This document shows positions 1-64,000 of a stretch of 64,000 bases of DNA, piece after piece. How positions within the stretch are numbered: the first letter of the stretch is position 1; each line of letters begins with the position of its first letter. The position numbers and the translations under genes are program-made. The DNA is from a virus, in UHGV virus genome UHGV-0038498. One strand, given 5' to 3'. The notes under the pieces are model-generated. The model made no database searches, was not told the origin of the DNA, and was given only the letters and a program-made list of their open reading frames with translations.

Positions 1-87
1 GTATCCGGTTATGCAGTTCGCTTTAACTCTCTGACTCCGGAACAGCAGCGCGACGTTATCGCTCGTACCTTTACTGAGAGCTTGTAA
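1..87 (+). CDS. 3' end of upstream CDS (partial, hypothetical)
   Basis: Open frame from window edge to TAA 85-87; stop overlaps next ATG (TAATG). Confidence 0.5.
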   Translation, partial: VSGYAVRFNSLTPEQQRDVIARTFTESL

Positions 88-308
88 TGGCAAAGATAAT
101 TATTGAAGGTTCTAAAGATGTGTTAAATGCTTTCGCAGAATGGTTTAGTAATTCAGGCGAACAGCAATTTAATGAAGCGTGGAATATGGGTGATATTGAT
201 GGAATTTATCCTACGACAGAAATTTCTGTTCAAGGATATGGCATTCATGAACCTATTCGTTTAGTTGAATATGATTTATGTACTGGTGAGGAAGTAGAAT
301 ATGATTGA
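87..308 (+). CDS. hypothetical protein (73 aa), vs.x-region small ORF
   Basis: ORF track; stop overlaps next start (ATGATTGA). Confidence 0.55.
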   Translation: MAKIIIEGSKDVLNAFAEWFSNSGEQQFNEAWNMGDIDGIYPTTEISVQGYGIHEPIRLVEYDLCTGEEVEYD

Positions 309-567
309 AGACATTAAAGGTTATAAGCCGCACACTGAAGAGAAAATCGGTAAAGTGAATGCTATCAAAGATGCTGAAGTTCGTTTAGGACTTATCTTTG
401 ATGCTTTATATGATGAATTCTGGGAAGCACTGGATAATTGTGAAGACTGTGAATTCGCGAAGAATTATGCTGAAAGCCTCGATCAGTTAACTATTGCTAA
501 AACGAAACTCAAAGAAGCTAGTATGTGGGCTTGTCGTGCTGTGTTACAACCAGAGGAAAAATATTAA
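301..567 (+). CDS. hypothetical protein (88 aa)
   Basis: ORF track; translationally coupled to neighbours. Confidence 0.55.
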
Positions 568-845
568 TGGCACAATTGCTATCAGGTTTTGGTACTCATT
601 ATTATGCAGCAGACCGTCGTGTATCTGTTGCTCCTAAGAAAATTCAAAGTCTTGATGACTTCCAAGAAGTAGTCCGTAAAGCTTTCCAGGATTATGCACG
701 TTATCTTAAAGAAGATTCACAAGACTGTCTAGAAGAAGATGAAATTGCTTACTACGAGCAGCGTCTTGAACAGCTTAAAAACCTACATGAGGTTCGTGCA
801 GAAGTTTCAAAGTCTATGAATAAATTGATTAGATTTAAAGAATAA
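567..845 (+). CDS. hypothetical protein (92 aa)
   Basis: In-frame ATG at 567 overlapping previous TAA, GAGG upstream; track ORF 525 begins at a non-ATG codon. Confidence 0.55.
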
Positions 846-880
846 CTGTTTACTTTTCCTCTTGACTGTGGTATAATTTT
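845..880 (+). promoter_or_regulatory. T4-type early promoter (regB)
   Basis: GTTTAC -35, 18-bp spacer, TGGTATAAT extended -10. Confidence 0.65.
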
Positions 881-904
881 TCTATCAGTTAAGAGGAGAA
901 TAAC

Positions 905-1366
905 ATGACTATCAACACAGAAGTTTTTATCCGTCGAAATAAGCTTCGTCGTCACTTTGAGTCGGAGTTTCGTCAAATTAACAATGAGATTCGTGAGGCA
1001 TCAAAAGCAGCAGGGGTCTCATCGTTTCATCTAAAATATTCTCAGCATCTTCTTGATCGTGCAATTCAACGGGAGATTGATGAGACATATGTTTTTGAAT
1101 TATTCCACAAAATAAAAGACCATGTTTTAGAAGTTAATGAATTCCTGAGTATGCCTCCACGTCCTGACATTGACGAGGATTTTATTGATGGGGTTGAATA
1201 TCGTCCTGGACGTTTAGAAATCACAGATGGAAATCTTTGGCTTGGATTTACGGTTTGTAAACCTAATGCGAAGTTCAAAGACCCGTCACTTCAGTGCAGG
1301 ATGGCAATTATCAACAGTCGTCGTTTACCAGGAAAGGCTTCTAAAGCAGTAATTAAAACTCAATGA
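905..1366 (+). CDS. regB: RegB site-specific endoribonuclease
   Basis: 153 aa, start MTINTEVFIRRNKLRRHFESEF matches T4 RegB as recalled; early promoter directly upstream. Confidence 0.9.
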   Translation: MTINTEVFIRRNKLRRHFESEFRQINNEIREASKAAGVSSFHLKYSQHLLDRAIQREIDETYVFELFHKIKDHVLEVNEFLSMPPRPDIDEDFIDGVEYRPGRLEITDGNLWLGFTVCKPNAKFKDPSLQCRMAIINSRRLPGKASKAVIKTQ

Positions 1367-1373
1367 GGTAAGC

Positions 1374-1919
1374 ATGAGAAAAGCACTACTCGCTGGTCTA
1401 TTGGCCATTTCAATGATGGCACATAGCTCCGAGCATACTTTCAGTAATGTCCAACTCGATAACATGCGTTACGCATATCAATTCGGGGAACAATTTTCTA
1501 AGGATGGAAAATATAAAACACACAAAAATATCCATAAGAGCGGATTGGGTCATATAATGGCTGCTATTTTATGGCAAGAAAGCTCTGCCGGAGTTAATTT
1601 AAAATCTAAACCAAAGCATCATGCCTATGGAATGTTCCAAAATTATTTGCCGACCATGCGAGCAAGAGTTAAGGAACTTGGTTATAATATGACCGATGCT
1701 GAAATAAAAAGAATGTTGAATAAACGGTCCAATTCAGCTTCCTGGGCGTACATTGAACTTTCTTATTGGTTAAATATACATAAGGGCGATATAAGAAAAG
1801 CAATATCCTCTTATAATTCGGGATGGAATGTTAAAGCAGGTTCTAAATATGCTTCTGAAGTCCTAGAAAAGGCTAATTACCTTAAAAATAATAAACTTTT
1901 GGAAATAGTAAATGACTAA
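1374..1919 (+). CDS. secreted lytic transglycosylase-like protein (SLT motifs), T4 vs.1-like
   Basis: N-terminal signal peptide; E-S (WQESSAG), GMFQ and YNSG motifs typical of SLT domain. Confidence 0.7.
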   Translation: MRKALLAGLLAISMMAHSSEHTFSNVQLDNMRYAYQFGEQFSKDGKYKTHKNIHKSGLGHIMAAILWQESSAGVNLKSKPKHHAYGMFQNYLPTMRARVKELGYNMTDAEIKRMLNKRSNSASWAYIELSYWLNIHKGDIRKAISSYNSGWNVKAGSKYASEVLEKANYLKNNKLLEIVND

Positions 1920-2253
1920 AATTTTGGTTTTATGTATAGGATTAATTTCATTTTCTGCGTTAGCAGATACATCATATACTGAAATTAGAGAGTATGTAAA
2001 CCGTACTGCCGCGGATTATTGTGGGAAAAATAAAGCATGCCAAGCTGAATTTGCGCAGAAATTAATATATGCATATAAAGACGGAGAAAGAGATAAATCA
2101 AGCAGATACAAAAATGATACATTGTTAAAACGATATGCTAAAAAGTGGAATACTTTAGAATGTTCAATTGCGGAGGAGAAAGATAAAGCCGCTTGTCATT
2201 CAATGGTTGACCGTTTAGTAGATTCTTATAATCGAGGATTGAGTACTAGATGA
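1912..2253 (+). CDS. small secreted protein (113 aa), position of T4 vs
   Basis: ORF with signal-peptide-like N-terminus (LISFSALA); synteny. Confidence 0.55.
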   Translation: MTKILVLCIGLISFSALADTSYTEIREYVNRTAADYCGKNKACQAEFAQKLIYAYKDGERDKSSRYKNDTLLKRYAKKWNTLECSIAEEKDKAACHSMVDRLVDSYNRGLSTR

Positions 2254-2729
2254 TTGTAAAATATATCAAGGGCGATATTGTCGCCCTATTTCTTCAAGGT
2301 AATATTATTGCGCACGGGTGCAATTGCTTCCACACAATGGGCTCTGGCGTAGCAGGTCAATTAGCAAGAGCCTATCCCAAAATTTTAGAAATAGATAAAA
2401 CCACTACCGAGTACGGTTCTCGTGATAAATTAGGCGATATGTCTATTGTTTTTAAACATAGTCCTACAGGATTTGGTATATGCTATAACCTGTATACGCA
2501 ATACGAACCGGGTCCTAATCTTGATTATGGTGCTTTAGTAAACTGCATGATAGAATTAAATCTACAGGCAGAAACCCTTTTGTTTAAACCAGTAATTTAC
2601 ATTCCACGCATAGGTTGCGGTATTGCTGGTGGTGATTGGGATAAGGTTTCTAAATTAATCGACATGTTTACTCCTGATATTGATTTAATAGTGGTGGATT
2701 ATGAAAGTACATTACCCGCATCCGTTTGA
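2250..2729 (+). CDS. macrodomain protein, TARG1/DarG-like putative ADP-ribosyl hydrolase
   Basis: 159 aa; motifs GDIVAL..IAHGCNCFHTMGSGVAGQ and IPRIGCGIAGGDWDKV align to TARG1/OARD1 blocks. Confidence 0.65.
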   Translation: MIVKYIKGDIVALFLQGNIIAHGCNCFHTMGSGVAGQLARAYPKILEIDKTTTEYGSRDKLGDMSIVFKHSPTGFGICYNLYTQYEPGPNLDYGALVNCMIELNLQAETLLFKPVIYIPRIGCGIAGGDWDKVSKLIDMFTPDIDLIVVDYESTLPASV

Positions 2730-2913
2730 TCCTAAAAACAAAGTGGAAATTATTCGTCAATGGGAACGCATTTGCCGTACTAAATGCCCAATTAATAGTC
2801 CACATGATGTAAATAAAGACTATATTGGAACATTCGTTGAATATACCTTTATTGATAAGAAAGGTCGTAAACAACACGTAGAAGAATATTGCTTAAAGGT
2901 TACATGGTTATGA
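2701..2913 (+). CDS. hypothetical protein (70 aa)
   Basis: ORF track; overlaps neighbours. Confidence 0.45.
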   Translation: MKVHYPHPFDPKNKVEIIRQWERICRTKCPINSPHDVNKDYIGTFVEYTFIDKKGRKQHVEEYCLKVTWL

Positions 2914-3116
2914 GCCAAACTAGTATTCTTAAAAATGCTCATTGTGAAAAGTGTAAATGGCCGGTTGTTTTTGCTTTATGTAATGATGAAATGGCTTGTG
3001 ATTTCGATTATTGGTGCTATTGTTCTAATAAAGGATGCATCAATCATAAAGGTGAAGGATTTTATTCAGGATTTTATCCTTATCCTGATTTCGTTAAAGA
3101 AGGTAAACCAAAATGA
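2904..3116 (+). CDS. Cys-rich small protein (putative Zn-binding)
   Basis: 8 Cys in 70 aa (CEKCKW..CNDEMAC..CYCSNKGC); ATG at 2904/2910, track start 2889 is TTG. Confidence 0.5.
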   Translation: MVMSQTSILKNAHCEKCKWPVVFALCNDEMACDFDYWCYCSNKGCINHKGEGFYSGFYPYPDFVKEGKPK

Positions 3117-3289
3117 ATAGTTTTGAGCTACAATATGAAGTGTTACGTGAACTTGATAATTTGATTGAACTAGCTGTTAATAAAGGTTTTGCCATTGGAA
3201 TTGGCCAAAAAGATACTGATCATTTAACTATGGAAATATTTAAGCAAAAGCGAATTATTTTAAAACTTTTGGGGATTGACATATTGTGA
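3113..3289 (+). CDS. hypothetical protein (58 aa)
   Basis: ATG overlapping previous TGA (ATGA); below track size cutoff, hand-translated. Confidence 0.4.
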   Translation: MNSFELQYEVLRELDNLIELAVNKGFAIGIGQKDTDHLTMEIFKQKRIILKLLGIDIL

Positions 3290-3471
3290 GCCTAAGCAAA
3301 GAACAAAAAGACAGACTGTTTTCTCTTATTCATGAAGTTATGGATAAAAACAATGAATTGGAAAAAGTTTGTGATGAATGCGGTCCTTTTAATACCGACG
3401 AATACGAAGAACTGTGTAAAGATTTCGACGATAAAGAACAAGAACTTATTGATTATATAAATTCCTTATGA
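3286..3471 (+). CDS. hypothetical protein (61 aa)
   Basis: ORF track; GTG start overlapping preceding stop. Confidence 0.45.
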   Translation: MSLSKEQKDRLFSLIHEVMDKNNELEKVCDECGPFNTDEYEELCKDFDDKEQELIDYINSL

Positions 3472-3656
3472 TTACTCGCGAACAAAAGAATGAAATACGA
3501 TTTTTAATCAGCGAAATTGTTAGTTTAGAACGAGATTTATCTTTTGAAGCGGCTTCAGATTATGGAGATGCTGAAACATATTACGAATTAGTAAAATCTA
3601 TCGATAAAGCTGAAAATGATTTAGAAACATATTTAGAAAATTTAACTAAGGACTAA
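3468..3656 (+). CDS. hypothetical protein (62 aa)
   Basis: ORF track; immediately upstream of tk. Confidence 0.5.
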   Translation: MITREQKNEIRFLISEIVSLERDLSFEAASDYGDAETYYELVKSIDKAENDLETYLENLTKD

Positions 3657-3657
3657 G

Positions 3658-4239
3658 ATGGCGAGTTTAATTTTTACTTATGCAGCAATGAATGCTGGAA
3701 AATCTGCTTCTCTTTTGACTGCTGCACATAATTATAAAGAACGCGGAATGGGTGTATTAGTTCTTAAACCTGCTATTGATACTCGCGATTCTGTCTGTGA
3801 AGTCGTTTCTCGCATTGGAATTAAACAGGAAGCGAATATTATTACGGATGATATGGATATTTTTGAGTTCTATAAATGGGCTGAAGCACAAAAAGATATT
3901 CATTGTGTATTTGTAGATGAAGCCCAGTTTTTAAAAACTGAACAGGTGCATCAATTAAGCCGAATTGTTGATACATATAATGTTCCTGTTATGGCTTATG
4001 GTCTAAGGACTGATTTCGCTGGAAAATTATTTGAAGGTTCTAAAGAACTTTTGGCGATTGCAGATAAACTTATTGAACTAAAAGCAGTTTGTCATTGTGG
4101 TAAAAAAGCTATTATGACAGCTCGATTAATGGAAGATGGAACACCAGTTAAAGAAGGTAATCAAATCTGTATTGGTGATGAAATTTATGTTTCTTTGTGT
4201 AGAAAACATTGGAATGAATTAACTAAAAAGCTCGGTTAG
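3658..4239 (+). CDS. tk: thymidine kinase
   Basis: 193 aa; P-loop NAGKSASL, VDEAQF, C-terminal Cys pairs; matches T4 Tk length. Confidence 0.92.
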   Translation: MASLIFTYAAMNAGKSASLLTAAHNYKERGMGVLVLKPAIDTRDSVCEVVSRIGIKQEANIITDDMDIFEFYKWAEAQKDIHCVFVDEAQFLKTEQVHQLSRIVDTYNVPVMAYGLRTDFAGKLFEGSKELLAIADKLIELKAVCHCGKKAIMTARLMEDGTPVKEGNQICIGDEIYVSLCRKHWNELTKKLG

Positions 4240-4248
4240 TGCAAAAGT

Positions 4249-4256
4249 TATAAATA
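4249..4256 (+). promoter_or_regulatory. late promoter TATAAATA (rI region)
   Basis: Exact TATAAATA about 30 nt upstream of ATG 4282. Confidence 0.5.
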
Positions 4257-4281
4257 GGTTTATCTAACTAAAGGGGTATAT

Positions 4282-4494
4282 ATGCTACAATTAACTGAAA
4301 AGCAACTTCGCAATCTTACTGTTCTTCAATTAGATGAAATTCGTAGGGAAGTTGGAAATATCATTTCAGCTTTGCGTCGAGAAGTATCACTCAACCAATC
4401 TCCGGCAGACTATACTAGATTGCGAAATTTTGAAAAATACCTTGATAAAGTTAAGGCCGTGCATCGGCATAAAGTAAATACAGGACAAAAATGA
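4282..4494 (+). CDS. hypothetical protein (70 aa), T4 rI.-1 position
   Basis: ORF track; TATAAATA late promoter 4249-4256 upstream. Confidence 0.6.
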
Positions 4495-4506
4495 TAGGAG
4501 GCCTTT

Positions 4507-4800
4507 ATGGCCTTAAAAGCAACGGCACTATTTGCCATGCTAGGATTAGCATTTGCTTTATCTCCACCGATTGAAACGAATGTCGATCCTCATTTTGATA
4601 AATTTATGGAATCTGGTATTAGACACGTTTATATGCTTTTTGAAAATAAAAGCGTAGAATCATCTGAACAGTTCTATAGTTTTATGCGAACGACTTATAA
4701 AAATGACCCGTGCTCTTCCGATTTTGAATGTATAGAGCGCGGCGCGGAGATGGCACAATCATACGCTAGAATTATGAACATTAAATTGGAGACTGAATGA
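4507..4800 (+). CDS. rI: lysis inhibition regulator rI (antiholin)
   Basis: 97 aa, MALKATALFAML...IMNIKLETE matches T4 RI as recalled; N-terminal signal-anchor. Confidence 0.9.
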   Translation: MALKATALFAMLGLAFALSPPIETNVDPHFDKFMESGIRHVYMLFENKSVESSEQFYSFMRTTYKNDPCSSDFECIERGAEMAQSYARIMNIKLETE

Positions 4801-5183
4801 AATTCAGCGACTTTTCACAAAGTGGAAAACCTTCAAAGGCAGATGAATACTTAGGTTTATTAATGGCTGCACAAGCTTATTTTCATTCTGCACATTTTGA
4901 AACTAAAAGTTATGCTAGACACAAAGCATACGATTTTATTTTCTCTGAGTTGCCAGATTTGATTGATAAATTTGGTGAGCAATATTTGGGGTATTCTGGT
5001 AGAAAATACACGCCTTCTATTCCAGATGCCAGTAAACTTCCTACCGACACAATTAAAATGATTGATCGCATACTAGACCAATCTAACAGCATTTACAAAG
5101 AAATGCCTCCAGCCATTCAAAGCACGATAGATGATATTACTGGAATGTTTTACCAGAGTAAGTATCTTCTTTCCCTCGAATAA
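4797..5183 (+). CDS. hypothetical protein (128 aa), rI.1-like
   Basis: ORF track; followed by UUCG terminator. Confidence 0.6.
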
Positions 5184-5188
5184 CAATA

Positions 5189-5212
5189 GTCTCCTTCGGG
5201 AGACTTTTTTCA
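5189..5212 (+). terminator. intrinsic terminator, UUCG tetraloop
   Basis: AGTCTCC-TTCG-GGAGACT then T6. Confidence 0.7.
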
Positions 5213-5214
5213 TT

Positions 5215-5255
5215 TTACCGGTTTACTTTCCATTTGAGCTGTGATACTATACAAC
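5215..5255 (+). promoter_or_regulatory. T4-type early promoter, cassette shared with 45542-45582
   Basis: TTTTTCATTTTACCGGTTTACTTTCCA repeated verbatim at both sites downstream of a UUCG terminator. Confidence 0.6.
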
Positions 5256-5278
5256 CATCGGATAAAGAGGAGAACATC

Positions 5279-5467
5279 ATGAAAATTGAAGCACTTAATC
5301 AAGAAGGAAATATCTACGTTATCATTAATGGTGATTTTTTCGTCGACATGGATGAAGTTACTAGTGAAGAACTTGTAGAACTTCTTAAGAAACGTTATGA
5401 TATGTGTGATGAAGCTGCAACTCATATGGCGTGTGCAATATTCTCTCTTTCATATGTGGTGGAATAA
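5279..5467 (+). CDS. hypothetical protein (62 aa)
   Basis: First ATG after early promoter 5215-5255 with GAGGAG SD. Confidence 0.55.
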
Positions 5468-5670
5468 TGATTAGTATTGAACAAGCAGATAAAATTAAAG
5501 AATTGGTAGCTTTAATTCGCAAAGCAGATGAGGAACTTAGTGACTTTGCTTGGTTTTCGTCGGGCATTGCAAATAAAGGTGCTGAAGAACTTGAAGCTAA
5601 AGTTGATAATGCTGTAGAAGCTTTAGACATGTTTCTTGATGAAATTATCGATCACAATACGAGAGTTTAA
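5467..5670 (+). CDS. hypothetical protein (67 aa)
   Basis: ATG overlapping previous TAA (TAATG). Confidence 0.5.
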   Translation: MISIEQADKIKELVALIRKADEELSDFAWFSSGIANKGAEELEAKVDNAVEALDMFLDEIIDHNTRV

Positions 5671-5672
5671 GT

Positions 5673-5867
5673 ATGCTAACACGTGAACAGTTTGAAAAAA
5701 TCATTAAATTAGCACGTGATATTGAAATAGATTCATACCAATTGGCAGTTGAGCATTGTGAAGGATATTCATACGATGGTATAGAAGCAGCTAAAAAGGA
5801 TTTGGATAAATCCAAAGCTAAGTTAGTTCAATATCTTGAAATGATTAGGTGGAATAATGAAAACTGA
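5673..5867 (+). CDS. hypothetical protein (64 aa)
   Basis: ORF track. Confidence 0.5.
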   Translation: MLTREQFEKIIKLARDIEIDSYQLAVEHCEGYSYDGIEAAKKDLDKSKAKLVQYLEMIRWNNEN

Positions 5868-6030
5868 AAAGCAGATGTTTTTAATGAAGCTAATTGAAGA
5901 ATATGCTAATGCAGTTTCTGACTATGAGTATTCTGCTCGAGAAAGAGGTACAGCTTTCGCAAAGGAAGAAATGAAAATCATGGTTGATGCTCACACAAAG
6001 CTTCAGAATTTTATTGAAAACGTCATTTAA
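5857..6030 (+). CDS. hypothetical protein (57 aa)
   Basis: Hand-translated (below track cutoff); ATG overlaps previous stop. Confidence 0.4.
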   Translation: MKTEKQMFLMKLIEEYANAVSDYEYSARERGTAFAKEEMKIMVDAHTKLQNFIENVI

Positions 6031-6068
6031 CGGTTTACAAGTTGGCAAGGTTATGGTATAGTAATCTT
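6028..6068 (+). promoter_or_regulatory. T4-type early promoter
   Basis: GTTTAC ... TGGTATAGT; imperfect inverted repeat flanks -10. Confidence 0.55.
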
Positions 6069-6197
6069 GTCAACTGCCAAGGAGAAGAGAATGAAAGTTT
6101 TGTTTGTTGTGTATGTGATGATTCAATATAATTACCCGATGTTTACTTATAATCTGGTGAACAACATTATTGATATTATTCAAAGGAGTATGTAATT

Positions 6198-6764
6198 GTG
6201 AGTGAGTCAAAGAGAATCAATATGAAACGATTAGTATTAGAAGTTAGTCCACTTTTTGGCGAATTGGCTATAGAAAAAGTAAATAACATGTATCGTTTGA
6301 CGCAAGAAGACGATATGCTATATTTTACGCCTAGTGAAATCATTCATTTAACCCAAATTGAATATCCTTATACTGATAAAATAGTAAGCATCAATGATGA
6401 GCACAAAATTCATTTTTATTCTTCATGCCCAGGATTTAATATTAAAAGTGAGTCAATGTGTTTATCAGTTATCCATTGGGACAGTTTTATAGATAAGATT
6501 AAATATTTTTATTATTCTAATGAAAGAAAACATAGTTTAAAATGGTTTAAAAAATGCAATGCTATTATTACTAACGCTTGCGATCAGTGCGATCAAAATG
6601 ATGAAACTGTTTTAAACGTATCAAAATGTTATGAAGATGGAGATGTCTTAACTATTCGTCAAATTGATGATTTTCGATCGCATATTGTCACATTTACCAA
6701 AGACGAAGCTATTGCGCTAAAGACTTATCTTGATTCTGTCATTCCAACTATGATTTCAAAGTGA
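6198..6764 (+). CDS. hypothetical protein (188 aa), paralogue of 6771-7292
   Basis: GTG start 9 nt after AAGGAG; C-terminus EAIALKTYLDSVIPTM resembles next ORF. Confidence 0.55.
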   Translation: MSESKRINMKRLVLEVSPLFGELAIEKVNNMYRLTQEDDMLYFTPSEIIHLTQIEYPYTDKIVSINDEHKIHFYSSCPGFNIKSESMCLSVIHWDSFIDKIKYFYYSNERKHSLKWFKKCNAIITNACDQCDQNDETVLNVSKCYEDGDVLTIRQIDDFRSHIVTFTKDEAIALKTYLDSVIPTMISK

Positions 6765-6770
6765 GGAAAT

Positions 6771-7292
6771 ATGTTTATTTCAAGTGGAAGTGGTTTAATT
6801 CGCGTTGAATTTAAAAATGACATCTTCTTTATTCAAGGAGATGATATTATTAAAATGAGTTATGATGAAATTAAGAAAATTTGTAATGCTCTTGAAAATC
6901 ATGGAAAGGTGAATGCTGTCATTGATATTGGCGATTTATGGGTGACACTTTATGAAATATCCGAAGGATTTAACATTGAAGATGAAAACAACATCTTAGC
7001 TATTGATAAAAGAAGTGATTTGTTTGATGTGTTAAAAGTTTATGAACAGTCAAACGGTGGAAGAAAAGCTGTATTAGTTTATCAACAACCACATTCATGT
7101 GGAACTGCTTCAATCATTTCAAATATTGAAGGCGAAGTTGATACTTACATGTGTGTTTTAAAGGCTGGCGGTGACCGTCATCCAGATTTTGTTTCTATTC
7201 GCCAAAACGGTGAAGAAATTTCATTGTCAAAATCAGAAGCTGAGGCTATGATTAAGTATTTAACATACGTTACACCTTCAATGAAAGGATGA
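6771..7292 (+). CDS. hypothetical protein (173 aa), paralogue of 6198-6764
   Basis: C-terminus EAEAMIKYLTYVTPSM shared with preceding ORF. Confidence 0.6.
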   Translation: MFISSGSGLIRVEFKNDIFFIQGDDIIKMSYDEIKKICNALENHGKVNAVIDIGDLWVTLYEISEGFNIEDENNILAIDKRSDLFDVLKVYEQSNGGRKAVLVYQQPHSCGTASIISNIEGEVDTYMCVLKAGGDRHPDFVSIRQNGEEISLSKSEAEAMIKYLTYVTPSMKG

Positions 7293-7756
7293 TTATGATT
7301 ATTAATGAAAACTCTTGGCATTATAAATTATTCAAAATGTTTAACGACGAATGGAAACGACCTAAGACATTGTGTGCATACTTTTGGTCTATTGTTATTC
7401 CTACATTTTTCGTTTCTTTTTTCGGATGTACTATACTCGCAGGTCTAACTATTATCTGTGCAGAAATCATACAGAAATGGCTTATTTTTGGTAGTTTATG
7501 GACTCTTATTCCATCAGCATTTATACTTGCCATTTTGCTTGTTTTACTTATTATTGGTTCATTTGTTATTCCTGCACAACTGCATGAAAAATATAAAGAT
7601 TATAAATGGAAAAAGGATTATGCTTTACATGTAGAAAATATTGATAGGGCGTATAAAGGTTTACCTCCTATTCAACCCAAGAAATCTATTATCGTCGAAT
7701 TTTTAAAAGCGCGTAAAGCTAAAGTATGTCCTGTTATTGAATATAAGGCTGAATGA
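7289..7756 (+). CDS. small integral membrane protein (155 aa)
   Basis: Two or three strongly hydrophobic segments; ATGA overlaps both sides. Confidence 0.6.
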   Translation: MIMIINENSWHYKLFKMFNDEWKRPKTLCAYFWSIVIPTFFVSFFGCTILAGLTIICAEIIQKWLIFGSLWTLIPSAFILAILLVLLIIGSFVIPAQLHEKYKDYKWKKDYALHVENIDRAYKGLPPIQPKKSIIVEFLKARKAKVCPVIEYKAE

Positions 7757-8766
7757 TGAAAACAGTAATGAAAAGCTATTTTGGTAGTCATCTTTATGGA
7801 ACTTCTACTCCAGAATCTGATGTAGATTTTAAAGAAATCTTTGTTCCTCCTGCTCGCGACATTCTTATTGGAAATGTTAAAGAGCATATGAGTAAAAACA
7901 CTAACAACACATCATCTAAAAACACTAAAGATGATATTGACCATGAACTATACAGTCTTAAATATTTCTTTAAATTAGCAGCAGATGGTGAAACTGTAGC
8001 ATTGGATATGCTCCATACTCCACCTGAGTTAGTGGTTAAATCTGATTTGCCTGATGTATGGAAGTTTATTCAAGACAATCGTTCTCGTTTTTATACGACT
8101 AACATGAAATCCTATTTAGGATATGTTCGCAAGCAAGCTTCTAAATACGGCGTCAAGGGTTCTCGTTTGGCCGCATTGCGCGATGTATTGAAAGTAGTTA
8201 ATCAAATCCCCGATCAGTGGGTTGATTATCAAGAAGGAATCCCTGATAGACTTCGTCGTACTAAGGTAGAAGATATCAAACACAGACTCCCTGAAAACGA
8301 GTTCTGTGAATGGGTATTCCATAATCATGAGAAAACAGGCCCACAAACGTTCTACACTGTGTTGGGTCGTAAATATCAGACAACACTTTCTCTTATTGAA
8401 CTTAAGCAATCTTTGAATAAACTTGATGCCGAATACGGTGAACGCGCTCGTAAGGCTGAAGCGAATGAGGGCATTGACTGGAAAGCTCTGAGTCATGCTT
8501 GTCGTGGTGGACTCCAACTATTGGAAATTTACAAAACTGGTGACTTAGTCTATCCACTTCAAGACGCTCCATTTATTCTCGACGTGAAGCTGGGTAAACA
8601 CCCATTTAAAACTGTTCAAGAGTTTTTGGAAGATGTGGTCGATCAAGTAGAAGCAGCATCCATTGAAGCTTCTAAGAACGGTATGCAGCAAAAAGTAGAC
8701 ATGGGTTTCTGGGATGACTTCCTTGAGAGGGTTTATCTTGAAAACCACCGAAGTTATTATAAATGA
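7753..8766 (+). CDS. Pol-beta-superfamily nucleotidyltransferase-like protein
   Basis: 337 aa; N-terminal GS-x10-DVD motif (SYFGSHLYGTSTPESDVDF); terminator follows. Confidence 0.6.
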   Translation: MMKTVMKSYFGSHLYGTSTPESDVDFKEIFVPPARDILIGNVKEHMSKNTNNTSSKNTKDDIDHELYSLKYFFKLAADGETVALDMLHTPPELVVKSDLPDVWKFIQDNRSRFYTTNMKSYLGYVRKQASKYGVKGSRLAALRDVLKVVNQIPDQWVDYQEGIPDRLRRTKVEDIKHRLPENEFCEWVFHNHEKTGPQTFYTVLGRKYQTTLSLIELKQSLNKLDAEYGERARKAEANEGIDWKALSHACRGGLQLLEIYKTGDLVYPLQDAPFILDVKLGKHPFKTVQEFLEDVVDQVEAASIEASKNGMQQKVDMGFWDDFLERVYLENHRSYYK

Positions 8767-8768
8767 TA

Positions 8769-8793
8769 GGGAGCCTTCGGGCTCCCTTTTTTA
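8769..8793 (+). terminator. intrinsic terminator, UUCG tetraloop
   Basis: GGGAGCC-TTCG-GGCTCCC then T6. Confidence 0.75.
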
Positions 8794-8798
8794 TTTCA

Positions 8799-8850
8799 AA
8801 ATTTTTTCACAAAACGGTTTACAAGCATAAAGCTTTATGGTACTATACAA
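8799..8850 (+). promoter_or_regulatory. early promoter cassette, copy A
   Basis: A/T-rich UP element, GTTTAC, TGGTACTAT; 50 bp downstream identical to copy at 36009-36058. Confidence 0.65.
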
Positions 8851-8880
8851 CTATCAACTGATACGGATTTGGAGAATAAA

Positions 8881-9849
8881 ATGAAAACTGTAACTATCAA
8901 TAAGGGTATCTACTTCGGTAAAGAAATCTCTGGAACTTTTGAGCTCTTAGGCGAATGGTTCCCAGATAATGCTCCGGTAGATGCACAAGGAGATGGTAAA
9001 GTTTTTGTTGAAATTGACGGTAAACGTCGCGGTGTTTGGGTTTACAAATCAGATATTTCATATGATGGTGTAAAGGTTGAAGAAGTTAAAGAATCGTATG
9101 AAGATATGAAAACCCGCATTAATAAAAGATTTAATGTTATGGGAATGATGACGAATGGTATTATTAATGGAAATATTCGTTCATTAATTATCTCTGGCGC
9201 AGCAGGTATTGGTAAAACGTATTCTTTAGATAAAGCTTTGAATAAAGCAAATGATATTGGATACATTGAATATAAAAGCATTAATGGTAAAATCTCTGGT
9301 ATTGGTCTTTATGAGCAGCTTTGGAATAATCGTGAAGAGAATTCTGTCCTTTTGATTGATGATGTGGATGTTTTCTCTGATATGGACATTCTTAATCTTC
9401 TAAAAGCTGCTCTGGACACCGGAGAGACCCGTAAAGTCTGCTGGAGCACTGCGTCTTCTTACTTAGAAGAAAAAGGCATTGAGCGTGAGTTTGAATTTAA
9501 AGGAACGATTGTTTTTATCACAAACGTTGACATTGACCGCGAATTAGACCGTGGTACTAAACTTGCTCCACATTTACAAGCATTAGTGTCCCGCTCAGTT
9601 TATTTGGATTTGGGTGTTCACACTAATGAAGAAATTATGGTCAGGGTTGAAGATGTTATTCTTTCAACTGACATGATGCAAAAGCGCGGTCTTTCTGATG
9701 AAGAAACTTATAAAGCATTATCATGGATGAAAGTTAATGTTAACCGTTTGCGCAATGTTTCACTGCGTACTGCTCTTTATCTTGCTGACTTTATTATGAC
9801 CGACAAAAACGGTTGGGAAGAAATCGCTGAGGTTACTCTTCTGAAATAA
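8881..9849 (+). CDS. P-loop ATPase (AAA-like)
   Basis: Walker A GAAGIGKT, Walker B VLLIDDVD; first ATG after promoter cassette with GGAG SD. Confidence 0.65.
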   Translation: MKTVTINKGIYFGKEISGTFELLGEWFPDNAPVDAQGDGKVFVEIDGKRRGVWVYKSDISYDGVKVEEVKESYEDMKTRINKRFNVMGMMTNGIINGNIRSLIISGAAGIGKTYSLDKALNKANDIGYIEYKSINGKISGIGLYEQLWNNREENSVLLIDDVDVFSDMDILNLLKAALDTGETRKVCWSTASSYLEEKGIEREFEFKGTIVFITNVDIDRELDRGTKLAPHLQALVSRSVYLDLGVHTNEEIMVRVEDVILSTDMMQKRGLSDEETYKALSWMKVNVNRLRNVSLRTALYLADFIMTDKNGWEEIAEVTLLK

Positions 9850-9950
9850 TTCATAAGAGGACTTCTATGACAAAAAGGCAGTTCAGAAATAGATTATATG
9901 GACTGCCATTAAAAAGATGACTAGAATTAAACTGGTGAATGGAGGTAGTG

Positions 9951-10253
9951 ATGTTATACTCAAAGGCTCGTGAAATTTACGAAACTAAAATTAAAGAAGC
10001 AGTATTTCAGTTCGCAACGACAATGCGATGGACAAATGACTGGGAGTATTCAAAAAATCATAAGAAGCCCATGGTGACAAGAAAGGCTCATATGTTAGTG
10101 TTAATAGACCGTGAGCAGATTAAAGCCCGAGAAGCCCTCCAGAATCATAAAAAGGCTGCCTTTGAATGGTTTATGGATAACACTGCTCCTGAGACCAAGA
10201 AAGCGGTAAGTGCATGGTTCAGTGGAAAAAATTGTGAAAGAAGTTTCTTTTAG
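9951..10253 (+). CDS. hypothetical protein (100 aa)
   Basis: ATG 9951 preceded by GGAGG; track start 9939 also ATG. Confidence 0.5.
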   Translation: MLYSKAREIYETKIKEAVFQFATTMRWTNDWEYSKNHKKPMVTRKAHMLVLIDREQIKAREALQNHKKAAFEWFMDNTAPETKKAVSAWFSGKNCERSFF

Positions 10254-10292
10254 TGGTTTACAAGACTGTTCCTCTGTGGTACTATACAACTA
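10250..10292 (+). promoter_or_regulatory. early promoter cassette with stem-loop arms
   Basis: GTTTACAAGACTGTTCCTCTGTGGTACTAT; arms GTTCCTC/GAGGAAC. Confidence 0.6.
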
Positions 10293-10313
10293 TCAACTAC
10301 GGAGGAACACAAA

Positions 10314-10841
10314 ATGAACGCTAAAGATATTTTCAACTTGGTAAATTACAACGATGGTAAATTTAAATCTGAAGCGCAAAGCAAGTTCTTTAACGACATC
10401 TCAATCGGAGGTGAAATCACTGTTGATGGAGGACAAATTTACAAATCCCGTTGGAATTGGATCGTTATTATTGATGAGATCGGTATTGTAGAAATTTACA
10501 AAAATACGAATAAAAATCGTACATTGCACTGGTCTCGTGATACTAACGAACAGTACAAAAAGGATAAAGCATCTAAATTATCTCGTATAACTCAAGAAGA
10601 TATTGAGTTTATCAAGAAAGATATTTTAATGTATGATAACTTAATTGCTGAAGAGCAAGCTGTTATTGATAAATTTGACGAGATTAAAGCTTCTCGTGAA
10701 ATTCCTGATTTTATGAAAGAATCAGTAAATGAACGATACACTCTCATTTCAGAGCGTATTGAAACTTACAAAAAGCAAAGAGCTGAACGCCAAAATACTC
10801 TTCGGAAGTTTGAAGAACGGTTAAAGACGGTACTCGCATAA
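10314..10841 (+). CDS. hypothetical protein with C-terminal coiled coil (175 aa)
   Basis: Early promoter plus ACGGAGGA SD upstream; heptad-rich C-terminus. Confidence 0.6.
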   Translation: MNAKDIFNLVNYNDGKFKSEAQSKFFNDISIGGEITVDGGQIYKSRWNWIVIIDEIGIVEIYKNTNKNRTLHWSRDTNEQYKKDKASKLSRITQEDIEFIKKDILMYDNLIAEEQAVIDKFDEIKASREIPDFMKESVNERYTLISERIETYKKQRAERQNTLRKFEERLKTVLA

Positions 10842-10896
10842 CCGCTTTATACCAAGGATGGTATAATGGTTTTAAGCCCTTTTAATTGAGATTATT

Positions 10897-11304
10897 ATGA
10901 AACAGTTGATAATTAAAAGATTGAATTTATTGATATGTTGTTTATGTGTAGTAATTGCATATGGTTATTACGCAATTAATGATTATATGCATTATAAAGA
11001 TTATGATGTTACTGTAGTTAATACCATTACAGGAACACAAGGAAAAGGGTCTAGTTTATCGTTTATTGCCGTATATGAACTCAAAGATGGTTATAGATTT
11101 AGTGAATATATTTCCCCAGAGATGTATTCTTCAATAGAAAAAGGTGATAATATTACTGTAAGTTTACGTCCTTTCGACGTAAAACAGACATTGTTTGATA
11201 ATATTGTTTGGTTCTTTGGAATGGTATTAGTTCAATCTGTGTGTGGTGCTTATATAGTCTGTTCCATCTTATTCTGTATATTTAGTAAAATTGAAATTGA
11301 GTGA
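10897..11304 (+). CDS. membrane protein (135 aa)
   Basis: Hydrophobic N- and C-terminal segments. Confidence 0.55.
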   Translation: MKQLIIKRLNLLICCLCVVIAYGYYAINDYMHYKDYDVTVVNTITGTQGKGSSLSFIAVYELKDGYRFSEYISPEMYSSIEKGDNITVSLRPFDVKQTLFDNIVWFFGMVLVQSVCGAYIVCSILFCIFSKIEIE

Positions 11305-11311
11305 GGAAAAT

Positions 11312-12202
11312 ATGTCAGTAGTAATTAATAATGTCAATGCAGTAATTAAATCTTTAGTTAATAAAAAAATGATGAATGAATGGACTGTATTTCGCCGTGC
11401 AGAGCCAGATAAATTTTTTCATAGATTTAACCCAACTTTGGATTTGAATGTTATCGACAGAGATGTTCATGCAGAAATTTTAGATAAGTTTAAAGTTGAT
11501 ATTGGATTTGGATTAGAAAAACATTTGCAGCGAACAAATGGGTCTGGAATGAGTTTATCTAATCGCATTATGAAAGCCCTTAATAAAATTGGAGCATTGT
11601 CTCGTATTAACGCGAGTGAAATCCTTCGTAATTATAATAAAGGATATGACCTTTATGGTCGACTAATGCCGAAATTATCATTCGATCAAATGATTGCGGA
11701 TTTGTGGGAAAATCAACGACGATTATTAGCATTAGGCGCTCGATTAGCTAAAGGTCTAGATAAACAAATGATTTTTAAGACCAATAATACAGAAGACCTT
11801 AAATGCTTTAAATTTAGTATTCGTGGCGATGATTATTACATCAGAGCTCACTCTACAGATTATGTTAATATGGGGCATCATCTCTGTTTAGCTTTTGAAG
11901 TTTTAAAAGAAGCTGGAACATTAGAATATTCATCTGGTGCAAAATGCCCTATTGGTTCAAGTTGTATTTTAATTTATCGCCCGAATGAATCTAGTTCAAC
12001 TACATTGCCTACAAAACCTGTGCCAGTTCGTAGTAACGAAAAACATTCTGAACAAATTGATTATTTTAATAAACAGATTGAAGAGCTGAATATTTCTATT
12101 CAACAATATGATGATGAAATTTTTAGACTATCTGGATTGAGTAGTAAAGCTAAATCTGAGCGTGAAAAGTTAATTAAAATTGTTGATTTACTTAAATCTT
12201 AA
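11312..12202 (+). CDS. coiled-coil-tailed hypothetical protein, paralogue family member 1
   Basis: ATG with GAGGAAAA SD; globular N-domain plus C-terminal heptad repeat. Confidence 0.6.
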   Translation: MSVVINNVNAVIKSLVNKKMMNEWTVFRRAEPDKFFHRFNPTLDLNVIDRDVHAEILDKFKVDIGFGLEKHLQRTNGSGMSLSNRIMKALNKIGALSRINASEILRNYNKGYDLYGRLMPKLSFDQMIADLWENQRRLLALGARLAKGLDKQMIFKTNNTEDLKCFKFSIRGDDYYIRAHSTDYVNMGHHLCLAFEVLKEAGTLEYSSGAKCPIGSSCILIYRPNESSSTTLPTKPVPVRSNEKHSEQIDYFNKQIEELNISIQQYDDEIFRLSGLSSKAKSEREKLIKIVDLLKS

Positions 12203-12210
12203 GGAACACC

Positions 12211-13233
12211 ATGAAAACTCGTTCTCAAATTGAAGATATGGTTCGTAACGCCAGCTATACTCGTGATGTTATGACATTTTTGTGCCAAAATAATTTAGAC
12301 CCTGATAAAGTTAATCGTGTTATTCATCACTTTAAGTATACGAATAGCAGTGAATGGGTGCGTAATTTTAGTAAAGCGGGGTATATTACACAAATGACTG
12401 CTCGTGAGCAGCTCACCGATTTCTGTAAAACTATTGATTATAAAAATCCTCTATTTGTTCAAGGCGTTGGTCAAAGTAAGGTCGATTTATCATCTGGATT
12501 TTTCAATCCAAATCATTATCGTATTGAATGGAGATTTATTGCTCTATTCCGTAGACAATTAAAGCAAATTTTATCAACTGCGAGTCGATTAAAAGGTTCT
12601 GACATTAACTTAAAGAACCTGAAATTTGATGGTTATACTCTTCAGATGGAAGTAAGACCATTAAAAGAAAATAACAGAACTGCACGAATTAGCTTTAAAC
12701 CTAATACAAAAAATTCTCTTTCAATTTGCGAATGCCTTAAATCACAGTTGACAGAAGCATTTAAGTATATGGATGTTGTTGCCGCTGTTCAGTCTAAGAT
12801 TTTACCTCGTTTTGAGCGATTTAAATTAGACACAACAACGTATGAACTTGATATGATCGTTTCATTTAAATACGATTTTTTGAGAAAGGACGAAGTCCCG
12901 CAAGAGAAAAAGCAGGAAGTGCAGGATATCTTAAATTTATCCAATTACTCATCAAACGATCCTAAATTTTGGATGTATAGTTCAGGTAATAATGATGCAT
13001 GGAAATTCAATAAAGTGAATTTTCTTCCTGTTGAAAATCCGAGTCTTAAACCTGTTGAAAAATGGCATGCAGATGCGATTGAGAAGTCTATCAAGGCAGT
13101 AGATGATGAACTCGTTAAAGCAACTAATGAAGTGTTAGAAGCTGAAAAGGTGTTAGAACAAGCACAATCAAGAGTTCAAAATCTGACAAAACAACGTTCT
13201 AAACTGAACAATGCACTAAATGCACTGAACTAG
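12211..13233 (+). CDS. coiled-coil-tailed hypothetical protein, paralogue family member 2
   Basis: 340 aa; motif FRRQLKQILSTASRLKG; C-terminal leucine heptads ...LNNALNALN. Confidence 0.65.
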   Translation: MKTRSQIEDMVRNASYTRDVMTFLCQNNLDPDKVNRVIHHFKYTNSSEWVRNFSKAGYITQMTAREQLTDFCKTIDYKNPLFVQGVGQSKVDLSSGFFNPNHYRIEWRFIALFRRQLKQILSTASRLKGSDINLKNLKFDGYTLQMEVRPLKENNRTARISFKPNTKNSLSICECLKSQLTEAFKYMDVVAAVQSKILPRFERFKLDTTTYELDMIVSFKYDFLRKDEVPQEKKQEVQDILNLSNYSSNDPKFWMYSSGNNDAWKFNKVNFLPVENPSLKPVEKWHADAIEKSIKAVDDELVKATNEVLEAEKVLEQAQSRVQNLTKQRSKLNNALNALN

Positions 13234-13268
13234 TTTACTTTGCCACAAGGATGTGGTATAATGTTCTT
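13228..13268 (+). promoter_or_regulatory. T4-type early promoter with CCACAAGGATGTGG spacer element
   Basis: GTTTAC, spacer inverted repeat CCACA/TGTGG, TATAAT. Confidence 0.6.
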
Positions 13269-13290
13269 ACTTTCTACTGAGGAGATTATT

Positions 13291-14292
13291 ATGACTCGTA
13301 ACGAATATATCAAATCATTCAATAGCGTTATTGATGATAAAGTTAAACCCATGTCTAGTCAGAATGCTGTTCTTTCTATTATCAATCAATGGCTCAGCAG
13401 TATTGATGCAAGTATTGTTTCTTCCAGTAAATTTATTCATGAAGTTCGTGAAATTTCTAGCCGCGTAGATAAAGATGATATTAAGATAACCTTTAAAGGG
13501 TCTCGTCTTCTTTCATATTTGGTTAATCGGGATATTCTTGGTAATTTTGGGAAAGAAATTAAACGAACTAAAGGTGTAATAGGATACAATTGGTTCGGTG
13601 ATGTTAATTCTTATCATCTTAATATTAAAGAAGACCCTAAGAATATTTTTACTCGTCGTTGGATTAGTAATTTCAGACTTTTCAAGAAGCAACTTTTAAA
13701 ATCAGCTTCTAAATTATGTTATGGTGATTATCGTCAAATTCATCCTTTGGCTTCTGATATGATTATCGTAAAAGAATATGAGCTTGATAAAAATAAAGTA
13801 GCTATTTTTGTGAATTATGAATTTTTTACACCAGAAGCTAACCAAAGGAATATTAATAAATTTTTCTCAATTGCTAGCACTATAACTCATCAATTAGAAA
13901 CGGCTTTGGATTGTATGGAAACTGTAAAAAGTATTCATACATATCCTTTCAAAAATATGTGTGGTTGGGAAGGATATAAAATTATAGTTAGTCTCCGTGA
14001 AGTAAAGTGTGCGTACTCACCGACTAATAAAGAAATTTACCAACAAAAATGTGATGAAATTGTGAATACTCCTAAAGAAGAAACTACCCTTGAGGAACTA
14101 ATGGATAATCTTGACGATTCGCCTGAACCGCTAGAAATTCGTCCAGAAGTTATTGCACTAGAAAAAGCTTATAAAGAAGTTCTAGAAATTTCTAATAAAG
14201 CGCAGAAAGAATATGAACAGGCTAAAAGGATTTGGGAAGAATCTGTTAATCGTCTTGATCGTCTTGAACAAGCTTTACAGTTAATTAAGTAA
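13291..14292 (+). CDS. coiled-coil-tailed hypothetical protein, paralogue family member 3
   Basis: ATG after own early promoter and GAGGAG SD; motif FKKQLLKSASKLCYG. Confidence 0.65.
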   Translation: MTRNEYIKSFNSVIDDKVKPMSSQNAVLSIINQWLSSIDASIVSSSKFIHEVREISSRVDKDDIKITFKGSRLLSYLVNRDILGNFGKEIKRTKGVIGYNWFGDVNSYHLNIKEDPKNIFTRRWISNFRLFKKQLLKSASKLCYGDYRQIHPLASDMIIVKEYELDKNKVAIFVNYEFFTPEANQRNINKFFSIASTITHQLETALDCMETVKSIHTYPFKNMCGWEGYKIIVSLREVKCAYSPTNKEIYQQKCDEIVNTPKEETTLEELMDNLDDSPEPLEIRPEVIALEKAYKEVLEISNKAQKEYEQAKRIWEESVNRLDRLEQALQLIK

Positions 14293-14344
14293 TTTAAAGC
14301 CAAGGATGGCTTGGAGCATAAATCATTAACTAAGTGAGAAGAAT

Positions 14345-15274
14345 ATGAAAACTCGTAAACATTATATTGATTATTTTGACAGTCTTATTACTAAACACCG
14401 TAATTATCAGATCGGACACAGAGCAGTAATCAATAATATTCTTCGTGATTTCCTTCAATATGTTGGCCAGGAAAATCATATCTGTAAAGATACTCAAAAC
14501 GCCTATTCTCATTCATTGGGCAATTTGCTTGAATGGTTTAAACGTTCTCGTATGTTATCTTCTACTGTAGCTCGCGATAACATTAAAAACTTTATGAAGC
14601 CGAGCTTCATTAAATCTGCAACATCTATAACCGATTTGGTTGAATTTACTATTGTTAACGATGTTAAAAAGACCCACTTGGCTGATTGGTTATCTACCAT
14701 TCCTGAAACTAAATTTGCTGATAAATTTGCTTGTCAATTCAATGACCAAGTGAATATGCTTTTTAAGCATGCTCGCAAACTATTTACTGCTGGTGATGAC
14801 CGTACAAATACAGTTCATGTTAAGGATTGGGTTATTGCTGATGAAGTAACACACAAGCCAGGTGGTTCATCAGTGTTAATTAATATCCAGGTTCCTTATT
14901 ATTACTCACGTAATCTTGGCACCATGAACTCTAAAGAAATTAATAAGCACAACAAAACTATTCGTTCGTTGTCTTATAAACTCCGCATGATGTTAAAAAT
15001 CATGGACGTAGTAGAAATATATGACGAAATCGAAGATAATGGTTCAATGTTATACAGTTCACGTATTCTAATTAAACTGAAGAACCCTAATACATATAAG
15101 ACAGTTGTAAAAGAGCCTAAAGTAGAAAAGATTGATAACTTGAGCGAAGAACGTGAATATCTCAATGCTCGTTTGATTGAAGTTGAAGCCCAGATTGCCG
15201 AACACACCAAATTGTTAAAAGCTCTTAATGCAAAAGCAAATGGTTTACGTAATGCTATTGAGGTATTGAAATGA
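14345..15274 (+). CDS. coiled-coil-tailed hypothetical protein, paralogue family member 4
   Basis: 309 aa; C-terminal coiled coil ...LLKALNAKANGLRNAIEVLK. Confidence 0.6.
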   Translation: MKTRKHYIDYFDSLITKHRNYQIGHRAVINNILRDFLQYVGQENHICKDTQNAYSHSLGNLLEWFKRSRMLSSTVARDNIKNFMKPSFIKSATSITDLVEFTIVNDVKKTHLADWLSTIPETKFADKFACQFNDQVNMLFKHARKLFTAGDDRTNTVHVKDWVIADEVTHKPGGSSVLINIQVPYYYSRNLGTMNSKEINKHNKTIRSLSYKLRMMLKIMDVVEIYDEIEDNGSMLYSSRILIKLKNPNTYKTVVKEPKVEKIDNLSEEREYLNARLIEVEAQIAEHTKLLKALNAKANGLRNAIEVLK

Positions 15275-15639
15275 AAAAGCGTCTATTAGAAGATATTGCC
15301 GAAGCTTCAGATTTTCCTGAATGGACTCCATGCGCTGGGTTTGATAAAGGACTGTTAGTTACTGACGATTTAGATTTTAAACCTCCAGCCTGGGATGCTA
15401 TTATGGCTATGGTTGAACGTCGCGAAAGGGCTTCTAAAAACGTTCCTAATTGTCCTGAATGCGGTACTGAACAGGTTCAATTAATTAACTGGCGTAAACC
15501 GGAACTTGAATATAAATGCCGTCATTGTAAACACAAATTTAGCAAGCATGCTCCGGAAATGGTTAAATTACCTGACTCTACTGAGTTCTTTAAAGAACTT
15601 GCGAGTGTTCAACCAATGCCTAATAATATTTTGGATTAA
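15271..15639 (+). CDS. zinc-ribbon protein (122 aa)
   Basis: CPECG-x18-CRHCKHKF four-Cys ribbon. Confidence 0.55.
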   Translation: MKKRLLEDIAEASDFPEWTPCAGFDKGLLVTDDLDFKPPAWDAIMAMVERRERASKNVPNCPECGTEQVQLINWRKPELEYKCRHCKHKFSKHAPEMVKLPDSTEFFKELASVQPMPNNILD

Positions 15640-15660
15640 AAATGACAAAGCGTAAAGAAT

Positions 15661-15882
15661 ATGGAGACTGCTGAAAAGGCAGTCCGTGAATTAGCAATAG
15701 CGTATTATAATGAACATGGTAAATTTCCTGATAGATACAGCGTGCTTAAATCTGCTTTAACTCGTTCATATAAAAATATGCTATCAGAAGTAAGTGATAT
15801 TATATACAAACATAAAGAACAAACGGGCCAAAGTCTTGATTACGACGAGACTTTTAAACAAGTACTAGGAATTAAGGAATAA
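15661..15882 (+). CDS. hypothetical protein (73 aa)
   Basis: ORF track; directly upstream of nrdC. Confidence 0.5.
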
Positions 15883-15883
15883 T

Positions 15884-16147
15884 ATGTTTAAAGTATATGG
15901 TTATGATAGCAGCATCCATAAATGTGTGTATTGCGATAATGCAAAACGTCTTTTGACCGTGAAGAAACAGCCGTTTGAATTTATCAACATTATGCCGGAA
16001 AAAGGTGTTTTTGATGATGAGAAAATCGCTGAGCTTCTGACGAAACTGGGTCGTGATACTCAAATTGGTTTGACGATGCCTCAGGTATTTGCTCCTGATG
16101 GAAGTCATATTGGCGGATTTGACCAATTGCGGGAATACTTTAAATGA
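15884..16147 (+). CDS. nrdC: glutaredoxin/thioredoxin NrdC
   Basis: 87 aa; CVYC redox motif; matches T4 NrdC as recalled. Confidence 0.9.
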   Translation: MFKVYGYDSSIHKCVYCDNAKRLLTVKKQPFEFINIMPEKGVFDDEKIAELLTKLGRDTQIGLTMPQVFAPDGSHIGGFDQLREYFK

Positions 16148-16359
16148 TGCTCGAAGGAACTGATTATATCCATGACTACCGCGGAAGCGCGGTATATGTA
16201 GGTGATGAAGTTGCAGTTTACTATGGGTATGGAACTTTGATGACAGCCAAGGTTATTCAAATTAAAAATAATCGTGCTAAACTCGAAGTTTATTATTCTA
16301 ACGGTGAAAAGTCTATTTCTAAATGGAAATACGGCGATTGTATGGTCAAACTGGGGTAA
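16144..16359 (+). CDS. hypothetical protein (71 aa)
   Basis: ORF track; ATGA overlap with nrdC. Confidence 0.5.
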   Translation: MMLEGTDYIHDYRGSAVYVGDEVAVYYGYGTLMTAKVIQIKNNRAKLEVYYSNGEKSISKWKYGDCMVKLG

Positions 16360-16361
16360 AT

Positions 16362-16532
16362 ATGATTTACGATATTAGCGTATCAAGAACTCCGTCAATG
16401 GTTACTATTCCAGCTGAAGAATTAGATCGTCTTCAGAAAATTGAAGAGCTTCTTTGGGAAATTGAATCTGATTTGCCATCAGGACTAGAATCCTGGATTG
16501 ATTACGAAGAACTTAATAAATTGCGAAATTAA
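16362..16532 (+). CDS. hypothetical protein (56 aa)
   Basis: First ATG in frame of track ORF 16323. Confidence 0.4.
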   Translation: MIYDISVSRTPSMVTIPAEELDRLQKIEELLWEIESDLPSGLESWIDYEELNKLRN

Positions 16533-16542
16533 TTGGTGACAA

Positions 16543-16863
16543 ATGACTATTGAAAATAAATTAGATGTTGATGCAGTTCTGAGTGAAATCATCGAAGACC
16601 ATGATGCATTTTCAGAAAATTATGATTTCGATTTTTCGGATTATCTTAAACCTATCGAAATAGAAGACTGGGTGCAAGATGGTAAATGCCAATATCGTCA
16701 GTGTGTTTATTTTAGTCCAAAACATAACGTTCATGTGTCTGTAAATGAATCTCGTTCAGGTTCTTACCATTCTGACTGGTATTATGCAGTTCCGACTGTT
16801 GAACTAGTCGAGCCCCGTGAACGTGTAGTAACTCAGACAGTACGAGAATGGATTACGCTATAA
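16543..16863 (+). CDS. hypothetical protein (106 aa)
   Basis: ORF track. Confidence 0.5.
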   Translation: MTIENKLDVDAVLSEIIEDHDAFSENYDFDFSDYLKPIEIEDWVQDGKCQYRQCVYFSPKHNVHVSVNESRSGSYHSDWYYAVPTVELVEPRERVVTQTVREWITL

Positions 16864-16986
16864 AACCTTGGTGGGCGGCTAGATGGGAAACAGTAGAGCC
16901 AGAGCCGGAAGAACCGGTTTACACCGATGAAGAAACAGTATATAATGAACCGACGATAAATGACTTAATTGATATGGAGATGGGAC

Positions 16987-17433
16987 ATGATTACAGTAGA
17001 TAAGTGGTTTAGAATTAATCGTGCTGATAAAGGGTTGTGTAATTACTGGCCTGAACTTAGTGCAGGTACTGTCTTTAAAGTTCGTGAACTTGCAAAAGAA
17101 TGTGAAGATGACATAGAACCTGATACTGGAATTATTGAAATTGAACTTTCTGATGGAAAGATTATTAACATCTACGATAAGCCAATTACGTATTGGTGCT
17201 TGTGGAATACTGAATCAGCAGAAAATGGCGAAATTGAAGAAGTTGTAGAACGAACTGATCAAGTTCTTCATAAACCTAAAGCTGGATTTCAGGGTGAACG
17301 TATTTCATATGCATTAGCTAAATTAGCTGCACAAGAAAATAATGATGGTTATGAAGGAAATTTGATGCAAGCTGCAGCAGAATATATTGAATGGCTTGAA
17401 ACTCAAATTTCTTTTTCTGACCGAGCGTTTTAA
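16987..17433 (+). CDS. hypothetical protein (148 aa), position of T4 pin
   Basis: In-frame ATG of track ORF 16969; identity with Pin not verified. Confidence 0.45.
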   Translation: MITVDKWFRINRADKGLCNYWPELSAGTVFKVRELAKECEDDIEPDTGIIEIELSDGKIINIYDKPITYWCLWNTESAENGEIEEVVERTDQVLHKPKAGFQGERISYALAKLAAQENNDGYEGNLMQAAAEYIEWLETQISFSDRAF

Positions 17434-17450
17434 TACTTGAAATAATAAAT

Positions 17451-17479
17451 ACCCTTATCTATTTAAGGTAAGGGTTTTA
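17451..17479 (+). terminator. hairpin upstream of gene 49
   Basis: ACCCTTA ... TAAGGGT stem then TTTT, 3 nt before ATG of 49. Confidence 0.45.
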
Positions 17480-17481
17480 TT

Positions 17482-17955
17482 ATGTTATTGACTGGCAAAT
17501 TATACAAAGAAGAAAAACAAAAATTTTATAATGCACAAAATGGTAAATGCTTAATTTGCCAACGAGAACTAAATCCTGATGTTCAAGCTAATCACCTTGA
17601 CCATGACCATGAATTAAATGGACCAAAAGCAGGAAAGGTACGTGGATTGCTCTGTAATCTTTGCAATGCAGCGGAAGGTCAAATGAAGCACAAATTTAAT
17701 CGTTCTGGCTTAAAGGGACAAGGCGTTGATTATCTTGAATGGTTGGAAAATTTACTTACTTATTTAAAATCCGATTACACCCAAAATAATATTCACCCTA
17801 ACTTCGTTGGAGATAAATCAAAGGAATTTTCTCGTTTAGGAAAAGAGGAAATGATGGCTGAGATGCTTCAAAGAGGATTTGAATATAATGAATCTGACAC
17901 TAAAACACAATTAATAGCTTCATTTAAGAAGCAGCTTAGAAAGAGTTTAAAATGA
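17482..17955 (+). CDS. 49: endonuclease VII (Holliday junction resolvase)
   Basis: 157 aa, MLLTGKLYKEEKQKF...CNLCNAAEGQ matches T4 gp49; hairpin upstream. Confidence 0.93.
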   Translation: MLLTGKLYKEEKQKFYNAQNGKCLICQRELNPDVQANHLDHDHELNGPKAGKVRGLLCNLCNAAEGQMKHKFNRSGLKGQGVDYLEWLENLLTYLKSDYTQNNIHPNFVGDKSKEFSRLGKEEMMAEMLQRGFEYNESDTKTQLIASFKKQLRKSLK

Positions 17956-19769
17956 CAATTGAAAAAGAAATTGAAGGATTGATTCATAAAACTAATAAAG
18001 ACCTTTTAAACGAGAATGCTAATAAAGATTCTCGTGTTTTTCCAACTCAACGGGACCTTATGGCTGGTATTGTGTCTAAACACATTGCCAAAAATATGGT
18101 CCCGTCTTTTATTATGAAAGCGCATGAAAGCGGAATTATTCATTTCCATGATATTGATTATTCCCCTGCTCTTCCATTTACTAATTGCTGTTTAGTAGAT
18201 TTAAAAGGAATGCTTGAGAACGGATTTAAGCTCGGTAATGCACAGATTGAAACTCCTAAATCAATCGGCGTTGCTACTGCAATTATGGCACAAATTACTG
18301 CACAGGTTGCTTCTCATCAATATGGCGGAACGACTTTTGCGAATGTAGATAAAGTACTTTCTCCTTATGTTAAACGCACCTATGCAAAACATATTGAGGA
18401 TGCAGAAAAATGGCAAATCGCTGATGCGTTGAATTATGCCCAATCTAAAACAGAAAAAGACGTATACGATGCATTCCAAGCTTATGAATATGAAGTAAAT
18501 ACTCTCTTTAGTTCAAACGGACAAACGCCTTTTGTAACAATTACATTTGGTACGGGAACTGACTGGACTGAACGAATGATTCAGAAAGCAATTCTGAAAA
18601 ATCGTATTAAAGGCCTTGGTCGCGATGGGATAACTCCTATTTTCCCTAAACTTGTTATGTTCGTTGAAGAAGGCGTTAATCTTTATAAAGACGATCCGAA
18701 CTATGATATTAAGCAGCTTGCTCTAGAGTGCGCAAGCAAAAGAATGTATCCTGATATTATTTCAGTTAAGAATAATAAAGCTATCACGGGTTCATCTATT
18801 CCTGTTTCTCCAATGGGTTGCCGCAGTTTCTTGAGCGTATGGAAAGATTCGACTGGTAATGAAATTCTTGATGGACGTAATAATCTTGGCGTTGTAACAC
18901 TGAATCTTCCTCGCATTGCGTTAGATTCTTATATTGGAACACAATTCAATGAACAGAAATTTGCCGAATTGTTCAATGAACGAATGGATTTGTGTTTTGA
19001 AGCTTTAATGTGTAGAATTAGTTCCTTAAAAGGAGTTAAAGCGACTGTTGCTCCTATTCTTTACCAAGAAGGTGCATTCGGGGTTCGTCTTAAACCTGAT
19101 GACGACATAATTGAGTTATTTAAAAACGGTAGAAGTTCAGTGTCTTTAGGATACATTGGTATTCACGAATTGAATATTCTTGTCGGTCGTGATATTGGAC
19201 AGGAAATTTTAACTAAAATGAATGCTCGTCTTAAGCAGTGGACTGAAAGAACCGGTTTTGCTTTTAGCTTGTATTCTACACCTGCTGAAAACCTTTGTTA
19301 TCGCTTCTGTAAACTTGATACCGAAAAATATGGAAGTGTAAAGGATGTTACTGATAAAGGCTGGTACACTAACAGTTTCCACGTTTCAGTAGAAGAAAAT
19401 ATTACTCCGTTTGAAAAGATTTCTCGCGAAGCCCCGTATCATTTCATTGCGACAGGTGGTCACATTTCTTATGTTGAACTTCCTGATATGAAAAATAACT
19501 TAAAAGGTCTTGAGGCTGTATGGGATTATGCTGCACAACATTTAGATTATTTTGGTGTTAACATGCCAGTAGATAAATGTTTTACATGCGGAAGTACCCA
19601 TGAAATGACTCCTACTGAAAACGGATTTGTTTGTTCTATTTGTGGAGAAACTGATCCTAAAAAGATGAACACAATAAGAAGAACTTGTGGTTATTTGGGA
19701 AATCCGAACGAACGTGGATTTAATCTTGGCAAAAATAAAGAAATCATGCATAGGGTTAAACACCAATGA
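17952..19769 (+). CDS. nrdD: anaerobic ribonucleotide reductase large subunit
   Basis: 605 aa uninterrupted ORF; glycyl-radical motif RRTCGYLG near C-terminus. Confidence 0.93.
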   Translation: MTIEKEIEGLIHKTNKDLLNENANKDSRVFPTQRDLMAGIVSKHIAKNMVPSFIMKAHESGIIHFHDIDYSPALPFTNCCLVDLKGMLENGFKLGNAQIETPKSIGVATAIMAQITAQVASHQYGGTTFANVDKVLSPYVKRTYAKHIEDAEKWQIADALNYAQSKTEKDVYDAFQAYEYEVNTLFSSNGQTPFVTITFGTGTDWTERMIQKAILKNRIKGLGRDGITPIFPKLVMFVEEGVNLYKDDPNYDIKQLALECASKRMYPDIISVKNNKAITGSSIPVSPMGCRSFLSVWKDSTGNEILDGRNNLGVVTLNLPRIALDSYIGTQFNEQKFAELFNERMDLCFEALMCRISSLKGVKATVAPILYQEGAFGVRLKPDDDIIELFKNGRSSVSLGYIGIHELNILVGRDIGQEILTKMNARLKQWTERTGFAFSLYSTPAENLCYRFCKLDTEKYGSVKDVTDKGWYTNSFHVSVEENITPFEKISREAPYHFIATGGHISYVELPDMKNNLKGLEAVWDYAAQHLDYFGVNMPVDKCFTCGSTHEMTPTENGFVCSICGETDPKKMNTIRRTCGYLGNPNERGFNLGKNKEIMHRVKHQ

Positions 19770-20236
19770 ATTATGATAGATTTTATCCTTGCGATTTTGT
19801 GAATGGCCCTGGATGCAGGGTCGTTCTTTTCGTTACAGGTTGTTTGCATAAATGCGAAGGGTGTTATAATAAATCAACATGGAACGCTAGAAATGGCGTT
19901 CCATTCACTGGTGAAACACTAGAACAATTAATTGAATGTTTGAATAATGATTATATAGAAGGATTAACTATAACTGGAGGAGACCCTCTCTATCCTGATA
20001 ACCGAGATGTTATTCACTCTGTGGTTCAAACAGTAAAAAATCTTTATCCCAATAAAAGCATTTGGTTGTGGACAGGATATAAATTTGAAGATATTAAACA
20101 ACTAGAAATGCTTAAATATGTTGATGTTATTATTGATGGGAAGTATGAGAAAAATCTTCCTACCAAAAAGCTGTGGCGAGGATCAGATAATCAGCGACTT
20201 TGGTCAAATACCGATGGGGTGTGGAAACATGATTAA
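19766..20236 (+). CDS. nrdG: anaerobic RNR activase (radical SAM)
   Basis: 156 aa; CLHKCEGC cluster motif; ATGA overlap with nrdD. Confidence 0.9.
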   Translation: MNYDRFYPCDFVNGPGCRVVLFVTGCLHKCEGCYNKSTWNARNGVPFTGETLEQLIECLNNDYIEGLTITGGDPLYPDNRDVIHSVVQTVKNLYPNKSIWLWTGYKFEDIKQLEMLKYVDVIIDGKYEKNLPTKKLWRGSDNQRLWSNTDGVWKHD

Positions 20237-20351
20237 ATTGAATTATATTATGGACACTATAAATGATATGATTTTTCATTTTGGTCCAGAATTTTATTCG
20301 CAATATAGTTTAGTGCTTATCAATGCTTGGTTAATCAATTAAGGGTAAAAT

Positions 20352-20564
20352 ATGTATAAATTTCGTAAAGGTTTAGCTGATTTTCTTACAACAGTAACAT
20401 TCTTTTTGTTTATGGCAGTTGGAGCTATTTTCCTTATTCCTTTTATTGTTATATTTTTCGTGATTAGTTTGATTTCTCCAGAAAAAGGACTGTCTTCTAG
20501 CGAGTTCAATGAGCGTCTGGATAAAATTACTAATAAGCTGAATGCTGCTCTTAGTAAGGAATAG
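20352..20564 (+). CDS. small membrane protein (70 aa)
   Basis: Long hydrophobic stretch FFLFMAVGAIFLIPFIVIFFVISLI. Confidence 0.5.
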   Translation: MYKFRKGLADFLTTVTFFLFMAVGAIFLIPFIVIFFVISLISPEKGLSSSEFNERLDKITNKLNAALSKE

Positions 20565-20566
20565 TT

Positions 20567-20875
20567 GTGAAACAAAATAAGATTGAAGTCTATGGAATTC
20601 CAGATGAAGTAGGTCGTTGTCCTGGATGTCAATCAGTTACAAAACTTCTAAAGGAGCTCAATGCTCCTTTTACTTTCTATAAAGTTCTTACAAATAATGG
20701 TAAGATTGAGTATGATCGTCCACTGATTGTATCTCTTGCTAAACGCGCTGGATTCACATCTCTTAACATTCGTTATCCAGTCATTTTCATCAATGATTCT
20801 AGACAAAAGAACATTAAACACTTCAAAGAAACTCTCATTTCACTTGGATATGATAGAGATATCATAGAAGACTAA
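20567..20875 (+). CDS. nrdH: glutaredoxin-like protein NrdH
   Basis: 102 aa; CPGC active-site motif; GTG start; terminator follows. Confidence 0.75.
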   Translation: MKQNKIEVYGIPDEVGRCPGCQSVTKLLKELNAPFTFYKVLTNNGKIEYDRPLIVSLAKRAGFTSLNIRYPVIFINDSRQKNIKHFKETLISLGYDRDIIED

Positions 20876-20877
20876 GA

Positions 20878-20900
20878 CGGGCCCTCTGGGCCTTTCTTTC
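20878..20900 (+). terminator. intrinsic terminator
   Basis: GGGCCC-TCT-GGGCC then T-rich run. Confidence 0.6.
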
Positions 20901-20967
20901 TCGCATTCTGTATATTACCATTCTAAGCTATCGTTCTCTTCTTATCATTCCCTAAAATAATTTTCAC

Positions 20968-21008
20968 AAAGTTGTTTACAAGAAGTTCAAACTGTGGTAT
21001 TATTAACA
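20968..21008 (+). promoter_or_regulatory. T4-type early promoter
   Basis: GTTTACAAG...CTGTGGTATTAT. Confidence 0.55.
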
Positions 21009-21033
21009 TATGAATTGCCTTTGAGGATTTGAT

Positions 21034-21216
21034 ATGGTTGTGGTTGATAAAGAAATTAAAAAGGGACAATATTATTTTATTAATGGTAATGTTGTTCGTG
21101 TTACTTATGTAAACGGTTTTGAAGTTTATTATCTTATACTCAAGTTACATAAACAGATGATTTGTGATCGTGCCGTATTTAGTTCAGTTGCTAAGGAAAT
21201 TAAACTCCATGGGTAA
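21034..21216 (+). CDS. hypothetical protein (60 aa)
   Basis: First ORF after early promoter 20968-21008. Confidence 0.5.
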   Translation: MVVVDKEIKKGQYYFINGNVVRVTYVNGFEVYYLILKLHKQMICDRAVFSSVAKEIKLHG

Positions 21217-21502
21217 AACGTATCGTCGTAAAGACTTGAAAGTTCGTGATTATGACTATTTCGGAAAGCGTAAAGCTCCTGATGGTGTAAGTCATAAAGA
21301 TATGGTCGAAAACATTTTTCGCTCTGATAAATGGCGTAGAATGAAAGGCATCGATTCAGAAGTTAAAGATGAGCTAAATCGTCAATTACGTGGTGAAGTA
21401 AGAAAGTTGAAAAAATCAGTTTACATTGACGATGATTTTGATTACAATACTTCTCAACGAGTTGCTAAGCGTAAATCAAACGAGTGTTATCGTTATAGCT
21501 GA
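21209..21502 (+). CDS. hypothetical basic protein (97 aa)
   Basis: In-frame ATG of track ORF 21164; Lys/Arg-rich. Confidence 0.5.
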   Translation: MGKTYRRKDLKVRDYDYFGKRKAPDGVSHKDMVENIFRSDKWRRMKGIDSEVKDELNRQLRGEVRKLKKSVYIDDDFDYNTSQRVAKRKSNECYRYS

Positions 21503-21509
21503 GGAAAAT

Positions 21510-21641
21510 ATGAATATCAAACGCATGCTTTTTAAACAAGGATTATACACTTTAAATGTTGCTCCAAAAGGCGATACGACCAAGTGGTCAGTAAATGACT
21601 GGATTAAATTTATTGATGAAAATGGTAACTGGAAAATTTAA
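21510..21641 (+). CDS. hypothetical protein (43 aa)
   Basis: GAGGAAAA SD then ATG; hand-translated. Confidence 0.4.
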   Translation: MNIKRMLFKQGLYTLNVAPKGDTTKWSVNDWIKFIDENGNWKI

Positions 21642-21842
21642 ATGAATCCTGAATCTAAATTATCGCAACGAATTGCTGAAGCTCGTCGTCAGTTCTTTGA
21701 AAATATGATAGCCCAAGGTATTGATGACGAAGTTTTTCTAAACTGGTTTTGGAATCACAAATATTCAAAATGCGCAGGAGCAATATTAATATCAGCTGCA
21801 ATGATGTACGAAGGCTGGAAGGGTGCCAAAAAATTTAGCTAA
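21642..21842 (+). CDS. hypothetical protein (66 aa)
   Basis: ORF track; terminator overlaps stop. Confidence 0.5.
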   Translation: MNPESKLSQRIAEARRQFFENMIAQGIDDEVFLNWFWNHKYSKCAGAILISAAMMYEGWKGAKKFS

Positions 21843-21859
21843 GGGCTTCGGCCCTTTTG
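21842..21859 (+). terminator. intrinsic terminator, UUCG tetraloop
   Basis: GGGC-TTCG-GCCC then TTTT. Confidence 0.65.
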
Positions 21860-21893
21860 GATAATAAAATTTTAATGTAATTGAGGATAATGT

Positions 21894-22220
21894 ATGACTA
21901 TTCAAATTAAAAACGCCATCAATTCTTATGCATATGATAAAGTAGTTTCTTTGCTAGAAAAAGGTGATATTGTAACTCCTCAAATTTTGGATAAATGGGA
22001 AAAAGAGCTTCATCAGACGATGAAACAGAATGATCAGAAGATTGGGCGCAATACTGTCCGTGAATTGTTGGTTCAATATATCTTGTCAGAATTTGATGTT
22101 AAAGCTTTTGGCGTAGAATCTAAAGCTTATCAAAAGCATGAAATTTCCGATAAAACTATTCGTCGTATGAAAAATCAACGCAAGAAAAAATTTGCTGACC
22201 TGAAAATTGCTAAGGTATGA
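21894..22220 (+). CDS. hypothetical protein (108 aa)
   Basis: ORF track; GAGGA SD. Confidence 0.55.
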   Translation: MTIQIKNAINSYAYDKVVSLLEKGDIVTPQILDKWEKELHQTMKQNDQKIGRNTVRELLVQYILSEFDVKAFGVESKAYQKHEISDKTIRRMKNQRKKKFADLKIAKV

Positions 22221-22438
22221 ATATGAATGAAGCTCTTATTAACGATTTGCGTCTTGCCGGATATGAAGTAAATACAAATGGCATTGGTTTAACTCAAATT
22301 GAAGGAAATGGATTCATCCTTGAGTATGAATTTAGCCAATGGTGGTTATACGCTAATTATGGCGAATTGATTGAATACGTTGACCAGTTTGATTCGTTAG
22401 ATGCAGCTCTTGAAGCGGCTAAGTTGATGAATGTATGA
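22217..22438 (+). CDS. hypothetical protein (73 aa)
   Basis: ORF track; ATGA overlap. Confidence 0.5.
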   Translation: MNMNEALINDLRLAGYEVNTNGIGLTQIEGNGFILEYEFSQWWLYANYGELIEYVDQFDSLDAALEAAKLMNV

Positions 22439-22704
22439 AATTTATTAATATTTCTATTACTATTGAAAATTATGGAATTTTCTATGTTGACCAATACATG
22501 AAAATTTCATTTTTCCCAAATAAGACTGGTGTTGGATATTGGGAAAGCCATGTTTCTGAATTAAATGAAAGTGAATATGCTAGCACACATGAAAAGTTTT
22601 TAGACTTTTTATATCATGCTGATTTAACTAGTCATTATATAGATATTCATGAATTTAAAAAGATGATGGAGAAAGTATTCCAAGCATACTGCTTACTTAG
22701 ATAA
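22435..22704 (+). CDS. hypothetical protein (89 aa)
   Basis: ORF track. Confidence 0.5.
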   Translation: MKFINISITIENYGIFYVDQYMKISFFPNKTGVGYWESHVSELNESEYASTHEKFLDFLYHADLTSHYIDIHEFKKMMEKVFQAYCLLR

Positions 22705-22782
22705 CTGATATCCTCTATGCTTTAAGATAGATCTTCAAATATTATGATATAATAGATCTATGAATTGAGCTAAGAGGTGAAA

Positions 22783-23340
22783 ATGTCAGAAACTAAGCCT
22801 AAATATAATTACGTAAACAATAAAGAGCTTTTACAAGCTATTATTGATTGGAAAACAGAATTAGCAAATAATAAAGACCCAAATAAAGTAGTTCGTCAGA
22901 ATGATACTATCGGATTAGCCATTATGCTTATTGCAGAAGGCTTATCTAAACGTTTCAACTTTTCAGGATACACCCAATCCTGGAAACAAGAAATGATTGC
23001 AGATGGTATAGAAGCTTCTATTAAGGGGCTTCATAATTTTGATGAAACGAAATATAAAAACCCACATGCATATATAACTCAAGCTTGTTTTAATGCATTC
23101 GTCCAACGTATTAAAAAAGAACGTAAGGAAGTTGCAAAGAAATACAGTTACTTCGTTCACAATGTCTATGACAGTCGTGACGACGATATGGTTGCGTTAG
23201 TAGATGAAACTTTTATTCAAGACATCTACGATAAAATGACGCATTACGAAGAATCAACCTATAGAACACCGGGGGCTGAAAAGAAAAGTGTTGTAGACGA
23301 TTCTCCTAGTTTGGATTTTTTATATGAGGCTAACGATTAA
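22783..23340 (+). CDS. 55: late-transcription sigma factor gp55
   Basis: 185 aa from ATG 22783, [21 protein letters not shown] matches T4 gp55. Confidence 0.93.
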
Positions 23341-23542
23341 CCTCTCCGGATTCCTGGAAGAAATACCTGAAGTTGAAGCTATTCCCTATTTACTTAAAAT
23401 GTATCTCAGGGAAGTTTTAGCTCTTGACATTGATATTGATCCAGAAAATCCGTATGATACCGCTTTTAAATCTAATGGTGTAGAATTAAACTATCGGTAT
23501 CATTTAACAGATGATGATTTTTATTTTATATTAGAGAAATAA
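23324..23542 (+). CDS. hypothetical protein (72 aa)
   Basis: ORF track; overlaps end of gene 55. Confidence 0.5.
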
Positions 23543-23543
23543 T

Positions 23544-23861
23544 ATGACTGATAAACCCGAAATTAATGATGAAGTGGAAAAGCTTATTTCTTCTATTGAA
23601 GAAAAGAACCGTCTTGAAGCAGAAAGAAAAGCAAATAAGTTATTGTCTAAAAACAAACGCGAACTGAACCGTCTTTATAAGCACGCTCAGATTGCGGCTG
23701 AAAACAATAATTTTGCTCAATACGAATATGCTATCAAGAAAAGTCGGGATATTCTAAAACAGCCATATAACGATGAACTCATTAGTATTCTTTGGAAGAC
23801 TACTAGATCGCAGATTGAGGATATGATTGATGCTTACACACGTAAAATTCAAGCGTCTTAA
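23544..23861 (+). CDS. hypothetical protein (105 aa)
   Basis: ORF track. Confidence 0.5.
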   Translation: MTDKPEINDEVEKLISSIEEKNRLEAERKANKLLSKNKRELNRLYKHAQIAAENNNFAQYEYAIKKSRDILKQPYNDELISILWKTTRSQIEDMIDAYTRKIQAS

Positions 23862-24033
23862 AATTAATGCAGGATTTACTGAATCTTTGAATGGTCATCT
23901 TTGTGTGAAAATTTCTGAAAAAGAATACCATGATAGTTCAATTAAAGAAGTTAATCCTCCTATTGTAAGAGCAGACCCTAATATGAAAGTGTGGGTTGAT
24001 TCTTATCAAGTCAAAAAATGGTGGCAACTGTGA
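23830..24033 (+). CDS. hypothetical protein (67 aa)
   Basis: In-frame ATG of track ORF 23827. Confidence 0.4.
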   Translation: MLTHVKFKRLKINAGFTESLNGHLCVKISEKEYHDSSIKEVNPPIVRADPNMKVWVDSYQVKKWWQL

Positions 24034-24036
24034 AAG

Positions 24037-24210
24037 ATGAACATCCAGACTTGTGAAATAGATTATAATAAAATTCGTTCCTCTAAAGTAGAAATGATGA
24101 GGCGCTTTAAAGAGTCTCATGATAAAGCTAAAGCAGAAGGAACTATAACACATAAACGTATAAAATTTAGAAGCTCTAATGAGCCTCTGTATGGTGTATT
24201 ATGCGGATAG
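24037..24210 (+). CDS. hypothetical protein (57 aa)
   Basis: Hand-translated; hairpin follows stop. Confidence 0.35.
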   Translation: MNIQTCEIDYNKIRSSKVEMMRRFKESHDKAKAEGTITHKRIKFRSSNEPLYGVLCG

Positions 24211-24230
24211 GAGCTTCGGCTCCTATATTG
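24209..24230 (+). terminator. terminator-like hairpin, UUCG tetraloop
   Basis: AGGAGC-TTCG-GCTCCT; weak U-run. Confidence 0.5.
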
Positions 24231-24253
24231 CTTTATAAATTTTTGGTAAAATA
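24228..24253 (+). promoter_or_regulatory. putative MotA-dependent middle promoter (a-gt)
   Basis: MotA-box-like TTGCTTTA about 12 bp upstream of TAAAAT. Confidence 0.45.
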
Positions 24254-24276
24254 AACCAAAACAATGAGGATATTAA

Positions 24277-25479
24277 ATGAAAGTATGCATTTTTATGGCT
24301 CGAGGTCTTGAAGGTTGTGGCGTAACTAAATTTTCTCTTGAGCAACGTGATTGGTTTATTAAAAATGGTCATGAAGTAACTTTGGTTTATGCTAAAGATA
24401 AATCATTTACCCGTAATTGCGCGCATGATTATAAGTCATTTTCAATTCCGGTTTTATTGGCAAAAGAATACGATAAAACACTTAAGTTGGTAAATGATTG
24501 TGATATTCTAATTATCAATTCAGTTCCTGCTACTTCAGTCGAAGAAGACACTATTAATAACTATAAAAAAATTATTGATAACATTAAACCTTCGGTTCGT
24601 GTTGTAGTTTATCAACATGACCATTCTTCTCTTTCTTTGCGTCGAAATTTGGGATTAGAAGAAACTGTTCGCCGAGCTGATGTTATTTTTAGTCATTCTG
24701 ATAATGGTGATTTTAATAAAGTTCTGATGAAAGAATGGTATCCAGAAACTGTTTCACTGTTTGATGATATTGAAGAAGCACCGACCGTATACAACTTTCA
24801 GCCTCCTATGGATATTGCGAAGGTTCGATCAACCTACTGGAAAGATGTTTCTGAAATTAACATGAATGTCAACCGTTGGATTGGTCGTACGACTACATGG
24901 AAAGGTTTTTATCAGATGTTTGATTTTCACGAAAAACATCTTAAACCTGCAGGACTAAGTACTATTATGGAAGGTCTGGAACGTTCTCCAGCGTTCATTC
25001 CTATTAAAGAAAAAGGAATTCCATACGAGTATTATCGTCTTCATCAAGTAGACCAAATTAAAATTGCTCCTAATTTGCCAACGCAAATTCTCGACCGTTA
25101 TGTAAATAGCGAAATGCTTGAACGCATGAGTAAATCCGGATTTGGTTATCAGTTGAGTAAGTTGGACAAAAAATATCTACAACGTTCTTTAGAATATACT
25201 CATCTCGAGCTTGGCGCATGTGGAACAATTCCAGTATTTTGGAAATCTACTGGCGAAAATTTAAAATTCCGTGTTGATAATACTCCGTTAATTTCTCATG
25301 ATAGTGGTATCGTTTGGTTTGATGAAAATGACATGGAATCAACATTTGAGCGTATTAAAGAACTGTCATCTGACCGAGCTCTTTATGACCGTGAACGCGA
25401 AAAAGCTTATGAATTTTTGTATCAGCACCAAGATTCAAGCTTCTGCTTTAAAGAACAGTTTGACATTATTACAAAATAA
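24277..25479 (+). CDS. a-gt: DNA alpha-glucosyltransferase
   Basis: 400 aa, same length as T4 alpha-gt; MotA-box promoter upstream, terminator downstream. Confidence 0.9.
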   Translation: MKVCIFMARGLEGCGVTKFSLEQRDWFIKNGHEVTLVYAKDKSFTRNCAHDYKSFSIPVLLAKEYDKTLKLVNDCDILIINSVPATSVEEDTINNYKKIIDNIKPSVRVVVYQHDHSSLSLRRNLGLEETVRRADVIFSHSDNGDFNKVLMKEWYPETVSLFDDIEEAPTVYNFQPPMDIAKVRSTYWKDVSEINMNVNRWIGRTTTWKGFYQMFDFHEKHLKPAGLSTIMEGLERSPAFIPIKEKGIPYEYYRLHQVDQIKIAPNLPTQILDRYVNSEMLERMSKSGFGYQLSKLDKKYLQRSLEYTHLELGACGTIPVFWKSTGENLKFRVDNTPLISHDSGIVWFDENDMESTFERIKELSSDRALYDREREKAYEFLYQHQDSSFCFKEQFDIITK

Positions 25480-25496
25480 AGGGCTTCGGCCCTTTA
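25478..25496 (+). terminator. intrinsic terminator, UUCG tetraloop
   Basis: AAAGGGC-TTCG-GCCCTTT after a-gt stop. Confidence 0.65.
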
Positions 25497-25520
25497 GCTT
25501 TATACGGAGTTTGATATAAT
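25495..25520 (+). promoter_or_regulatory. putative middle promoter (gene 47)
   Basis: TAGCTTTA, 12 bp, TATAAT. Confidence 0.45.
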
Positions 25521-25659
25521 GATATTTCTTGGATATGTGATACTTTTTCTAGCGTTTTATCTATTCGCCAGAGCATGTTGGATTGGGTTCTTTAGCACTC
25601 CAGATGGATTTATTTCAATAATTTTATTTTGCATTTCAATGACGGTTCTTGATATATGA
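25519..25659 (+). CDS. small hydrophobic protein (46 aa), 47.1-like
   Basis: Hand-translated; ATGA overlap with gene 47. Confidence 0.4.
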   Translation: MIFLGYVILFLAFYLFARACWIGFFSTPDGFISIILFCISMTVLDI

Positions 25660-26675
25660 AAATTTTAAATTTAGGTGATTGGCATTTAGGTGTTAAAGCC
25701 GATGATGAGTGGGTTCAATCCATTCAGTTGGATGGAATTAAACAAGCAATAGAATATTCTAAGAAAAATGGAATTACTGTATGGATTCAATACGGCGATA
25801 TTTTTGATGTGCGAAAAGCAATCACGCATAAAACTATGGAGTTCGCTCGTGAAATAGTTCAAATGCTTGATGATGCTGGTATTACCCTACATACTGTCGT
25901 AGGAAACCATGATATGCACTTTAAAAATACTTTAACTCCAAATGCTTCTACTGAGCTTTTGGCTAAATATCCTAATGTTAAAGTATATGATAAGCCTACT
26001 ACAGTAGATTTTGACGGATGTTTGATTGATTTAATTCCTTGGATGTGTGAAGAAAATACTGGTGAAATTCTTGAACACATCAAAACTTCATCTGCTTCTT
26101 TTTGTGTTGGTCACTGGGAACTGAATGGATTTTATTTTTATAAAGGAATGAAATCTCACGGTCTTGAACCTGATTTCCTTAAGACTTATAAAGAGGTGTG
26201 GTCTGGTCACTTCCATACTATCTCTGAGGCTGCTAACGTCAGATATATTGGGACACCATGGACACTAACTGCGGGTGACGAGAATGACCCTCGTGGGTTC
26301 TGGATGTTTGATACAGAAACAGAACGAATGGAATTTATTCCAAACAACACTACCTGGCATCGTCGAATTCAATATCCATTTAAGGGAAAAATTGACTATA
26401 AAGATTTTACAAATCTATCAGTGCGTGTTATAGTAACTGAAGTAGACAAAAATCTAACGAAGTTCGAATCTGAACTAGAAAAAGTTGTGCATTCATTACG
26501 AGTTGTGTCAAAGATTGATAACTCAGTCGAGTCAGATGATAGTGAAGAAGTTGAAGTTCAATCTCTTCAGACGTTGATGGAAGAATACATTAATGCAATT
26601 CCAGACATCACTGATTCTGACCGCGAAGCACTTATTCAATATGCAAATCAGTTATATGTAGAGGCAACACAATGA
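25656..26675 (+). CDS. 47: recombination nuclease subunit gp47 (Mre11-like)
   Basis: 339 aa; GDWHLG and GNHD phosphoesterase motifs. Confidence 0.92.
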   Translation: MKILNLGDWHLGVKADDEWVQSIQLDGIKQAIEYSKKNGITVWIQYGDIFDVRKAITHKTMEFAREIVQMLDDAGITLHTVVGNHDMHFKNTLTPNASTELLAKYPNVKVYDKPTTVDFDGCLIDLIPWMCEENTGEILEHIKTSSASFCVGHWELNGFYFYKGMKSHGLEPDFLKTYKEVWSGHFHTISEAANVRYIGTPWTLTAGDENDPRGFWMFDTETERMEFIPNNTTWHRRIQYPFKGKIDYKDFTNLSVRVIVTEVDKNLTKFESELEKVVHSLRVVSKIDNSVESDDSEEVEVQSLQTLMEEYINAIPDITDSDREALIQYANQLYVEATQ

Positions 26676-26935
26676 CTTTTGATGAATTTAAAAATGTTAT
26701 GATGAGTCAGCATTTTGAATGCGAAGTAAAAGATGATATTGGGCATAAAGAAATTATTGAATACTGGTTTGAACCGCTAGAGGTTGAAGATAATTGTATT
26801 AAAAAGGTTACGGTCTGCACTGACTGGGCTGTATCTTTTAACTTCAACATTTTAGATAATGACACACCTAAATCATTACAAGATATGGCTGTATCTTGTA
26901 TTAAGGATGCATACTGTGAAGTTTTCGACATTTGA
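26672..26935 (+). CDS. hypothetical protein (87 aa)
   Basis: ORF track; ATGA overlap with gene 47. Confidence 0.5.
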   Translation: MTFDEFKNVMMSQHFECEVKDDIGHKEIIEYWFEPLEVEDNCIKKVTVCTDWAVSFNFNILDNDTPKSLQDMAVSCIKDAYCEVFDI

Positions 26936-27122
26936 CATTAACGATGAATTCGTAGCAAATATTGATTACACCGAAGAAGATTCTAGATATGTTGGAATAA
27001 TTTATATCACATCAAAAGCAGCGCAAGGTGTTGTTTGCATGGCTGAATTTGATGAATACTTTTTAGATTATGATGATATGATAGAATGGTCTAAAAGATA
27101 CATTAAAAGGAATCTTTTGTGA
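26907..27122 (+). CDS. hypothetical protein (about 71 aa)
   Basis: In-frame ATG of track ORF 26859; start uncertain. Confidence 0.4.
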   Translation: MHTVKFSTFDINDEFVANIDYTEEDSRYVGIIYITSKAAQGVVCMAEFDEYFLDYDDMIEWSKRYIKRNLL

Positions 27123-28807
27123 AGAATTTTAAACTAAACCGAGTTAGGTATCAAAATATAATGTCAGTAGGTGGAAATCCTATTGACATTCAACTAGATA
27201 AGGTTCAAAAAACTCTTATTACTGGCCGAAATGGTGGTGGTAAGTCTACTATGTTAGAAGCCATCACATTTGGGCTTTTTGGCAAGCCATTTCGTGATGT
27301 AAAGAAAGGTCAATTAATAAACAGCACAAATAAGAAAGAACTTTTAGTTGAACTGTGGATGGAATATGATGAGAAAAAGTATTATATCAAAAGAGGACAA
27401 AAACCAAACGTTTTCGAAATCACCGTTAACGGTACACGTCTTAATGAATCTGCCAGCAGTAAAGATTTCCAAGCAGAATTTGAACAGCTTATCGGAATGT
27501 CATATGCCAGTTTCAAGCAGATTGTTGTCCTTGGTACAGCAGGGTATACCCCTTTCATGGGTTTGTCGACCCCTGCGCGAAGAAAGCTTGTGGAAGACCT
27601 GCTCGAGGTAGGAACATTAGCTGAAATGGATAAGCTCAATAAAGCACTAATACGTGAATTAAATTCACAAAACCAAGTGCTTGATGTTAAAAAAGATAGT
27701 ATTATCCAGCAAATTAAAATATATAATGATAACGTTGAACGCCAGAAAAAATTAACTGGTGATAACCTTACTCGTCTACAGAATATGTATGATGATTTGG
27801 CAAAAGAAGCTAGAACGTTAAAATCGGAAATAGAAGAAGCTAATGAAAGATTAGTTAATATTGTTTTGGATGAAGACCCGACTGATGCATTTAATAAAAT
27901 CGGTCAAGAAGCATTTTTAATTAAATCAAAAATTGACTCGTATAATAAAGTCATTAATATGTATCACGAAGGTGGATTATGTCCAACCTGTTTGTCACAA
28001 TTAAGTTCCGGCGATAAAGTTGTTTCTAAAATTAAAGATAAAGTTTCTGAATGCACGCATTCGTTTGAACAGCTTTCAACACATCGTGATAATTTAAAAG
28101 TTCTTGTTGATGAATACCGAGATAATATTAAAACCCAGCAGACGTTGGCGAATGATATTCGCAATAAAAAGCAATCTTTAATCACGACTGTAGATAAAGC
28201 TAAAAAAGTTAAAGCAGCTATAGAAAAAGCATCATCCGAGTTTATTGACCATGCTGATGAAATAGCACTGCTTCAAGAAGAACTTGATAAAATTGTTAAG
28301 ACAAAAACTAATTTAGTAATGGAAAAATACCATAGAGGAATTTTGACTGATATGCTCAAAGATTCTGGTATTAAAGGTGCTATTATTAAAAAGTACATTC
28401 CATTATTTAATAAGCAGATTAACCATTATCTTAAAATAATGGAAGCGGATTATGTGTTTACATTAGATGAAGAATTTAATGAGACAATTAAATCCCGCGG
28501 TCGCGAAGATTTTAGTTATGCTTCATTTAGTCAAGGTGAAAAAGCACGAATTGATATTGCTCTTTTATTTACTTGGCGTGATATTGCTGAAAAAGTTTCA
28601 GGTGTTAAAATAAGTTGTTTATTTCTTGATGAAGTGTATGACGGTGCATTTGACGCTGAAGGTATTAAAAATGTGGCTAAAATTTTAGACGGTTTGAAGG
28701 ATACCAACTTCTTCATAATTTCGCATAAAGACCATGACCCACAGGAATATGGTCAGCACATTCAAATGGAAAAAGTTGGTAGATTTAGTTTAGCTAAGAT
28801 TAGCTAG
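27119..28807 (+). CDS. 46: recombination ATPase gp46 (Rad50/SbcC-like)
   Basis: 562 aa; Walker A GRNGGGKST, coiled-coil middle with CPTC hook; GTG start. Confidence 0.92.
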   Translation: MKNFKLNRVRYQNIMSVGGNPIDIQLDKVQKTLITGRNGGGKSTMLEAITFGLFGKPFRDVKKGQLINSTNKKELLVELWMEYDEKKYYIKRGQKPNVFEITVNGTRLNESASSKDFQAEFEQLIGMSYASFKQIVVLGTAGYTPFMGLSTPARRKLVEDLLEVGTLAEMDKLNKALIRELNSQNQVLDVKKDSIIQQIKIYNDNVERQKKLTGDNLTRLQNMYDDLAKEARTLKSEIEEANERLVNIVLDEDPTDAFNKIGQEAFLIKSKIDSYNKVINMYHEGGLCPTCLSQLSSGDKVVSKIKDKVSECTHSFEQLSTHRDNLKVLVDEYRDNIKTQQTLANDIRNKKQSLITTVDKAKKVKAAIEKASSEFIDHADEIALLQEELDKIVKTKTNLVMEKYHRGILTDMLKDSGIKGAIIKKYIPLFNKQINHYLKIMEADYVFTLDEEFNETIKSRGREDFSYASFSQGEKARIDIALLFTWRDIAEKVSGVKISCLFLDEVYDGAFDAEGIKNVAKILDGLKDTNFFIISHKDHDPQEYGQHIQMEKVGRFSLAKIS

Positions 28808-29516
28808 GTTTATATTTACAGTTATCATTATGCCATCTTGATAAATTTCCGAAAGTGGTAACTTTACCACAATGGACGCAAGTACCAGTCTTTTCAGTTT
28901 TCTTGCGTCCATTTGGATTTTTCTTGCAGAAATTTCTATGCGCTGCGATAACGCATTTCTTGCCTATCATTCCGCAGAATTCGCAGGATGTTTCTTCAAG
29001 AACGATTGCTTTAAGCCCGTTTGAGATATTATTTCTGTGTTCTTTAGACATTGGCGGTCTAACTTTAGGATTGGGATGATTTGGGCAGTTATCAAAATGC
29101 CATCGATTCATATTCCCGCTTAATCCAGACTTACCGCAATGTGGACAAGTTAGTCTTGCTTTATTAGCTACTGCATCGGACATTTTCTTTCGTGTCTCTT
29201 GGGAGAACTCTTTATTCTTTTCTATTTCCCAGAGTTTACGACGAATCCAGCCGAAAGTTTTATTGTTACGTTTAGCGTATTTCGTAGAAACTGTCATCAT
29301 GTTAGCAGCATAGACTAATTTTGGTTCAGAAGGATAAATTTTTACTAAAAGTTGATGAGCTACATAGTGCTCTTCTGGTGTTAAATCTACTAAGTTTGAA
29401 GCATCATCGCTGCCATTTAAACAGCGTGGTATAATGTGATGAGATTCAGTATAGCAATCAAGTTTTCGAGATTTAGCATTAGAGATTAACTTTTCATAAA
29501 TTAGTTTATAATTCAT
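28800..29516 (-). mobile_element. free-standing HNH homing endonuclease gene, antisense to flanking genes
   Basis: 238 aa; HNH core ESHHIIPRCLNG..N..EEHYVAHQ; three CxxCG..(RWH.DNC) Zn-knuckles; AAAGGA SD and TATAAATA on minus strand. Confidence 0.8.
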
Positions 29517-29549
29517 AACATATCCTTTTGATACAGCGAGTGATAAACA

Positions 29550-29557
29550 TATTTATA
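29550..29557 (-). promoter_or_regulatory. late promoter TATAAATA on minus strand (HNH endonuclease)
   Basis: Plus-strand TATTTATA, about 30 nt upstream of minus-strand ATG at 29516. Confidence 0.5.
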
Positions 29558-29567
29558 CGGAGGAACT

Positions 29568-29759
29568 GTGGCAGAATATTCAACTGGACAGCATCTATTA
29601 ACTATTCCTGAAATAAAACGATATATTCTGAGAAATAATTTTTCTAATGAAGAGCATATAGTTACTGAATCTATGCTTAAGAATGCATTTAAATCAGAAT
29701 ATACGAAAATAATGTCCAACAGAAATGAAGCTTGGACTGTTACTGATTATTATGACTAA
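29568..29759 (+). CDS. hypothetical protein (63 aa), 45.2-like
   Basis: GTG start after ACGGAGGA. Confidence 0.55.
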   Translation: MAEYSTGQHLLTIPEIKRYILRNNFSNEEHIVTESMLKNAFKSEYTKIMSNRNEAWTVTDYYD

Positions 29760-29768
29760 AGGTGTATT

Positions 29769-30158
29769 ATGACTAAAATTACTGTGAATTATACTGTTGA
29801 TGTAAAAGATATTCAGCCAAAACACGTGCGTTCTGAATCAAATCCACAAAACCAAAATAAAATTCGTCGAGCATGGGTTTTGTCTCTTTCTGATAACGCG
29901 ATGGAAGTTATTCAGAGCAAAATTAAATCTGCACCTGCTCGTCATGCGTATTATGAAGCTATCGATCGTGAAGTAAGCAATAAATGGATTGAACTGATGC
30001 GCAAACATACGGCAGAATCTCTAAATGCTGGTGCTAAATTTATTATGACTTCATGTGGTGAACGTCTTGAAGATGGTTATTGCGGTAATGCAGATGAGCG
30101 TCTAATTGTTGCTGCTCAAATTGTTGCGGAAACAATTGCTGCTGATTTTAATCGTTAA
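29769..30158 (+). CDS. rpbA: RNA polymerase-binding protein RpbA
   Basis: 129 aa; length and position match T4 rpbA. Confidence 0.8.
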
Positions 30159-30184
30159 TTGCTTTATTAAATTAGTTATAAAAT
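30159..30184 (+). promoter_or_regulatory. putative middle promoter (gene 45)
   Basis: TTGCTTTA then TATAAAAT. Confidence 0.5.
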
Positions 30185-30213
30185 TAAATCTCATTTGAAT
30201 TGAAGGAAATTAC

Positions 30214-30900
30214 ATGAAACTGTCTAAAGATACTACTGCTCTGCTCAAAAATTTCGCTACTATTAACTCTGGTATTATGCTTAAATCTGGTCAATTTATT
30301 ATGACTCGCGCAGTTAATGGTACAACTTATGCGGAAGCAAATATTTCTGACACTATTGATTTTGATGTAGCAATTTACGATTTGAACGGTTTTCTCGGTA
30401 TTCTGTCTCTAGTTAATGACGATGCAGAAATTTCCCAGTCAGAAGATGGAAATATTAAAATTGCTGATGCCCGTTCAACAATTTTTTGGCCAGCAGCCGA
30501 TCCGAGTACAGTAGTTGCTCCTAATAAACCGATTCCATTCCCGGTAGCATCTGTTGTTACCGAAATTAAAGCTGAAGACCTTCAACAGCTATTGCGTGTA
30601 TCTCGCGGTCTGCAGATTGATACAATTGCTATCACAGTAAAAGAAGGTAAAATCGTAATTAACGGTTTTAATAAAGTAGAAGATTCTGCTTTGACCCGTG
30701 TTAAATATTCTTTGACTCTTGGTGATTATGATGGTGAAAATACATTTAATTTCATTATCAATATGGCAAATATGAAAATGCAACCAGGAAATTATAAACT
30801 TCTGCTCTGGGCAAAAGGTAAACAAGGCGCTGCTAAATTTGAAGGTGAACATGCGAATTATGTAGTAGCTCTTGAAGCTGATTCTACCCACGATTTTTAA
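30214..30900 (+). CDS. 45: sliding clamp gp45
   Basis: 228 aa, MKLSKDTTALLKNFATINSGIMLKSGQFIM matches T4 gp45. Confidence 0.95.
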   Translation: MKLSKDTTALLKNFATINSGIMLKSGQFIMTRAVNGTTYAEANISDTIDFDVAIYDLNGFLGILSLVNDDAEISQSEDGNIKIADARSTIFWPAADPSTVVAPNKPIPFPVASVVTEIKAEDLQQLLRVSRGLQIDTIAITVKEGKIVINGFNKVEDSALTRVKYSLTLGDYDGENTFNFIINMANMKMQPGNYKLLLWAKGKQGAAKFEGEHANYVVALEADSTHDF

Positions 30901-30902
30901 TA

Positions 30903-30919
30903 GAGGGCTTCGGCCCTTT
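30903..30919 (+). terminator. intrinsic terminator, UUCG tetraloop
   Basis: AGGGC-TTCG-GCCCT then TTT, after gene 45. Confidence 0.65.
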
Positions 30920-30951
30920 ATAATTTACACTAAAACTTGAATGAGGAAATT

Positions 30952-31911
30952 ATGATTACTGTAAATGAAAAAGAACACATTCTTGAACAGAAATATCGTC
31001 CATCTACTATCGATGAATGTATTCTTCCCGCCTTTGATAAAGAAACCTTTAAATCTATTACAAGTAAAGGTAAAATTCCACATATTATTCTTCATTCTCC
31101 TTCTCCAGGAACAGGTAAAACAACTGTAGCAAAAGCATTGTGCCATGATGTAAATGCTGATATGATGTTTGTGAATGGATCAGACTGTAAAATTGATTTC
31201 GTTCGTGGTCCTTTGACTAATTTTGCTAGTGCAGCTTCATTTGATGGTCGTCAAAAAGTAATCGTTATTGATGAATTTGACCGTTCAGGGCTAGCAGAGT
31301 CTCAGCGACATCTTCGTTCCTTTATGGAAGCTTATAGTTCAAACTGTAGTATTATTATTACTGCTAACAATATTGATGGTATTATTAAACCGCTTCAGTC
31401 ACGCTGCCGAGTTATTACATTCGGTCAACCGACTGATGAAGATAAAATTGAAATGATGAAGCAGATGATTCGTCGATTGACTGAAATCTGTAAGCATGAA
31501 GGAATTGCTATAGCTGATATGAAAGTTGTAGCAGCTTTGGTTAAAAAGAATTTTCCTGATTTTCGTAAAACTATTGGTGAGCTCGATAGTTATTCATCTA
31601 AAGGTGTTTTGGATGCTGGTATTTTATCACTGGTTACTAACGATCGTGGTGCTATTGATGATGTTCTTGAATCTCTCAAAAATAAAGATGTTAAACAGCT
31701 CAGAGCTTTAGCGCCAAAATATGCAGCTGATTATTCGTGGTTCGTTGGTAAACTTGCTGAAGAAATCTATACACGCGTAACTCCGCAAAGTATTATTCGT
31801 ATGTATGAAATTGTTGGTGAAAATAACCAGTATCACGGAATTGCGGCTAATACGGAATTACATTTAGCATATCTTTTCATTCAATTGGCATGCGAAATGC
31901 AGTGGAAGTGA
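30952..31911 (+). CDS. 44: clamp loader large subunit gp44
   Basis: 319 aa from ATG 30952 ([17 protein letters not shown]); Walker [11 protein letters not shown]. Confidence 0.95.
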
Positions 31912-31912
31912 T

Positions 31913-32476
31913 ATGAGCTTATTTGAAGATGATATTCAATTAAACGAGCATCAAGTTGCTTGGTATTCAAAAGATTGGACAGCTGTCCAATCTGCTGCTG
32001 ATTCTTTTAAGGAAAAAGCTGAAAATGAATTTTTTGAAATAATTGGAGCTATTAATAATAAAACTAAATGCTCTATTGCTCAAAAAGATTATTCAAAATA
32101 CATGGTTGAGAATGCATTATCACAATTTCCTGAGTGCATGCCAGCTGTATATGCTATGAATTTAATTGGATCAGGTTTAAGCGATGAAGCCCATTTTAAT
32201 TATCTGATGGCTGCTGTTCCTCGGGGTAAAAGATATGGTAAATGGGCAAAACTGGTCGAAGATTCTACTGAAGTATTGATTATTAAGTTACTTGCTAAGC
32301 GGTATCAAGTTAATACAAATGATGCAATTAACTATAAATCAATTCTTACTAAAAATGGAAAACTTCCTTTAGTTTTAAAAGAACTAAAAGGTTTAGTCAC
32401 GGATGATTTTTTAAAAGAAGTGACTAAGAATGTAAAAGAACAGAAACAGCTCAAAAAACTAGCATTGGAATGGTAA
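31913..32476 (+). CDS. 62: clamp loader small subunit gp62
   Basis: 187 aa; immediately follows gene 44. Confidence 0.9.
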
Positions 32477-32477
32477 A

Positions 32478-32846
32478 ATGATTGAAATTACTCTTAAAAA
32501 ACCTGAAGATTTTCTGAAAGTAAAAGAAACTTTGACTCGTATGGGAATTGCTAATAATAAAGATAAAGTTCTGTATCAGTCCTGTCATATTCTTCAGAAA
32601 AAAGGACTATACTATATCGTCCATTTTAAAGAAATGCTTCGTATGGATGGCCGTCAGGTTGAAATGACAGAAGAAGATGAAGTTCGTCGTGATTCGATTG
32701 CATGGCTGTTAGAAGATTGGGGACTGATTGAAATCGTTCCTGGTCAAAGAACTTTTATGAAAGATTTAACCAATAACTTCCGAGTTATTTCTTTTAAACA
32801 GAAACACGAATGGAAACTCGTTCCTAAATATACGATTGGTAATTAA
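32478..32846 (+). CDS. regA: translational repressor RegA
   Basis: 122 aa; matches T4 RegA length and position. Confidence 0.9.
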   Translation: MIEITLKKPEDFLKVKETLTRMGIANNKDKVLYQSCHILQKKGLYYIVHFKEMLRMDGRQVEMTEEDEVRRDSIAWLLEDWGLIEIVPGQRTFMKDLTNNFRVISFKQKHEWKLVPKYTIGN

Positions 32847-32856
32847 GGCAAATTAT

Positions 32857-33093
32857 ATGACACAATCAGAGATTCAGTTTACCGAAGCTTTTCTAATATT
32901 CGAAAATCTAAAACAAACATATGGTCTGTCTTCTACCCAACTGGTTTTTGACCTCCCGGAAGATAAACAAATAGAATTCCAAAAAGAATTCCAACGATTA
33001 GTTTACCCGCACCAGCTCGCATTTCATGCGATTATCAAAACCACAAATAAAGATGGCAAGTCCGTTATATCGCGTCGCACAATAGAAATTTAA
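32857..33093 (+). CDS. hypothetical protein (78 aa)
   Basis: In-frame ATG of track ORF 32836; terminator follows. Confidence 0.5.
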   Translation: MTQSEIQFTEAFLIFENLKQTYGLSSTQLVFDLPEDKQIEFQKEFQRLVYPHQLAFHAIIKTTNKDGKSVISRRTIEI

Positions 33094-33097
33094 AGCA

Positions 33098-33119
33098 AAG
33101 GGGCTTCGGCCCCTTATTT
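33098..33119 (+). terminator. intrinsic terminator, UUCG tetraloop
   Basis: AAGGGGC-TTCG-GCCCCTT upstream of gene 43. Confidence 0.65.
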
Positions 33120-33173
33120 GGAGTATAATATATCAAGAGCCTAATAACTCGGGCTATAAACTAAGGAATATCT

Positions 33174-35870
33174 ATGAAAGAATTTTATATCTCTATCGAA
33201 ACAGTCGGAAATAACATTGTTGAGCGCTATATTGATGAAAACGGAAAGGAACGTACTCGTGAAGTAGAATATCTTCCGACTATGTTTAGGCATTGTAAGG
33301 AAGAGTCAAAATACAAAGACATTTATGGTAAAAATTGCGCTCCTCAAAAATTTCCATCAATGAAAGATGCACGAGACTGGATGAAGCGAATGGAAGACAT
33401 CGGTCTCGAAGCTCTCGGTATGAACGATTTTAAACTCGCTTACATCAGTGATACATATGGTTCAGAAATTGTTTATGACCGAAAATTTGTTCGTGTAGCT
33501 AACTGTGACATTGAGGTTACTGGTGATAAATTTCCTGACCCAATGAAAGCAGAATATGAAATTGATGCTATCACTCATTATGATTCAATTGACGACCGTT
33601 TTTACGTCTTTGACTTGTTGAATTCAATGTACGGTTCAGTATCAAAATGGGATGCAAAGTTAGCTGCTAAGCTTGACTGCGAAGGTGGTGATGAAGTTCC
33701 TCAAGAAATTCTTGACCGAGTAATTTATATGCCATTTGATAATGAGCGTGATATGCTCATGGAATATATTAATCTCTGGGAACAGAAACGACCTGCTATT
33801 TTTACCGGTTGGAATATTGAGGGATTTGACGTTCCGTATATCATGAATCGCGTTAAAATGGTTCTCGGCGAACGCAGTATGAAACGCTTCTCTCCAATCG
33901 GTCGAGTAAAATCTAAACTAATTCAAAATATGTACGGTAGCAAAGAAATTTATTCTATTGATGGCGTATCTATTCTTGATTATTTAGATTTGTACAAGAA
34001 ATTCGCATTTACTAATTTGCCATCATTCTCTTTGGAATCAGTTGCTCAACATGAAACCAAAAAAGGTAAATTACCGTACGATGGTCCTATTAATAAACTT
34101 CGTGAGACTAATCATCAACGATACATTAGTTATAACATCATTGACGTAGAATCAGTTCAAGCAATTGATAAAATTCGTGGGTTTATCGATCTAGTTTTAA
34201 GTATGTCCTATTACGCTAAAATGCCTTTTTCTGGTGTAATGAGTCCTATTAAAACTTGGGATGCTATTATTTTTAACTCACTGAAAGGTGAACATAGGGT
34301 TATTCCTCAACAAGGTTCGCACGTTAAACAGAGTTTTCCAGGTGCATTTGTGTTTGAACCTAAACCGATTGCTCGTCGATACATTATGAGTTTTGACTTG
34401 ACGTCTCTGTATCCTAGCATTATTCGCCAGGTTAACATTAGTCCTGAGACTATTCGCGGGCAGTTTAAAGTTCATCCAATTCATGAATATATCGCAGGAA
34501 CAGCTCCTAAGCCAAGTGATGAATATTCTTGCTCTCCGAATGGATGGATGTATGATAAGCACCAAGAAGGTATCATTCCAAAGGAAATCGCTAAAGTATT
34601 TTTCCAGCGTAAAGATTGGAAAAAGAAAATGTTCGCGGAAGAAATGAATGCCGAAGCTATTAAAAAGATTATTATGAAAGGTGCAGGGTCTTGCTCAACT
34701 AAACCAGAAGTTGAACGATATGTTAAGTTCAGTGATGATTTCTTAAACGAATTATCGAATTACACCGAATCTGTTCTTAATAGTCTGATCGAAGAATGTG
34801 AAAAAGCTGCTACGCTTGCTAACACAAATCAGCTGAACCGTAAAATTCTTATTAACAGTCTTTATGGTGCTCTTGGTAATATTCATTTCCGTTACTATGA
34901 TTTGCGAAATGCTACTGCTATCACAATTTTCGGTCAAGTCGGTATTCAGTGGATTGCTCGTAAAATTAATGAATATCTGAATAAAGTATGTGGAACTAAT
35001 GGTGAAGATTTCATCGCAGCAGGTGATACTGATTCGGTATATGTTTGTGTAGATAAAGTTATTGAAAAAGTAGGTCTTGACCGCTTTAAAGAACAAAATG
35101 ATTTAGTTGAATTCATGAATCAGTTTGGTAAGAAAAAGATGGAACCTATGATTGATGTTGCATATCGTGAGTTATGTGATTATATGAATAACCGCGAGCA
35201 TCTGATGCATATGGACCGTGAAGCTATTTCTTGCCCTCCGCTTGGTTCAAAGGGTGTTGGTGGATTTTGGAAAGCGAAAAAACGTTATGCTCTGAACGTT
35301 TATGATATGGAAGATAAGCGATTTGCCGAACCGCATCTAAAAATTATGGGTATGGAAACTCAACAGAGTTCAACACCAAAAGCAGTACAAGAAGCTCTCG
35401 AAGAAAGTATTCGTCGTATTCTTCAGGAAGGTGAAGAGTCTGTCCAAGAATACTACAAGAACTTTGAGAAAGAATATCGTCAACTTGACTATAAAGTTAT
35501 TGCTGAAGTAAAAACTGCGAACGATATAGCGAAATATGACGATAAAGGTTGGCCAGGATTTAAATGTCCGTTCCATATTCGCGGTGTGCTAACTTATCGT
35601 CGAGCTGTTAACGGTTTAGGTGTAGCTCCAATTTTGGATGGAAATAAGGTAATGGTTCTTCCATTACGTGAAGGAAATCCATTTGGTGACAAGTGCATTG
35701 CTTGGCCATCAGGCACAGAACTTCCAAAAGAAATTCGTTCTGATGTACTGTCTTGGATTGACTACTCAACTTTGTTCCAAAAATCGTTTGTTAAACCGCT
35801 TGCGGGTATGTGTGAATCGGCGGGTATGGACTATGAGGAAAAAGCTTCGTTAGACTTCCTGTTTGGCTGA
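33174..35870 (+). CDS. 43: DNA polymerase gp43 (family B)
   Basis: 898 aa, same length as T4 gp43; exonuclease and polymerase motifs (DTDS). Confidence 0.95.
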   Translation: MKEFYISIETVGNNIVERYIDENGKERTREVEYLPTMFRHCKEESKYKDIYGKNCAPQKFPSMKDARDWMKRMEDIGLEALGMNDFKLAYISDTYGSEIVYDRKFVRVANCDIEVTGDKFPDPMKAEYEIDAITHYDSIDDRFYVFDLLNSMYGSVSKWDAKLAAKLDCEGGDEVPQEILDRVIYMPFDNERDMLMEYINLWEQKRPAIFTGWNIEGFDVPYIMNRVKMVLGERSMKRFSPIGRVKSKLIQNMYGSKEIYSIDGVSILDYLDLYKKFAFTNLPSFSLESVAQHETKKGKLPYDGPINKLRETNHQRYISYNIIDVESVQAIDKIRGFIDLVLSMSYYAKMPFSGVMSPIKTWDAIIFNSLKGEHRVIPQQGSHVKQSFPGAFVFEPKPIARRYIMSFDLTSLYPSIIRQVNISPETIRGQFKVHPIHEYIAGTAPKPSDEYSCSPNGWMYDKHQEGIIPKEIAKVFFQRKDWKKKMFAEEMNAEAIKKIIMKGAGSCSTKPEVERYVKFSDDFLNELSNYTESVLNSLIEECEKAATLANTNQLNRKILINSLYGALGNIHFRYYDLRNATAITIFGQVGIQWIARKINEYLNKVCGTNGEDFIAAGDTDSVYVCVDKVIEKVGLDRFKEQNDLVEFMNQFGKKKMEPMIDVAYRELCDYMNNREHLMHMDREAISCPPLGSKGVGGFWKAKKRYALNVYDMEDKRFAEPHLKIMGMETQQSSTPKAVQEALEESIRRILQEGEESVQEYYKNFEKEYRQLDYKVIAEVKTANDIAKYDDKGWPGFKCPFHIRGVLTYRRAVNGLGVAPILDGNKVMVLPLREGNPFGDKCIAWPSGTELPKEIRSDVLSWIDYSTLFQKSFVKPLAGMCESAGMDYEEKASLDFLFG

Positions 35871-35882
35871 TAGAATAAATCT

Positions 35883-35904
35883 AGGGACCTCCGGGTCCCT
35901 TTTT
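35883..35904 (+). terminator. intrinsic terminator
   Basis: AGGGACC-TCCG-GGTCCCT then TTTT after gene 43. Confidence 0.7.
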
Positions 35905-35969
35905 CATACAAGTAATATAAATCTATACTTAGGAAAAATAGATGATTCTAGGTCCTGTAAATTCATTAA

Positions 35970-36022
35970 AAATTTTTTCACAAAACTGTTTACATCCCTG
36001 TTCTTCCATGGTACTATACAAC
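35970..36022 (+). promoter_or_regulatory. early promoter cassette, copy B
   Basis: Same UP element, GTTTAC and -10/5'UTR as 8799-8887. Confidence 0.65.
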
Positions 36023-36051
36023 TATCAACTGATACGGATTTGGAGAATAAA

Positions 36052-36309
36052 ATGAAAATTGTTTATGGTTGTTTAGCAGCGTGTTTAGTTGCATTAGCAG
36101 TTGTTCTAGTTGCATTAGCAGCTGTTCCATTTATTGATATTGAAAATGACACTCAGAATGTGATTGAATCTAATACTGTTATTCACATGAATGGTAAAGT
36201 ATCAACAAAAATTGATGATAATCTTCATATGAATACTAATGGAACGCTGGGTGTTCAATTAGGTAATACCTGTGTAAGCACTACTGGAGTAATTACTACT
36301 TGTATTTGA
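36052..36309 (+). CDS. small exported/membrane protein (85 aa)
   Basis: First ATG after promoter cassette; hydrophobic N-terminus CLAACLVALAVVLVALAAV. Confidence 0.55.
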   Translation: MKIVYGCLAACLVALAVVLVALAAVPFIDIENDTQNVIESNTVIHMNGKVSTKIDDNLHMNTNGTLGVQLGNTCVSTTGVITTCI

Positions 36310-36319
36310 GGAAATTGTT

Positions 36320-36700
36320 ATGAAAATCGCTATTTTGGTTATTGCATTGGGTCTTACTGGCTGCGTAGCTCAAGGACCGGTAGTAAATCAATCTGATGTA
36401 GGAAAAATTGTAAACTGTTCAAGCAAATTTTATAATCCTAATGTTAAGTGTTATAAAGAAGCTCCAAAACAGACAGTAGAACAAATGCAGGCGAATTTTG
36501 ACGAAGCTATTCGTCCAGATGAATCTGCTCAAGCATATCGTAATTCAGATGTAATTACACGCGAAGAAAAAATTGAAAACTACTGCGCCGAACTTTGGGC
36601 TAATTGGGCTAATAATTACCAATGGCGTACAGGTAAAAATGCTCCGATGGAGTATGTAGTGAATTCTTATAATTCATGTGTAAAAAATTTGACTAAGTGA
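36320..36700 (+). CDS. predicted lipoprotein (126 aa)
   Basis: Signal peptide with lipobox LTGC; GAGGAAA SD. Confidence 0.6.
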   Translation: MKIAILVIALGLTGCVAQGPVVNQSDVGKIVNCSSKFYNPNVKCYKEAPKQTVEQMQANFDEAIRPDESAQAYRNSDVITREEKIENYCAELWANWANNYQWRTGKNAPMEYVVNSYNSCVKNLTK

Positions 36701-36707
36701 GGAAAAC

Positions 36708-36959
36708 ATGGAAACTTTAGTAGCAGGTTCAATTTTTATGGTTTTAGTTTCAGGCGTGTTGGCTATCATTATATACATGCTTCCGTGGTTCATCGCCTTG
36801 ATGCGTGGGTCAAAATCGACAGTAGGAATCTTTTTCACATCTTTACTGTTTAATTGGTCAATTATTGGTTGGTTTATTACATTTATTTGGTCAATTGCGG
36901 GTGAAACTAAAAAATCTGCACAACCGAATCAAGTAATTATCATCAGAGAGAAGGAATGA
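36708..36959 (+). CDS. imm: superinfection immunity protein Imm
   Basis: 83 aa two-TM protein matching T4 Imm as recalled. Confidence 0.88.
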   Translation: METLVAGSIFMVLVSGVLAIIIYMLPWFIALMRGSKSTVGIFFTSLLFNWSIIGWFITFIWSIAGETKKSAQPNQVIIIREKE

Positions 36960-37105
36960 AAAGCAAAATTTTAGCAGTATTGCTTTTAATCTTGATGATT
37001 ATAATAAGTATATACTATAGCGTAACGGTTCCTTGTATGATTCCGACACTTATTATAGGTTGGGGTTTATTACTGTTACAAGTTAAATATGAATGTATCA
37101 ATTGA
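36956..37105 (+). CDS. small membrane peptide (49 aa)
   Basis: Hand-translated; ATGA overlap with imm stop. Confidence 0.4.
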   Translation: MKSKILAVLLLILMIIISIYYSVTVPCMIPTLIIGWGLLLLQVKYECIN

Positions 37106-37112
37106 GGTTTAA

Positions 37113-37853
37113 ATGATTAGTGACTCTATGACAGTTGAAGAAATCCGTCTTCATTTGGGGCTTGCATTAAAGGAAAAAGATTTCGTAGTTGATAAAACTG
37201 GCGTTAAAACTATTGAAATTATTGGCGCATCATTTGTAGCAGATGAACCGTTTATTTTTGGCGCTCTTAATGATGAATACATTCAGCGTGAACTTGAATG
37301 GTATAAATCTAAAAGTTTGTTTGTTAAAGATATTCCAGGTGAAACACCGAAGATTTGGCAACAGGTAGCATCTTCTAAAGGCGAAATTAACTCGAATTAT
37401 GGTTGGGCCATCTGGTCAGAAGATAACTATGCTCAGTATGATATGTGTTTAGCTGAACTTGGTCAAAATCCTGATTCTCGACGCGGTATCATGATTTATA
37501 CTCGTCCATCCATGCAGTTTGACTACAATAAAGATGGTATGTCAGATTTCATGTGTACGAATACAGTACAGTACCTGATTCGTGATAAGAAAGTCAATGC
37601 AGTAGTGAGCATGCGTTCAAATGACGTTGTCTTCGGATTCCGTAATGATTATGCATGGCAAAAATACGTACTAGATAAATTAGTATCTGATTTGAATGCA
37701 GGTGATTCAACTCGTCAGTATAAAGCAGGTTCTATTATATGGAATGTTGGAAGTCTTCATGTATATTCTCGTCATTTTTACTTGGTTGATCATTGGTGGA
37801 ATACTGGCGAAACTCATATTGTGAAAAAAGATTATAATGGTGAGTGGAAATGA
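37113..37853 (+). CDS. 42: dCMP hydroxymethylase
   Basis: 246 aa, same length as T4 gp42. Confidence 0.93.
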   Translation: MISDSMTVEEIRLHLGLALKEKDFVVDKTGVKTIEIIGASFVADEPFIFGALNDEYIQRELEWYKSKSLFVKDIPGETPKIWQQVASSKGEINSNYGWAIWSEDNYAQYDMCLAELGQNPDSRRGIMIYTRPSMQFDYNKDGMSDFMCTNTVQYLIRDKKVNAVVSMRSNDVVFGFRNDYAWQKYVLDKLVSDLNAGDSTRQYKAGSIIWNVGSLHVYSRHFYLVDHWWNTGETHIVKKDYNGEWK

Positions 37854-38692
37854 TTCAATTCGTAATTCCAAGCTATCAACGCGTAGGGGCAGTTTCTGCC
37901 CTTGATATGTTTCCGACTGATTATGAACCTCATATTGTAGTACGTGAACACGAAGAAAAAGCTTATTATGACGCTTACGGGTCTAGAGCTAAAATTATAA
38001 CTATTCCTGATGATGTTAACGGAATTGCTGGTACTCGTAAAGCAATTACTGATATGTATGCAGGTCAACGAATTTGGATGATTGATGATGATACTACTAT
38101 TCGTATGAGTTCAATGCGAAAGAAAGATGATCGTCGCTGCGTAGATAAAATTAATCAGTTAACTCGTGAACAGTTCTATGAATTGATTCAATACGTTGAA
38201 GATGCCATGGATTGCGGGTATTATCATGGTCATGCTCGTCTGCCTATTTTTAAAATTACTTCATCTTGGGGTAATTATCGTGAAAATTCATATGGATTTA
38301 CGAATACCTGGTATGACCTCGGAAAACTTACAACAGAACAAATTGGGTATGGAAAAATTGATTTATGCGAAGATATGTATGCATTTCTCAATTTAATTAA
38401 TCAAGGTTATCCGCATTTGGCCTTGTTCAAATATCTGGTTGTATCTGGAAAAGCGCAAGCTCCTGGCGGATGTAGTTCAATTCGTAGTAATTCAAAACAT
38501 AATAGAGCTCTTGAGCAAATCAATAGAGAGTTTCCAGAGCAAGCTCGTTGGAAAACATCGAATATTGAAAAGAGAAAATCGTTGGGTGAAGAAGACGAGC
38601 CATTAAAGGTTCTTCGTATGTGTGTTTCGCGCAAAGAAAAATCAGAAGCGTTTCATAAGTTTAATGCTATTCATCCAATAGCAGTTGATTAA
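37850..38692 (+). CDS. putative DNA-modifying glycosyltransferase (not T4-type beta-gt)
   Basis: 280 aa at the bgt locus; DxD-like IWMIDDDTTI; no resemblance to T4 beta-gt N-terminus as recalled. Confidence 0.6.
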   Translation: MIQFVIPSYQRVGAVSALDMFPTDYEPHIVVREHEEKAYYDAYGSRAKIITIPDDVNGIAGTRKAITDMYAGQRIWMIDDDTTIRMSSMRKKDDRRCVDKINQLTREQFYELIQYVEDAMDCGYYHGHARLPIFKITSSWGNYRENSYGFTNTWYDLGKLTTEQIGYGKIDLCEDMYAFLNLINQGYPHLALFKYLVVSGKAQAPGGCSSIRSNSKHNRALEQINREFPEQARWKTSNIEKRKSLGEEDEPLKVLRMCVSRKEKSEAFHKFNAIHPIAVD

Positions 38693-38769
38693 TGCCTAAA
38701 TTTATTGTGTTATAATTACTCTATCTTTAACCAGTGAGGAAAATATAATGTTGCCTATGGAAAAAATGA

Positions 38770-39951
38770 ATGTCTATTGCAGATTTAAAATCCCGTTTGA
38801 TTAAAGCTTCCACTTCTAAAATGACTGCTGAACTGACTACATCTAAATTCTTTAATGAAAAGGATGTAATCCGTACAAAAATCCCAATGCTTAATATCGC
38901 TATTTCTGGTGCGATTGATGGTGGTATGCAGTCTGGTTTAACCATTTTTGCAGGTCCTTCTAAACACTTTAAATCAAATATGTCTTTGACTATGGTTGCG
39001 GCGTATTTGAACAAATATCCTGACGCGGTATGTCTATTTTATGATAGCGAATTTGGTATTACTCCAGCTTATTTGCGATCCATGGGAGTTGACCCGGAAC
39101 GAGTAATTCATACACCAATTCAGTCAGTTGAACAGCTGAAAATTGATATGGTGAATCAGCTTGAAGCTATTGAGCGTGGTGAAAAAGTTATTGTATTCAT
39201 CGACTCAATCGGTAATATGGCTTCTAAGAAAGAAACGGAAGATGCCTTGAATGAAAAATCTGTGGCAGATATGACTCGTGCTAAATCACTGAAGTCATTA
39301 TTCCGTATTGTTACTCCTTATTTTAGTATTAAAAACATTCCATGCGTTGCGGTTAACCATACAATTGAAACAATTGAAATGTTTAGTAAAACCGTGATGA
39401 CAGGTGGTACAGGCGTAATGTATTCGGCTGATACCGTATTCATTATCGGTAAGCGCCAGATTAAAGATGGTTCTGATCTTCAGGGGTATCAATTTGTTCT
39501 AAATGTAGAAAAATCTCGTACCGTCAAAGAAAAAAGTAAATTCTTTATTGATGTTAAATTTGACGGTGGTATCGATCCTTATTCTGGATTGTTAGATATG
39601 GCTCTTGAATTAGGATTTGTGGTAAAACCTAAAAATGGCTGGTATGCTCGTGAATTTCTTGATGAAGAAACCGGCGAGATGATTCGCGAAGAAAAATCTT
39701 GGCGTGCAAAAGATACCAACTGCACTACATTCTGGGGTCCTTTATTTAAGCATCAACCATTCCGAGATGCTATTAAACGTGCTTATCAGTTAGGTGCTAT
39801 TGATAGTAATGAAATTGTTGAAGCTGAAGTTGATGAATTGATTAACTCAAAGGTTGAAAAATTTAAATCTCCAGAAAGTAAAAGTAAATCAGCAGCTGAT
39901 TTAGAAACTGACCTAGATCAGTTAAGTGATATGGAAGAATTTAATGAATAA
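38770..39951 (+). CDS. uvsX: RecA-like recombinase UvsX
   Basis: 393 aa; Walker A GPSKHFKS; near-identical to T4 UvsX as recalled. Confidence 0.95.
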   Translation: MSIADLKSRLIKASTSKMTAELTTSKFFNEKDVIRTKIPMLNIAISGAIDGGMQSGLTIFAGPSKHFKSNMSLTMVAAYLNKYPDAVCLFYDSEFGITPAYLRSMGVDPERVIHTPIQSVEQLKIDMVNQLEAIERGEKVIVFIDSIGNMASKKETEDALNEKSVADMTRAKSLKSLFRIVTPYFSIKNIPCVAVNHTIETIEMFSKTVMTGGTGVMYSADTVFIIGKRQIKDGSDLQGYQFVLNVEKSRTVKEKSKFFIDVKFDGGIDPYSGLLDMALELGFVVKPKNGWYAREFLDEETGEMIREEKSWRAKDTNCTTFWGPLFKHQPFRDAIKRAYQLGAIDSNEIVEAEVDELINSKVEKFKSPESKSKSAADLETDLDQLSDMEEFNE

Positions 39952-40288
39952 AGATGATTTAGATTTAGATCTAGAAATTATCGATGAATCCCCCTCTTCG
40001 GAGGGGGAAGAAGAAAGAAAAGAACGTCTTTTTAATGAATCTCTTAAGATAATTAAATCTGCCATGGAAAATGTTATCCAGGAGATTGTCATTAAACTAG
40101 AAGACGGTTCTACACACATTGTGTATGTGACAAAATTAGATTGGGTTGATGGAAAAGTCGTAATGGACTTTGCTGTTCTTGACCAAGAAAGAAAAGCTGA
40201 GTTAGCTCCTCATGTAGAAAAATGTATTACAATGCAACTACAAGATGCATTTAATAAAAGGTCAAAGAAAAAATTTAAATTCTTTTAA
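39944..40288 (+). CDS. 40: head vertex assembly chaperone gp40
   Basis: About 114 aa from ATG 39944; synteny uvsX-40-41; contains internal GC hairpin. Confidence 0.7.
   Translation: MNKDDLDLDLEIIDESPSSEGEEERKERLFNESLKIIKSAMENVIQEIVIKLEDGSTHIVYVTKLDWVDGKVVMDFAVLDQERKAELAPHVEKCITMQLQDAFNKRSKKKFKFF
39990..40007 (+). other. GC-rich UUCG-tetraloop hairpin inside gene 40 coding sequence
   Basis: CCCCCTC-TTCG-GAGGGGG, 7-bp G/C stem in AT-rich context, no U-run. Confidence 0.5.
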
Positions 40289-40297
40289 GGAGTAAGT

Positions 40298-41725
40298 GTG
40301 GTAGAAATTATTCTTTCTCATCTCATATTTGATCAAGCTTATTTTTCAAAAGTTTGGCCATATATGGATTCAGAATATTTTGAAAGTGGTCCAGCTAAAA
40401 ATACATTCAAATTAATTAAATCTCATGTTAATGAATACCATAGCGTTCCATCTATTAATGCGTTAAATGTTGCGCTAGAAAATAGTTCATTTACTGAAAC
40501 AGAATATTCTGGTGTAAAAACACTTATTTCGAAACTAGCCGATTCTCCAGAAGACCACAGCTGGTTAGTAAAAGAAACAGAAAAATATGTTCAGCAAAGG
40601 GCGATGTTTAATGCTACGTCTAAAATAATTGAAATTCAAACCAATGCTGAGCTTCCTCCGGAAAAACGAAATAAGAAAATGCCGGATGTTGGTGCTATTC
40701 CTGACATCATGCGCCAAGCATTATCAATTTCATTTGATAGTTATGTTGGTCATGATTGGATGGATGACTACGAAGCACGTTGGCTATCTTATATGAATAA
40801 AGCTCGTAAGGTTCCATTTAAACTCAAAATTCTAAATAAAATTACTAAAGGCGGAGCTGAAACTGGAACACTGAACGTTTTAATGGCCGGTGTTAACGTT
40901 GGTAAGTCATTAGGTCTGTGTTCATTAGCAGCAGATTATTTGCAGCTCGGACATAATGTTCTTTACATTTCCATGGAAATGGCAGAAGAAGTCTGTGCTA
41001 AGCGTATTGATGCTAATATGCTTGATGTTTCTCTCGATGACATTGATGACGGGCATATTTCTTACGCTGAGTATAAAGGAAAAATGGAAAAATGGCGTGA
41101 GAAATCTACTCTCGGTCGTTTAATCGTTAAACAGTATCCTACTGGTGGAGCAGACGCTAATACATTTCGATCTCTTTTAAACGAATTAAAGCTCAAGAAG
41201 AATTTTGTTCCAACAATCATTATTGTTGACTATCTGGGTATTTGTAAATCTTGCCGCATCAGAGTTTATTCAGAAAATAGTTACACAACTGTTAAAGCCA
41301 TCGCAGAAGAATTGCGTGCTCTTGCTGTTGAAACCGAAACTGTTCTTTGGACTGCAGCGCAGGTTGGTAAGCAAGCTTGGGATTCTTCTGATGTTAACAT
41401 GAGCGATATTGCAGAATCTGCCGGTCTTCCAGCAACAGCCGATTTTATGCTTGCGGTCATTGAAACCGAGGAGTTAGCAGCTGCTGAACAACAACTAATT
41501 AAGCAAATCAAATCACGATATGGTGATAAGAATAAATGGAATAAGTTTTTGATGGGTGTTCAAAAAGGAAATCAGAAATGGGTAGAAATTGAGCAAGATT
41601 CTACTCCAACCGAAGTGAACGAAGTAGCAGGTTCACAGCAGATTCAGGCTGAACAGAATCGTTATCAAAGAAACGAATCCGCTCGAGCTCAGTTAGATGC
41701 TTTGGCAAATGAATTAAAATTTTAG
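40298..41725 (+). CDS. 41: replicative DNA helicase gp41 (DnaB-like)
   Basis: 475 aa, MVEIILSHLIFDQAYFSKVWPYMD matches T4 gp41; Walker A GVNVGKS; GTG start. Confidence 0.95.
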   Translation: MVEIILSHLIFDQAYFSKVWPYMDSEYFESGPAKNTFKLIKSHVNEYHSVPSINALNVALENSSFTETEYSGVKTLISKLADSPEDHSWLVKETEKYVQQRAMFNATSKIIEIQTNAELPPEKRNKKMPDVGAIPDIMRQALSISFDSYVGHDWMDDYEARWLSYMNKARKVPFKLKILNKITKGGAETGTLNVLMAGVNVGKSLGLCSLAADYLQLGHNVLYISMEMAEEVCAKRIDANMLDVSLDDIDDGHISYAEYKGKMEKWREKSTLGRLIVKQYPTGGADANTFRSLLNELKLKKNFVPTIIIVDYLGICKSCRIRVYSENSYTTVKAIAEELRALAVETETVLWTAAQVGKQAWDSSDVNMSDIAESAGLPATADFMLAVIETEELAAAEQQLIKQIKSRYGDKNKWNKFLMGVQKGNQKWVEIEQDSTPTEVNEVAGSQQIQAEQNRYQRNESARAQLDALANELKF

Positions 41726-41758
41726 TTTACAAGCCGACAAGACTATGGTATAGTAGTC
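41720..41758 (+). promoter_or_regulatory. T4-type early promoter with palindrome around -10
   Basis: GTTTACAAG; AAGACTA-tggtatag-TAGTCTT inverted repeat. Confidence 0.55.
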
Positions 41759-41783
41759 TTGTTGGTTAAATGAGGAGATTGTT

Positions 41784-41966
41784 ATGGAATTGGTAAAGGT
41801 AGTTTTTATGGGGTGGTTTAAGAACGAAAGCATGTTTACTAAAGAAATCACAATGATGAAAGATGACGTTCAATGGACTACTAATCAATATGCTGAAGTT
41901 AATAAAGCACTAGTTAAAGCTTTCATTGATGACAAGAAAGTATGCGAAGTGGATTGCCGAGGATAA
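41784..41966 (+). CDS. dmd: Dmd-like antitoxin (inhibitor of RnlA/LsoA), T4 61.5 position
   Basis: 60 aa, first gene after 41 with own early promoter; assignment from recalled T4 order. Confidence 0.6.
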   Translation: MELVKVVFMGWFKNESMFTKEITMMKDDVQWTTNQYAEVNKALVKAFIDDKKVCEVDCRG

Positions 41967-41967
41967 T

Positions 41968-42225
41968 ATGCATATTGTTTTATTTAAACCTACACCGTAT
42001 AACGTCAGGAAAAACACTCAATTCAAAGCACTTATCGCAGATACGTGGGAATTGGTATTAGATATTCCGGCAGAAGAAAGTCCTCCATTTGGTCGAGTGG
42101 AATTTATTAAGTTTGCTGTGCGCCCTACGAAGCGACAGATTCGCCAATGCAAAAGATACTTTCGTAAAATCGTCAAGTTAGAGAAACAGTTTGTAACATG
42201 TGATTATGCAGAAGTTTTAAAATAG
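41968..42225 (+). CDS. hypothetical protein (85 aa), 61.4 position
   Basis: ATG overlapping dmd stop; basic C-terminus. Confidence 0.5.
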   Translation: MHIVLFKPTPYNVRKNTQFKALIADTWELVLDIPAEESPPFGRVEFIKFAVRPTKRQIRQCKRYFRKIVKLEKQFVTCDYAEVLK

Positions 42226-42262
42226 CTGTTTACTTTTATTGGAAATTGAGATACTATATAAA
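42222..42262 (+). promoter_or_regulatory. T4-type early promoter
   Basis: GTTTAC ... GATACTATA. Confidence 0.5.
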
Positions 42263-42285
42263 CATAAATTACTGAGGAGATTATC

Positions 42286-42579
42286 ATGAAAAAATTTATC
42301 TTTGCTACAATTTTTGCTTTATCTTCTTGTGCTGCTCAGCCTGCTATGGCGGGTTATGACAAAGATTTGTGTGAATGGTCTATGACTGCAGATCAGACTG
42401 AAGTTGAAACTCAAATTGAAGCAGATATTATGAATATTGTTGAGCGTGACCGTCCTGAAATGAAAGCTGAAGTACAAAAACAGCTTAAGTCTGGTGGTGT
42501 AATGCAGTATAATTATGTTCTGTATTGCGATAAAAACTTTAATAATAAAAATATCATCGCTGAAGTGGTAGGTGAATAA
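42286..42579 (+). CDS. sp: Spackle-like periplasmic protein (T4 sp/61.3)
   Basis: 97 aa with cleavable signal peptide; own early promoter. Confidence 0.6.
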   Translation: MKKFIFATIFALSSCAAQPAMAGYDKDLCEWSMTADQTEVETQIEADIMNIVERDRPEMKAEVQKQLKSGGVMQYNYVLYCDKNFNNKNIIAEVVGE

Positions 42580-43205
42580 TGCTCTATCAAATGCACAAGT
42601 GCAAAGATACATACAAATATAAAGGTGCTCAGTGTTATATCATTAATCGTGAAAACGCGGGTCCAGGTCATTCGCATCAATCACGGTTTGTATTCGTTAA
42701 AAACAATGAAATTATAGCAGTTGCTAATTACATGCTTGTGACTAATGACGTTAATCCGGTGCCTTTTACATATTATAATCTAATGGATTTGGCGTACGAT
42801 TATAATTGGTTTAATCATGATACTTTGGCTCATATTGAAGGCGTAGGATTTGACATCTCTTATTCTAGTTACTCGTTGTGTCCTATGAGCAGAGCTCATA
42901 AAGAGCCTGAATATTTTTCATTTCGTCGGCGTGTAGATTTTGAACGCAGCACAGAGTATGTCGGTGGAATCTTTGTTAAAGATAATCGAATTACTCGCAT
43001 TATTTATCCTTTGGGCTGTGGTCAAAAAGATATTGATGTTGATTTAGACTTTACTGAAAACATCATTAATCATATTGCTTCTGTGTATTTTGATATTGAT
43101 CACAAAATTGTAATATGTGGATATGAATTACCGTCAGAAAAACAGTCTAAAGTAGATGTTTCTATTGATGACCAAATTTTTAATGCTTTTATGAATAGAG
43201 GTTAA
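42579..43205 (+). CDS. hypothetical protein (208 aa), 61.2/AdfA-like position
   Basis: ORF track; synteny only. Confidence 0.5.
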   Translation: MLYQMHKCKDTYKYKGAQCYIINRENAGPGHSHQSRFVFVKNNEIIAVANYMLVTNDVNPVPFTYYNLMDLAYDYNWFNHDTLAHIEGVGFDISYSSYSLCPMSRAHKEPEYFSFRRRVDFERSTEYVGGIFVKDNRITRIIYPLGCGQKDIDVDLDFTENIINHIASVYFDIDHKIVICGYELPSEKQSKVDVSIDDQIFNAFMNRG

Positions 43206-43206
43206 T

Positions 43207-43371
43207 ATGAAAACGTTTAAAGAATTTATTAAAGAAGATATGGTAGCTGGAGATTCAGGTGGTAATCCTGAAAATATCTCTACTGGAACAACGTCAGGCG
43301 CTGTAGTAAATAAAGGTCCTGAGCAGATTCCTAAAAAGAAAAAAGAGGAATCTAAAGAAAAAGAAGAGTAA
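43207..43371 (+). CDS. hypothetical Lys/Glu-rich protein (54 aa)
   Basis: Hand-translated; immediately upstream of primase. Confidence 0.4.
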   Translation: MKTFKEFIKEDMVAGDSGGNPENISTGTTSGAVVNKGPEQIPKKKKEESKEKEE

Positions 43372-43373
43372 AA

Positions 43374-44402
43374 ATGCCATCAATACCTTGGATTGATAAT
43401 GAGTTTGCATACCGTGCATTAGCTCATTTACCTAAATTCGCACAAGTAAATAATAGTTCAACTTTTAAATTACGGTTTAGATGCCCTGTTTGTGGAGATT
43501 CAAAAACCGACCAAAATAAAGCCCGTGGATGGTATTATGGCGATAATAATGAAGGAAATATTCATTGTTATAACTGTAACTATCATGCACCAATCGGAAT
43601 ATATTTAAAGGAGTTTGAACCTGATTTATATCGTGAGTATATCTTTGAAATAAGAAAAGAAAAAGGTAAAAGTCGTCCAATAGAAAAACCTAAAGAACTT
43701 CCTAAACAACCTGAGAAGAAAATAATTAAATCTCTTCCGTCATGCATTAGATTAGATAAACTGGCGGAAGACCATCCAATTATAAAATATGTAAAAGCTC
43801 GTTGTATTCCAAAGGATAAATGGAAATATCTTTGGTTTACAACCGAATGGCCTAAATTAGTTAATAGTATAGCGCCAGGAACATATAAAAAGGAAATACC
43901 TGAGCCTCGTCTTGTTATTCCAATTTATAATGCTAACGGAAAAGCTGAGTCTTTTCAAGGACGTGCATTAAAGAAAGATGCTCCTCAAAAATATATCACC
44001 ATCAAAGCTTATCCTGAGGCAACAAAAATTTATGGAGTTGAACGAGTCAAAGATGGTGATGTATATGTTCTAGAAGGACCTATAGATTCACTTTTTATTG
44101 AAAATGGTATAGCTATTACGGGCGGTCAATTAGACCTAGAAATTGTTCCATTTAAAGATAGACGTGTGTGGGTTTTAGATAATGAACCTCGTCACCCTGA
44201 CACTATTAAACGAATGACTAAATTGGTTGATGCAGGAGAAAGGGTTATGTTTTGGGACAAATCTCCCTGGAAATCAAAGGATGTTAATGATATGATTAGA
44301 AAGGAAGGTGCAACCCCTGAACAAATTATGGAATATATGAAAAATAATATTGCCCAAGGGTTGATGGCTAAAATGCGGCTATCTAAATATGCTAAGATTT
44401 AA
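43374..44402 (+). CDS. 61: DNA primase gp61
   Basis: 342 aa; Zn-ribbon CPVCGDS..CYNCNYH and TOPRIM-like core. Confidence 0.93.
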   Translation: MPSIPWIDNEFAYRALAHLPKFAQVNNSSTFKLRFRCPVCGDSKTDQNKARGWYYGDNNEGNIHCYNCNYHAPIGIYLKEFEPDLYREYIFEIRKEKGKSRPIEKPKELPKQPEKKIIKSLPSCIRLDKLAEDHPIIKYVKARCIPKDKWKYLWFTTEWPKLVNSIAPGTYKKEIPEPRLVIPIYNANGKAESFQGRALKKDAPQKYITIKAYPEATKIYGVERVKDGDVYVLEGPIDSLFIENGIAITGGQLDLEIVPFKDRRVWVLDNEPRHPDTIKRMTKLVDAGERVMFWDKSPWKSKDVNDMIRKEGATPEQIMEYMKNNIAQGLMAKMRLSKYAKI

Positions 44403-44599
44403 ATTAACCCAACTAAAGCAAATGCTAAATCTACGAATGTATCAAGAGTAATTACCGGAATATTAACACCATGAGCGATAGCAATTGGCGATAAAATAAA
44501 GTTCCAGAGTAAAATTCCTACCATAGCAGAAATAGTAAAAGCTATACGTTTTTTATTACCTTTTATGGCATTAACAAGTGCCATTAATTTTTGTACCAT
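44399..44599 (-). CDS. small two-TM membrane protein, antisense (66 aa)
   Basis: Minus-strand ORF with AAGGAGGA 7 nt before ATG; convergent with gene 61. Confidence 0.55.
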   Translation of the reverse strand: MVQKLMALVNAIKGNKKRIAFTISAMVGILLWNFILSPIAIAHGVNIPVITLDTFVDLAFALVGLI

Positions 44600-44670
44600 A
44601 TATCCTCCTTATTGCTTTATATATTTATTGTATAATTAATCTACTAACCCATGAATTGAAAGGAAAAATA

Positions 44671-45189
44671 ATGGCATACTTTAATGAATGTTCACAACTG
44701 ATCGAAGGCGCTGATAAAGCTCAAAATGAATACTGGGATATTCTCGGTGATGAAAAAGACCCGCTGCAGGTTATGCTTGATATGCAGAAATCTCTGCAGG
44801 TTCGTTTAGCTAAAGATAAACCTGAATATAACCGTCATCCTGATGATTTGGCTACTGCAGGCGAAGTTGTTGATTGGCTGCGTAATCAGAAAGATTATAT
44901 TGATGATGAATTCCGCGAACTACTGACTTCTCTTGGTGGTATGAGCAATGGCGAAAAAGATGCATCTGCTGTATGGAAGCCATGGAAAGCTCAACATGGT
45001 GAACGTCGTGAAACTCTGATTACTGATTTGTCTCCACAAGACCAGTTGGAAATTAAATTCGAAATGATTGATATTCTTCATTTCGTTCTGAACATGTTCC
45101 AAGGTCTCGGTCTTACAGCTGAAGAAATCTTTAAACTTTATTATCTAAAAAATGCCGAAAACTTCGCTCGTCAAGACCGAGGTTATTAA
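44671..45189 (+). CDS. 56: dCTPase/dUTPase gp56 (MazG-like)
   Basis: 172 aa from ATG 44671; length and position match T4 gp56. Confidence 0.88.
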   Translation: MAYFNECSQLIEGADKAQNEYWDILGDEKDPLQVMLDMQKSLQVRLAKDKPEYNRHPDDLATAGEVVDWLRNQKDYIDDEFRELLTSLGGMSNGEKDASAVWKPWKAQHGERRETLITDLSPQDQLEIKFEMIDILHFVLNMFQGLGLTAEEIFKLYYLKNAENFARQDRGY

Positions 45190-45223
45190 TATAAACGACA
45201 GCTTAAAAGCTGTGAGAATTTAT

Positions 45224-45231
45224 TATAAATA
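45224..45231 (+). promoter_or_regulatory. late promoter TATAAATA (soc)
   Basis: Exact TATAAATA about 30 nt upstream of soc. Confidence 0.7.
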
Positions 45232-45261
45232 GTCATGTAATTTAAATAAAAGGAGAATTAC

Positions 45262-45507
45262 ATGGCTAGTACTCGCGGTTATGTTAATATTAAAACATTT
45301 GAGCAGAAATTAGATGGAAATAAGAAAATTGAAGGAAAAGAAATTTCTGTAGCTTTCCCTCTTTATTCTGACGTTCACAAAATTTCTGGCGCTCATTATC
45401 AGACATTCCCTTCAGAAAAAGCAGCATATTCTACAGTATATGAAGAAAATCAACGTGATGCATGGATTACTGCAAACGAAGATTTGTGGAAAGTAACTGG
45501 TGAATAA
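45262..45507 (+). CDS. soc: small outer capsid protein Soc
   Basis: 81 aa MASTRGYVNIKTFEQKLDGNKKIEGKEIS matches T4 Soc; TATAAATA late promoter upstream. Confidence 0.93.
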   Translation: MASTRGYVNIKTFEQKLDGNKKIEGKEISVAFPLYSDVHKISGAHYQTFPSEKAAYSTVYEENQRDAWITANEDLWKVTGE

Positions 45508-45511
45508 ATTC

Positions 45512-45537
45512 AAGGACTCCTTCGGGAGTCCTTTTTT
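45512..45537 (+). terminator. intrinsic terminator, UUCG tetraloop
   Basis: AAGGACTCC-TTCG-GGAGTCCTT then T5 after soc. Confidence 0.75.
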
Positions 45538-45541
45538 CATT

Positions 45542-45582
45542 TTACCGGTTTACTTTCCAAAATGAGTATGATATAATAGAAT
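45542..45582 (+). promoter_or_regulatory. T4-type early promoter, cassette shared with 5215-5255
   Basis: GTTTAC ... GATATAAT. Confidence 0.6.
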
Positions 45583-45603
45583 TATCTTATAGAGGAGAGC
45601 ACT

Positions 45604-45810
45604 ATGTTAAATCGCTGGATTAAACCAAATGAAGATTTAGATATTATCATTTCACGGCATGTAATGAAGAAATATGAACTACAGCCATGGTCTACAGAAG
45701 TTGTTGTGCATTCATTTATGATGTACGCAGATGGTTCTGTTGAATTTAATGCAGAGATTCGATATGATTATGGCGAGAAGCAAGTTGAATTCAAAAGAGG
45801 CTTTTTGTAA
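45604..45810 (+). CDS. hypothetical protein (68 aa)
   Basis: ORF track; early promoter and GAGGAG SD upstream. Confidence 0.55.
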   Translation: MLNRWIKPNEDLDIIISRHVMKKYELQPWSTEVVVHSFMMYADGSVEFNAEIRYDYGEKQVEFKRGFL

Positions 45811-46148
45811 TGTTTATCTTTAATTGGTTTAAAAGTTTCTTTACGGATTTTTTCTCTACAACTCCCGGAGAAGGTGTAGTTCCTATTTCAAACGACTACC
45901 TCCCTTTAACTGTAGTTGAATATGTTTATATGGGAGATGGAACAGTAGAAGCAGTTACTATGACTTATGAAGAAGCCCAAGAATATTATAAAAATCCTTG
46001 GCGTTGGTCAACACCTACATCATCTAATACGCAGAATACACAGTCTAGTTCTGATTCATATGATACTAATGTTCCTGTTCATGTATGGACGGGCGATTCA
46101 TGTGGAAGTTCTTGTGATTCTAGTTGTTCATCTACATCTTGTGATTGA
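45810..46148 (+). CDS. hypothetical protein with Ser/Cys-rich C-terminal tail (112 aa)
   Basis: C-terminus [17 protein letters not shown]. Confidence 0.55.
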
Positions 46149-46156
46149 GGAAAATT

Positions 46157-46642
46157 ATGGAAGCGATTTTGTTTGAAATGTATATCAGCAGTAATAGTTT
46201 GTCGTTTGCTAAAGACGTTCCAATTACCGTAGCAGTAATGATTGATAAGGGTTATTGTGACCCAATGTATCTCGTAGAAAATTTCGTTTCAATGCCAGTT
46301 CCAGAAGATGCTGAAATAAAACTTAAAAAGATCGGAATTATTGAAACTGTGCCAAATATTCCATTTAGAGCAATTGAAGCATTTACTAAGTCCGAATACA
46401 TTAATGTTAGCGCAGAACAATATAATGATAATCCTTTATCTTTTTATTCGTACGATTCAGTATATGACTGGAAAATAGATAAAGGAAATAAATTTATAAT
46501 TGCAAGTGAAGATGCTTTATCATACTTTATTTCTTCTGTGTGGAATAGTTTGCATCCAAATTTGCTAAAAATTCATGAATTTGACGATGCTCCTACTATT
46601 GTTTTAGGTAAAACAAATGAAAGTTCTGAAGAAGATGCTTGA
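46157..46642 (+). CDS. hypothetical protein (161 aa)
   Basis: In-frame ATG of track ORF 46145. Confidence 0.55.
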
Positions 46643-46820
46643 ATGGTTCAATAGACCAAACTCAATGTATATTGATGATGGTTGGGTTGAACAAGCAAAT
46701 AAAGAAATGCAGAACGAATCGGAAGAATGGATGAAATCAATGATTAGTGCCGAGAAAGAAAAGAAATTAGAACGCTCAGCGCTTAAATTGATGAGAGACA
46801 TCTATGGTGATAAATCATGA
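46617..46820 (+). CDS. hypothetical protein (67 aa)
   Basis: ORF track. Confidence 0.45.
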
Positions 46821-46981
46821 ACAAGAATATGACGTTAGAAGAGGCTAAAGCTAAAGCAAATGAAGCAATGGATTTGCTTCTTAAAATTGGCAGTAAAATG
46901 ATGGAAGAAAATGAGAAATACATTCAGGACAACAAAATTCCTGACGGTCCATTAGTAGGCAAAAGGAAATCACATGATTGA
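46817..46981 (+). CDS. hypothetical protein (54 aa)
   Basis: Hand-translated; ATGA overlaps on both sides. Confidence 0.4.
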
Positions 46982-47444
46982 AGTAGCAAAACGATATTCA
47001 ATAGAATTTATGTCTAAAGAAGGTAAATCAGTAAATACACTTAATAAAAATTGCTCATTAATTATTCCTTTAGCAGAAAATCCGGATCGTTTAATTAAAG
47101 ATATAAAAGAAAGAAAATATCCAGAAAATGTTATTCTAATTATAAAGCATACTGAAGATATTTTACATAATACAGATTCACCGTTTTCTTCTTCTGAAGC
47201 TTTAACTATTAAAGGCTATAAAAGAGCTAATGAATATGGTCTTTTTGACCTGTTTGAAGACGATAAAGTTAAATTAGCTAGTCAACCTTCTAAAAGTAAA
47301 ACATTCATTATTGAAGATATTAAAGATATAAATGCATTTGTTAAGATGGTCTGGGCTCATTTTGATGTTGGACTACGCTGGAGAATGTCCGAAGAAGAAA
47401 GAAAGATTATTGAAGCTAATCGTCATTTTGGTTTTTATCGCTAG
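46974..47444 (+). CDS. hypothetical protein (156 aa)
   Basis: ORF track. Confidence 0.55.
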
Positions 47445-47452
47445 GAATTAAT

Positions 47453-47635
47453 ATGGATTTATTTGAGATGTTAGAAGATAATCATTCTACGAATATCCAG
47501 AATGATTCTAGTGATTATAAGAAAGAGTACCGTATAGTATTACAGAATTATGGAATTGAAGCCCCAGATGCTCTTCTAGAAGAACTAGCTTCATACCATC
47601 TTGACCCTCCGCCCTGGGCTCCCTGGGCAAAATAA
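47453..47635 (+). CDS. hypothetical protein (60 aa)
   Basis: ORF track. Confidence 0.45.
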   Translation: MDLFEMLEDNHSTNIQNDSSDYKKEYRIVLQNYGIEAPDALLEELASYHLDPPPWAPWAK

Positions 47636-47640
47636 TTCAA

Positions 47641-47680
47641 AAAGTTGTTTACTTTCCTTCCTAACAATGATATGATAGCT
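47641..47680 (+). promoter_or_regulatory. T4-type early promoter (modB)
   Basis: GTTTAC ... TGATATGAT. Confidence 0.5.
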
Positions 47681-47702
47681 TCTGAAGTATACGGAGGCTA
47701 TC

Positions 47703-48326
47703 ATGATTATTAATCTTGCAGATGTTGAACAGTTATCTATAAAAGCTGAAAGTGTCGATTTTCAATATGATATGTATAAAAAGGTCTGTGAAAAATTTAC
47801 TGACTTTGAACAGTCAGTTCTTTGGCAATGTATGGAAGCCAAAAAGAATGAAGCTCTTCATCAGCAGTTGAATAAAATCGTTAAAAAGCATTTAACTAAA
47901 TCACCTTATCAGCTATATCGTGGTATATCAAAATCTACAAAAGAACTCATTAAAGATTTACAAGTCGGAGAAGTGTTTTCAACGAACAGAGTAGATTCAT
48001 TTACTACTAGTTTGCATACAGCATGTGGTTTTTCTTATGTTGAATATTCCACTGAAATAATATTTCGCTTAAAAACTGATAAAGCTTTTAATTACTCTGA
48101 CCATATCAGCGATATTATACTTTCTTCTCCTAATACTGAGTTTAAGTATACATATGAAGATACTGATGGATTAGATTCAGAACGTACTGATAACTTAATG
48201 ATGATTGTACGTGAACAAGAATGGATGATTCCAATTGGAAAGTATAAAATAACTTCTATTTCAAAAGAAAAATTACACGATTCGTTTGGAACATTTAAAG
48301 TGTATGATATTGAGGTAGTTGAATGA
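47703..48326 (+). CDS. modB: ADP-ribosyltransferase ModB
   Basis: 207 aa; R-S-E motifs (LYRGISK, FSTNRVDSFTTS, REQEWMIP); matches T4 ModB length. Confidence 0.75.
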   Translation: MIINLADVEQLSIKAESVDFQYDMYKKVCEKFTDFEQSVLWQCMEAKKNEALHQQLNKIVKKHLTKSPYQLYRGISKSTKELIKDLQVGEVFSTNRVDSFTTSLHTACGFSYVEYSTEIIFRLKTDKAFNYSDHISDIILSSPNTEFKYTYEDTDGLDSERTDNLMMIVREQEWMIPIGKYKITSISKEKLHDSFGTFKVYDIEVVE

Positions 48327-48925
48327 AATATTCAGCAATGCAATTAAAAGATTTTAAAATCAAATCAATGGATGCATCTGTGCGTGCTTCTATTCGTGAA
48401 GAATTACTTTCTGAAGGATTTAATTTATCCGAAATTGAACTTTTAATTCATTGTATTACTAATAAGCCAGACGATCATTCTTGGTTAAATGAAATAATCA
48501 AATCTCGTTTGGTTCCAAACGATAAACCTCTTTGGAGAGGTGTTCCAGTTGAGACTAAACAGGTGTTAAATCAAGGAATTGATATTATTACATTTGATAA
48601 AGTAGTATCAGCTTCATATGATAAAAATATAGCTCTACATTTTGCTTCTGGATTAGAATACAACACACAAGTTATTTTTGAATTCAAAGCTCCTATGGTG
48701 TTTAATTTCCAGGAGTATGCTATAAAAGCTCTACGTTGTAAAGAATATAGTCCAAGTTTTAAGTTTCCAGATAGCCATCGCTATCGTAATATGGAATTAG
48801 TTTCAGATGAACAAGAAGTAATGATACCAGCTGGAAGTGTATTTAGAATTGCGGATAGATATGAGTATAAAAAGTATTCAACATACACTATCTATACTCT
48901 TGACTTTGAAGGATTTAATTTATAA
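48323..48925 (+). CDS. modA: ADP-ribosyltransferase ModA
   Basis: 200 aa; R-S-E motifs (LWRGVP, VVSASYDK, DEQEVMIP); paralogue of ModB. Confidence 0.75.
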   Translation: MKYSAMQLKDFKIKSMDASVRASIREELLSEGFNLSEIELLIHCITNKPDDHSWLNEIIKSRLVPNDKPLWRGVPVETKQVLNQGIDIITFDKVVSASYDKNIALHFASGLEYNTQVIFEFKAPMVFNFQEYAIKALRCKEYSPSFKFPDSHRYRNMELVSDEQEVMIPAGSVFRIADRYEYKKYSTYTIYTLDFEGFNL

Positions 48926-48975
48926 TGGAAGGACTTAGATTCATTATACCATGAAAGTTTTAAAGCATTTTTCAT

Positions 48976-49015
48976 AAAGTTGTTTACAAGCTGAAGTAAA
49001 AATGTTATAGTATAA
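48976..49015 (+). promoter_or_regulatory. T4-type early promoter
   Basis: GTTTACAAG ... TATAGTATAAG. Confidence 0.5.
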
Positions 49016-49041
49016 GTAGTTAACCCGTCCGTGAGAAAAAT

Positions 49042-49788
49042 ATGAAACTGACTAATAATCAAATTCGTAAAATTAAACGTCGTCTAGAGCATACTCAGGC
49101 ATCTGCTAAAAGACGTTCTAAAGATTTTAACTTAGACTTCAATTACATTAAGAACATTTTAGATCAGAAAGTTTGCGCTTACTCTGGAGAACCTTTTGAT
49201 AATCGTATTGAAGGAGAGAAATTATCATTAGAACGTTTTGATAATAACGTTGGATACATTAAAGGGAATGTTATTGCAGTAAAGAAAAAGTATAATACAT
49301 TTCGTTCTGATTATACTTTAGAAGAGTTGATTGAAAAGCGTGATTTATTTGCTTTGCGAATTGGTCGTTCATCTGCGAAAAAAGTTCATAAACTAAATTT
49401 AGATGAAAAGAAATGGGCTAAAATCAAAAAGACTTATAATCAAATTAAAGCTATACAGAAAAAACGTGAAAACCGAATTGAACACATTTCTCAGCTTTCT
49501 AAATTAAAACAAACCTCTGACATTAAGCTAACGATTATAGCACTCAAAGCTCGTATTGATGGTTCTCGTATAGCAGAAGGCGCTGAAGTTGTTAAATTGA
49601 ACGTTCTTCTTAAAGGCTCAGATTGGAAAACTGTGAAAAAGTTATCAGAAGCAGAAATGCAATATGATATGTGTGATAAAATTATTCAAGGTGTAGAGCG
49701 GTATCAAAACTTGTCTTTTATTGATAAACTTAAACTGAAAAGAGGATACCCGCTAAATTGTTCAATTTTTAAACTTATCCGAGGATAA
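49042..49788 (+). CDS. hypothetical basic protein (248 aa), Srd-like position
   Basis: ORF track; early promoter upstream; identity with Srd unverified. Confidence 0.55.
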   Translation: MKLTNNQIRKIKRRLEHTQASAKRRSKDFNLDFNYIKNILDQKVCAYSGEPFDNRIEGEKLSLERFDNNVGYIKGNVIAVKKKYNTFRSDYTLEELIEKRDLFALRIGRSSAKKVHKLNLDEKKWAKIKKTYNQIKAIQKKRENRIEHISQLSKLKQTSDIKLTIIALKARIDGSRIAEGAEVVKLNVLLKGSDWKTVKKLSEAEMQYDMCDKIIQGVERYQNLSFIDKLKLKRGYPLNCSIFKLIRG

Positions 49789-49789
49789 T

Positions 49790-50101
49790 ATGTTTTATGT
49801 ATATGCGATAGTTTATAGAGATAAAGATGGATTTACGGCGCCTGTTCCGCTTGATGAACATCGTCCTGCTGTATTTTTTGAAAGGGAGATTGCTGATAAA
49901 GTATTTACCACTCTTAAAGAGCAGTATCGACTAGCTTTAGGTATGGGACTTCCGAGATTAGTTGAGACTCCACGCAAGTTTTGGTTTAATAAAATAGAAG
50001 TTAAACATGTTAAGCCTGATGTAGATACACAAAGATTATATCGGCGAATTTTAGATACTGGGCGTATTGTTAGTATACCAATTGCAGGGAATTTACGATG
50101 A
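49790..50101 (+). CDS. hypothetical protein (103 aa), dda.1 position
   Basis: ORF track. Confidence 0.55.
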   Translation: MFYVYAIVYRDKDGFTAPVPLDEHRPAVFFEREIADKVFTTLKEQYRLALGMGLPRLVETPRKFWFNKIEVKHVKPDVDTQRLYRRILDTGRIVSIPIAGNLR

Positions 50102-51417
50102 CATTTGATGATTTGACCGAAGGCCAGAAAAATGCCTTTAACATCGTTATGAGGGCTATTAAAGAAAAGAAACATCATGTAACTATTAATGGACCTGCTG
50201 GTACTGGTAAGACTACTCTTACTAAGTTCATCATTGAAGCCTTAATATCTACGGGCGAAACTGGCATTATTTTAGCAGCTCCTACTCATGCAGCTAAAAA
50301 GATTCTTTCAAAACTGTCAGGGAAAGAAGCGAGTACTATTCACAGTATTCTCAAAATTAACCCGGTAACATATGAAGAAAACGTTCTTTTTGAACAAAAG
50401 GAAGTGCCAGATTTAGCTAAATGCAGAGTATTAATCTGCGACGAAGTGTCAATGTATGATAGAAAGCTATTTAAAATTCTGCTTTCAACTATCCCGCCGT
50501 GGTGTACTATAATTGGAATAGGCGATAATAAGCAAATTAGACCTGTTGACCCAGGAGAAAATACTGCTTATATCAGTCCGTTCTTTACACATAAAGATTT
50601 TTATCAGTGTGAACTCACTGAAGTTAAACGCAGTAATGCTCCTATTATTGATGTAGCTACTGATGTTCGCAACGGTAAGTGGATTTATGATAAAGTTGTT
50701 GACGGGCATGGAGTACGTGGATTTACGGGTGATACCGCTTTACGCGATTTTATGGTAAATTATTTTTCAATCGTAAAATCGCTAGATGATTTGTTTGAAA
50801 ATCGCGTAATGGCATTTACGAATAAATCTGTTGATAAGTTAAATAGCATTATTCGCAAAAAGATTTTTGAAACTGATAAAGATTTTATCGTTGGCGAAAT
50901 TATTGTAATGCAGGAACCATTAATTAAAACATATAAAATTGATGGAAAGCCTGTGTCAGAAATTATTTTTAATAACGGACAATTAGTTCGTATTATAGAA
51001 GCAGAGTATACATCAACATTTGTTAAAGCTCGTGGTGTTTCTGGAGAATATCTAATTCGTCATTGGGATTTAACAGTAGAAACTTACGGCGATGATGAAT
51101 ATTATCGTGAAAAGATTAAAATAATTTCATCTGATGAAGAGCTGTATAAGTTTAACTTATTTTTAGGTAAAACGGCAGAAACTTATAAAAATTGGAATAA
51201 AGGTGGAAAAGCTCCGTGGAGTGATTTTTGGGATGCTAAATCACAGTTTAGTAAAGTGAAAGCACTTCCTGCATCAACATTCCACAAAGCTCAGGGCATG
51301 TCTGTAGACCGTGCTTTCATCTATACGCCTTGTATTCATTATGCAGATGCTGAATTGGCTCAGCAGCTTCTTTATGTTGGTGTCACTCGTGGTCGTTATG
51401 ATGTGTTTTATGTGTGA
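50098..51417 (+). CDS. dda: Dda DNA helicase (SF1)
   Basis: 439 aa; Walker A GPAGTGKTT, Walker B LICDEVSM; matches T4 Dda length. Confidence 0.93.
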   Translation: MTFDDLTEGQKNAFNIVMRAIKEKKHHVTINGPAGTGKTTLTKFIIEALISTGETGIILAAPTHAAKKILSKLSGKEASTIHSILKINPVTYEENVLFEQKEVPDLAKCRVLICDEVSMYDRKLFKILLSTIPPWCTIIGIGDNKQIRPVDPGENTAYISPFFTHKDFYQCELTEVKRSNAPIIDVATDVRNGKWIYDKVVDGHGVRGFTGDTALRDFMVNYFSIVKSLDDLFENRVMAFTNKSVDKLNSIIRKKIFETDKDFIVGEIIVMQEPLIKTYKIDGKPVSEIIFNNGQLVRIIEAEYTSTFVKARGVSGEYLIRHWDLTVETYGDDEYYREKIKIISSDEELYKFNLFLGKTAETYKNWNKGGKAPWSDFWDAKSQFSKVKALPASTFHKAQGMSVDRAFIYTPCIHYADAELAQQLLYVGVTRGRYDVFYV

Positions 51418-51423
51418 GGATAT

Positions 51424-51684
51424 ATGATTAACATCAATTCAAAATATTTAAATCGTCTAATAGATGGTATAAAGAAGCATACTGATAAGCAAGATAACCT
51501 CAGTGTTATGGTAACAGGAGCTGAGCTCCTTTATAAGCTTAATCTTATAAGTGATACTATACTAGCAATTAAACGAATTGAAAAACAATCATATCATAGT
51601 AATACAGACACGGTAATTACATTAGATGAAAGTGTCTGTAAGCTGCTGATTAAATTTGAGGAAGCTATTCGTGGAAATAACTAA
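51424..51684 (+). CDS. hypothetical protein (86 aa)
   Basis: ORF track. Confidence 0.5.
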   Translation: MININSKYLNRLIDGIKKHTDKQDNLSVMVTGAELLYKLNLISDTILAIKRIEKQSYHSNTDTVITLDESVCKLLIKFEEAIRGNN

Positions 51685-51916
51685 AGATCAGTTTTATCTG
51701 CTTCAAGATAAAGTGAGTGAAATTTATGAAATAGCTTATAGTAAAAATCGCAAAAACGTGAAAATTGAATCAGGCAAGTTAATGCTTCAATTGGAAGAAA
51801 TTGAACGAGATTTGATTGCGTTAGAATTCTTTTGTGGTGAAGTGAAAACTGTTACAATCAGTGATTATGTTTTAGGTGAAATTAGCCATCTTTATAAGGC
51901 GGTTATTAATGATTGA
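51671..51916 (+). CDS. hypothetical protein (about 81 aa)
   Basis: GTG start inferred; resembles next ORF. Confidence 0.35.
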   Translation: MEITKDQFYLLQDKVSEIYEIAYSKNRKNVKIESGKLMLQLEEIERDLIALEFFCGEVKTVTISDYVLGEISHLYKAVIND

Positions 51917-52151
51917 ATTAAGTTTGCATCAGTTTAAATCTCTTATGGCAAATGTTAAAGCTGTCATTCAAGAAAATCCAGGACCTGATAATGTTACTAT
52001 TCGCGAAAAAGCTTTAAAGATAGTATACAGTCTTGAAGAGATACAAAAAGATATTGAATCTATGGCAAAATTTATTGATGAGCCCATTAATAAAGTTTAT
52101 ATCCAAGATTATACTGTAGGTCAAATTCGCGATTTAGCGAGGAAAATTTAA
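51909..52151 (+). CDS. hypothetical protein (80 aa)
   Basis: In-frame ATG of track ORF 51876. Confidence 0.45.
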   Translation: MIELSLHQFKSLMANVKAVIQENPGPDNVTIREKALKIVYSLEEIQKDIESMAKFIDEPINKVYIQDYTVGQIRDLARKI

Positions 52152-52834
52152 TGTTTGATTTTATTATAGATTTTGAAACAATGGGAAGCGGTGAAAAGGC
52201 AGCTGTTATTGATTTGGCTGTTATTGCCTTTGACCCTAATCCAGAAGTAGTTGAAACATTTGATGAATTAGTTTCACGCGGCATTAAAATCAAGTTTGAT
52301 TTAAAAAGCCAAAAAGGACATCGTCTTTTTACTAAAAGCACTATCGAATGGTGGAAAAATCAATCTCCTGAAGCTCGAAAAAATATTGCACCATCAGATG
52401 AAGATGTAAGCATTATCGATGGTATTGCAAAATTTAATGATTACATCAATGCGCATAATATCGATCCTTGGAAATCTCAGGGCTGGTGCCGTGGAATGTC
52501 ATTTGATTTTCCAATTTTAGTTGATCTCATTCGTGATATTCAACGTCTTAATGGTGTATCTGAGAATGAGCTTGATACGTTTAAGTTAGAACCTTGTAAA
52601 TTCTGGAATCAGCGTGATATTCGTACCAGAATTGAAGCACTTCTGCTTGTTCGTGATATGACTACATGTCCTCTTCCAAAGGGAACTTTAGATGGATTCG
52701 TTGCACATGATTCTATTCATGACTGTGCGAAAGACATCCTGATGATGAAGTATGCTTTGCGATATGCTATGGGTCTTGAAGATGCTCCGTCAGAGGAAGA
52801 GTGCGATCCTCTGTCTCTTCCAACAAAACGATAA
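52151..52834 (+). CDS. dexA: exonuclease A (DEDD 3'-5')
   Basis: 227 aa; N-terminal DFETMG exonuclease motif; matches T4 DexA length. Confidence 0.9.
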   Translation: MFDFIIDFETMGSGEKAAVIDLAVIAFDPNPEVVETFDELVSRGIKIKFDLKSQKGHRLFTKSTIEWWKNQSPEARKNIAPSDEDVSIIDGIAKFNDYINAHNIDPWKSQGWCRGMSFDFPILVDLIRDIQRLNGVSENELDTFKLEPCKFWNQRDIRTRIEALLLVRDMTTCPLPKGTLDGFVAHDSIHDCAKDILMMKYALRYAMGLEDAPSEEECDPLSLPTKR

Positions 52835-52875
52835 AAAGTTGTTTACTTCCTCGGTTAGTTGTGGTATTATAACAC
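52835..52875 (+). promoter_or_regulatory. T4-type early promoter
   Basis: GTTTAC ... TGTGGTATTAT. Confidence 0.55.
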
Positions 52876-52897
52876 CATAGCTACTGAGGATAATAAA

Positions 52898-53398
52898 ATG
52901 AAAATTTATCGTGTTGAATCATCGTTTAGTATTCTTGATTATGAAGATGCTATAACAATACGTCGAAATCTTTGTGTTCAAATAACGCCGTACAGGAGTA
53001 TAATAGATTCATGGAGCGAAGAGTGGCTATTACGTGTAGGTTATAGTAGACCTAATTTTATGCATCATAGCGATGATAATAAAAGAATTCCTGTACCACA
53101 TGAAGATAAACTATTAGTTAAAAACGCTAATATAGTAATTAATACTAAGTTCAATAAAGATTATGTTGGAGTAGAATATCATATTCCAGGATGGTTTATA
53201 GCTCTTTATCATTTTGCTTTCGCTAGCGAATATGATATGATGAGATGGTTCACACGAGAAGAGCGTGAAGAATTATCTTCTAAAGGATTTTATCTTGCTG
53301 TATACGAAGTGCCAGATGACCAAGTTATCATTGGCGGACACCAAGTAATGTTCCGTAAATCCCATGCTGAACTTGTAGATTTTATTGAAATGAGATAA
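52898..53398 (+). CDS. hypothetical protein (166 aa)
   Basis: First ATG after early promoter; GAGGA SD. Confidence 0.55.
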   Translation: MKIYRVESSFSILDYEDAITIRRNLCVQITPYRSIIDSWSEEWLLRVGYSRPNFMHHSDDNKRIPVPHEDKLLVKNANIVINTKFNKDYVGVEYHIPGWFIALYHFAFASEYDMMRWFTREEREELSSKGFYLAVYEVPDDQVIIGGHQVMFRKSHAELVDFIEMR

Positions 53399-53400
53399 TT

Positions 53401-53943
53401 ATGAAATTTAATTATAATTCTGAATACACCCCAAATCCTATAGATAAAATATTTGATATGGATATAGCAAGCATGTACGGCACTCTTGTTAAACCATTAG
53501 AAATTAAGGAAACCTTTATGACTGCTCGGACCATCGAAATTGGCAAAACCTACAAACTGGTTGAAACTGAAATTAAAACTACTGAACTAAGTTTGGGTTA
53601 TAAAGCATTGACCAGTGTTTTGGGTGAAGGTGAGTTTGCGGTTAAAAGTTTTTCAAAAAGTAATTGGCATGATAAGAATAAAGCTTATGTGATTCGAGCA
53701 CAACGCTTAGATAATGATGAAGTAATTAAAACTATAGTCTTTGAAGCAGAGCTTATCCTTTTCCAAGAATGCGATCCTACTGACCTTCTAACTCGTGCTG
53801 TAGCTATCAAAACCCCATTTATTTCGGTCTGTGGCTGGGTAACAGACCAGTGGATTGAAGATGGCGTTGAACTTCTGAACGTTGTTCATGCAGGTGATTT
53901 TAGTGTAGTACCTCGTAGTGCAGTGGTAGCTATTTTGAATTAA
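53401..53943 (+). CDS. MotB-like paralogue (180 aa)
   Basis: C-terminal block W-x-TDQWIEDGVELLNVV shared with next two ORFs. Confidence 0.55.
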   Translation: MKFNYNSEYTPNPIDKIFDMDIASMYGTLVKPLEIKETFMTARTIEIGKTYKLVETEIKTTELSLGYKALTSVLGEGEFAVKSFSKSNWHDKNKAYVIRAQRLDNDEVIKTIVFEAELILFQECDPTDLLTRAVAIKTPFISVCGWVTDQWIEDGVELLNVVHAGDFSVVPRSAVVAILN

Positions 53944-53980
53944 TAGTTTACAAACTCTTGGGACCAGAGTATAATGGTCC
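53940..53980 (+). promoter_or_regulatory. T4-type early promoter with palindrome around -10
   Basis: GTTTAC; GGACCA-gagtataa-TGGTCC perfect 6-bp inverted repeat. Confidence 0.55.
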
Positions 53981-54019
53981 TGTGGAGTATAAAATCTTTT
54001 TAACAAGTGAGAGATAACT

Positions 54020-54508
54020 ATGATTATTAATATTGGTGAATTAGCTCGTGTATCTGATAAATCCCGTTCTAAAGCAGCAGGAAAATTGGTCGAAATTGTA
54101 AGCATTCAGCTTAAACATGGCGTTAAAGATGAAGATTCTGAAGTAAAAGTGCGTATCATTCCTAAAGATGGAAAGTCTAAACCTCAGTTTGGCTATGTTC
54201 GTGCGAAATTTCTTGAGTCTGCGTTTTTGAAAGCTGTTCCTGCTAAAGGAATTGAAACGATTGATACTTCGCATGTAGGTGTAGACTTTAAGTGGAAACT
54301 CGGTCAGGCTATTAAGTTCATTGCTCCTTGTGAATTTAAATTTATCAAAGATGATGGTTTGGCTGTTTATACTCGTGCTATGTGTGCATACATTACCGAC
54401 CAGTGGGTAGAAGACGGTGTTAAGCTGTATAATGTGGTATTTTTAGGAACATACAAAGTCATTCCTGAAAGCTGGATTAAACACTATAGCAAAGCTCTCT
54501 ATGCATAA
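54020..54508 (+). CDS. MotB-like protein (162 aa)
   Basis: KOW-like N-terminus, C-terminal DQWVEDGVKLYNVV block; T4 MotB is also 162 aa, identity unverified. Confidence 0.55.
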   Translation: MIINIGELARVSDKSRSKAAGKLVEIVSIQLKHGVKDEDSEVKVRIIPKDGKSKPQFGYVRAKFLESAFLKAVPAKGIETIDTSHVGVDFKWKLGQAIKFIAPCEFKFIKDDGLAVYTRAMCAYITDQWVEDGVKLYNVVFLGTYKVIPESWIKHYSKALYA

Positions 54509-54524
54509 AGTTTAAGGAATTATT

Positions 54525-54944
54525 ATGAATATTGTAAATCTATCTACTGGTGATTACGTATATGTATCCGTTGCTTCTCGTTCTAAAGTTGCAGGAAAGC
54601 TGGTTGAAGTTCTTTCTGTAAGTGATCCAGTTTTTGGTCGTAACGAGGTTAAAGTTCGTGACGCTGATGGTAACATTGGTTATGTCTCAAGCCAATTCAT
54701 TGAGCCAGAAGAAAGCGCGTTTAAATGGAAACTTTGTTCTTCAGTTTTAGTTGTAAAAGACCATAAATTCACAATTGCGGCAGCAACAGATGGAACTCCA
54801 TGGACAACGAATCAAGTCGCTGGTTTTATTTCGGACCGTTGGGTAGAAGATGGCGTCAAGCTCTACAATATTGTTTTTGCAGGCCAGTTCATGGTAGTTC
54901 CTGAATTCCAAATTAAAAAATGGTGCGAAGCAGCTTTAGCATAA
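54525..54944 (+). CDS. MotB-like paralogue (139 aa)
   Basis: N-terminus and C-terminal DRWVEDGVKLYNIV block parallel preceding ORF. Confidence 0.55.
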   Translation: MNIVNLSTGDYVYVSVASRSKVAGKLVEVLSVSDPVFGRNEVKVRDADGNIGYVSSQFIEPEESAFKWKLCSSVLVVKDHKFTIAAATDGTPWTTNQVAGFISDRWVEDGVKLYNIVFAGQFMVVPEFQIKKWCEAALA

Positions 54945-54974
54945 ATTTGCATAAAGCTTAAAATTTTTTCATAA

Positions 54975-55035
54975 AACTATATACATCAGTAGTTGATTAT
55001 GGTACTATATCAATATCAACTACTGATACAGAAAA
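54975..55035 (+). promoter_or_regulatory. promoter/stem-loop cassette
   Basis: 11-bp perfect inverted repeat CAGTAGTTGAT...ATCAACTACTG enclosing TGGTACTAT; 3' end TTGGAGAATAAAATG shared with other cassettes. Confidence 0.5.
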
Positions 55036-55051
55036 CAACTTGGAGAATAAA

Positions 55052-55321
55052 ATGGAAAACTTAATTATCATCGAACAATCTTTCAACGATTATGGTATGG
55101 CTTATGGTTATCGTGCGATAATGGAAGATTCTCGTGGATGTGTTATCGATATTGCAGAATGTAAAGATTTACTGCAGCTTTTGAAGATTGTTCGCAAAAA
55201 TTGGGATTGTGAAAACATTAAAGCTCGTGTTGTAACGGAAGAAGAAACTGTTTTTCATGATGTAAAATTCGCCAAAGGTGCTGCTACTCTTCTGAAACGC
55301 ATCGCTCCACTGTTCAATTAA
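55052..55321 (+). CDS. hypothetical protein (90 aa)
   Basis: First ATG after stem-loop promoter cassette. Confidence 0.5.
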   Translation: MENLIIIEQSFNDYGMAYGYRAIMEDSRGCVIDIAECKDLLQLLKIVRKNWDCENIKARVVTEEETVFHDVKFAKGAATLLKRIAPLFN

Positions 55322-55334
55322 TGAGGAAATTGTA

Positions 55335-55550
55335 ATGAAACGTAAAACTGTTCAGAAATGCACTAATGACGAATTTGAAGATGTATTATTCGATCCAGAT
55401 TTGGTAGTAGTTCAAAAGGAACACACTGCTAAGTTTACTCACTTGACTTCGGTTTATGTGTATGAAAAGGTTGGTGATAAACAACCAATTTACGGTGTAT
55501 TTCGTGAAATTACTGAAGACGGTACAACTTACTGGAAGGAAATTTATTAA
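55335..55550 (+). CDS. hypothetical protein (71 aa), cef-like position
   Basis: ORF track; GAGGAAA SD. Confidence 0.5.
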
Positions 55551-55969
55551 TGGCTATTAGATTTGAAGTTAATAAATGGTATCAATTTAAAAATAAACAA
55601 GCTCAAGAAGCTTTTATTAAAGACCATACTGATAACGGAATCTATGCGCGCCGTTTAGGTATGCATCCTTTTAAAATTTTAGATGCTGACCATCTTGGTC
55701 GTCCTACTAAAATTATGTCATTTACTGGCACAATTGGATATGCAAAACATGGTGATATCCTTGATGAAAACTTTATCTGGCTTTCTACTAACGAAGCTGA
55801 GTTCTTTGATGAAGTTGAAAATCCATATCAGGCAGCTGAAGAGCAAGAGCAGGAAGAGCAAGAACAAATAGAAGATTTCACAGCATTTCCTGTCATGAAA
55901 GTTACTATTGAAAATAATGAACAGGCATGGTCCTTGTATCAGATGTTGAAAGCACACTTTAAGGAATAA
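55550..55969 (+). CDS. hypothetical protein (139 aa), goF-like position
   Basis: ORF track; acidic [10 protein letters not shown] stretch. Confidence 0.5.
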
Positions 55970-55971
55970 TT

Positions 55972-56148
55972 ATGCCAATGTATGATTATAAATGCCAATC
56001 CGAAGATTGCGGGCATGAATATGAAAAAATTAAAAAGATTTCTGAACGAGAAAATGATGTTTGCCCTAAATGTCATCGTTTGTCTACTCGTCGGCCTTCT
56101 GCTCCTAAGCATGTGAATGGTGGATTTTACGACTTACTTAAAGGGTAA
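55972..56148 (+). CDS. zinc-ribbon protein (58 aa)
   Basis: YKCQSEDCGH...CPKCH pattern; hand-translated. Confidence 0.5.
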   Translation: MPMYDYKCQSEDCGHEYEKIKKISERENDVCPKCHRLSTRRPSAPKHVNGGFYDLLKG

Positions 56149-56150
56149 TT

Positions 56151-56522
56151 ATGTTTAAAATTGGTAAGAAATATCGCATTCGTGAAGGTGAAGAACAGAA
56201 ATATCTACTTTCTGCTAGTAATAGGAATAGTTCTATTAATGCTGTAATATTGACTAGTGAATTTATCGTTGAAGATATGAAAGGTCATAATGTTACAATG
56301 ATTAGTACAGCATCTGGAAATGATGGAAAAATTCTTCATAGTTGTCAGAGTAATGTTCTAATTTATGATGAAGAATTTGACTTCTTTAAAGAAGTTTCCG
56401 AAGATTTTAATTTTGAATGTACTATTACTATGAAATCTGGTGACCCTCTTTCTTTTACAGTTAAAGATGAAAGAAGTCGCTTGAGAATTATTAGTCTTCT
56501 TCAAGCCATTAAATTTGAGTGA
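56151..56522 (+). CDS. hypothetical protein (123 aa)
   Basis: ORF track. Confidence 0.5.
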   Translation: MFKIGKKYRIREGEEQKYLLSASNRNSSINAVILTSEFIVEDMKGHNVTMISTASGNDGKILHSCQSNVLIYDEEFDFFKEVSEDFNFECTITMKSGDPLSFTVKDERSRLRIISLLQAIKFE

Positions 56523-56526
56523 AATT

Positions 56527-56787
56527 ATGAAATATATTAATCGTTCTATCGCAGCATTAGTATTAGCAGTGTCTTTAGCAGGATGTACTGATGCTGATAA
56601 TGCAACCAAAGTTTTGTCTTCAAGCGGTTTTACTAATATTGAAATCACTGGATACAATTGGTTCGGTTGCTCTGAAAATGATTTCCAACATACTGGATTT
56701 CGCGCTATTGGACCTACCGGGCAGAAAGTAGAAGGAACCGTATGTTCTGGTCTATTCTTCAAGGATTCGACTATCCGTTTTAAATAA
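56527..56787 (+). CDS. predicted lipoprotein (86 aa)
   Basis: Signal peptide with lipobox LAGC; terminator follows. Confidence 0.55.
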   Translation: MKYINRSIAALVLAVSLAGCTDADNATKVLSSSGFTNIEITGYNWFGCSENDFQHTGFRAIGPTGQKVEGTVCSGLFFKDSTIRFK

Positions 56788-56804
56788 AAGGCCTTCGGGC
56801 CTTT
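56787..56804 (+). terminator. intrinsic terminator, UUCG tetraloop
   Basis: AAAGGCC-TTCG-GGCCTTT. Confidence 0.65.
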
Positions 56805-56829
56805 AGCTTTATGATTACCGGAGTATAAT
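56804..56829 (+). promoter_or_regulatory. putative middle promoter (gene 39)
   Basis: TAGCTTTA, 12 bp, TATAAT. Confidence 0.45.
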
Positions 56830-56856
56830 ATTCCCGAAACCAAACGAGGATAAGTG

Positions 56857-58674
56857 ATGATTAAGAATGAAATTAAAATTCTGAGCGATATTGAACATAT
56901 CAAAAAGCGTAGCGGCATGTATATTGGCTCTTCTGCTAATGAAATGCATGAGCGCTTTCTGTTTGGTAAATGGGAAAGTGTTCAGTATGTACCTGGTCTT
57001 GTTAAGCTTATTGATGAAATTATCGATAACTCAGTAGATGAAGGTATTCGTACTAAGTTTAAATTCGCAAATAAAATTAACGTTACTATTAAAAACAATC
57101 AAGTAACAGTTGAAGATAACGGTCGTGGTATTCCGCAAGCGATGGTTAAAACACCTACCGGCGAAGAAATTCCTGGTCCTGTTGCTGCCTGGACTATTCC
57201 AAAAGCAGGTGGTAACTTTGGTGATGATAAAGAACGCGTCACTGGCGGTATGAATGGTGTTGGTTCTAGTTTAACTAACATTTTTTCTGTGATGTTTGTT
57301 GGTGAAACTGGCGACGGTCAAAATAATATTGTAGTTCGTTGTTCAAATGGCATGGAAAATAAATCATGGGAAGATATTCCCGGAAAATGGAAAGGAACTC
57401 GTGTTACTTTCATTCCTGATTTTATGTCATTTGAAACTAATGAGCTATCTCAAGTTTATCTTGACATTACACTAGATCGTCTCCAGACACTTGCAGTAGT
57501 TTATCCTGATATTCAATTTACCTTTAATGGTAAAAAGGTTCAGGGTAATTTTAAGAAATATGCACGCCAATATGATGAGCATGCTATTGTTCAAGAACAA
57601 GAAAATTGTTCTATTGCGGTTGGTCGTTCACCGGATGGTTTTCGTCAATTAACATACGTCAATAACATTCATACTAAGAATGGTGGCCATCATATTGACT
57701 GTGTTATGGATGATATTTGTGAAGACCTTATTCCACAAATCAAACGTAAGTTCAAAATTGATGTAACTAAAGCACGTGTTAAAGAATGTTTGACTATCGT
57801 CATGTTTGTTCGTGATATGAAAAACATGCGATTTGATTCTCAAACTAAAGAGCGTTTGACTTCTCCATTTGGTGAAATTCGTAGTCATATTCAGCTTGAT
57901 GCTAAAAAGATTTCACGCGCTATTTTAAACAATGAAGCAATTTTAATGCCAATTATTGAAGCTGCTTTGGCTCGTAAATTGGCGGCAGAAAAAGCAGCAG
58001 AAACTAAAGCAGCTAAAAAGGCTTCTAAAGCTAAGGTTCATAAACATATTAAAGCGAATCTTTGCGGTAAAGATGCTGACACGACTCTTTTCTTGACTGA
58101 GGGTGATTCTGCTATCGGATATCTTATTGATGTTCGTGATAAAGAACTTCATGGTGGTTATCCATTACGTGGTAAAGTTCTCAACAGTTGGGGTATGTCA
58201 TATGCTGATATGCTTAAAAATAAAGAACTGTTTGATATTTGCGCAATCACTGGATTAGTTCTTGGTGAAAAGGCTGAAAACTTAAATTATCATAATATTG
58301 CCATTATGACTGACGCTGACCATGATGGTCTAGGAAGCATTTATCCTTCTCTGCTCGGATTTTTTAGTAATTGGCCAGAACTGTTTGAACAAGGAAGAAT
58401 TCGCTTTGTCAAAACTCCTGTAATCATCGCTCAGGTCGGTAAAAAACAAGAATGGTTTTATACAGTCGCTGAATATGAGAGTGCCAAAGATGCTCTACCT
58501 AAACATAGCATCCGTTATATTAAAGGACTTGGCTCTTTGGAAAAATCTGAATATCGTGAGATGATTCAAAATCCAGTATATGATGTTGTTAAACTTCCTG
58601 AGAACTGGAAAGAGCTTTTTGAAATGCTCATGGGAGATAATGCTGACCTTCGTAAAGAATGGATGAGCCAGTAG
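56857..58674 (+). CDS. 39: DNA topoisomerase II large subunit gp39, unsplit (39 plus 60 equivalent)
   Basis: 605 aa continuous ORF, MIKNEIKILSDIEHIKKRSGMYIGS; GHKL ATPase motifs. Confidence 0.92.
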   Translation: MIKNEIKILSDIEHIKKRSGMYIGSSANEMHERFLFGKWESVQYVPGLVKLIDEIIDNSVDEGIRTKFKFANKINVTIKNNQVTVEDNGRGIPQAMVKTPTGEEIPGPVAAWTIPKAGGNFGDDKERVTGGMNGVGSSLTNIFSVMFVGETGDGQNNIVVRCSNGMENKSWEDIPGKWKGTRVTFIPDFMSFETNELSQVYLDITLDRLQTLAVVYPDIQFTFNGKKVQGNFKKYARQYDEHAIVQEQENCSIAVGRSPDGFRQLTYVNNIHTKNGGHHIDCVMDDICEDLIPQIKRKFKIDVTKARVKECLTIVMFVRDMKNMRFDSQTKERLTSPFGEIRSHIQLDAKKISRAILNNEAILMPIIEAALARKLAAEKAAETKAAKKASKAKVHKHIKANLCGKDADTTLFLTEGDSAIGYLIDVRDKELHGGYPLRGKVLNSWGMSYADMLKNKELFDICAITGLVLGEKAENLNYHNIAIMTDADHDGLGSIYPSLLGFFSNWPELFEQGRIRFVKTPVIIAQVGKKQEWFYTVAEYESAKDALPKHSIRYIKGLGSLEKSEYREMIQNPVYDVVKLPENWKELFEMLMGDNADLRKEWMSQ

Positions 58675-58708
58675 TTTACTTTACCACAAGGATGTGGTAT
58701 AATTAATT
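58670..58708 (+). promoter_or_regulatory. T4-type early promoter with CCACAAGGATGTGG spacer element
   Basis: GTTTAC...CCACAAGGATGTGGTATAAT, near-identical to 13228-13268. Confidence 0.6.
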
Positions 58709-58728
58709 GGGCAAATGAGGATATTGAA

Positions 58729-58932
58729 ATGAAATCATATAAAGTAAATTTAGAACTTTTTGATAAAGCAGTTCATCGAGAATATAGAATCATTCAACGC
58801 TTTTTCGATATGGGAGAAGCTGAAGAGTTTAAAAACCGCTTTAAGGATATTAGAGATAAAATTCAATCCGACACCGCAACTAAAGATGAACTACTAGAAG
58901 TTGCTGAAGTTATTAAACGCAATATGAATTAA
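58729..58932 (+). CDS. hypothetical protein (67 aa), rIIA.1-like position
   Basis: ORF track; own early promoter. Confidence 0.55.
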
Positions 58933-58942
58933 TGAGGAAATT

Positions 58943-61120
58943 ATGATTATCACCACTGAAAAAGAAACAATTCTTGGTAATGGTTCTAAATCAAAAGCAT
59001 TTAGCATTGCAGCAAATCCTAAAGTATTTAAAATTCTGTCATCTGATTTGTATACAAACAAGATTCGCGCAGTAGTCCGTGAATTGATTACCAACATGAT
59101 TGATGCCCATGCTCTCAATGGAAATCCTGAAAAATTTATCATTCAAGTTCCAGGACGATTAGATCCGCGATTTGTTTGCCGAGATTTTGGTCCGGGTATG
59201 AGCGATTTTGATATTCAAGGTGATGATAATTCTCCTGGGTTGTATAATTCATACTTTAGTTCATCTAAGGCTGAATCTAACGATTTCATTGGCGGATTTG
59301 GTTTAGGTTCTAAATCTCCGTTTAGCTATACTGATACATTTAGTATTACTTCATATCATAAAGGCGAAATTCGTGGTTATGTAGCTTACATGGATGGTGA
59401 TGGTCCGCAAATTAAACCTACATTCGTAAAAGAAATGGGTCCAGATGATAAAACTGGTATTGAAATCGTAGTTCCAGTTGAAGAAAAAGACTTTAGAAAC
59501 TTTGCTTATGAAGTTTCTTATATCATGCGACCATTCAAAGATTTGGCTATCATTAATGGTCTTGACCGCGAAATTGATTATTTTCCGGATTTTGATGACT
59601 ATTACGGTGTAAATCCAGAAAGATATTGGCCAGATCGTGGTGGATTGTATGCTATCTATGGTGGTATTGTTTATCCTATCGATGGTGTTATTAGAGACCG
59701 TAACTGGTTAAGCATCCGCAATGAAGTGAATTACATTAAGTTTCCAATGGGTTCACTTGATATTGCTCCATCACGCGAAGCTCTTTCACTAGATGATCGT
59801 ACCCGTAAAAATATTATTGAGCGTGTTAAAGAGCTTAGTGAGAAGGCATTCAATGAAGATGTAAAACGATTTAAAGAATCTACATCTCCTCGTCATACAT
59901 ACCGTGAATTGATGAAGATGGGATATTCTGCTCGAGATTATATGATTAGTAATTCAGTCAAATTTACGACTAAAAATCTGTCATATAAGAAGATGCAAAG
60001 TATGTTTGAACCTGATAGTAAACTATGCAATGCAGGAGTTGTGTATGAAGTAAATCTTGACCCTCGGCTGAAACGCATTAAGCAAAGCCATGAAACTTCA
60101 GCCATTGCATCAAGTTATCGTCTATTTGGTATTAATACAACAAAAATTAATATCGTTATTGATAATATTAAAAATCGTGTTAATATTGTCCGTGGATTAG
60201 CGCATGCGTTAGATGATAAAGAATTTAACAACACTTTGAATATTCATCACAACGAGCGTCTTCTGTTTATTAATCCGGAAGTAGAATCGCAGATTGATTT
60301 ACTCCCTGATATTATGGCAATGTTTGAAAGTGATGAAGTTAACATTCATTATTTGTCAGAAATTGAAGCTTTAGTTAAAAGTTATATTCCGAAGGCAGTT
60401 AAAAGTAAAGCTCCTCGTCCTAAAGCTGCTACTGCATTTAAGTTTGAAATTAAAGACGGGCGCTGGGAAAAAGAGGAACTGTTTACACTTACGTCAGAAG
60501 CAGATGAAATTACTGGTTATGTAGCATACATGCATCGTTCTGATATTTTCTCTATGGATGGTACTACATCGCTTTGTCATCCATCTATGAGTATTTTGAC
60601 TCGTATGGCTAATCTTATTGGCATTAATGAATTTTATGTTATTCGTCCGCTTTTGCAGAAAAAGGTAAAAGAACTTGGTCAGTGCCAATGTATTTTTGAA
60701 ACTCTGCGTGATTTATATGTAGATGCTTTTGATGCTGTAGATTATGATAAGTATGTAGGTTATTCAAGTTCAGCTAAACGATATATTGATAAAATTATTA
60801 AGTATCCTGAACTCGATTTTATGATGAAGTACTTCAGTGTAGATGAAGTTTCTGAAGAATATACTCGCCTTGGTAATATGGTTAGTTCATTGCAGGGTAT
60901 ATATTTCAACGGTGGAAAAGGTACCATCGGTCATGATATCTGGACAGTAACTAATCTTTTTGATGTATTGTCAAATAATGCTTCAAAAAACAGTGATAAA
61001 ATGGTCGTTGAGTTTACCAAGAAATTCCGTATTGTTTCCGACTTCATCGGTTATCGCAACTCTTTAAGTGATGATGAAGTTTCCCAAATCGCTAAAACTA
61101 TGAAGGCCCTTGCGGCCTAA
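58943..61120 (+). CDS. rIIA: rapid-lysis protein rIIA
   Basis: 725 aa, same length as T4 rIIA; N-terminal GHKL-like motif. Confidence 0.93.
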
Positions 61121-61131
61121 TAAGGAAAATT

Positions 61132-62070
61132 ATGTACAATATTAAATGTCTGACCAAAAACGAACAAGCTGAAATTGTCAAACTGTATTCAAGCGGTAAT
61201 TACACCCAACAGGAATTGGCTGATTGGCAAGGTGTATCGGTTGACACAATCCGTCGTGTTTTGAAAAATGCTGAAGAAGCTGAGCGCTCCAAAGTTACCA
61301 TTAGCGGTGACATTACGGTTAAAGTTAATAGCGATACAGCTATCGCTCCAGTTGCTAAATCTGACATTATTTGGAATGCATCTAAAAAATTCATTTCAAT
61401 TACTGTTGACGGTGTAACTTATAACGCAACTCCTAATACTCATTCAAACTTCCAGGAAATTCTTAATCTGCTTGTTGCAGATAAATTGGAAGAAGCGGCA
61501 CAAAAAATTAACGTTCGTCGCGCTGTTGAAAAATATATTTCTGGTGATGTTCGAATTGAAGGCGGAAGCTTGTTCTATCAAAATATTGAATTGCGGTCTG
61601 GTTTAGTTGATCGTATTCTCGATTCGATGGAAAAAGGCGAAAACTTTGAATTTTATTTTCCGTTCTTGGAAAATTTGTTGGAAAACCCGAGCCAAAAGGC
61701 GGTATCTCGACTCTTTGATTTCTTGGTAGCAAACGATATTGAAATTACGGAAGACGGCTACTTCTATGCTTGGAAAGTAGTTCGCAGTAATTACTTTGAC
61801 TGTCATTCAAATACTTTTGATAACAGTCCCGGTAAAGTAGTTAAAATGCCACGTACTCGTGTGAATGACGATGATACACAAACTTGTTCTCGTGGTCTGC
61901 ATGTGTGTTCTAAATCTTATATTCGTCACTTTGGTAGTTCAACCAGCCGAGTTGTAAAAGTTAAAGTGCATCCGCGTGATGTAGTATCAATTCCGATTGA
62001 TTACAACGATGCTAAAATGCGTACCTGCCAATATGAAGTAGTTGAAGACGTTACTGAACAATTTAAATAA
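61132..62070 (+). CDS. rIIB: rapid-lysis protein rIIB
   Basis: 312 aa, same length as T4 rIIB; terminator follows. Confidence 0.92.
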   Translation: MYNIKCLTKNEQAEIVKLYSSGNYTQQELADWQGVSVDTIRRVLKNAEEAERSKVTISGDITVKVNSDTAIAPVAKSDIIWNASKKFISITVDGVTYNATPNTHSNFQEILNLLVADKLEEAAQKINVRRAVEKYISGDVRIEGGSLFYQNIELRSGLVDRILDSMEKGENFEFYFPFLENLLENPSQKAVSRLFDFLVANDIEITEDGYFYAWKVVRSNYFDCHSNTFDNSPGKVVKMPRTRVNDDDTQTCSRGLHVCSKSYIRHFGSSTSRVVKVKVHPRDVVSIPIDYNDAKMRTCQYEVVEDVTEQFK

Positions 62071-62086
62071 GGGCTTCGGCCCTTAA
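62069..62086 (+). terminator. terminator-like hairpin after rIIB
   Basis: AAGGGC-TTCG-GCCCTT; weak U-run. Confidence 0.5.
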
Positions 62087-62098
62087 CTAAGGAAAATT

Positions 62099-62293
62099 AT
62101 GTTAGGTTATCAAGCACGAGTAAAAGAAGAATACGATCAATTAATGCTCAAAATTAATGCACTGAGCAAATTTTTAGAAAGCACAAAGTTTCTAACGATT
62201 AATGAAGTTGAGCAAGAATTACTGCTTTCACAGTTCATCTCAATGAAATCTTACGCAGATTGTTTAGAAAAAAGAATTGCACAATTCAAATAA
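62099..62293 (+). CDS. hypothetical protein (64 aa)
   Basis: ORF track; flanked by terminators. Confidence 0.5.
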   Translation: MLGYQARVKEEYDQLMLKINALSKFLESTKFLTINEVEQELLLSQFISMKSYADCLEKRIAQFK

Positions 62294-62296
62294 AAT

Positions 62297-62320
62297 AAGG
62301 GGCTTCGGCCCTTTTGTTTT
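62297..62320 (+). terminator. intrinsic terminator, UUCG tetraloop
   Basis: GGGGC-TTCG-GCCCC then TTTTGTTTT. Confidence 0.7.
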
Positions 62321-62379
62321 AAGAGAAACTATGATTTATTGTATGAATATCAGTGATTCCGTCGTAAAAGGAAAGTTTA

Positions 62380-62937
62380 ATGCAGAAAACGAATCCGGGT
62401 TTACAGAGACTATTTCACATTCCGGCATTTACCATGTCGAACAGTGACTTGACTAGTGAAATGAAGGTCAAAATTGCTGATACAGCAAGATACTCTTTAA
62501 AACAAAACCCGAACCAGGATAAAGCAGAAGTTATCGAAAGATGCCGTATCGCTGTGTACGCAGAATTTTTTGTAGCAGATTGGTTGAGCGGGTATGTTAA
62601 CAAAGGCCAAGAGGATGTTAATGATCCGTATACATACGCATGGGATGTATTGGCGCATCCAAGATACTGCGGGCTTCGTGTAGAAGTTAAGACACATCAA
62701 ACTGACTCACGTTGGATTTCTGTAACAACAGGATGCAGCGGAGAGTATCCATATGGTTCTGGAATAAATCTAGGGCCCATTCTGAATCATCAGGTCGCTG
62801 ACTGTATAATTATATTCAACACTAAAGAAATTCATCCAGGTGTCATCCAGTACACTCCGAAGTTCATCGGTGATAGAGAAGACCTTCGTAAGGTTGTAAG
62901 AAAAAGCAACTACAACGGATGGTATCTTTCCATTTAA
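62380..62937 (+). CDS. denB: endonuclease IV DenB
   Basis: 185 aa, length and position after rIIB match T4 denB. Confidence 0.75.
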   Translation: MQKTNPGLQRLFHIPAFTMSNSDLTSEMKVKIADTARYSLKQNPNQDKAEVIERCRIAVYAEFFVADWLSGYVNKGQEDVNDPYTYAWDVLAHPRYCGLRVEVKTHQTDSRWISVTTGCSGEYPYGSGINLGPILNHQVADCIIIFNTKEIHPGVIQYTPKFIGDREDLRKVVRKSNYNGWYLSI

Positions 62938-62947
62938 AAATTTTCAC

Positions 62948-62988
62948 AAAACAGTTTACATACCACAAGGACTGTGGTACTATACAAC
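62948..62988 (+). promoter_or_regulatory. early promoter cassette
   Basis: GTTTACATACCACAAGGACTGTGGTACTATACAACTATCA. Confidence 0.6.
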
Positions 62989-63010
62989 TATCAGCTACGG
63001 AGGAGTAAAA

Positions 63011-63274
63011 ATGAAATTTAAATTTTATTACGCTAAACATAAAATAACTGATGAGTTTGTGTCAGTTGAATATTCTAGCGATGATGAAGGTATGATTTAT
63101 ACTCGCTTGGGGCTATCGCACTGGGAGTCTGATACGCCTTATTTTTCAACTCCCGAAGAAATTACACGCTTAGTTAATGGTCATATGAATGACCACTGGT
63201 GTGTAATTCTTTCAGATAGTCTTAAAGCGGCTATTAATAGTAATGAAATGAAAATCGCTGAGATTGAACTATGA
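63011..63274 (+). CDS. hypothetical protein (87 aa)
   Basis: First ATG after promoter cassette with ACGGAGGAG SD. Confidence 0.55.
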   Translation: MKFKFYYAKHKITDEFVSVEYSSDDEGMIYTRLGLSHWESDTPYFSTPEEITRLVNGHMNDHWCVILSDSLKAAINSNEMKIAEIEL

Positions 63275-63454
63275 GTTCATTGTGGTGGTGTTTTATTTGG
63301 TTAATTAGTATTCCATTAATTTGTTTAACATTTACTTTTGTGATGAGGTTATTATGAAAATTTTGAATTCTGTGCTTATTGCTTGTGCGTGGTGGGTTGC
63401 GCAAGTTTCAGCGGTAGTAGTTGGTATTCACATTTATTACGAATATTTTTAAAA

Positions 63455-63495
63455 AAAGTTGTTTACAAGACTGTTCCTCTGTGGTATTATTATCC
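63455..63495 (+). promoter_or_regulatory. early promoter cassette
   Basis: GTTTACAAGACTGTTCCTCTGTGGTATTAT, near-identical to 10250-10292. Confidence 0.6.
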
Positions 63496-63518
63496 TATCA
63501 ACTACGGAGGAACAGAAA

Positions 63519-63632
63519 ATGAAAAAGATTGTTAAAGCTATATGGAATGTAGTTATAATACTAATAGTTTTGAGTATATTCCCAATCGTTTTAATGATTG
63601 ATGTATTAAACGCTTACTTTGGATTTATGTGA
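63519..63632 (+). CDS. small hydrophobic peptide (37 aa)
   Basis: Hand-translated; ATG after promoter cassette with ACGGAGGA SD. Confidence 0.4.
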   Translation: MKKIVKAIWNVVIILIVLSIFPIVLMIDVLNAYFGFM

Positions 63633-63639
63633 GGAAAAT

Positions 63640-63837
63640 ATGAAGCGTAAACGCAGTGCTTTTACATTTATTGAATGGTTTTTCGATAATATTTTTCCGG
63701 CTTTATTCATTTTCATGCTGATTTTTGCCTTAGGTTCAGTTGTAGTTGGAATTTATTTGATGGCAGTTGTCGGAATGGACATTCATCAAAATGGTTTAAA
63801 ATCTGTGGTTGAAACAATTTGGAATGGTGTAAAATGA
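63640..63837 (+). CDS. small membrane protein (65 aa)
   Basis: In-frame ATG of track ORF 63619; hydrophobic core. Confidence 0.5.
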   Translation: MKRKRSAFTFIEWFFDNIFPALFIFMLIFALGSVVVGIYLMAVVGMDIHQNGLKSVVETIWNGVK

Positions 63838-63944
63838 TAAATTTGCTGAGTGGTTGGTTTTATATTCTCATGTTTTACGTTGGTGCAAATTTTCCGTATT
63901 GGATGGGATGGTCAACAACTGCATTTGGATTTTATACTCCCTGA
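63834..63944 (+). CDS. small hydrophobic peptide (36 aa)
   Basis: Hand-translated; ATGA overlap. Confidence 0.3.
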   Translation: MINLLSGWFYILMFYVGANFPYWMGWSTTAFGFYTP

Positions 63945-63952
63945 GGTGAATT

Positions 63953-64000
63953 ATGAAAATTTTTAAAGATGTAAAAGTTGGCGAAATTTTTTGCTTAGAT
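63953..64000 (+). CDS. 5' end of CDS running off window (partial)
   Basis: ATG after GGTG; open to window end. Confidence 0.35.
   Translation, partial: MKIFKDVKVGEIFCLD

Follow-up and report, generated by a model that had tools for sequence, protein, structure and literature searches.

The region described here represents the imm operon, transcribed early, of a Tequatrovirus (T4/T2-like phage); the locus is otherwise ordinary, and sequences and annotations of it already exist for hundreds of phages. It was analysed within a 64,000-nucleotide stretch of viral DNA (UHGV virus genome UHGV-0038498), hereafter termed the window, to which all positions refer unless another phage is named. The best explanation of the locus, held at somewhat better than even confidence, is an imm operon headed by a PeSL-type (promoter-early stem-loop) unit, in which the lipoprotein Imm.1 works with the superinfection-immunity protein Imm, and the 85-aa product of the first gene, ORF85, is a separate passenger. 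ORF85 is a real but dispensable mobile accessory gene, separate from imm.1 and situated in a recombination hot spot. Imm.1 is best inferred, from sequence features and gene neighbourhood, to be an outer-membrane-anchored periplasmic helper of Imm.

The gp43 gene occupies positions 33174–35870 and is followed by an intrinsic terminator hairpin (35883–35900, + strand; AGGGACC-TCCG-GGTCCCT then TTTTT). The 7-bp stem contains 5 GC pairs and is followed by a T-run, and the folding energy is -13.9 kcal/mol (z = -2.0 versus shuffles). Sequence comparison indicates that this terminator is kept in T4 and Shfl2, and a terminator after gene 43 is also annotated in SA20RB and DalCa; in the window it supplies the stem-loop component of a PeSL-type unit. 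Downstream (3') of the early promoter, the genes ORF85, imm.1, imm, ORF49 (42.1) and gene 42 follow in this order, all co-oriented, and the first four are either spaced by 7–10 nt or overlapping. The 1256-bp interval is 95–99% identical across more than 400 Tequatrovirus records, and the gene identities are consistent with the annotations of T4 and SA20RB. A search of positions 35700–37300 against Rfam gave no RNA element match, and a search of NCBIfam gave no meaningful matches. All of the features in the original prediction (terminator, cassette, exported protein, lipoprotein, imm and membrane peptide) could be located; it is the way in which they were combined that has changed.

The T4-type early promoter (35966–36018, + strand) consists of an A/T-rich UP-like element (AAAAATTTTTTCACAAAAC), a -35 hexamer (GTTTAC, 35988–35993) and a TG-extended -10 (TGGTACTAT) that ends at 36017. 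It is annotated in SA20RB as 'similar to phage T4 early promoter', and T4 early promoters, also described as 'uber' promoters, have the same UP/-35/TGn/-10 arrangement (Hinton 2010, PMC2988021). The promoter is followed by a shared 5' UTR with an RBS (36019–36051, + strand; ..ACAACTATCAACTGATACGGATTTGGAGAATAAA). The promoter cassette had been described as repeated, and the window contains ample evidence of this: the pattern GTTTAC-N16-GKTACTATA, with up to 2 mismatches allowed, has 12 matches in the 64 kb compared with 0.19 expected, all of them on the + strand. Furthermore, positions 8795–8887 are a long copy of 35966–36058 (87% over 93 bp), within which a 51-bp stretch (36008–36058, containing the shared 5' UTR, the RBS and ATGAAA) is identical to 8837–8887. 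Further long copies are found at 54960–55058, 62934–63019 and 10256–10318. The PST/T4 PeSL consensus is TTTACW-N17-TAYWAT (PMC4122927), and the window carries TTTACA-N17-TACTAT at 35989–36017, near the hairpin at 35883–35900; as in other PeSLs, the promoter is repeated in the genome and the adjoining ORF varies between close relatives. The 'cassette' is an extended T4 early-promoter consensus of the PeSL type, and such units have already been described as a driver of gene shuffling.

The variable position is a slot between the RBS of the promoter and the start of imm.1, which is empty in T4, occupied by ORF85 in the window and filled by an unrelated ORF in T2. The difference between the window and T4 is a clean 268-bp indel comprising ORF85 and its downstream RBS, inserted exactly between the RBS of the 5' UTR and the imm.1 ATG, and in T4 the shared 5' UTR directly precedes imm.1. 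The ORF that fills the slot in T2 encodes no signal peptide, and this T2-type replacement is found in 31 records. The breakpoints of the indel and of the replacement fall between GGAGAAT.AA and ATGAAAAT, and between TGAGGAAAT..TT and ATGAAAAT. A third arrangement is seen in Dhakavirus, where the ORF85 homologue is found in the vicinity of the lysozyme gene e, at a distance from imm and not near a lipoprotein gene, and adjoins a gene for a 228-aa protein without a signal peptide. These Dhakavirus-type homologues are 59–63% identical to ORF85 and retain its signal peptide and C-terminal motif. They also share its junctions, which are the RBS/start context TTGGAGAATAAAATGAAA on the 5' side and TGAGGAAA..TTATGAA on the 3' side.

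The original prediction treated ORF85 and the lipoprotein as one accessory superinfection-exclusion or envelope-remodelling module under a mobile promoter cassette beside imm; on this reading, the module would have been brought in and driven by the cassette, and its parts would act together. Both products do carry export signals, the two genes are co-oriented and 10 nt apart behind one early promoter, and about 64% of Tequatrovirus records carry both. However, the comparison of the 43–imm interval separates them: T4 has the promoter, the UTR and imm.1 without ORF85, T2-type phages hold their signal-less ORF in the same slot, and the Dhakavirus homologues are not near imm or the lipoprotein. 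The selection regimes of ORF85 and imm.1 also differ about 8-fold, and the conserved neighbour of the lipoprotein is imm, not ORF85. Given that the same promoter and UTR precede imm.1 in T4 in the absence of ORF85, the cassette was not the importer of a gene pair; nor is the lipoprotein an accessory novelty, as it is the product of the annotated T4 gene imm.1 (Pfam DUF5481). The two-gene module is contradicted by the distribution data and largely refuted, and it is now a very improbable reading of the locus.

ORF85 may be regarded instead as a moron-like passenger that borrows the early promoter. It would be gained and lost through recombination events within the conserved promoter/5' UTR and the stop-RBS-ATGAAAAT junctions. 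ORF85 could have a periplasmic anti-competitor role or act on the envelope, although the data do not require either. At this locus, T-even phages provide a clear natural case in which single genes are exchanged as cassettes at a promoter/RBS junction.

ORF85 (36052–36309, + strand) encodes a predicted small exported protein. It belongs to phrog_4189 (HMM match over the full profile length, E 3.5e-31) and has no Pfam family match. The hydrophobic N-terminal segment that had been predicted for an 85-aa ORF is present at residues 3–27, but the ORF starts at 36052 and not at 36053. A signal peptide or anchor is predicted at residues 1–23, with Ala-Leu-Ala at -3 to -1, followed by a predicted periplasmic part of about 60 aa that is beta-rich and has a Cys-x9-Cys pair at its end. 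The AF2 model (pLDDT 68.9) contains a helix (2–23) and six short strands. In the PDB the best match to this model is the adenovirus fibre shaft (E 2.6, not significant), and in BFVD the matches are small proteins of other T4-like phages (E 0.06–0.2); neither database gave a significant fold match outside its own family. The signal segment contains a 21-bp tandem repeat in 2.6 copies (36073–36127, + strand; TRF period 21, score 87), which lengthens the hydrophobic core by 7 residues (LVALAVV) when compared with the common 78-aa form. Length variants of 78, 85 and 89 aa exist, and all of the indels (21 bp) are in frame. A terminator-like match at 36107–36124 lies inside the repeat array and was therefore treated as a by-product of it.

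Some homologues of ORF85 are labelled as lipoproteins in UniRef, and this assignment was rejected for the family. The common 78-aa form reads LAVC, with Val at -1 and the Cys at position 11, and LAAC at position 18 arises only in the duplication variants. The Dhakavirus homologue P0016 lacks both Cys7 and Cys11, which are not conserved in the family alignment, so ORF85 does not represent a lipoprotein family; the conserved feature is a signal peptidase I type site between Ala-Leu-Ala and Ala. An origin as a tail-fibre fragment or decoy was likewise rejected at the sequence level, as tblastn gives exactly one place per genome and ORF85 is thus without paralogy to fibre genes.

ORF85 is found in 326 phage records, and a profile search gave 18 clusters, which all appear to come from T4-like phages or from contigs of phage size. 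Its dN/dS is 0.36 (dS ~0.20) and its protein-level evolution is about 8 times faster than that of imm.1. It could be argued that ORF85 is not a real gene and instead a chance ORF in the spacer between the promoter and imm.1, given that it is short, lacks a Pfam family, has this relatively high dN/dS and is dispensable, being absent from T4. Such a view is scarcely credible. The reading frame is intact in 15/15 aligned Tequatrovirus copies with every length change in frame, it has a strong RBS in an early-promoter context, and its relatives in Dhakavirus-type contexts, its membership of phrog_4189 and the consistent AF2 beta-domain all argue for a protein-coding gene.

The second gene, imm.1 (36320–36700, + strand), encodes a predicted lipoprotein precursor of 126 aa. 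Its product matches PF17578 (DUF5481) with 239.2 bits (cut-off 27; E 5.4e-72; profile positions 1–103/103) and is identical to T4 Imm.1 (NP_049661) at 124/125 positions. The lipobox that had been predicted for the 126-aa protein was confirmed: in MKIAILVIALGLTGC, the LTGC motif contains Cys15, and the N-terminus MK-IAILVIALG-LTGC fits a PROSITE-style lipoprotein pattern (PS51257-like). Only 2 ORFs in the 64-kb window have a lipobox pattern, namely imm.1 and Spackle. The lipobox of Imm.1 is kept in Mosigvirus and in the relatives P0018, P0019 and P0020. In the metagenome relative P0017 the Cys is replaced by Phe (LAGF) and a cleavage site between AHA and S is present, and thus lipid anchoring is not universal. 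The +2 residue of Imm.1 is Val, and Asp is found at +2 in 0/9 relatives, which predicts sorting to the outer membrane; export, lipidation and membrane sorting are all rule-based predictions.

The predicted periplasmic domain of mature Imm.1 comprises 112 aa with four further Cys, and the positions of Cys89 and Cys120 are invariant across the family. Its AF2 model is poor (pLDDT 63.7), with only a C-terminal helical hairpin (81–125) predicted confidently. No informative fold match was found outside its own family in the PDB or BFVD, and in BFVD the model matched a 'Lipoprotein' of Citrobacter phage CF1 (E 0.02). A sequence search of the PDB yielded no genuine match; the matches to 'Cake' designed repeats were sums of 2–3-bit repeats. 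Imm.1 is represented in 657 records. When 1.84 billion proteins were scanned exhaustively with HMMER, Imm.1 had only 6 representatives, including P0018 and P0020, and the family is therefore tiny. A literature search found nothing relevant on Imm.1 or DUF5481 and no experiment on Imm.1 or ORF85.

The third gene, imm (36708–36959, + strand), encodes the superinfection-immunity inner-membrane protein of 83 aa, with two hydrophobic segments. It matches PF14373 with 58.2 bits (cut-off 27.9; E 7.7e-16) and phrog_1039, 'immunity to superinfection', and its T4 counterpart is NP_049660. Purifying selection acts with equal strength on imm.1 and on imm (dN/dS of 0.047 versus 0.039, at dS ~0.12–0.14). 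Next to imm, the 49-aa membrane peptide that had been proposed was borne out by two hydrophobic segments in ORF49 (36956–37105, + strand; phrog_3610, PHROG match E 1.2e-25), the start of which overlaps the imm stop (ATGA). This ORF is '42.1' in phage T4T and has a dN/dS of 0.35, and its homologues follow imm in Gaprivervirus SP18 and in the metagenome locus L005. The DNA of ORF49 corresponds to the T4 middle promoter site for gene 42; the P42 start, at T4 coordinate 26320, is inside the T4 imm–42 gap. The Spackle gene sp of the window has its own early promoter.

The gene neighbourhood of imm was compared across T4-like phages, and a lipobox lipoprotein adjoins imm in 7/7 genera examined, in several contexts and on either side. 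A DUF5481-type imm.1 lies directly upstream of imm after gp43 in Tequatrovirus and in the loci L006 and L008. In Mosigvirus, imm.1–imm follows dmd and precedes spackle, so that imm.1, imm and sp are contiguous, and in L005 the pair follows frd.3. In Gelderlandvirus, Jiaodavirus and Muldoonvirus a lipobox lipoprotein is upstream of imm, and in Gaprivervirus and Dhakavirus it is downstream. A PF14373 gene was also inspected in two phages that are not T4-like: no lipobox ORF lies beside it in LZ35, and in 37P2 it stands alone among opposite-strand tail genes.

Several of the lipoproteins beside imm are longer, and the Pfam DUF5481 model does not match them. An hhalign match that included the signal peptides (97% probability) covers only the signal peptide region and was discounted, and the mature parts were compared instead. 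Between mature DUF5481 and the longer lipoproteins this similarity is weak (P 0.012 local, 5.8e-4 global). The long-form profile matches mature P0020 and P0018 with 22 and 20 bits (E 7.5e-9 and 2.4e-8 for one comparison). The longer lipoproteins appear to link to DUF5481 through these intermediates, a homology that is only transitive.

The adjacency to imm persists through rearrangements, and this makes a link between the lipoprotein and superinfection immunity plausible; of the function originally proposed for the locus, this part stands and the two-gene unit with ORF85 does not. Truly independent rearrangements are few (about 3–4), and the adjacency could largely be inherited synteny and not the outcome of selection for linkage. 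It may be, then, that imm.1 and imm stand together through inherited gene order and have no functional coupling, and that Imm.1 has another periplasmic role, such as lysis timing or inhibition, envelope protection or the countering of a host envelope defence. Small early genes in T4-like operons often have no shared function, and the literature yields no functional data on Imm.1. In addition, Lu and Henning reportedly found in 1989 that imm by itself, expressed from a plasmid, is enough to exclude T4; in that case, Imm.1 is not strictly required for the action of Imm. On the other hand, the imm.1–imm pair has moved together to at least two other contexts, two genera have the lipoprotein on the opposite flank of imm, and purifying selection on the two genes is matched. 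Passive synteny is also hard to fit with the free shuffling of small genes seen at the ORF85 slot. On balance, inherited order without coupling is a minority view, rather unlikely yet the most serious of the competing accounts.

The favoured explanation, in which Imm.1 works with Imm, can be put as a sequence of steps. The early promoter would give rise to one mRNA within the first minutes of infection, and its genes are probably translationally linked, since the RBS of every downstream gene overlaps or closely follows the stop codon of the gene before it. The putatively disulfide-stabilised periplasmic domain of Imm.1 would act with inner-membrane Imm, possibly together with the 49-aa peptide, at the site where the tail tube of the superinfecting phage crosses the periplasm. 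There, Imm.1 with Imm would help to stop DNA entry of the superinfecting phage.

A more far-reaching proposal can be advanced tentatively, with less than even confidence. Imm.1-type lipoproteins may be the missing outer-membrane/periplasmic partner of Imm, forming with it a trans-envelope complex that is conserved in T4-like phages, includes 42.1 in some genera and intercepts the tail tube/DNA conduit, and ORF85-type beta-proteins may be an exchangeable extra anti-competitor layer. If true, such a complex would explain how an 83-aa inner-membrane protein stops DNA ejection from outside. The persistent lipoprotein–imm pairing offers a concrete and cheap hypothesis on how T4 Imm, described around 1990, blocks DNA entry.

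A lipoprotein of this kind might also act independently of Imm, as a receptor-masking outer-membrane protein that blocks the adsorption of related phages, in the manner of T5 Llp on FhuA or of Cor. Imm.1 is a predicted outer-membrane lipoprotein that is made early, and phage lipoproteins of the Llp/Cor kind are an established exclusion mechanism (PMC9586334). However, the Imm.1 proteins of the window phage, T2 and T4 share 98–99% identity, and in 502 phage records (Tequatrovirus-type) the identity is at least 95%. The receptor of T4 is OmpC/LPS and that of T2 is FadL/OmpF, so a near-invariant Imm.1 argues against a receptor-specific blocker, which should co-vary with the receptor. Furthermore, Imm.1 has no similarity to Llp or Cor by sequence or fold (Pfam, PDB, BFVD), and its lasting association with imm points to a target that the two have in common during injection. 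Receptor masking is accordingly judged distinctly unlikely, though not quite as improbable as the two-gene module.

Among known exclusion systems, the locus can be compared with Imm and Spackle, which are likewise early, envelope-located and encoded by small genes, and for which exclusion activity has been demonstrated (Lu & Henning 1994; Shi et al. 2020, PMC7677548). In contrast, no exclusion activity is on record for Imm.1 or ORF85, and Imm.1 has no sequence or fold similarity to Spackle. Imm.1 resembles T5 Llp and Cor of T1/phi80-type phages in being a small early phage lipoprotein with a predicted location at the inner leaflet of the outer membrane. It differs from them in that homology is not detectable, in its near invariance among phages with different receptors, and in being genetically tied to an inner-membrane protein and not to a receptor-binding protein gene. 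The T4 imm.1–imm(–42.1) cluster, between genes 43 and 42, has the same gene order, promoter, 5' UTR and terminator, and the imm and 49-aa ORF of the window are nearly identical to it in DNA. Unlike T4, the window has the extra 268-bp ORF85 insert before the imm.1 ATG, and the gene after 42 encodes a T2/T6-type beta-glucosyl-HMC-alpha-glucosyltransferase in place of T4 beta-gt. The head of the operon resembles the PeSLs (Arbiol et al. 2010, PMC2839356; Comeau et al. 2014, PMC4122927) in that a terminator stem-loop is followed by a strong early promoter, in that the unit recurs through the genome beside an ORF that differs between relatives, and in that it lies within the core replication block and adjoins non-essential genes. 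It departs from them in the position of the exchange, because the breakpoints here lie downstream of the promoter, at the RBS/ATG junctions, and not in the stem-loop.

The window is a segment of a Tequatrovirus genome with the strand reversed relative to the T4 map, and all genes around imm lie on its plus strand. regA (32478-32846) and gene 43, encoding DNA polymerase (33174-35870), precede a hairpin and T-run 3' of gene 43 (35883-35900; folding energy -13.9 kcal/mol, z = -2.0), a credible intrinsic terminator. These are followed by a promoter, ORF85 (36052-36309, 85 aa), the DUF5481 lipobox protein gene imm.1 (36320-36700, 126 aa), imm (36708-36959, PF14373), ORF49 (36956-37105, 49 aa), whose ATG overlaps the imm stop codon, and gene 42, encoding dCMP hydroxymethylase (37113-37853). 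Successive gaps from ORF85 to gene 42 are 10, 7, -4 and 7 nt, and the ribosome-binding site (GAGG) of each downstream gene lies on or beside the previous stop codon. The gene after 42 (37844-38692) is, by similarity to the annotation of the relative SA20RB, a T2/T6-type beta-glucosyl-HMC-alpha-glucosyltransferase, not the T4 beta-gt, so the phage probably has T2/T6-style DNA glucosylation.

The original prediction described ORF85 and the lipoprotein as a two-gene envelope module, driven by a mobile promoter cassette, beside imm. Its envelope proteins are indeed there: a motif check found a canonical lipobox with Cys15 at the N-terminus of the 126-aa protein (MKIAILVIALGLTGC), and a hydrophobicity check found 25 hydrophobic residues at the N-terminus of ORF85, although the start implied for the latter was one base off the true start at 36052. 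A link between the lipoprotein and immunity is plausible; the proposed unit and the role given to the cassette did not hold. Besides imm.1, the lipoprotein-signal pattern matched one ORF only in the 64 kb, that of Spackle (PF25676, 97 aa). Spackle lies behind its own early-promoter match (42228-42258; promoter and gene span 42228-42579) and has a signal peptide containing ALSSC, compatible with the lipobox pattern, although the protein has been described as soluble in the periplasm.

Comparison of the 43-imm interval across T-even genomes shows that the lipoprotein stays by imm, whereas the slot before it is empty (T4), holds ORF85, or holds an unrelated ORF (T2). The window and T4 differ by a clean 268 bp at ORF85. 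In T4, the shared UTR (...GGAGAATGAA) is directly joined to ATGAAAATCGC of imm.1; in the window, it (...GGAGAATAAA) is joined to ATGAAAATTG of ORF85, whose end (...TGAGGAAATTGTT) abuts ATGAAAATCGC. Both genes begin with ATGAAAAT, and an 8-bp direct repeat therefore bounds the indel. ORF85 occurs in 326 phage records, one copy per record, and Tequatrovirus-type imm.1 in 502 (ratio about 2/3). In T2, RB27, RB51, RB68 and others (about 30 records in all), the slot is occupied by an 83-aa ORF (MKNIQTNFIQ...; T2 locus, PV648363.1, 549-800) with no signal peptide and no Pfam family, preceded by a different early-promoter UTR variant and ending at the same 3' junction (TAAGAGGAAATTATT joined to ATGAAAATCGC). 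It has no homologue in the window; homologues of 54% identity occur elsewhere in Dhakavirus genomes. ORF85 also has more distant homologues (59-63% identity), in Dhakavirus dhabil, dhaeg and related metagenome contigs, where the gene occupies another position, with a DUF7277 gene on one side and the nudE-e-denV region on the other. Next to it comes the gene for a 228-aa protein lacking a signal peptide, and the sequences at its borders are the same as in the window (5' TTGGAGAATAAAATGAAA, 3' TGAGGAAAATATTATGAA). In Shigella phage CT01 (OK018184.1, locus L027, ~1000-1650), the slot holds a chimera, in which the initial ~96 nt of imm.1 (MKIAILVIALGLTGCVAQGPVVNQSDVGKIVN) are joined, out of frame, to the 3' portion of ORF85; an intact copy of imm.1 comes next. 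This looks like the trace of recombination between the starts of the two genes, which are similar; an assembly error is the alternative. ORF85 is thus a separate, mobile and dispensable gene.

ORF85 is nevertheless a real gene, because its copies are intact (15/15 aligned Tequatrovirus copies; dS ~0.20, dN/dS 0.36), its length changes are in frame, and its family motifs are kept (MK, a hydrophobic core, Ala-Leu-Ala/Ala and a C-terminal GNTC.STTG..TC). All length changes are 21-bp steps confined to the signal segment, where a 21-bp tandem repeat of 2.6 copies lies (36073-36127); its copy number differs among phages, giving 78-aa, 85-aa and 89-aa forms through at least two duplication registers. 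Variation in ORF85 comprises two allele classes and mosaics. In some length variants a formal lipobox arises (LAAC at Cys18); this is the probable reason why UniRef labels some ORF85 homologues 'Lipoprotein'. Early Cys residues are not conserved, and the family is therefore ruled out as lipoproteins; the N-terminus is more likely a Sec signal that is cleaved off, or an anchor. In the window, a 7-residue duplication extends the hydrophobic core to ~18-20 residues, which may shift this copy toward an anchor. AlphaFold models the protein, at moderate confidence, as a helix at the N-terminus plus a small beta domain of six strands, and no fold relatives were found. Of ORF85 one can say only that it is a predicted exported accessory protein placed behind the imm promoter; its variability and patchy distribution would fit a role in an arms race.

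The genes that truly form a pair are imm.1 and imm. Of the 657 records with DUF5481-type Imm.1, 502 carry it at ≥95% identity and 155 at ~33% (the Mosigvirus/RB69 group). Mosigvirus imm.1 lies away from gene 43, between dmd and spackle, with its own early promoter and with imm immediately next, as an imm.1-imm-sp block. In RB69-like phages (Mosigvirus SA35RD, locus L004, 2437-3530), a single early promoter precedes the contiguous genes imm.1, imm and spackle, which occupy the stretch from dmd to the gene 61 region, so that all known and suspected superinfection-exclusion genes cluster there. Among 1.84 billion representative proteins, scanned exhaustively, there were only four further Imm.1 relatives, one of which (P0019) is nearly the same as the Mosigvirus protein. 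The other three were placed in gene context, each immediately ahead of a PF14373 imm: two follow gp43, and one follows an frd.3 homologue and is itself followed by a 49-aa ORF. Within Tequatrovirus, imm.1 and imm are under the same strong constraint (dN/dS 0.047 and 0.039; ~0.35 for ORF85 and ORF49).

Longer lipobox proteins also neighbour imm, directly upstream in Gelderlandvirus S16, Jiaodavirus Boboto and Muldoonvirus PS2 (147-162 aa) and just downstream in Gaprivervirus SP18 and Dhakavirus IME08 (166-176 aa), in SP18 after a homologue of the 49-aa ORF. Three features are common to these proteins and Imm.1: the motif G-[DEP]-V-V-x-A-x-E-V-G-K, which closely follows the predicted lipid-modified Cys; a Y-x-[PR] region in the middle; and a pair of C-terminal Cys ~30-40 residues apart. 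The Pfam DUF5481 search did not detect these forms, and profile-profile comparison with Imm.1, signal peptides removed, was weak; the long-form profile matched the mature distant relatives P0020 and P0018 at 22 and 20 bits, respectively. Homology to Imm.1 would thus be only transitive. Outside T4-like phages, PF14373 was checked in two phages carrying the gene: LZ35 has no lipobox ORF beside it, and in 37P2 it stands alone among opposite-strand tail genes.

ORF49 is unannotated in T4 RefSeq, yet is present in T4 DNA and named 42.1 in phage T4T. Protein-level homologues follow imm in Gaprivervirus SP18 (locus L009, 1740-1883) and a metagenome contig (locus L005, 1341-1490), with the common motif P.MIPT..LGW..L.LQ.[KR][YF]EC[IF]N. 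In T4, the mapped middle promoter P42 (start at T4 coordinate 26320) falls in the corresponding DNA, which may therefore serve both as coding sequence and in regulation.

Imm excludes superinfecting T-even phages by blocking DNA entry, and Imm.1 would work with this inner-membrane protein at the injection site. This proposal is based on the early-promoter context, operon-like arrangement, lipobox and linkage to imm. By the +2 rule for lipoprotein sorting, established for E. coli, Imm.1 would be sorted to the outer membrane, and Asp at +2 is absent in all nine Imm.1 relatives checked; the conserved Cys pairs are consistent with a periplasmic, disulfide-bonded domain. A receptor-masking lipoprotein of the Llp/Cor kind is an alternative, but T2 and T4 use different receptors, and the near-invariance of Imm.1 between them (the window protein is identical at 124/125 residues to that of T4 and 124/126 to that of T2) argues against masking. 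The near-invariance rather favours a target that all T-evens share, for instance the penetrating tail tip or a component of the host envelope. Against an obligatory partnership, plasmid-borne imm alone reportedly excludes T4, and one metagenomic relative has lost the lipobox Cys; a true functional partnership of Imm.1 with Imm is therefore considered less likely than not. The composite explanation as a whole is marginally favoured.

The repeated promoter cassette was correctly recognised. It has a -35 GTTTAC and a TG-extended -10 TGGTACTAT, and the window contains 12 matches to the composite pattern, none of them on the minus strand, against 0.19 expected. Six aligned copies are conserved across an A/T-rich UP-like stretch, -35, -10 and start region, a pattern already known as the extended T4 early-promoter consensus and termed 'uber UP/-35/TGn/-10 promoters' (Hinton 2010, PMC2988021). 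The closest copy (8795-8887) surpasses this consensus, with 51 bases identical to 36008-36058, including 5' UTR, ribosome-binding site and ATGAAA. It is preceded by its own GC hairpin and drives a 323-aa protein (8878-9849) with weak, sub-threshold AAA/STAND-type NTPase matches. The same cassette also stands upstream of imm.1 in T4; it belongs to the ancestral imm.1 promoter and did not bring the pair in.

All four genes fall in described families: the lipoprotein in Pfam DUF5481 (239 bits) and phrog_1754, imm in PF14373, ORF85 in phrog_4189 and ORF49 in phrog_3610. The lipoprotein is named imm.1 in annotated records (T4 equivalent NP_049661), and its label 'immunity protein' in many GenBank records apparently comes from the gene name, not from experiment. 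Product names in T4 RefSeq NC_000866 look wrong, with imm.1 as 'iduronate sulfatase' and gene 42 as 'thymidylate synthase'. The 1256-bp interval matched 538 phage records by megablast, 421 of them covering ≥80%, and GenBank contains near-identical sequences (99.1%). The searchable literature yielded no statement of the lipoprotein as a conserved imm neighbour across T4-like genera, nor any account of the slot before imm.1 and its three states. Both points are modest results of comparison; they lead to a hypothesis that can be tested but do not amount to a new type of system. The feature as such is already known, given its existing families, the near-identical GenBank sequences and its regulatory unit, the promoter-early stem-loop (PeSL). 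The PeSL consensus for PST/T4 is TTTACW-N17-TAYWAT, and such units often accompany nearby ORFs that differ between phage pairs (PMC4122927). The terminator and promoter of the window, taken together, match the PeSL of Arbiol and Comeau; the cassette is thus an element of an established type, and the locus amounts to the T4 43-imm.1-imm-42 interval with one extra cassette gene.

Follow-up and report, generated by a model that had tools for sequence, protein, structure and literature searches.

A Tequatrovirus counterpart of the T4 dmd-61.1 block, with four probable anti-defense or exclusion genes and a possible prohead-targeted peptide

Introduction

In bacteriophage T4, the region between the genes for the replicative helicase (41) and the primase (61) has been published as an "anti-TA island" (Srikant et al. 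2022, PMC9391042), and four of its five genes have published functions. Dmd is an antitoxin-like inhibitor of the HEPN RNase toxins RnlA and LsoA (PMC8266594, PMC3014915). The product of 61.4, renamed TifA, is a protein inhibitor of the ToxN endoribonuclease in which a central cluster of positively charged residues has been described (PMC9391042). Spackle inhibits the gp5 tail lysozyme, which it contacts through Ser32, Met33, Thr34, Ala35, Gln37, and Asn76 (PMC7677548). AdfA (gp61.2) is the anti-DarT factor A, and residue 164 of the RB69 protein was found to be decisive for the neutralization of DarT1; a T4 mutant deleted for adfA showed no phenotype on DarTG1, even in the absence of adfN (PMC11257639; a further source on AdfA function is PMC9391042). 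Other genes of the region were flagged as anti-toxin candidates (Srikant et al., PMC9391042).

All five T4 genes are early at the RNA level and four are early at the protein level (PMC9697503 supplement). The fifth, gp61.1, has an early RNA but went undetected in the same time-course proteome (PMC9697503 supplement), a nondetection that says little because digestion with trypsin should leave a peptide of some 34 residues. We found no published function for gp61.1, whose name we met in the literature only as an entry in gene tables, and we found no virion proteome that mentions it.

Here, we analyze the corresponding interval in a 64,000-nucleotide stretch of the virus genome UHGV-0038498 (the window). 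An original prediction, made from the letters alone, had placed five small early genes there and had named them by position and length.

Results

All five genes were found on the + strand of the interval 41784-43371, where they had been predicted (Table 1). The order, lengths, and spacing of dmd-61.4-sp-61.2-61.1 are those of T4 18966-20553, and alignment to the T4 and RB69 proteins, the check proposed with the prediction, gave 96-99% identity to T4 per protein, upholding the relatedness of the open reading frames to their namesakes. Because dN/dS against T4 is 0.02-0.14 in each of the five, we regard them as real genes; each is preceded by a GAGG-type ribosome-binding site or by a stop/start overlap, as read from the sequence. 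Four gave full-length Pfam matches far exceeding the gathering cut-offs. In nucleotide comparison, the nearest record for the interval was Shigella phage ESh26 (98.3% DNA identity), and 330 phage records covered at least 80% of it. The source phage is, by its sequence, a Tequatrovirus, and we conclude with high confidence that the T4 dmd-61.1 block has its Tequatrovirus ortholog here; the proposal made below for gp61.1 is held far less firmly.

Table 1. Features of the 41-61 interval and its flanks (window positions)
Feature	Position	Strand	Details
Gene 41, replicative helicase (upstream flank)	40298..41725	+	475 aa; 473/475 identical to T4 gp41
Early promoter of the dmd-tifA operon	41726..41754	+	TTTACA, 17 nt, TG, TATAGT
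15-bp hairpin	41732..41767	+	Directly after the gene 41 stop codon; overlaps the -10 element of the dmd promoter
dmd (61.5)	41784..41966	+	60 aa; PF17587
tifA (61.4)	41968..42225	+	85 aa counted from ATG; PF23945
Putative second early promoter, for sp-adfA-61.1(-61)	42228..42257	+	GTTTAC 42228-42233, TACTAT 42252-42257; read from sequence
sp (spackle)	42286..42579	+	97 aa; PF25676
adfA (61.2)	42579..43205	+	208 aa; PF23813
61.1	43207..43371	+	54 aa; 53/54 identical to T4 gp61.1
Gene 61, primase (downstream flank)	43374..44402	+	342 aa; 336/342 identical to T4 gp61

The interval reads as two tightly packed early transcription units, the promoter of the second being putative. The first encodes Dmd and TifA. 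Its promoter matches the consensus at 10 of 12 positions and has an extended TG, a strong match in the promoter scan; the 41-dmd intergenic region is the same as that of T4 at 56 of 58 nt, and the T4 counterpart is the early promoter that drives dmd-tifA (PMC9391042). The second unit encodes Spackle, AdfA, and gp61.1, and its transcription probably continues into the primase gene. Two early promoters had been predicted, and for this one the case is weaker: it matches the sigma-70 consensus at only 8 of 12 positions, under the scan threshold, though the 61.4-sp intergenic region is the same as T4 at 58 of 60 nt, and we infer its activity. Since the whole scan returned 9 promoter-like sites against 9.2 expected from shuffled sequence, both calls rest on T4 conservation and the literature and not on statistics. 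A search for the late promoter motif TATAAATA found none in 41700-43400. The hairpin that overlaps the first promoter folds as RNA at -21.8 kcal/mol (z = -5.85; equaled by 0 of 200 shuffles), and the T4 sequence differs on both arms while keeping the stem; no U-tract follows it, and the terminator scan was empty.

The 60-aa protein predicted to be Dmd-like is Dmd. It matches PF17587 (E 7.6e-45; 151.5 bits against a cut-off of 27) with residues 1-60 on profile positions 1-60, and PDB 5HY3 chain B, "Antitoxin Dmd" (E 4e-36); 58 of 60 residues are identical to T4 Dmd, the differences being A32T and T34N. The gene is the first past helicase 41, behind the early promoter and in one operon with 61.4, whose start codon lies 1 nt past the dmd stop. 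By analogy with its T4 ortholog, Dmd would bind RnlA and LsoA, standing in for their unstable antitoxins. The 85-aa basic protein proved to be TifA, which matches PF23945 (DUF7279; E 2.3e-20; 72.7 bits against a cut-off of 24.5) and differs from T4 gp61.4 only by I83V (84/85 identical). Its length is counted from the ATG, the frame in the mechanical list of open reading frames reaching back to a TTG at 41926. RB69 shares the basic block KFAVRPTKRQIRQ unchanged, and the central positive-charge cluster KFAVRPTKRQIRQCKRYFRK is identical to T4. The 15-residue C-terminal extension of the T2/T4/T6 type is present, in contrast to RB69 TifA, which lacks these residues and is 57% identical. TifA, a small basic protein, would associate with the ToxN RNase of type III ToxIN systems and neutralize it.

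Similarly, the 97-aa signal-peptide protein, predicted to be Spackle-like, is Spackle, with matches to PF25676 (E 6.8e-45; 152 bits against a cut-off of 27) and to the PDB entries 6X6O (E 2e-61), 6XC0, and 7CN6. It is identical to T4 Sp at 95 of 97 residues, with A13S in the signal peptide and K53E as the differences. After the signal peptide MKKFIFATIFALSSCAAQPAMA comes the mature part (PDB 7CN6 begins at residue 23), in which all six lysozyme-contact residues and the Cys29/Cys81 pair are kept. Once exported to the periplasm, Spackle would clamp the gp5 tail spike of an incoming phage by its lysozyme domain, and superinfection would thereby be blocked.

The 208-aa protein at the 61.2 position, whose ATG overlaps the sp stop codon (TAATG), is AdfA. 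Residues 1-208 align to positions 1-211 of PF23813 (E 1.6e-135; 449.6 bits against a cut-off of 27), and 200 of 208 residues (96%) are identical to T4. AdfA would bind the DarT1 DNA ADP-ribosyltransferase. The RB69 protein is 70% identical and carries Arg164, the non-neutralizing state (NINRIAS); the aligned residue in the window is His165 (IINHIAS), the DarT1-neutralizing state of RB69 residue 164, and 13 of 16 family members have His there. Against this stands the possibility that the window AdfA, like that of T4, fails to neutralize the DarT1 under study; its target would then be another DarT homolog, if it has one. We take this alternative seriously while leaning against it. In its favor, the T4 deletion has no DarTG1 phenotype even when adfN is lacking, which suggests that the natural target may be another DarT, the authors propose a part for differences at positions other than 164 (PMC11257639), and the window protein is close to that of T4. 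It sits less well with His at the decisive position and with the other residues at which the two proteins part: the window has Pro62, Tyr66, Thr82, Ala84, and Cys147 where T4 has Leu, Asp, Asn, Val, and Phe. Pro62 and Tyr66 are the near-invariant consensus, from which the T4 reference is the sole outlier in the family, and the other three are common. The inactivity of T4 AdfA may therefore be peculiar to the T4 reference sequence, and its departure at Pro62/Tyr66 offers a concrete, testable reason for the absent phenotype.

The last of the five, predicted as a 54-aa Lys/Glu-rich protein at the end of the block, is gp61.1 by its identity to T4, and the label fits only its last 12 or so residues. 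What the original prediction missed is that gp61.1 differs in kind from its neighbors, both in its wider conservation and in its relation to a capsid N-terminal segment. It belongs to phrog_1823 and also corresponds to the C-terminal part of phrog_2086. The family is carried by about 1,400 phage records (Escherichia, Klebsiella, Acinetobacter, Aeromonas, Serratia, and Vibrio phages) as against about 490 for AdfA; gp61.1 appears to be a truncated member of a Straboviridae-wide family, far more widely conserved than its neighbors. In every genome examined (T4, RB69, RB49, Acj9, AS-sw, Serratia 92A1, and KVP40-like), the gene falls within the stretch from helicase 41 to primase 61, usually with 61 as the next gene. 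Intact forms of about 150-165 aa in distant phages give way to a split form in RB69, where a frameshift divides the long form into ORF032c and a 92-aa open reading frame, and then to the last 54 aa in T4 and the window. The short forms share 20 invariant columns among 12 sequences, all homologs carry a basic tail behind the core, and dN/dS against T4 is 0.05, a value drawn from 6 differences only. No Pfam family was matched by the short, RB69, or T6-type forms even at E <= 10, and the long forms were likewise without a match. AlphaFold2 modeled one long form as a helical N-domain, predicted with confidence, and a capsid-like tail that is disordered. Foldseek found nothing in the PDB and only uncharacterized relatives in BFVD, so neither search pointed to a function of the N-domain. 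Some BFVD matches are proteins of 387-913 aa that contain the module, and the homolog search topped out at about 250 aa.

[quoted passage not shown] With hhalign, its core matched gp23 residues 58-100 at probabilities of 94.4% (E 9e-8) and 95.4% (E 2e-8) for two different alignments. This stretch comprises the end of the propeptide, the LTE65 cleavage site, and the N-arm/N-fist; it has 45% identity to the long-form profile of gp61.1, and the two share the cleavage-site Glu and the pattern G-D-x-G...N-I-A-x-G-x-T-S-G-A...G-P. Residues 66-105 of gp23 are flexible, face inward, and are believed to contact the scaffold (PMC9546572). Across 11 gp61.1 homologs and gp23, the Glu of the (L/I)xE site does not vary, and in almost all of 21 diverse long forms, a hydrophobic-x-Glu motif stands ahead of the core. 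Motifs of the (L/I)xE type are common by chance, and the similarity spans some 40 residues, rich in Gly, Ser, Thr, and Ala. When the short-form profile was searched against 1.84 billion representative proteins, it retrieved 51 family members, 50-251 aa in length, but not one full-length capsid protein, so the similarity to gp23 is significant pairwise and at the profile level but not at database scale. The homology appears not to extend beyond gp23 58-100, which takes in the cleavage site with the end of the propeptide before it and the N-arm after it.

Three other identities for gp61.1 were considered and set aside. As the major capsid protein Gp23 (PF07068), it has no Pfam match at E <= 10 and is only 54 aa long; the Pfam model begins at gp23 residue 88. 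Annotations of Tequatrovirus records vary and are partly wrong, several naming 61.1 and one more gene of the interval "major capsid protein," and for 61.1, the label is wrong as a functional name. The GDSGG sequence recalls the active-site motif of chymotrypsin-type serine proteases; the 54-aa protein has no catalytic His/Asp, and homologs read GDAGG, GDHGG, or GDSGY. Mimicry of the Gol peptide (Lit/EF-Tu exclusion) is unsupported as the gp23 alignment stops near residue 100. The Gol core of gp23 presumably begins at about that point and lies after it.

The N-terminal leader of gp61.1, MKTFKEFIKE, is identical at 7 of 10 positions to MKTYQEFIAE, the capsid-targeting sequence (CTS) that leads the T4 internal proteins IPII/IPIII, and it was the sole fit among 860 Met-initiated frames in the window, the next best reaching 4/10. 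Its F4, F7, I8, and E10 fall at the four positions experimentally shown to govern CTS targeting (4 and 7) and processing (8 and 10). The likeness to T4 IPII and IPIII comprises an aromatic residue 4, Phe7, Ile8, and Glu10, and T6-type homologs read MKTYKEFIKE. The layout is then a CTS-like leader, a predicted gp21 site after Glu10, a gp23 N-arm-like segment at residues 11-42, and a Lys/Glu tail.

Discussion

The interval studied here lies in a region whose role in T4 is already in the literature, and the prediction that anti-toxin and anti-defense factors map to it agrees with published work (PMC9391042, PMC11257639). The inhibitors that it would supply are Dmd, TifA, Spackle, and AdfA with the His allele; their functions are read across from 96-99% identity to proteins tested in T4 or RB69. 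The value of the block lies in correct annotation, as many public records say "hypothetical" or, wrongly, "major capsid protein," and the published anti-defense and exclusion functions of four of the genes help host range prediction.

For gp61.1, we tentatively propose, at less than even odds, that it is not a classical anti-toxin but a prohead-targeted peptide cut by gp21. It may be what truncation has left of a protein, about 150 aa long and present across Straboviridae, whose conserved C-terminal segment is homologous to gp23 58-100 and would correspond to the maturation cleavage site and the N-arm contacting the scaffolding core. The internal proteins IPI-III, like 61.1, fall in the "early RNA" class in T4. 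Through its internal-protein-like leader, gp61.1 would be recruited into the prohead core, where the gp21 protease would cut after Glu10; the uncleaved junction reads MKTFKEFIKE-DMVAGDSGG, and the predicted 44-residue product begins DMVAGDSGGNPENIS. This peptide would join head assembly or be carried in the head. The fullest form of the proposal, which we consider doubtful enough to be offered chiefly as a hypothesis, is that gp61.1 is the smallest form of a hitherto uninterpreted Straboviridae family that supplies a free-standing copy of the gp23 maturation site and N-arm, led into the prohead, in T4-type phages, by a CTS and cut there by gp21 after Glu10. The N-arm-like peptide would then compete with or complement gp23 N-arms at scaffold/capsomer contacts and affect head length or stability; alternatively, as a very small internal peptide, it would enter the next host along with the DNA.

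A rather unlikely alternative, in our judgment, is that gp61.1 acts in the cytoplasm as an early anti-defense factor. Synthesized ahead of gp23 as an unattached version of its conserved N-arm and never entering the head, it would serve as a decoy or blocker of a host immune sensor or protease that recognizes the capsid N-terminal region. The company it keeps speaks for this, since its early operon also holds AdfA and Spackle and belongs to a documented anti-TA island whose other genes are anti-toxin candidates (Srikant et al., PMC9391042), its T4 RNA is early with no late promoter in the interval, and the sensing of capsids by bacterial immunity is established, for example by Gol/Lit on gp23. 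However, the distribution of the family is wider than accessory anti-defense genes usually have, and the conserved Glu/cleavage motif and the CTS-like leader would be left unexplained. The fixed place between helicase and primase in every genome examined, together with a basic tail that could bind nucleic acid, would suit an accessory replication or primase-helicase factor in which the resemblance to gp23 and the CTS is convergent or functionally irrelevant. We think this improbable: no similarity to a replication protein came from Pfam, with short and long forms, or from Foldseek against the PDB, and the gp23 similarity spans the cleavage site itself and was reproduced with two independent alignments. 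The 54-aa form could also be a decaying remnant of the long form with no function of its own, as the clear truncation series and the protein's absence from T4 proteomics would allow, but we hold this to be very unlikely given that the short form keeps its start codon, its ribosome-binding site, and a tight core in many genera, and that dN/dS is low, though from few differences. If the prohead-targeting proposal is true, gp61.1 would add a component to the T4 prohead, an assembly system that ranks among those studied best in any virus. Few T4 genes that lack an assigned function are conserved as widely as 61.1, and the hypothesis now attached to it, which concerns head assembly and gp21 processing, is specific and can be falsified.

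Compared with known systems, the block is closest to its relatives in Tequatrovirus. ESh26 and other isolates of the genus (EC121, vB_EcoM_112, SHFML-26, and others) have 97-98.3% DNA identity across the interval and the same gene content, with point differences only. The T4 block (NC_000866 18966-20553) agrees with it in its five genes and in their order, lengths, and overlaps, as well as in the two intergenic promoter regions, each of which differs from that of the window at only two positions; there are 14 amino-acid substitutions in total, the most notable ones in AdfA. The flanks also differ in content: within the part of T4 compared (1-25000), the window is without dam, segF, and segA and carries a glucosyltransferase of the T2/T6 type. 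In the Mosigvirus RB69, dmd, tifA, sp, adfA, and 61.1 follow in the same order from helicase to primase, but the extra genes imm, imm.1, ORF033, ORF040, and ORF041 are inserted. With respect to the two structural systems that gp61.1 resembles, it differs from T4 gp23 in having no HK97-fold body and a Lys-rich tail in place of the gp23 continuation. It differs from IPII and IPIII in its mature part, which is unrelated to theirs and would be a peptide of only 44 residues, and in its locus, which has no late promoter nearby; its packaging is a proposal.

The gene block between helicase 41 and primase 61

The original prediction placed five small early genes between helicase 41 and primase 61, coding for a Dmd-like protein, a basic protein, a Spackle-like protein, a protein in the 61.2 position, and a short final product, and the ORF list contains all five, on the plus strand. 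Direct reading of the sequence revealed GAGG-type ribosome-binding sites upstream of dmd, 61.4, sp, and 61.1. The genes are tightly packed: a single nucleotide separates the dmd stop from the 61.4 start and the 61.2 stop from the 61.1 start, and the sp stop and the 61.2 start overlap as TAATG.

Features of the gene 41-61 interval and its surroundings (coordinates of the window)
Feature	Coordinates	Strand	Description	Source
glucosyltransferase gene	37844-38692	+	282 aa	
uvsX	38770-39951			
helicase 41	40298-41725		475 aa; flanks the block	
promoter site before dmd	41726-41754			
hairpin	41732-41767		15 bp	
dmd	41784-41966	+	60 aa	ORF list
tifA (61.4)	41968-42225	+	85 aa, counted from ATG	ORF list
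sp	42286-42579	+	97 aa	ORF list
adfA (61.2)	42579-43205	+	208 aa	ORF list
61.1	43207-43371	+	54 aa	ORF list
primase 61	43374-44402		342 aa; flanks the block	
small hydrophobic ORF	44399-44599	-	66 aa	
dam junction	44610-44631		T4 counterpart, 16825-17725	
gene 56 region	44631-45224		dCTPase	

The same five genes, with equal lengths and spacing, are found at 18966-20553 in T4 (NC_000866). The plus strand of the window corresponds to the minus strand of T4, and 38782-44610 is colinear, as a single block, with T4 23555-17725 at 94% identity. A megablast search with 41600-43500 matched 540 phage records, and in 330 of these the match spans 80% or more of the query. They consist almost entirely of Tequatrovirus isolates from Escherichia, Shigella, Yersinia, and Salmonella, and the closest is Shigella phage ESh26 (98.3% identity).

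Full-length Pfam matches, all far beyond the curated cut-offs, identified Dmd (PF17587, E = 7.6e-45), TifA (DUF7279, PF23945, E = 2.3e-20), Spackle (T4_Spackle, PF25676, E = 6.8e-45), and AdfA (PF23813, E = 1.6e-135), and PHROGs concurred. Among solved structures, Dmd matched 5HY3 chain B ("Antitoxin Dmd") and Spackle matched 6X6O, 6XC0, and 7CN6 ("Protein spackle"). Global alignment to the T4 products supported the assignments made from position and length, none of the five ORFs being unrelated to its T4 counterpart (Dmd, 58/60 identical; TifA, 84/85; Spackle, 95/97; AdfA, 200/208; gp61.1, 53/54). With dN/dS values against T4 of 0.14 (dmd), 0.02 (61.4), 0.04 (sp), 0.07 (61.2), and 0.05 (61.1), all five are genes under purifying selection rather than chance ORFs.

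Promoters and hairpin

Two early promoters had also been predicted. The site before dmd (TTTACA, 17 nt, TG, TATAGT) is the top match of the region and is conserved with T4, from which the intergenic region differs at 2 of 58 positions; one promoter upstream of dmd is reported to serve both dmd and tifA (PMC9391042). The putative site before sp (GTTTAC at 42228, TACTAT at 42252) is a weak 8/12 match that the scan did not list, and what speaks for it is conservation, the intergenic region being identical to T4 at 58 of 60 positions. Sites in the promoter scan were no more numerous than expected from shuffled sequence, so both calls are grounded in conservation and published work. The search for intrinsic terminators found none. 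A T4 time course classes dmd, 61.4, sp, and 61.2 as early by RNA and by protein alike (PMC9697503).

Directly 3' of the gene 41 stop codon lies a hairpin (-21.8 kcal/mol, z = -5.9) whose loop and 3' arm contain the dmd -10 hexamer. T4 differs by one base in each arm, and the stem is kept. This hairpin may be a 3'-end stabilizer of the uvsX-40-41 transcript or a structure coupling upstream transcription to promoter use.

Dmd, TifA, Spackle, and the AdfA allele

By orthology, the functions described in the literature for Dmd, TifA, Spackle, and AdfA would extend to the window proteins. Dmd is a direct inhibitor of two toxins, the HEPN RNase RnlA of RnlAB and its plasmid homolog LsoA, and docks in the groove that separates the HEPN domain from the second TBP-like domain; when T4 lacks Dmd, middle and late mRNAs are destroyed (PMC8266594, PMC3014915). 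Gene 61.4 was renamed tifA after T4 gained toxIN resistance by amplifying the dmd-tifA segment; the TifA protein, not the RNA, rescues from ToxN and co-immunoprecipitates with it, and native expression suffices against chromosomal toxIN but not against plasmid toxIN (PMC9391042). The predicted basic protein is this TifA, which differs from that of T4 only by I83V and, like it, retains the central basic cluster and a C-terminal extension that RB69 lacks. Spackle binds and inhibits the lysozyme domain of the gp5 tail spike, the basis of superinfection exclusion (PMC7677548). All the contact residues named in that study (Ser32, Met33, Thr34, Ala35, Gln37, and Asn76) are kept in the window, as is the Cys29/Cys81 pair; relative to T4 the protein has two substitutions, K53E and, within the signal peptide, A13S.

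For AdfA, wild-type RB69 protein with Arg164 does not bind DarT1, the escape variant R164H does, and most T-even relatives naturally carry His at this position (PMC11257639). His165 of the window aligns with RB69 residue 164, making the window protein a neutralizing-type allele; among 16 aligned AdfA sequences, the equivalent residue is His in 13, Arg in RB69 and one relative, and Asn in one. Deleting adfA leaves the DarTG1 resistance of T4 unchanged, even when adfN is missing as well, and differences outside residue 164 were suspected by the same authors of weakening T4 AdfA (PMC11257639). Four of the eight differences between the window and T4 (positions 62, 66, 82, and 84) agree with RB69. 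In the 16-sequence alignment, conservation reaches at least 90% at both Pro62 and Tyr66, and the T4 reference alone has Leu62 and Asp66; positions 62 and 66 are obvious candidates for the suspected weakness of T4 AdfA. Because it keeps Pro62 and Tyr66 where T4 deviates, the window AdfA may be the better DarT1 binder.

Distribution and architecture of gp61.1

In PHROGs, gp61.1 falls into phrog_1823 and also matches the C-terminal end of phrog_2086 (156 positions). By tblastn it occurs in approximately 1,400 phage records, against approximately 490 for AdfA, with hosts including Klebsiella, Acinetobacter, Aeromonas, Enterobacter, Serratia, and Erwinia. All four distant genomes examined have the gene between 41 and 61, and a 159-aa "gp61.1" is listed between helicase and primase in a KVP40-like vibriophage. 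In Acj9, AS-sw, and Serratia 92A1 the protein has 149-163 aa with the T4-like part at the C terminus; T4 and the window retain only the last 54 residues of this long form. In RB69 (L003 2318-2784, minus strand), a frameshift after "...PSTPEEK" splits the long form into ORF032c (63 aa) and gp61.1 (92 aa), either a nascent pseudogene or a sequencing or annotation artifact of the reference. Metagenomic family members such as P0036, P0051, and P0053 carry an extra conserved C-terminal domain of approximately 100 aa after a basic linker (...FKQFVEGLEADK...SVVVEA...GKTT...LVWK), and BFVD holds proteins of 387-913 aa that include the gp61.1 module; such fusion partners might hint at the function of the family. 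The mentions of gp61.1 found in the literature were gene-table entries, with no functional study among them.

Many GenBank and UniRef entries call gp61.1 homologs "major capsid protein" or "major capsid domain-containing protein"; some records give a second interval gene the same name, and one entry is called "methyltransferase". [quoted passage not shown] Residues 2-38 align by BLASTP without gaps to T4 gp23 57-93 (pairwise E = 4e-9, with 17/37 residues identical). A profile built from 11 members of the family matched gp23 58-100 (94.4% probability, E = 9e-8), and a second, independently aligned from 21 diverse long forms without T4-type sequences, matched gp23 62-101 (95.4%, E = 2e-8, 45% identity). 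Certain members are nearer to gp23 than is gp61.1 of T4, for example P0045 (ILE-AEVIGDSGYDAENIASGVTSGDVVSAGAQTM, against LTE-AEIGGDHGYNATNIAAGQTSGAVTQIGPAVM in gp23). The Pfam Gp23 model starts at residue 88, so the similarity is not reported as a domain hit. When the short-form profile was run against 1.84 billion representative proteins, its hits were 51 members of the family, with no full-length capsid protein among them; the gp23 link is therefore supported pairwise and by profile, over about 40 residues, and not at database scale.

The alignment spans the gp23 maturation site, where the prohead protease gp21 cuts after LTE65 and removes residues 1-65 (PMC9546572). The cleavage-site Glu is invariant in 11/11 gp61.1 homologs and gp23, and almost all of the 21 long forms have a hydrophobic-x-Glu motif ahead of the core. 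Before the head expands, residues 66-105 of gp23* are a disordered segment that points inward and probably touches the gp22 scaffolding core; in the expanded head this segment forms the external N-arm and N-fist, which make capsomer-capsomer contacts and part of the Soc binding site, and the head-length mutations A66D, A94V, and G97S map to it (PMC9546572). AlphaFold2 predicted for one long form a helical N-domain (residues 11-70, pLDDT 87-98), for which Foldseek gave no structural relative in the PDB and only uncharacterized ones in BFVD, and an unstructured capsid-like tail (pLDDT ~50-60), a model consistent with a tail that folds only on a partner.

The leader of gp61.1, MKTFKEFIKE (MKTYKEFIKE in close homologs), resembles the start MKTYQEFIAE shared by the T4 internal proteins IPIII and IPII. 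According to the summary in PMC9026906 of work by Mullaney and Black, the first ten residues of this capsid-targeting sequence (CTS) suffice for packaging, residues 4 and 7 serving targeting and 8 and 10 processing by gp21; gp61.1 has Phe4, Phe7, Ile8, and Glu10 at these positions. A control scan covered the 860 Met-initiated frames in the window that have 30 codons or more; gp61.1 alone fits the strict or loose CTS pattern, sharing 7/10 residues with the CTS against at most 4/10 for any other frame.

Possible roles of gp61.1

The most economical reading, which we put forward tentatively, is that gp61.1 is a head-maturation substrate: leader and N-arm-like segment would draw it into the prohead core, where gp21 would cut after Glu10 to leave a 44-residue peptide. 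The interval has no late promoter, which counts against a prohead role, and no proteomic evidence for one was found; in the T4 time course the protein is undetected and 61.1 RNA is early (PMC9697503). Early transcription is no contradiction, since ipI, ipII, and ipIII are also classed as "early RNA" in that data set. The capsid-like segment could instead make gp61.1 an early cytoplasmic decoy for capsid-sensing immunity, which we consider somewhat unlikely. Its fixed location beside primase speaks for a replication accessory factor, a role we find rather improbable, and a remnant without function seems to us very unlikely.

Neighboring regions and relation to T4

The window carries a beta-glucosyl-HMC-alpha-glucosyltransferase of the T2/T6 type (phrog_842, E = 2e-89) between gene 42 (dCMP hydroxymethylase) and uvsX, whereas the T4 genes at this place, beta-glucosyltransferase and the homing endonuclease segA, have no blastn match in the window. 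The phage DNA is therefore likely to be glucosylated in the T2/T6 manner, a point that bears on its sensitivity to type IV restriction. UvsX is 90% identical to its T4 counterpart at the protein level, with substitutions concentrated in the N-terminal two-thirds, and the adjacent gp41 is 99.6% identical, which looks like a recombination mosaic boundary within or near uvsX.

Downstream, the small hydrophobic ORF runs toward primase 61 in convergent orientation, with a 4-nt overlap at the primase stop codon. T4 has an intact copy (17738-17938, 63/66 identical), although the RefSeq record does not annotate it. The ORF shows 52% identity to RB69ORF029w and falls into phrog_2024 (unknown function); it is probably a genuine gene for a small membrane protein that annotation has missed. 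T4 dam (DNA adenine methyltransferase) is absent: between gene 56 and the region that follows primase 61, approximately 20 bp take the place of approximately 900 bp of T4, an arrangement shared with ESh26. Gene 56 has 77% DNA identity to T4, against approximately 94-95% in its neighbors; segF, a homing endonuclease located between gene 56 and soc in T4, is absent, and a canonical late promoter (TATAAATA) lies at 45224, immediately upstream of soc.

The block is the anti-TA island of T4 in a close T4 relative, an interval already known; what is new is a specific, testable hypothesis for gp61.1 and the classification of the AdfA allele, with T4 as the outlier at Pro62/Tyr66.

Follow-up and report, generated by a model that had tools for sequence, protein, structure and literature searches.

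For the T4-like phage genome analysed here, a small open reading frame (ORF) was identified between the genes for DNA primase (gene 61) and dCTPase (gene 56), on the strand opposite to both, which is almost certainly a real coding gene. The best overall reading, and a reasonably probable one, is that it codes for a late, holin-derived accessory membrane protein, most likely of the inner membrane, with a putative function suggested by sequence comparison.

The small gene between genes 61 and 56

In the window, which is the whole stretch of 64,000 nucleotides (64 kb) analysed, the gene and its neighbours are located as follows:

43374..44402, plus strand: gene 61 (DNA primase), convergent with the small gene; from the ORF list and the annotation of matching records
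44399..44599, minus strand: small gene, ATG start, 66 aa (stop within the interval), product MVQKLMALVNAIKGNKKRIAFTISAMVGILLWNFILSPIAIAHGVNIPVITLDTFVDLAFALVGLI; member of PHROG 2024
44672..45189, plus strand: gene 56 (dCTPase), divergent from the small gene; from the ORF list, the sequence and the annotation of matching records

The initial annotation had described a 66-aa minus-strand ORF starting with ATG, convergent with gene 61 and overlapping its stop, in a 61-56 interval of about 270 bp, and the ORF list agrees on these points. The two stops share the TTAA palindrome at 44399-44402, in which TAA at 44400-44402 ends gene 61 and 44401-44399 ends the small ORF, and the gap from the gene 61 stop to the ATG of gene 56 at 44672 was measured as 269 nt. 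The term antisense applies to the ORF in part; it lies on the opposite strand, but its complement in the gene 61 transcript is confined to the untranslated 3' tail and includes no coding region. In T4-like phages, the gene sits in the replication-gene region, and the lysis genes are far away.

T4 holds the same ORF (95.5% identical) between dam and gene 61, in a 309-bp interval which has been treated as non-coding; in both T4 reference records, AF158101.6 and NC_000866.4, the ORF is left out of the annotation. That dam lies in the 61-56 interval of T4, as the initial annotation had stated, agrees with the T4 record. However, the implication that the ORF substitutes for dam, or is peculiar to this phage, was contradicted by the T4 ORF beside dam; because T4 has both side by side, the small ORF is no substitute for dam. 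On comparison of the genomes, dam is an insertion between the promoter of the small gene and gene 56, and the dam-less layout seen here is present in 323 of 555 matching phage records. Annotation of the interval as non-coding in relatives, which had initially been named as speaking against a gene, is formally found in the two T4 records, but hundreds of others annotate the ORF. Since these list a hypothetical protein, the omission in T4 represents an annotation gap and not counter-evidence. In the literature on T4 translation, transcription starts and unannotated ORFs, no study of the small ORF was found. T4 serves as the reference genome for a very large group of phages, and its dam-61 interval contains a gene that is subject to purifying selection, has a late-type promoter and is conserved in at least five genera; the practical upshot is that the T4 reference annotation should gain the small gene.

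Homologues occupying this slot beside gene 61, on the opposite strand, were identified in 693 phage records that span several T4-like genera. The slot is conserved in Tequatrovirus, Mosigvirus, Dhakavirus, Gaprivervirus and Gelderlandvirus, and also in more distant metagenomic T4-like contigs; single-protein scans of viral contigs gave 10 loci. Length, strand and position are kept across genera, with the gene placed tail-to-tail with gene 61 or with the gene adjoining 61, and an ORF of equal length is maintained between genera at 25-50% protein identity. The dN/dS ratio was 0.07-0.24 within Tequatrovirus; between genera, where dS is near or at saturation, it was about 0.1-0.5. Variable sites at codon positions 1/2/3 numbered 7/2/13 and 6/0/11, position 2 varying least, and the frame of the small gene stays open, with 3-9 stops in most other frames. 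A profile search revealed a coherent family of 52-82-aa proteins with one invariant motif in common. The match of the window protein to PHROG 2024 has an E-value of 3.5e-31 and aligns residues 2-66 to positions 1-65 of the 65-position profile; the same profile was matched by 27 of 27 aligned relatives.

It might be argued that there is no gene, and that the interval consists of the gene 61 3' UTR, a terminator and the promoter region of gene 56, with an ORF that is open by chance. The missing annotation in both T4 reference records would fit this, the AT-rich window contains many spurious ORFs of 30-60 aa, and one antisense frame is also almost devoid of stops. Nevertheless, the probability of this explanation is practically negligible, in view of the low dN/dS at a dS near or at saturation, the equal-length ORF at 25-50% identity between genera, the second codon position as the least variable one, the coherent 52-82-aa family with its invariant motif, and the conservation of the Shine-Dalgarno (SD) sequence and promoter box. 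Judged together, the purifying selection, the length and position conserved across genera, and the conserved promoter and SD sequence are more than chance.

Expression signals on the two strands

The signals in and next to the small gene are:

44603..44610, minus strand: SD sequence AAGGAGGA, 3 nt between its end and the ATG (GGAGG + 4 nt)
44622..44629, minus strand: T4 late-promoter-like box AATAAATA, 22 nt upstream of the ATG, an A(-13) variant of TATAAATA
44565..44594, plus strand: hairpin of terminator type, ATGGCATTAACAAGTGCCAT and then TAATTTTTGT, contained in codons 2-12 of the small gene, from a pattern scan
44610..44636, plus strand: middle-promoter-like site for gene 56, with a MotA box TATTGCTTTA at 44610-44619, an 11-bp spacer and the -10 element TATAAT at 44631-44636

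The ribosome-binding site of the small gene is the strongest predicted in the window. AGGAGG with an ATG 3-9 nt on occurs in two cases on both strands of the 64-kb window, and the AAGGAGG form was identified for the small gene alone. Upstream of the gene, GGAG(G) is retained in all 17 related loci examined. The initial annotation had placed an SD sequence 7 nt before the ATG; it is present, but it ends 3 nt from the ATG, and the accompanying description as strongly ribosome-bound is not readable from sequence.

The ATAAATA core of the late box is about 7-fold depleted in the window, with 6 copies compared to 40 +/- 5.7 expected, and five of these six copies lie 22-33 nt upstream of the ATG of an ORF of at least 66 aa. 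Among the ORFs of the window preceded by ATAAATA are soc and an EndoVII-like gene. For the small gene, xATAAATA was found upstream in 16 of 17 loci, and two remote T4-like contigs have it as well; its distance from the ATG among relatives is 17-33 nt. The box is conserved despite unrelated flanks and a differing upstream neighbour, which is gene 56, dam or a gene for a 186-aa protein; in phage NC-G, xATAAATA precedes the upstream paralogue instead. Position -13 is off consensus, being A here, G in T4 (GATAAATA, near 17.71 kb) and C in Gaprivervirus; of the variants seen in the 50 T4 late promoters listed in PMC2988020, A(-13) is the most frequent. Late expression of the small gene is considered likely. 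The gp55-RNA polymerase would start the late mRNA near 44616 (about 17,723 in T4), with a 17-nt leader.

On the strand of genes 61 and 56, four terminator-like sites were found in the region by pattern scan, compared to 0.7 expected. T4 has the identical hairpin site, and the same terminator was predicted independently by the annotators of Yersinia phage fPS-65. The hairpin terminator was looked for in Mosigvirus and Gaprivervirus and was not found; a hairpin as a general feature of the locus was rejected, since it is confined to Tequatrovirus. It probably marks the end of the early/middle gene 61 transcript. Matches to sigma-70-like promoters occur at the level of chance (6 found, 5.8 expected). 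A middle-promoter function of the site upstream of gene 56 is suggested by the MotA consensus, (a/t)(a/t)(a/t)TGCTTtA at 12 +/- 1 bp from TAtaaT (PMC2988021). The minus-strand late box is located within the spacer of this plus-strand site. Between the late mRNA of the small gene and the early/middle gene 61 transcript, complementarity would exist in the 3' tail of the latter; with this transcript ending at the embedded hairpin in Tequatrovirus and the small gene being late, the two strands would be read at different times. The locus would thus represent compact, time-shared DNA, in which the late promoter lies in the spacer of the middle promoter, a terminator of the early transcript is embedded in the small gene, and the stops share one TTAA.

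Such an arrangement raises the alternative of a type I toxin-like peptide, whose synthesis would be kept down by the gene 61 mRNA, with its fully complementary 3' tail as the antisense RNA. The protein is small and hydrophobic, and the early gene 61 transcript crosses nearly the whole ORF in antisense before it reaches the hairpin at 44565-44594. In addition, a very weak match to Ldr_toxin (E 0.1) was obtained for one of 27 family members. However, no dedicated antisense RNA gene or promoter stands out beside the gene 61 mRNA tail, and the strong SD sequence is part of a short AT-rich leader that shows no obvious sequestering 5' structure, such as type I toxins typically have. The embedded terminator is present in Tequatrovirus only, while the protein is far more widespread, and a specific fold, not a generic toxic helix, is indicated by the conservation of the periplasmic turn and the C-terminal helix. 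A toxin of this type is considered very unlikely.

The protein and its relation to 3TM holins

The product of the small gene is very probably a membrane protein. Residues 19-42 form a clear transmembrane (TM) segment, with a Hessa-scale sum of about 0.4 for the TM 19-mer. For the C-terminal 19-mer, the Hessa-scale sum is about +6 kcal/mol and two Asp are present, and because of this cost and these residues it is predicted not to be self-inserting. The AlphaFold2 model (mean pLDDT 79.8) contains helices at 2-11, 15-42 and 52-63. Of the two TM segments named in the initial annotation, the one at residues 19-42 is thus clear, whereas the C-terminal stretch is costly to insert and its modelled helix has 12 residues. 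Five K/R residues flank the TM segment on the N-terminal side and none on the C-terminal side, a pattern kept family-wide, and the C-terminus, ...ALVGLI, is uncharged after D57. The family core is WN(F/Y)xxxPxxxxxGxxLPxxxx(D/E), in which P38 is invariant and W32, N33, G44 and P48 are at least 90% conserved. A Foldseek search of the model against BFVD returned family members only, and scans of the window protein against Pfam, NCBIfam and PADLOC gave no match. In the proposed topology, the basic N-terminus (5 K/R) would be cytoplasmic, followed by one TM helix at about 19-42 with Trp32-Asn33 and Pro38, a short periplasmic turn (Gly44, Pro48 and the acidic residue 53), and a short hydrophobic C-terminal helix which would fold back.

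Homology of this family to the 3TM holins is a fairly probable relationship. The Pfam family PF11351 ("Holin of 3TMs", GTA_holin_3TM) takes its name from rcc00556, the putative holin encoded with the gene transfer agent of Rhodobacter capsulatus (PMC3423380). When the 27-sequence family alignment was compared with 16 PF11351 holins by hhalign, a probability of 90.3%, an E-value of 1.5e-6 and a score of 38.0 were obtained. As controls, the reversed alignment scored 10.6, and 200 column shuffles averaged 10.6-12.0 (sd about 2.5, maximum 21.3), which places the holin score at a z of about 10 relative to the shuffles. The relationship can be followed as a chain, from subfamily A to the remote members (98.5%) and from these to the holins (94.3%); with single subfamilies against the holins, 56% was obtained for A and 5% for B. 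Gaprivervirus has a pair of paralogues, one from A and one from B. The same holin region was reached via Pfam PF11351 (3 of 27 members), via phrog_3427 (E 5e-4) and by tblastn to the holin of DSL-LC05. The identity of the aligned holins as PF11351/phrog_3427 was confirmed. A scan of genome contigs for further holins found three, and most holin genes examined adjoin an endolysin or cell-wall hydrolase gene. The UniProt entry of one homologue bears the name "Holin".

Matches to PF11351 at E <=5 were obtained for 3 of 27 members, the best with 15.3 bits and E 0.03. The gathering threshold of 24.8 bits was reached by no family member, and the window protein had no match at E <=10. In the search with the family HMM, the holins rank at the top of a set with 961 window decoys; with the holin HMM on the window, the small ORF had an E-value of 0.42 among 961 ORFs, which is not significant. 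Since the sequence-to-profile scores are not significant, the similarity could also have arisen by convergence of short TM hairpins.

The likeness to the PF11351 holins comprises about 50 residues in one register with TM2-loop-TM3, namely an aromatic-polar-aromatic group (WNF compared to YQF/WNY), then Pro, Gly, LP, an acidic residue and GL. The hairpin of the small protein would be a remote relative of this TM2-loop-TM3 module. In contrast to the holins, the small protein is half as long and lacks the first hydrophobic segment, the long amphipathic helix and the (I/V)NxxEA...GWRP motif, as well as the charged GGLR(T/S)(F/Y)EKxKG tail in which the holins end. The three hydrophobic segments of PF11351 are absent as such; the 66-aa protein has one clear and one weak segment. 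Its N-terminal part aligned to the holin at background level (hhalign probability 0.1%), and an internally deleted or split holin, with the N-terminal helix or an upstream prophage ORF as the holin N-terminus, was rejected (hhalign 0.1-1.5%). The PF11351 holins are mostly encoded beside an endolysin; the small gene never is in the T4-like loci examined, each of which has it flanked by primase 61 and by dCTPase 56 (or dam). The earlier suggestion of a holin-like protein receives genuine, if indirect, backing from the profile-profile similarity to PF11351/phrog_3427, but the other features that define this holin family are absent.

An autonomous second holin or pinholin, permeabilising the inner membrane alone at the end of infection, would be in line with the remote PF11351 similarity, the entry name in UniProt, the late-promoter box, and the resemblance to class II holins in size and hairpin layout. 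In its size (about 65-70 aa) and its build as a hydrophobic hairpin of two helices, the protein is similar to phage 21 S21-68. However, a conserved dual start and a charged C-terminal tail are absent, and the charged segment is N-terminal. A possible dual start, M1-x-x-K4-x-M6, is found in Tequatrovirus only; the proteins of Mosigvirus, Dhakavirus and Gaprivervirus have a single N-terminal Met and no dual-start motif. No endolysin gene adjoins, and every Pfam score is under the gathering threshold. In T4, the primary holin is T, and T4 t-null mutants do not lyse while metabolism continues, which argues against an autonomous hole-forming or depolarising activity of the small protein. A second holin is thus highly improbable.

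Possible roles and comparison with known systems

For the holin-derived accessory protein preferred here, a lysis-related role is a tentative possibility. It may act as a modulator of inner-membrane integrity or lysis timing without being the primary holin, and self-association or binding of a membrane partner might occur through the helix with its buried Asn/Pro; both suggestions are equally tentative. Between dam and 61, no r-type or lysis mutation is known. The most far-reaching proposal, that an unstudied late gene of essentially all enterobacterial T4-like phages codes for a holin-derived two-helix microprotein which helps to control inner-membrane integrity, is rather doubtful as a whole. 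If true, the protein would tune, for example, the triggering time of the T holin, lysis inhibition or membrane depolarisation, and would be a new component of one of the longest-studied lysis systems. If the holin kinship is true, a truncated protein of the holin fold is maintained in T4-like phages in addition to the unrelated holin T, and the gene offers a 200-bp, easily mutable candidate for unexplained lysis timing or envelope control.

Alternatively, the gene could code for a conserved membrane protein unrelated to lysis, involved in exclusion, in defence or anti-defence, or in the modulation of a host membrane complex, with the holin likeness reflecting ancestry or the hairpin fold. In E. 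coli prophages, distant homologues were identified at the outer end, bordering on host genes (yegD/alkA or YliH), and a position at the prophage edge is typical of accessory "moron" genes. A chromosomal copy in Raoultella is located directly upstream of a RelA/SpoT-like gene matching the candidate defence protein PDC-S33, and in T4-like phages its place is among the replication genes, a long way from any lysis gene. For an exclusion factor, as for a toxic peptide, the hints from context are weak. However, the prophage copies are at most about 1.5 kb away from a T4-type lysozyme gene, which makes the prophage context ambiguous; when this context was inspected for a lysis cassette, the genes in between gave no informative matches. 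The T4 exclusion proteins Imm and Sp are products of early genes, whereas a late-type promoter box is present here, and the lack of a match in the PADLOC library speaks against a defence role. A role outside lysis is conceivable but less likely than the reading preferred here.

The late, holin-derived accessory membrane protein can be compared with several known systems. PHROG 2024 and the GenBank entries for a "hypothetical protein" (RB32ORF030w, VR7ORF033w, RB55_p033, VR25 gp031) represent the same family in the same slot and orientation; the family has no function assigned, and the window protein is a full-length member that shows no difference. With the type I toxins Hok, Ldr and TisB, it shares the character of a small hydrophobic membrane peptide with an mRNA complementary to another transcript. 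Here, however, the complementarity is to the tail of an mRNA that codes for a protein and not to a dedicated sRNA, and the small gene has a strong, apparently exposed SD sequence, a late-promoter box and the setting of a lytic phage. The T4 holin T and the antiholin RI are likewise phage-encoded late inner-membrane proteins with a single clear TM segment each. In T and RI, large periplasmic domains carry the function, whereas the small protein has only about 24 residues beyond its TM segment.

A small gene opposite gene 61

Between the primase gene 61 and the dCTPase gene 56, the minus strand encodes a 66-aa predicted membrane protein in the following arrangement.

44399..44599, minus strand: small gene, ATG-initiated ORF of 66 codons
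44603-44610, minus strand: Shine-Dalgarno sequence AAGGAGGA, ending 3 nt before the small-gene ATG
43374..44402, plus strand: gene 61 (primase), convergent with the small gene
44672 (start), plus strand: gene 56 (dCTPase), separated from gene 61 by a gap of 269 nt
45262: soc, next after gene 56

The stop codons of gene 61 and of the small gene have the palindrome TTAA (44399-44402) in common. The initial annotation described the ORF correctly, apart from the attributes 'two-TM' and 'ribosome-bound', the latter being a property beyond what sequence can show, and apart from the distance of 7 nt given between the Shine-Dalgarno sequence and the ATG. In the 64-kb window, AGGAGG followed by ATG within 3-9 nt occurs twice on both strands together, and the form AAGGAGG is found only at the small gene. 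A GTG-initiated ORF of 203 aa (44578..45189, plus strand) prolongs gene 56 upstream over the promoter region into the small gene. This extension is almost certainly spurious, owed to an open frame, with the true start of gene 56 being the ATG at 44672.

The dN/dS values (Nei-Gojobori) were 0.07-0.24 between the small gene of the window and those of other Tequatroviruses; comparisons across genera, in which synonymous sites are saturated or close to it, gave about 0.1-0.5. Variable sites were distributed over codon positions 1/2/3 as 7/2/13 in Tequatrovirus and 6/0/11 in Mosigvirus, and at protein identities of about 50% the frame remains uninterrupted for 65-66 codons. The other frames of the interval are mostly broken by 3-9 stops; a single almost open frame on the antisense strand is nothing out of the ordinary. 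With selection, codon-position variation and the retained frame and slot in agreement, comparative sequence evidence excludes an ORF open by chance and identifies a real gene. Its existence is not new, since PHROGs and the annotations of hundreds of genomes already include it as a hypothetical protein.

By tblastn, the protein was found in 693 phage records, about 500 of them at ≥90% identity (Tequatrovirus) and 190 at about 50%. The T4 copy (AF158101.6, 17738-17935) is 95.5% identical and has dam and gene 61 as its two neighbours, both encoded on the other strand; it is missing from the annotation of both T4 records checked, AF158101.6 and RefSeq NC_000866.4, and is annotated as a hypothetical protein in many others, for example as RB32ORF030w, VR7ORF033w and RB55_p033. 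The proposal that the ORF stands in place of dam was thus not borne out: T4 has both, with dam inserted between the upstream region of the small gene and gene 56, so that the small gene is no substitute for dam. In Yersinia phage fPS-65, dam and a 186-aa gene are inserted at the same place, and 323 of 555 matching records have the layout seen in the window, without dam. In Mosigvirus (phage 55), Dhakavirus (NC-G), Gaprivervirus (VR25) and Gelderlandvirus (UoN_LG358_1), the gene keeps its slot on the opposite strand, running tail-to-tail into gene 61 and mostly with overlapping stops. It is likewise found in this slot in two metagenomic T4-like contigs that are divergent, one of them with a 124-aa gene between it and the primase gene.

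A putative late-promoter signal and overlapping elements

Upstream of and within the small gene, the following elements were identified.

44622-44629, minus strand: late-type box AATAAATA, 22 nt upstream of the small-gene ATG
44610-44619, plus strand: consensus MotA box TATTGCTTTA, 11 bp from TATAAT
44631-44636, plus strand: -10 element TATAAT of a middle-promoter-like site
44565-44594, plus strand: terminator-like hairpin with T-run, downstream of gene 61 and within small-gene codons 2-12

The core ATAAATA is depleted about 7-fold in the window, with 6 copies on both strands (4250, 17445, 29550, 43001, 44622 and 45225) against 40 +/- 5.7 expected from dinucleotide-preserving shuffles. Five of the six precede, by 22-33 nt, the ATG of an ORF that is 66 aa or longer, namely a 70-aa ORF (4282), an endonuclease VII-like gene (17482), an HNH endonuclease gene (29516, minus strand), the small gene and soc (45262); the motif is therefore a good predictor of gene starts in this genome. 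The sole copy without a well-spaced downstream gene, GATAAATA at 43001-43008 (minus strand), is antisense to the gene 61.2 region and directly abuts the ATG of a 34-aa ORF (42896..43000).

Among 50 listed T4 late promoters, 32 are perfect TATAAATA, A at -13 is the commonest variant (9 of 50), and late transcripts of either polarity occur (Geiduschek and Kassavetis, PMC2988020). Of 17 related loci, 16 keep xATAAATA upstream of the small gene, the base at -13 being A, G or C; two remote T4-like contigs keep it as well, while the surrounding sequence and the upstream neighbour vary. In NC-G, box and Shine-Dalgarno sequence precede a second, frameshifted paralogue instead of the small gene directly; through ATGCTTAA this paralogue runs into the beginning of the conserved gene, resembling a two-gene operon. 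As judged from the sequence, a gp55-dependent late transcript would start at about 44616 with a 17-nt leader, a predicted start that lands inside the MotA box.

The late box falls back to back within the spacer between MotA box and TATAAT. The 11-bp spacing agrees with the middle-promoter rule of 12 +/- 1 bp (PMC2988021), and the site at 44610-44636 presumably serves gene 56. An identical hairpin site is present in T4 and was independently predicted in fPS-65; the embedded hairpin was not found in Mosigvirus and Gaprivervirus. Since this hairpin for the gene 61 transcript lies inside the small gene, late small-gene mRNA would be complementary to the 3' tail of the early/middle gene 61 transcript. 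In NC-G (2193-2225 of its locus), the two genes are 18 nt apart, and this gap contains a clean hairpin TAGGGAGGAAACTCCCTA with a T-rich tail TATTTTAG behind it, which may terminate transcription of the converging genes. Tequatrovirus instead has overlapping stops, with the terminator placed within the small gene.

The protein and its family

The protein matches PHROG 2024, a family of unassigned function (E 3.5e-31), and gave no match to Pfam or NCBIfam. When 1.84 billion representatives were searched exhaustively with a profile, only 19 matched at E < 0.001, of which 18 are proteins of 33-82 aa with the core WN(F/Y)xxxPxxxxxGxxLPxxxx(D/E), the exception being a partial match to a 449-aa protein. 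P38 is invariant, and W32, N33, G44 and P48 are conserved at ≥90%. Two paralogous subfamilies exist, A (the small-gene type) and B, in the tandem order A-B in Gaprivervirus VR25 (1995-2401 of its locus) and in the reverse order B-A in Dhakavirus NC-G (1800-2192); the frameshift in the NC-G B copy marks either a pseudogene or a sequencing error. B-type copies also occur in Klebsiella and Enterobacter T4-like phages.

Of the two TM segments proposed initially, residues 19-42 are a clear one (Hessa-scale sum about 0.4), while the C-terminal 19-mer, with two Asp and a sum of about +6 kcal/mol, is by this scale not an autonomous TM segment. Five K/R residues flank the TM segment on the N-side versus none on the C-side, a bias maintained through the family, and the N-terminus is therefore predicted to be cytoplasmic. 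In the AlphaFold2 model (mean pLDDT 79.8), helices span residues 2-11, 15-42 and 52-63.

Possible relationship to 3TM holins and candidate roles

The family PF11351 ('Holin of 3TMs') was weakly matched by 3 of 27 family members (best E 0.03). There were also weak matches to phrog_3427 (holin; E 5e-4) and, by tblastn, to a protein of phage DSL-LC05 that is annotated as a 3TM holin; all three kinds of match share the same C-terminal region. For profile comparison, an alignment of 16 diverse holins was used, confirmed as PF11351 (57-78 bits) and as phrog_3427, most of which adjoin an endolysin or cell-wall hydrolase gene.

Table. hhalign comparisons (comparison; probability; E-value; score)
27-sequence family vs holins, onto TM2-loop-TM3; 90.3%; 1.5e-6; 38.0
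Reversed family alignment vs holins; 0.2%; 0.33; 10.6
200 column shuffles vs holins; ≤10.3%; (none); mean 10.6-12.0, sd ~2.5, max 21.3
Subfamily A alone vs holins; 56%; 1.1e-4; 28.5
Remote members alone vs holins; 94.3%; 9.6e-8; 44.7
Subfamily A vs remote members; 98.5%; 1.6e-15; 74.6

When 961 ORFs from the window served as decoys in a family HMM search, the holins outranked nearly all of them; plain sequence-to-profile scores between family and holins were non-significant. Overall, true homology to the 3TM holins is somewhat probable.

Buried Asn residues drive the association of TM helices. Because of the late-type promoter, the membrane location, the holin-like hairpin and the buried, near-invariant Asn, the reading favoured, tentatively, is that of a self-associating or partner-binding accessory protein which would affect inner-membrane integrity or lysis timing. 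A membrane role apart from lysis is a possibility of nearly the same standing, favoured by homologues at the outer end of E. coli prophages, adjoining host genes, and by a Raoultella copy next to a candidate defence gene. The E. coli homologues (chromosomal loci L019-L021, L024, L025 and L030) are distant, 67-70 aa long, and lie in lambda-like prophages by yegD/alkA or YliH; each start is overlapped by an ORF of 37-57 aa. They share a module with a T4-type lysozyme, a SegE-like GIY-YIG fragment and a DUF2730 protein, and this module has the appearance of DNA taken over from a phage of the T4 type. In Raoultella terrigena (L029, 6001-7368), the homologue was called at 97 aa, with the last 59 aa matching the family; the next gene downstream is RelA/SpoT-like (166 aa; PADLOC candidate PDC-S33, E 3.8e-18). 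Together with a 186-aa gene without family match, the set is contained in an IS-flanked island, which may be a defence or toxin-antitoxin module. The toxic peptide suggested initially, read as a type I toxin, gains little support.

The searchable literature appears not to mention that the T4 reference annotation lacks the gene, that the late-promoter signal is conserved, that the regulatory elements overlap compactly, or that there is a remote link to 3TM holins. An autonomous holin is unlikely, as T4 t-null mutants fail to lyse and several holin-defining features are absent: the PF11351 holins have an N-terminal domain, a GWRP motif and a charged C-terminal tail, whereas the small-gene family is without all three and is not a member of PF11351.
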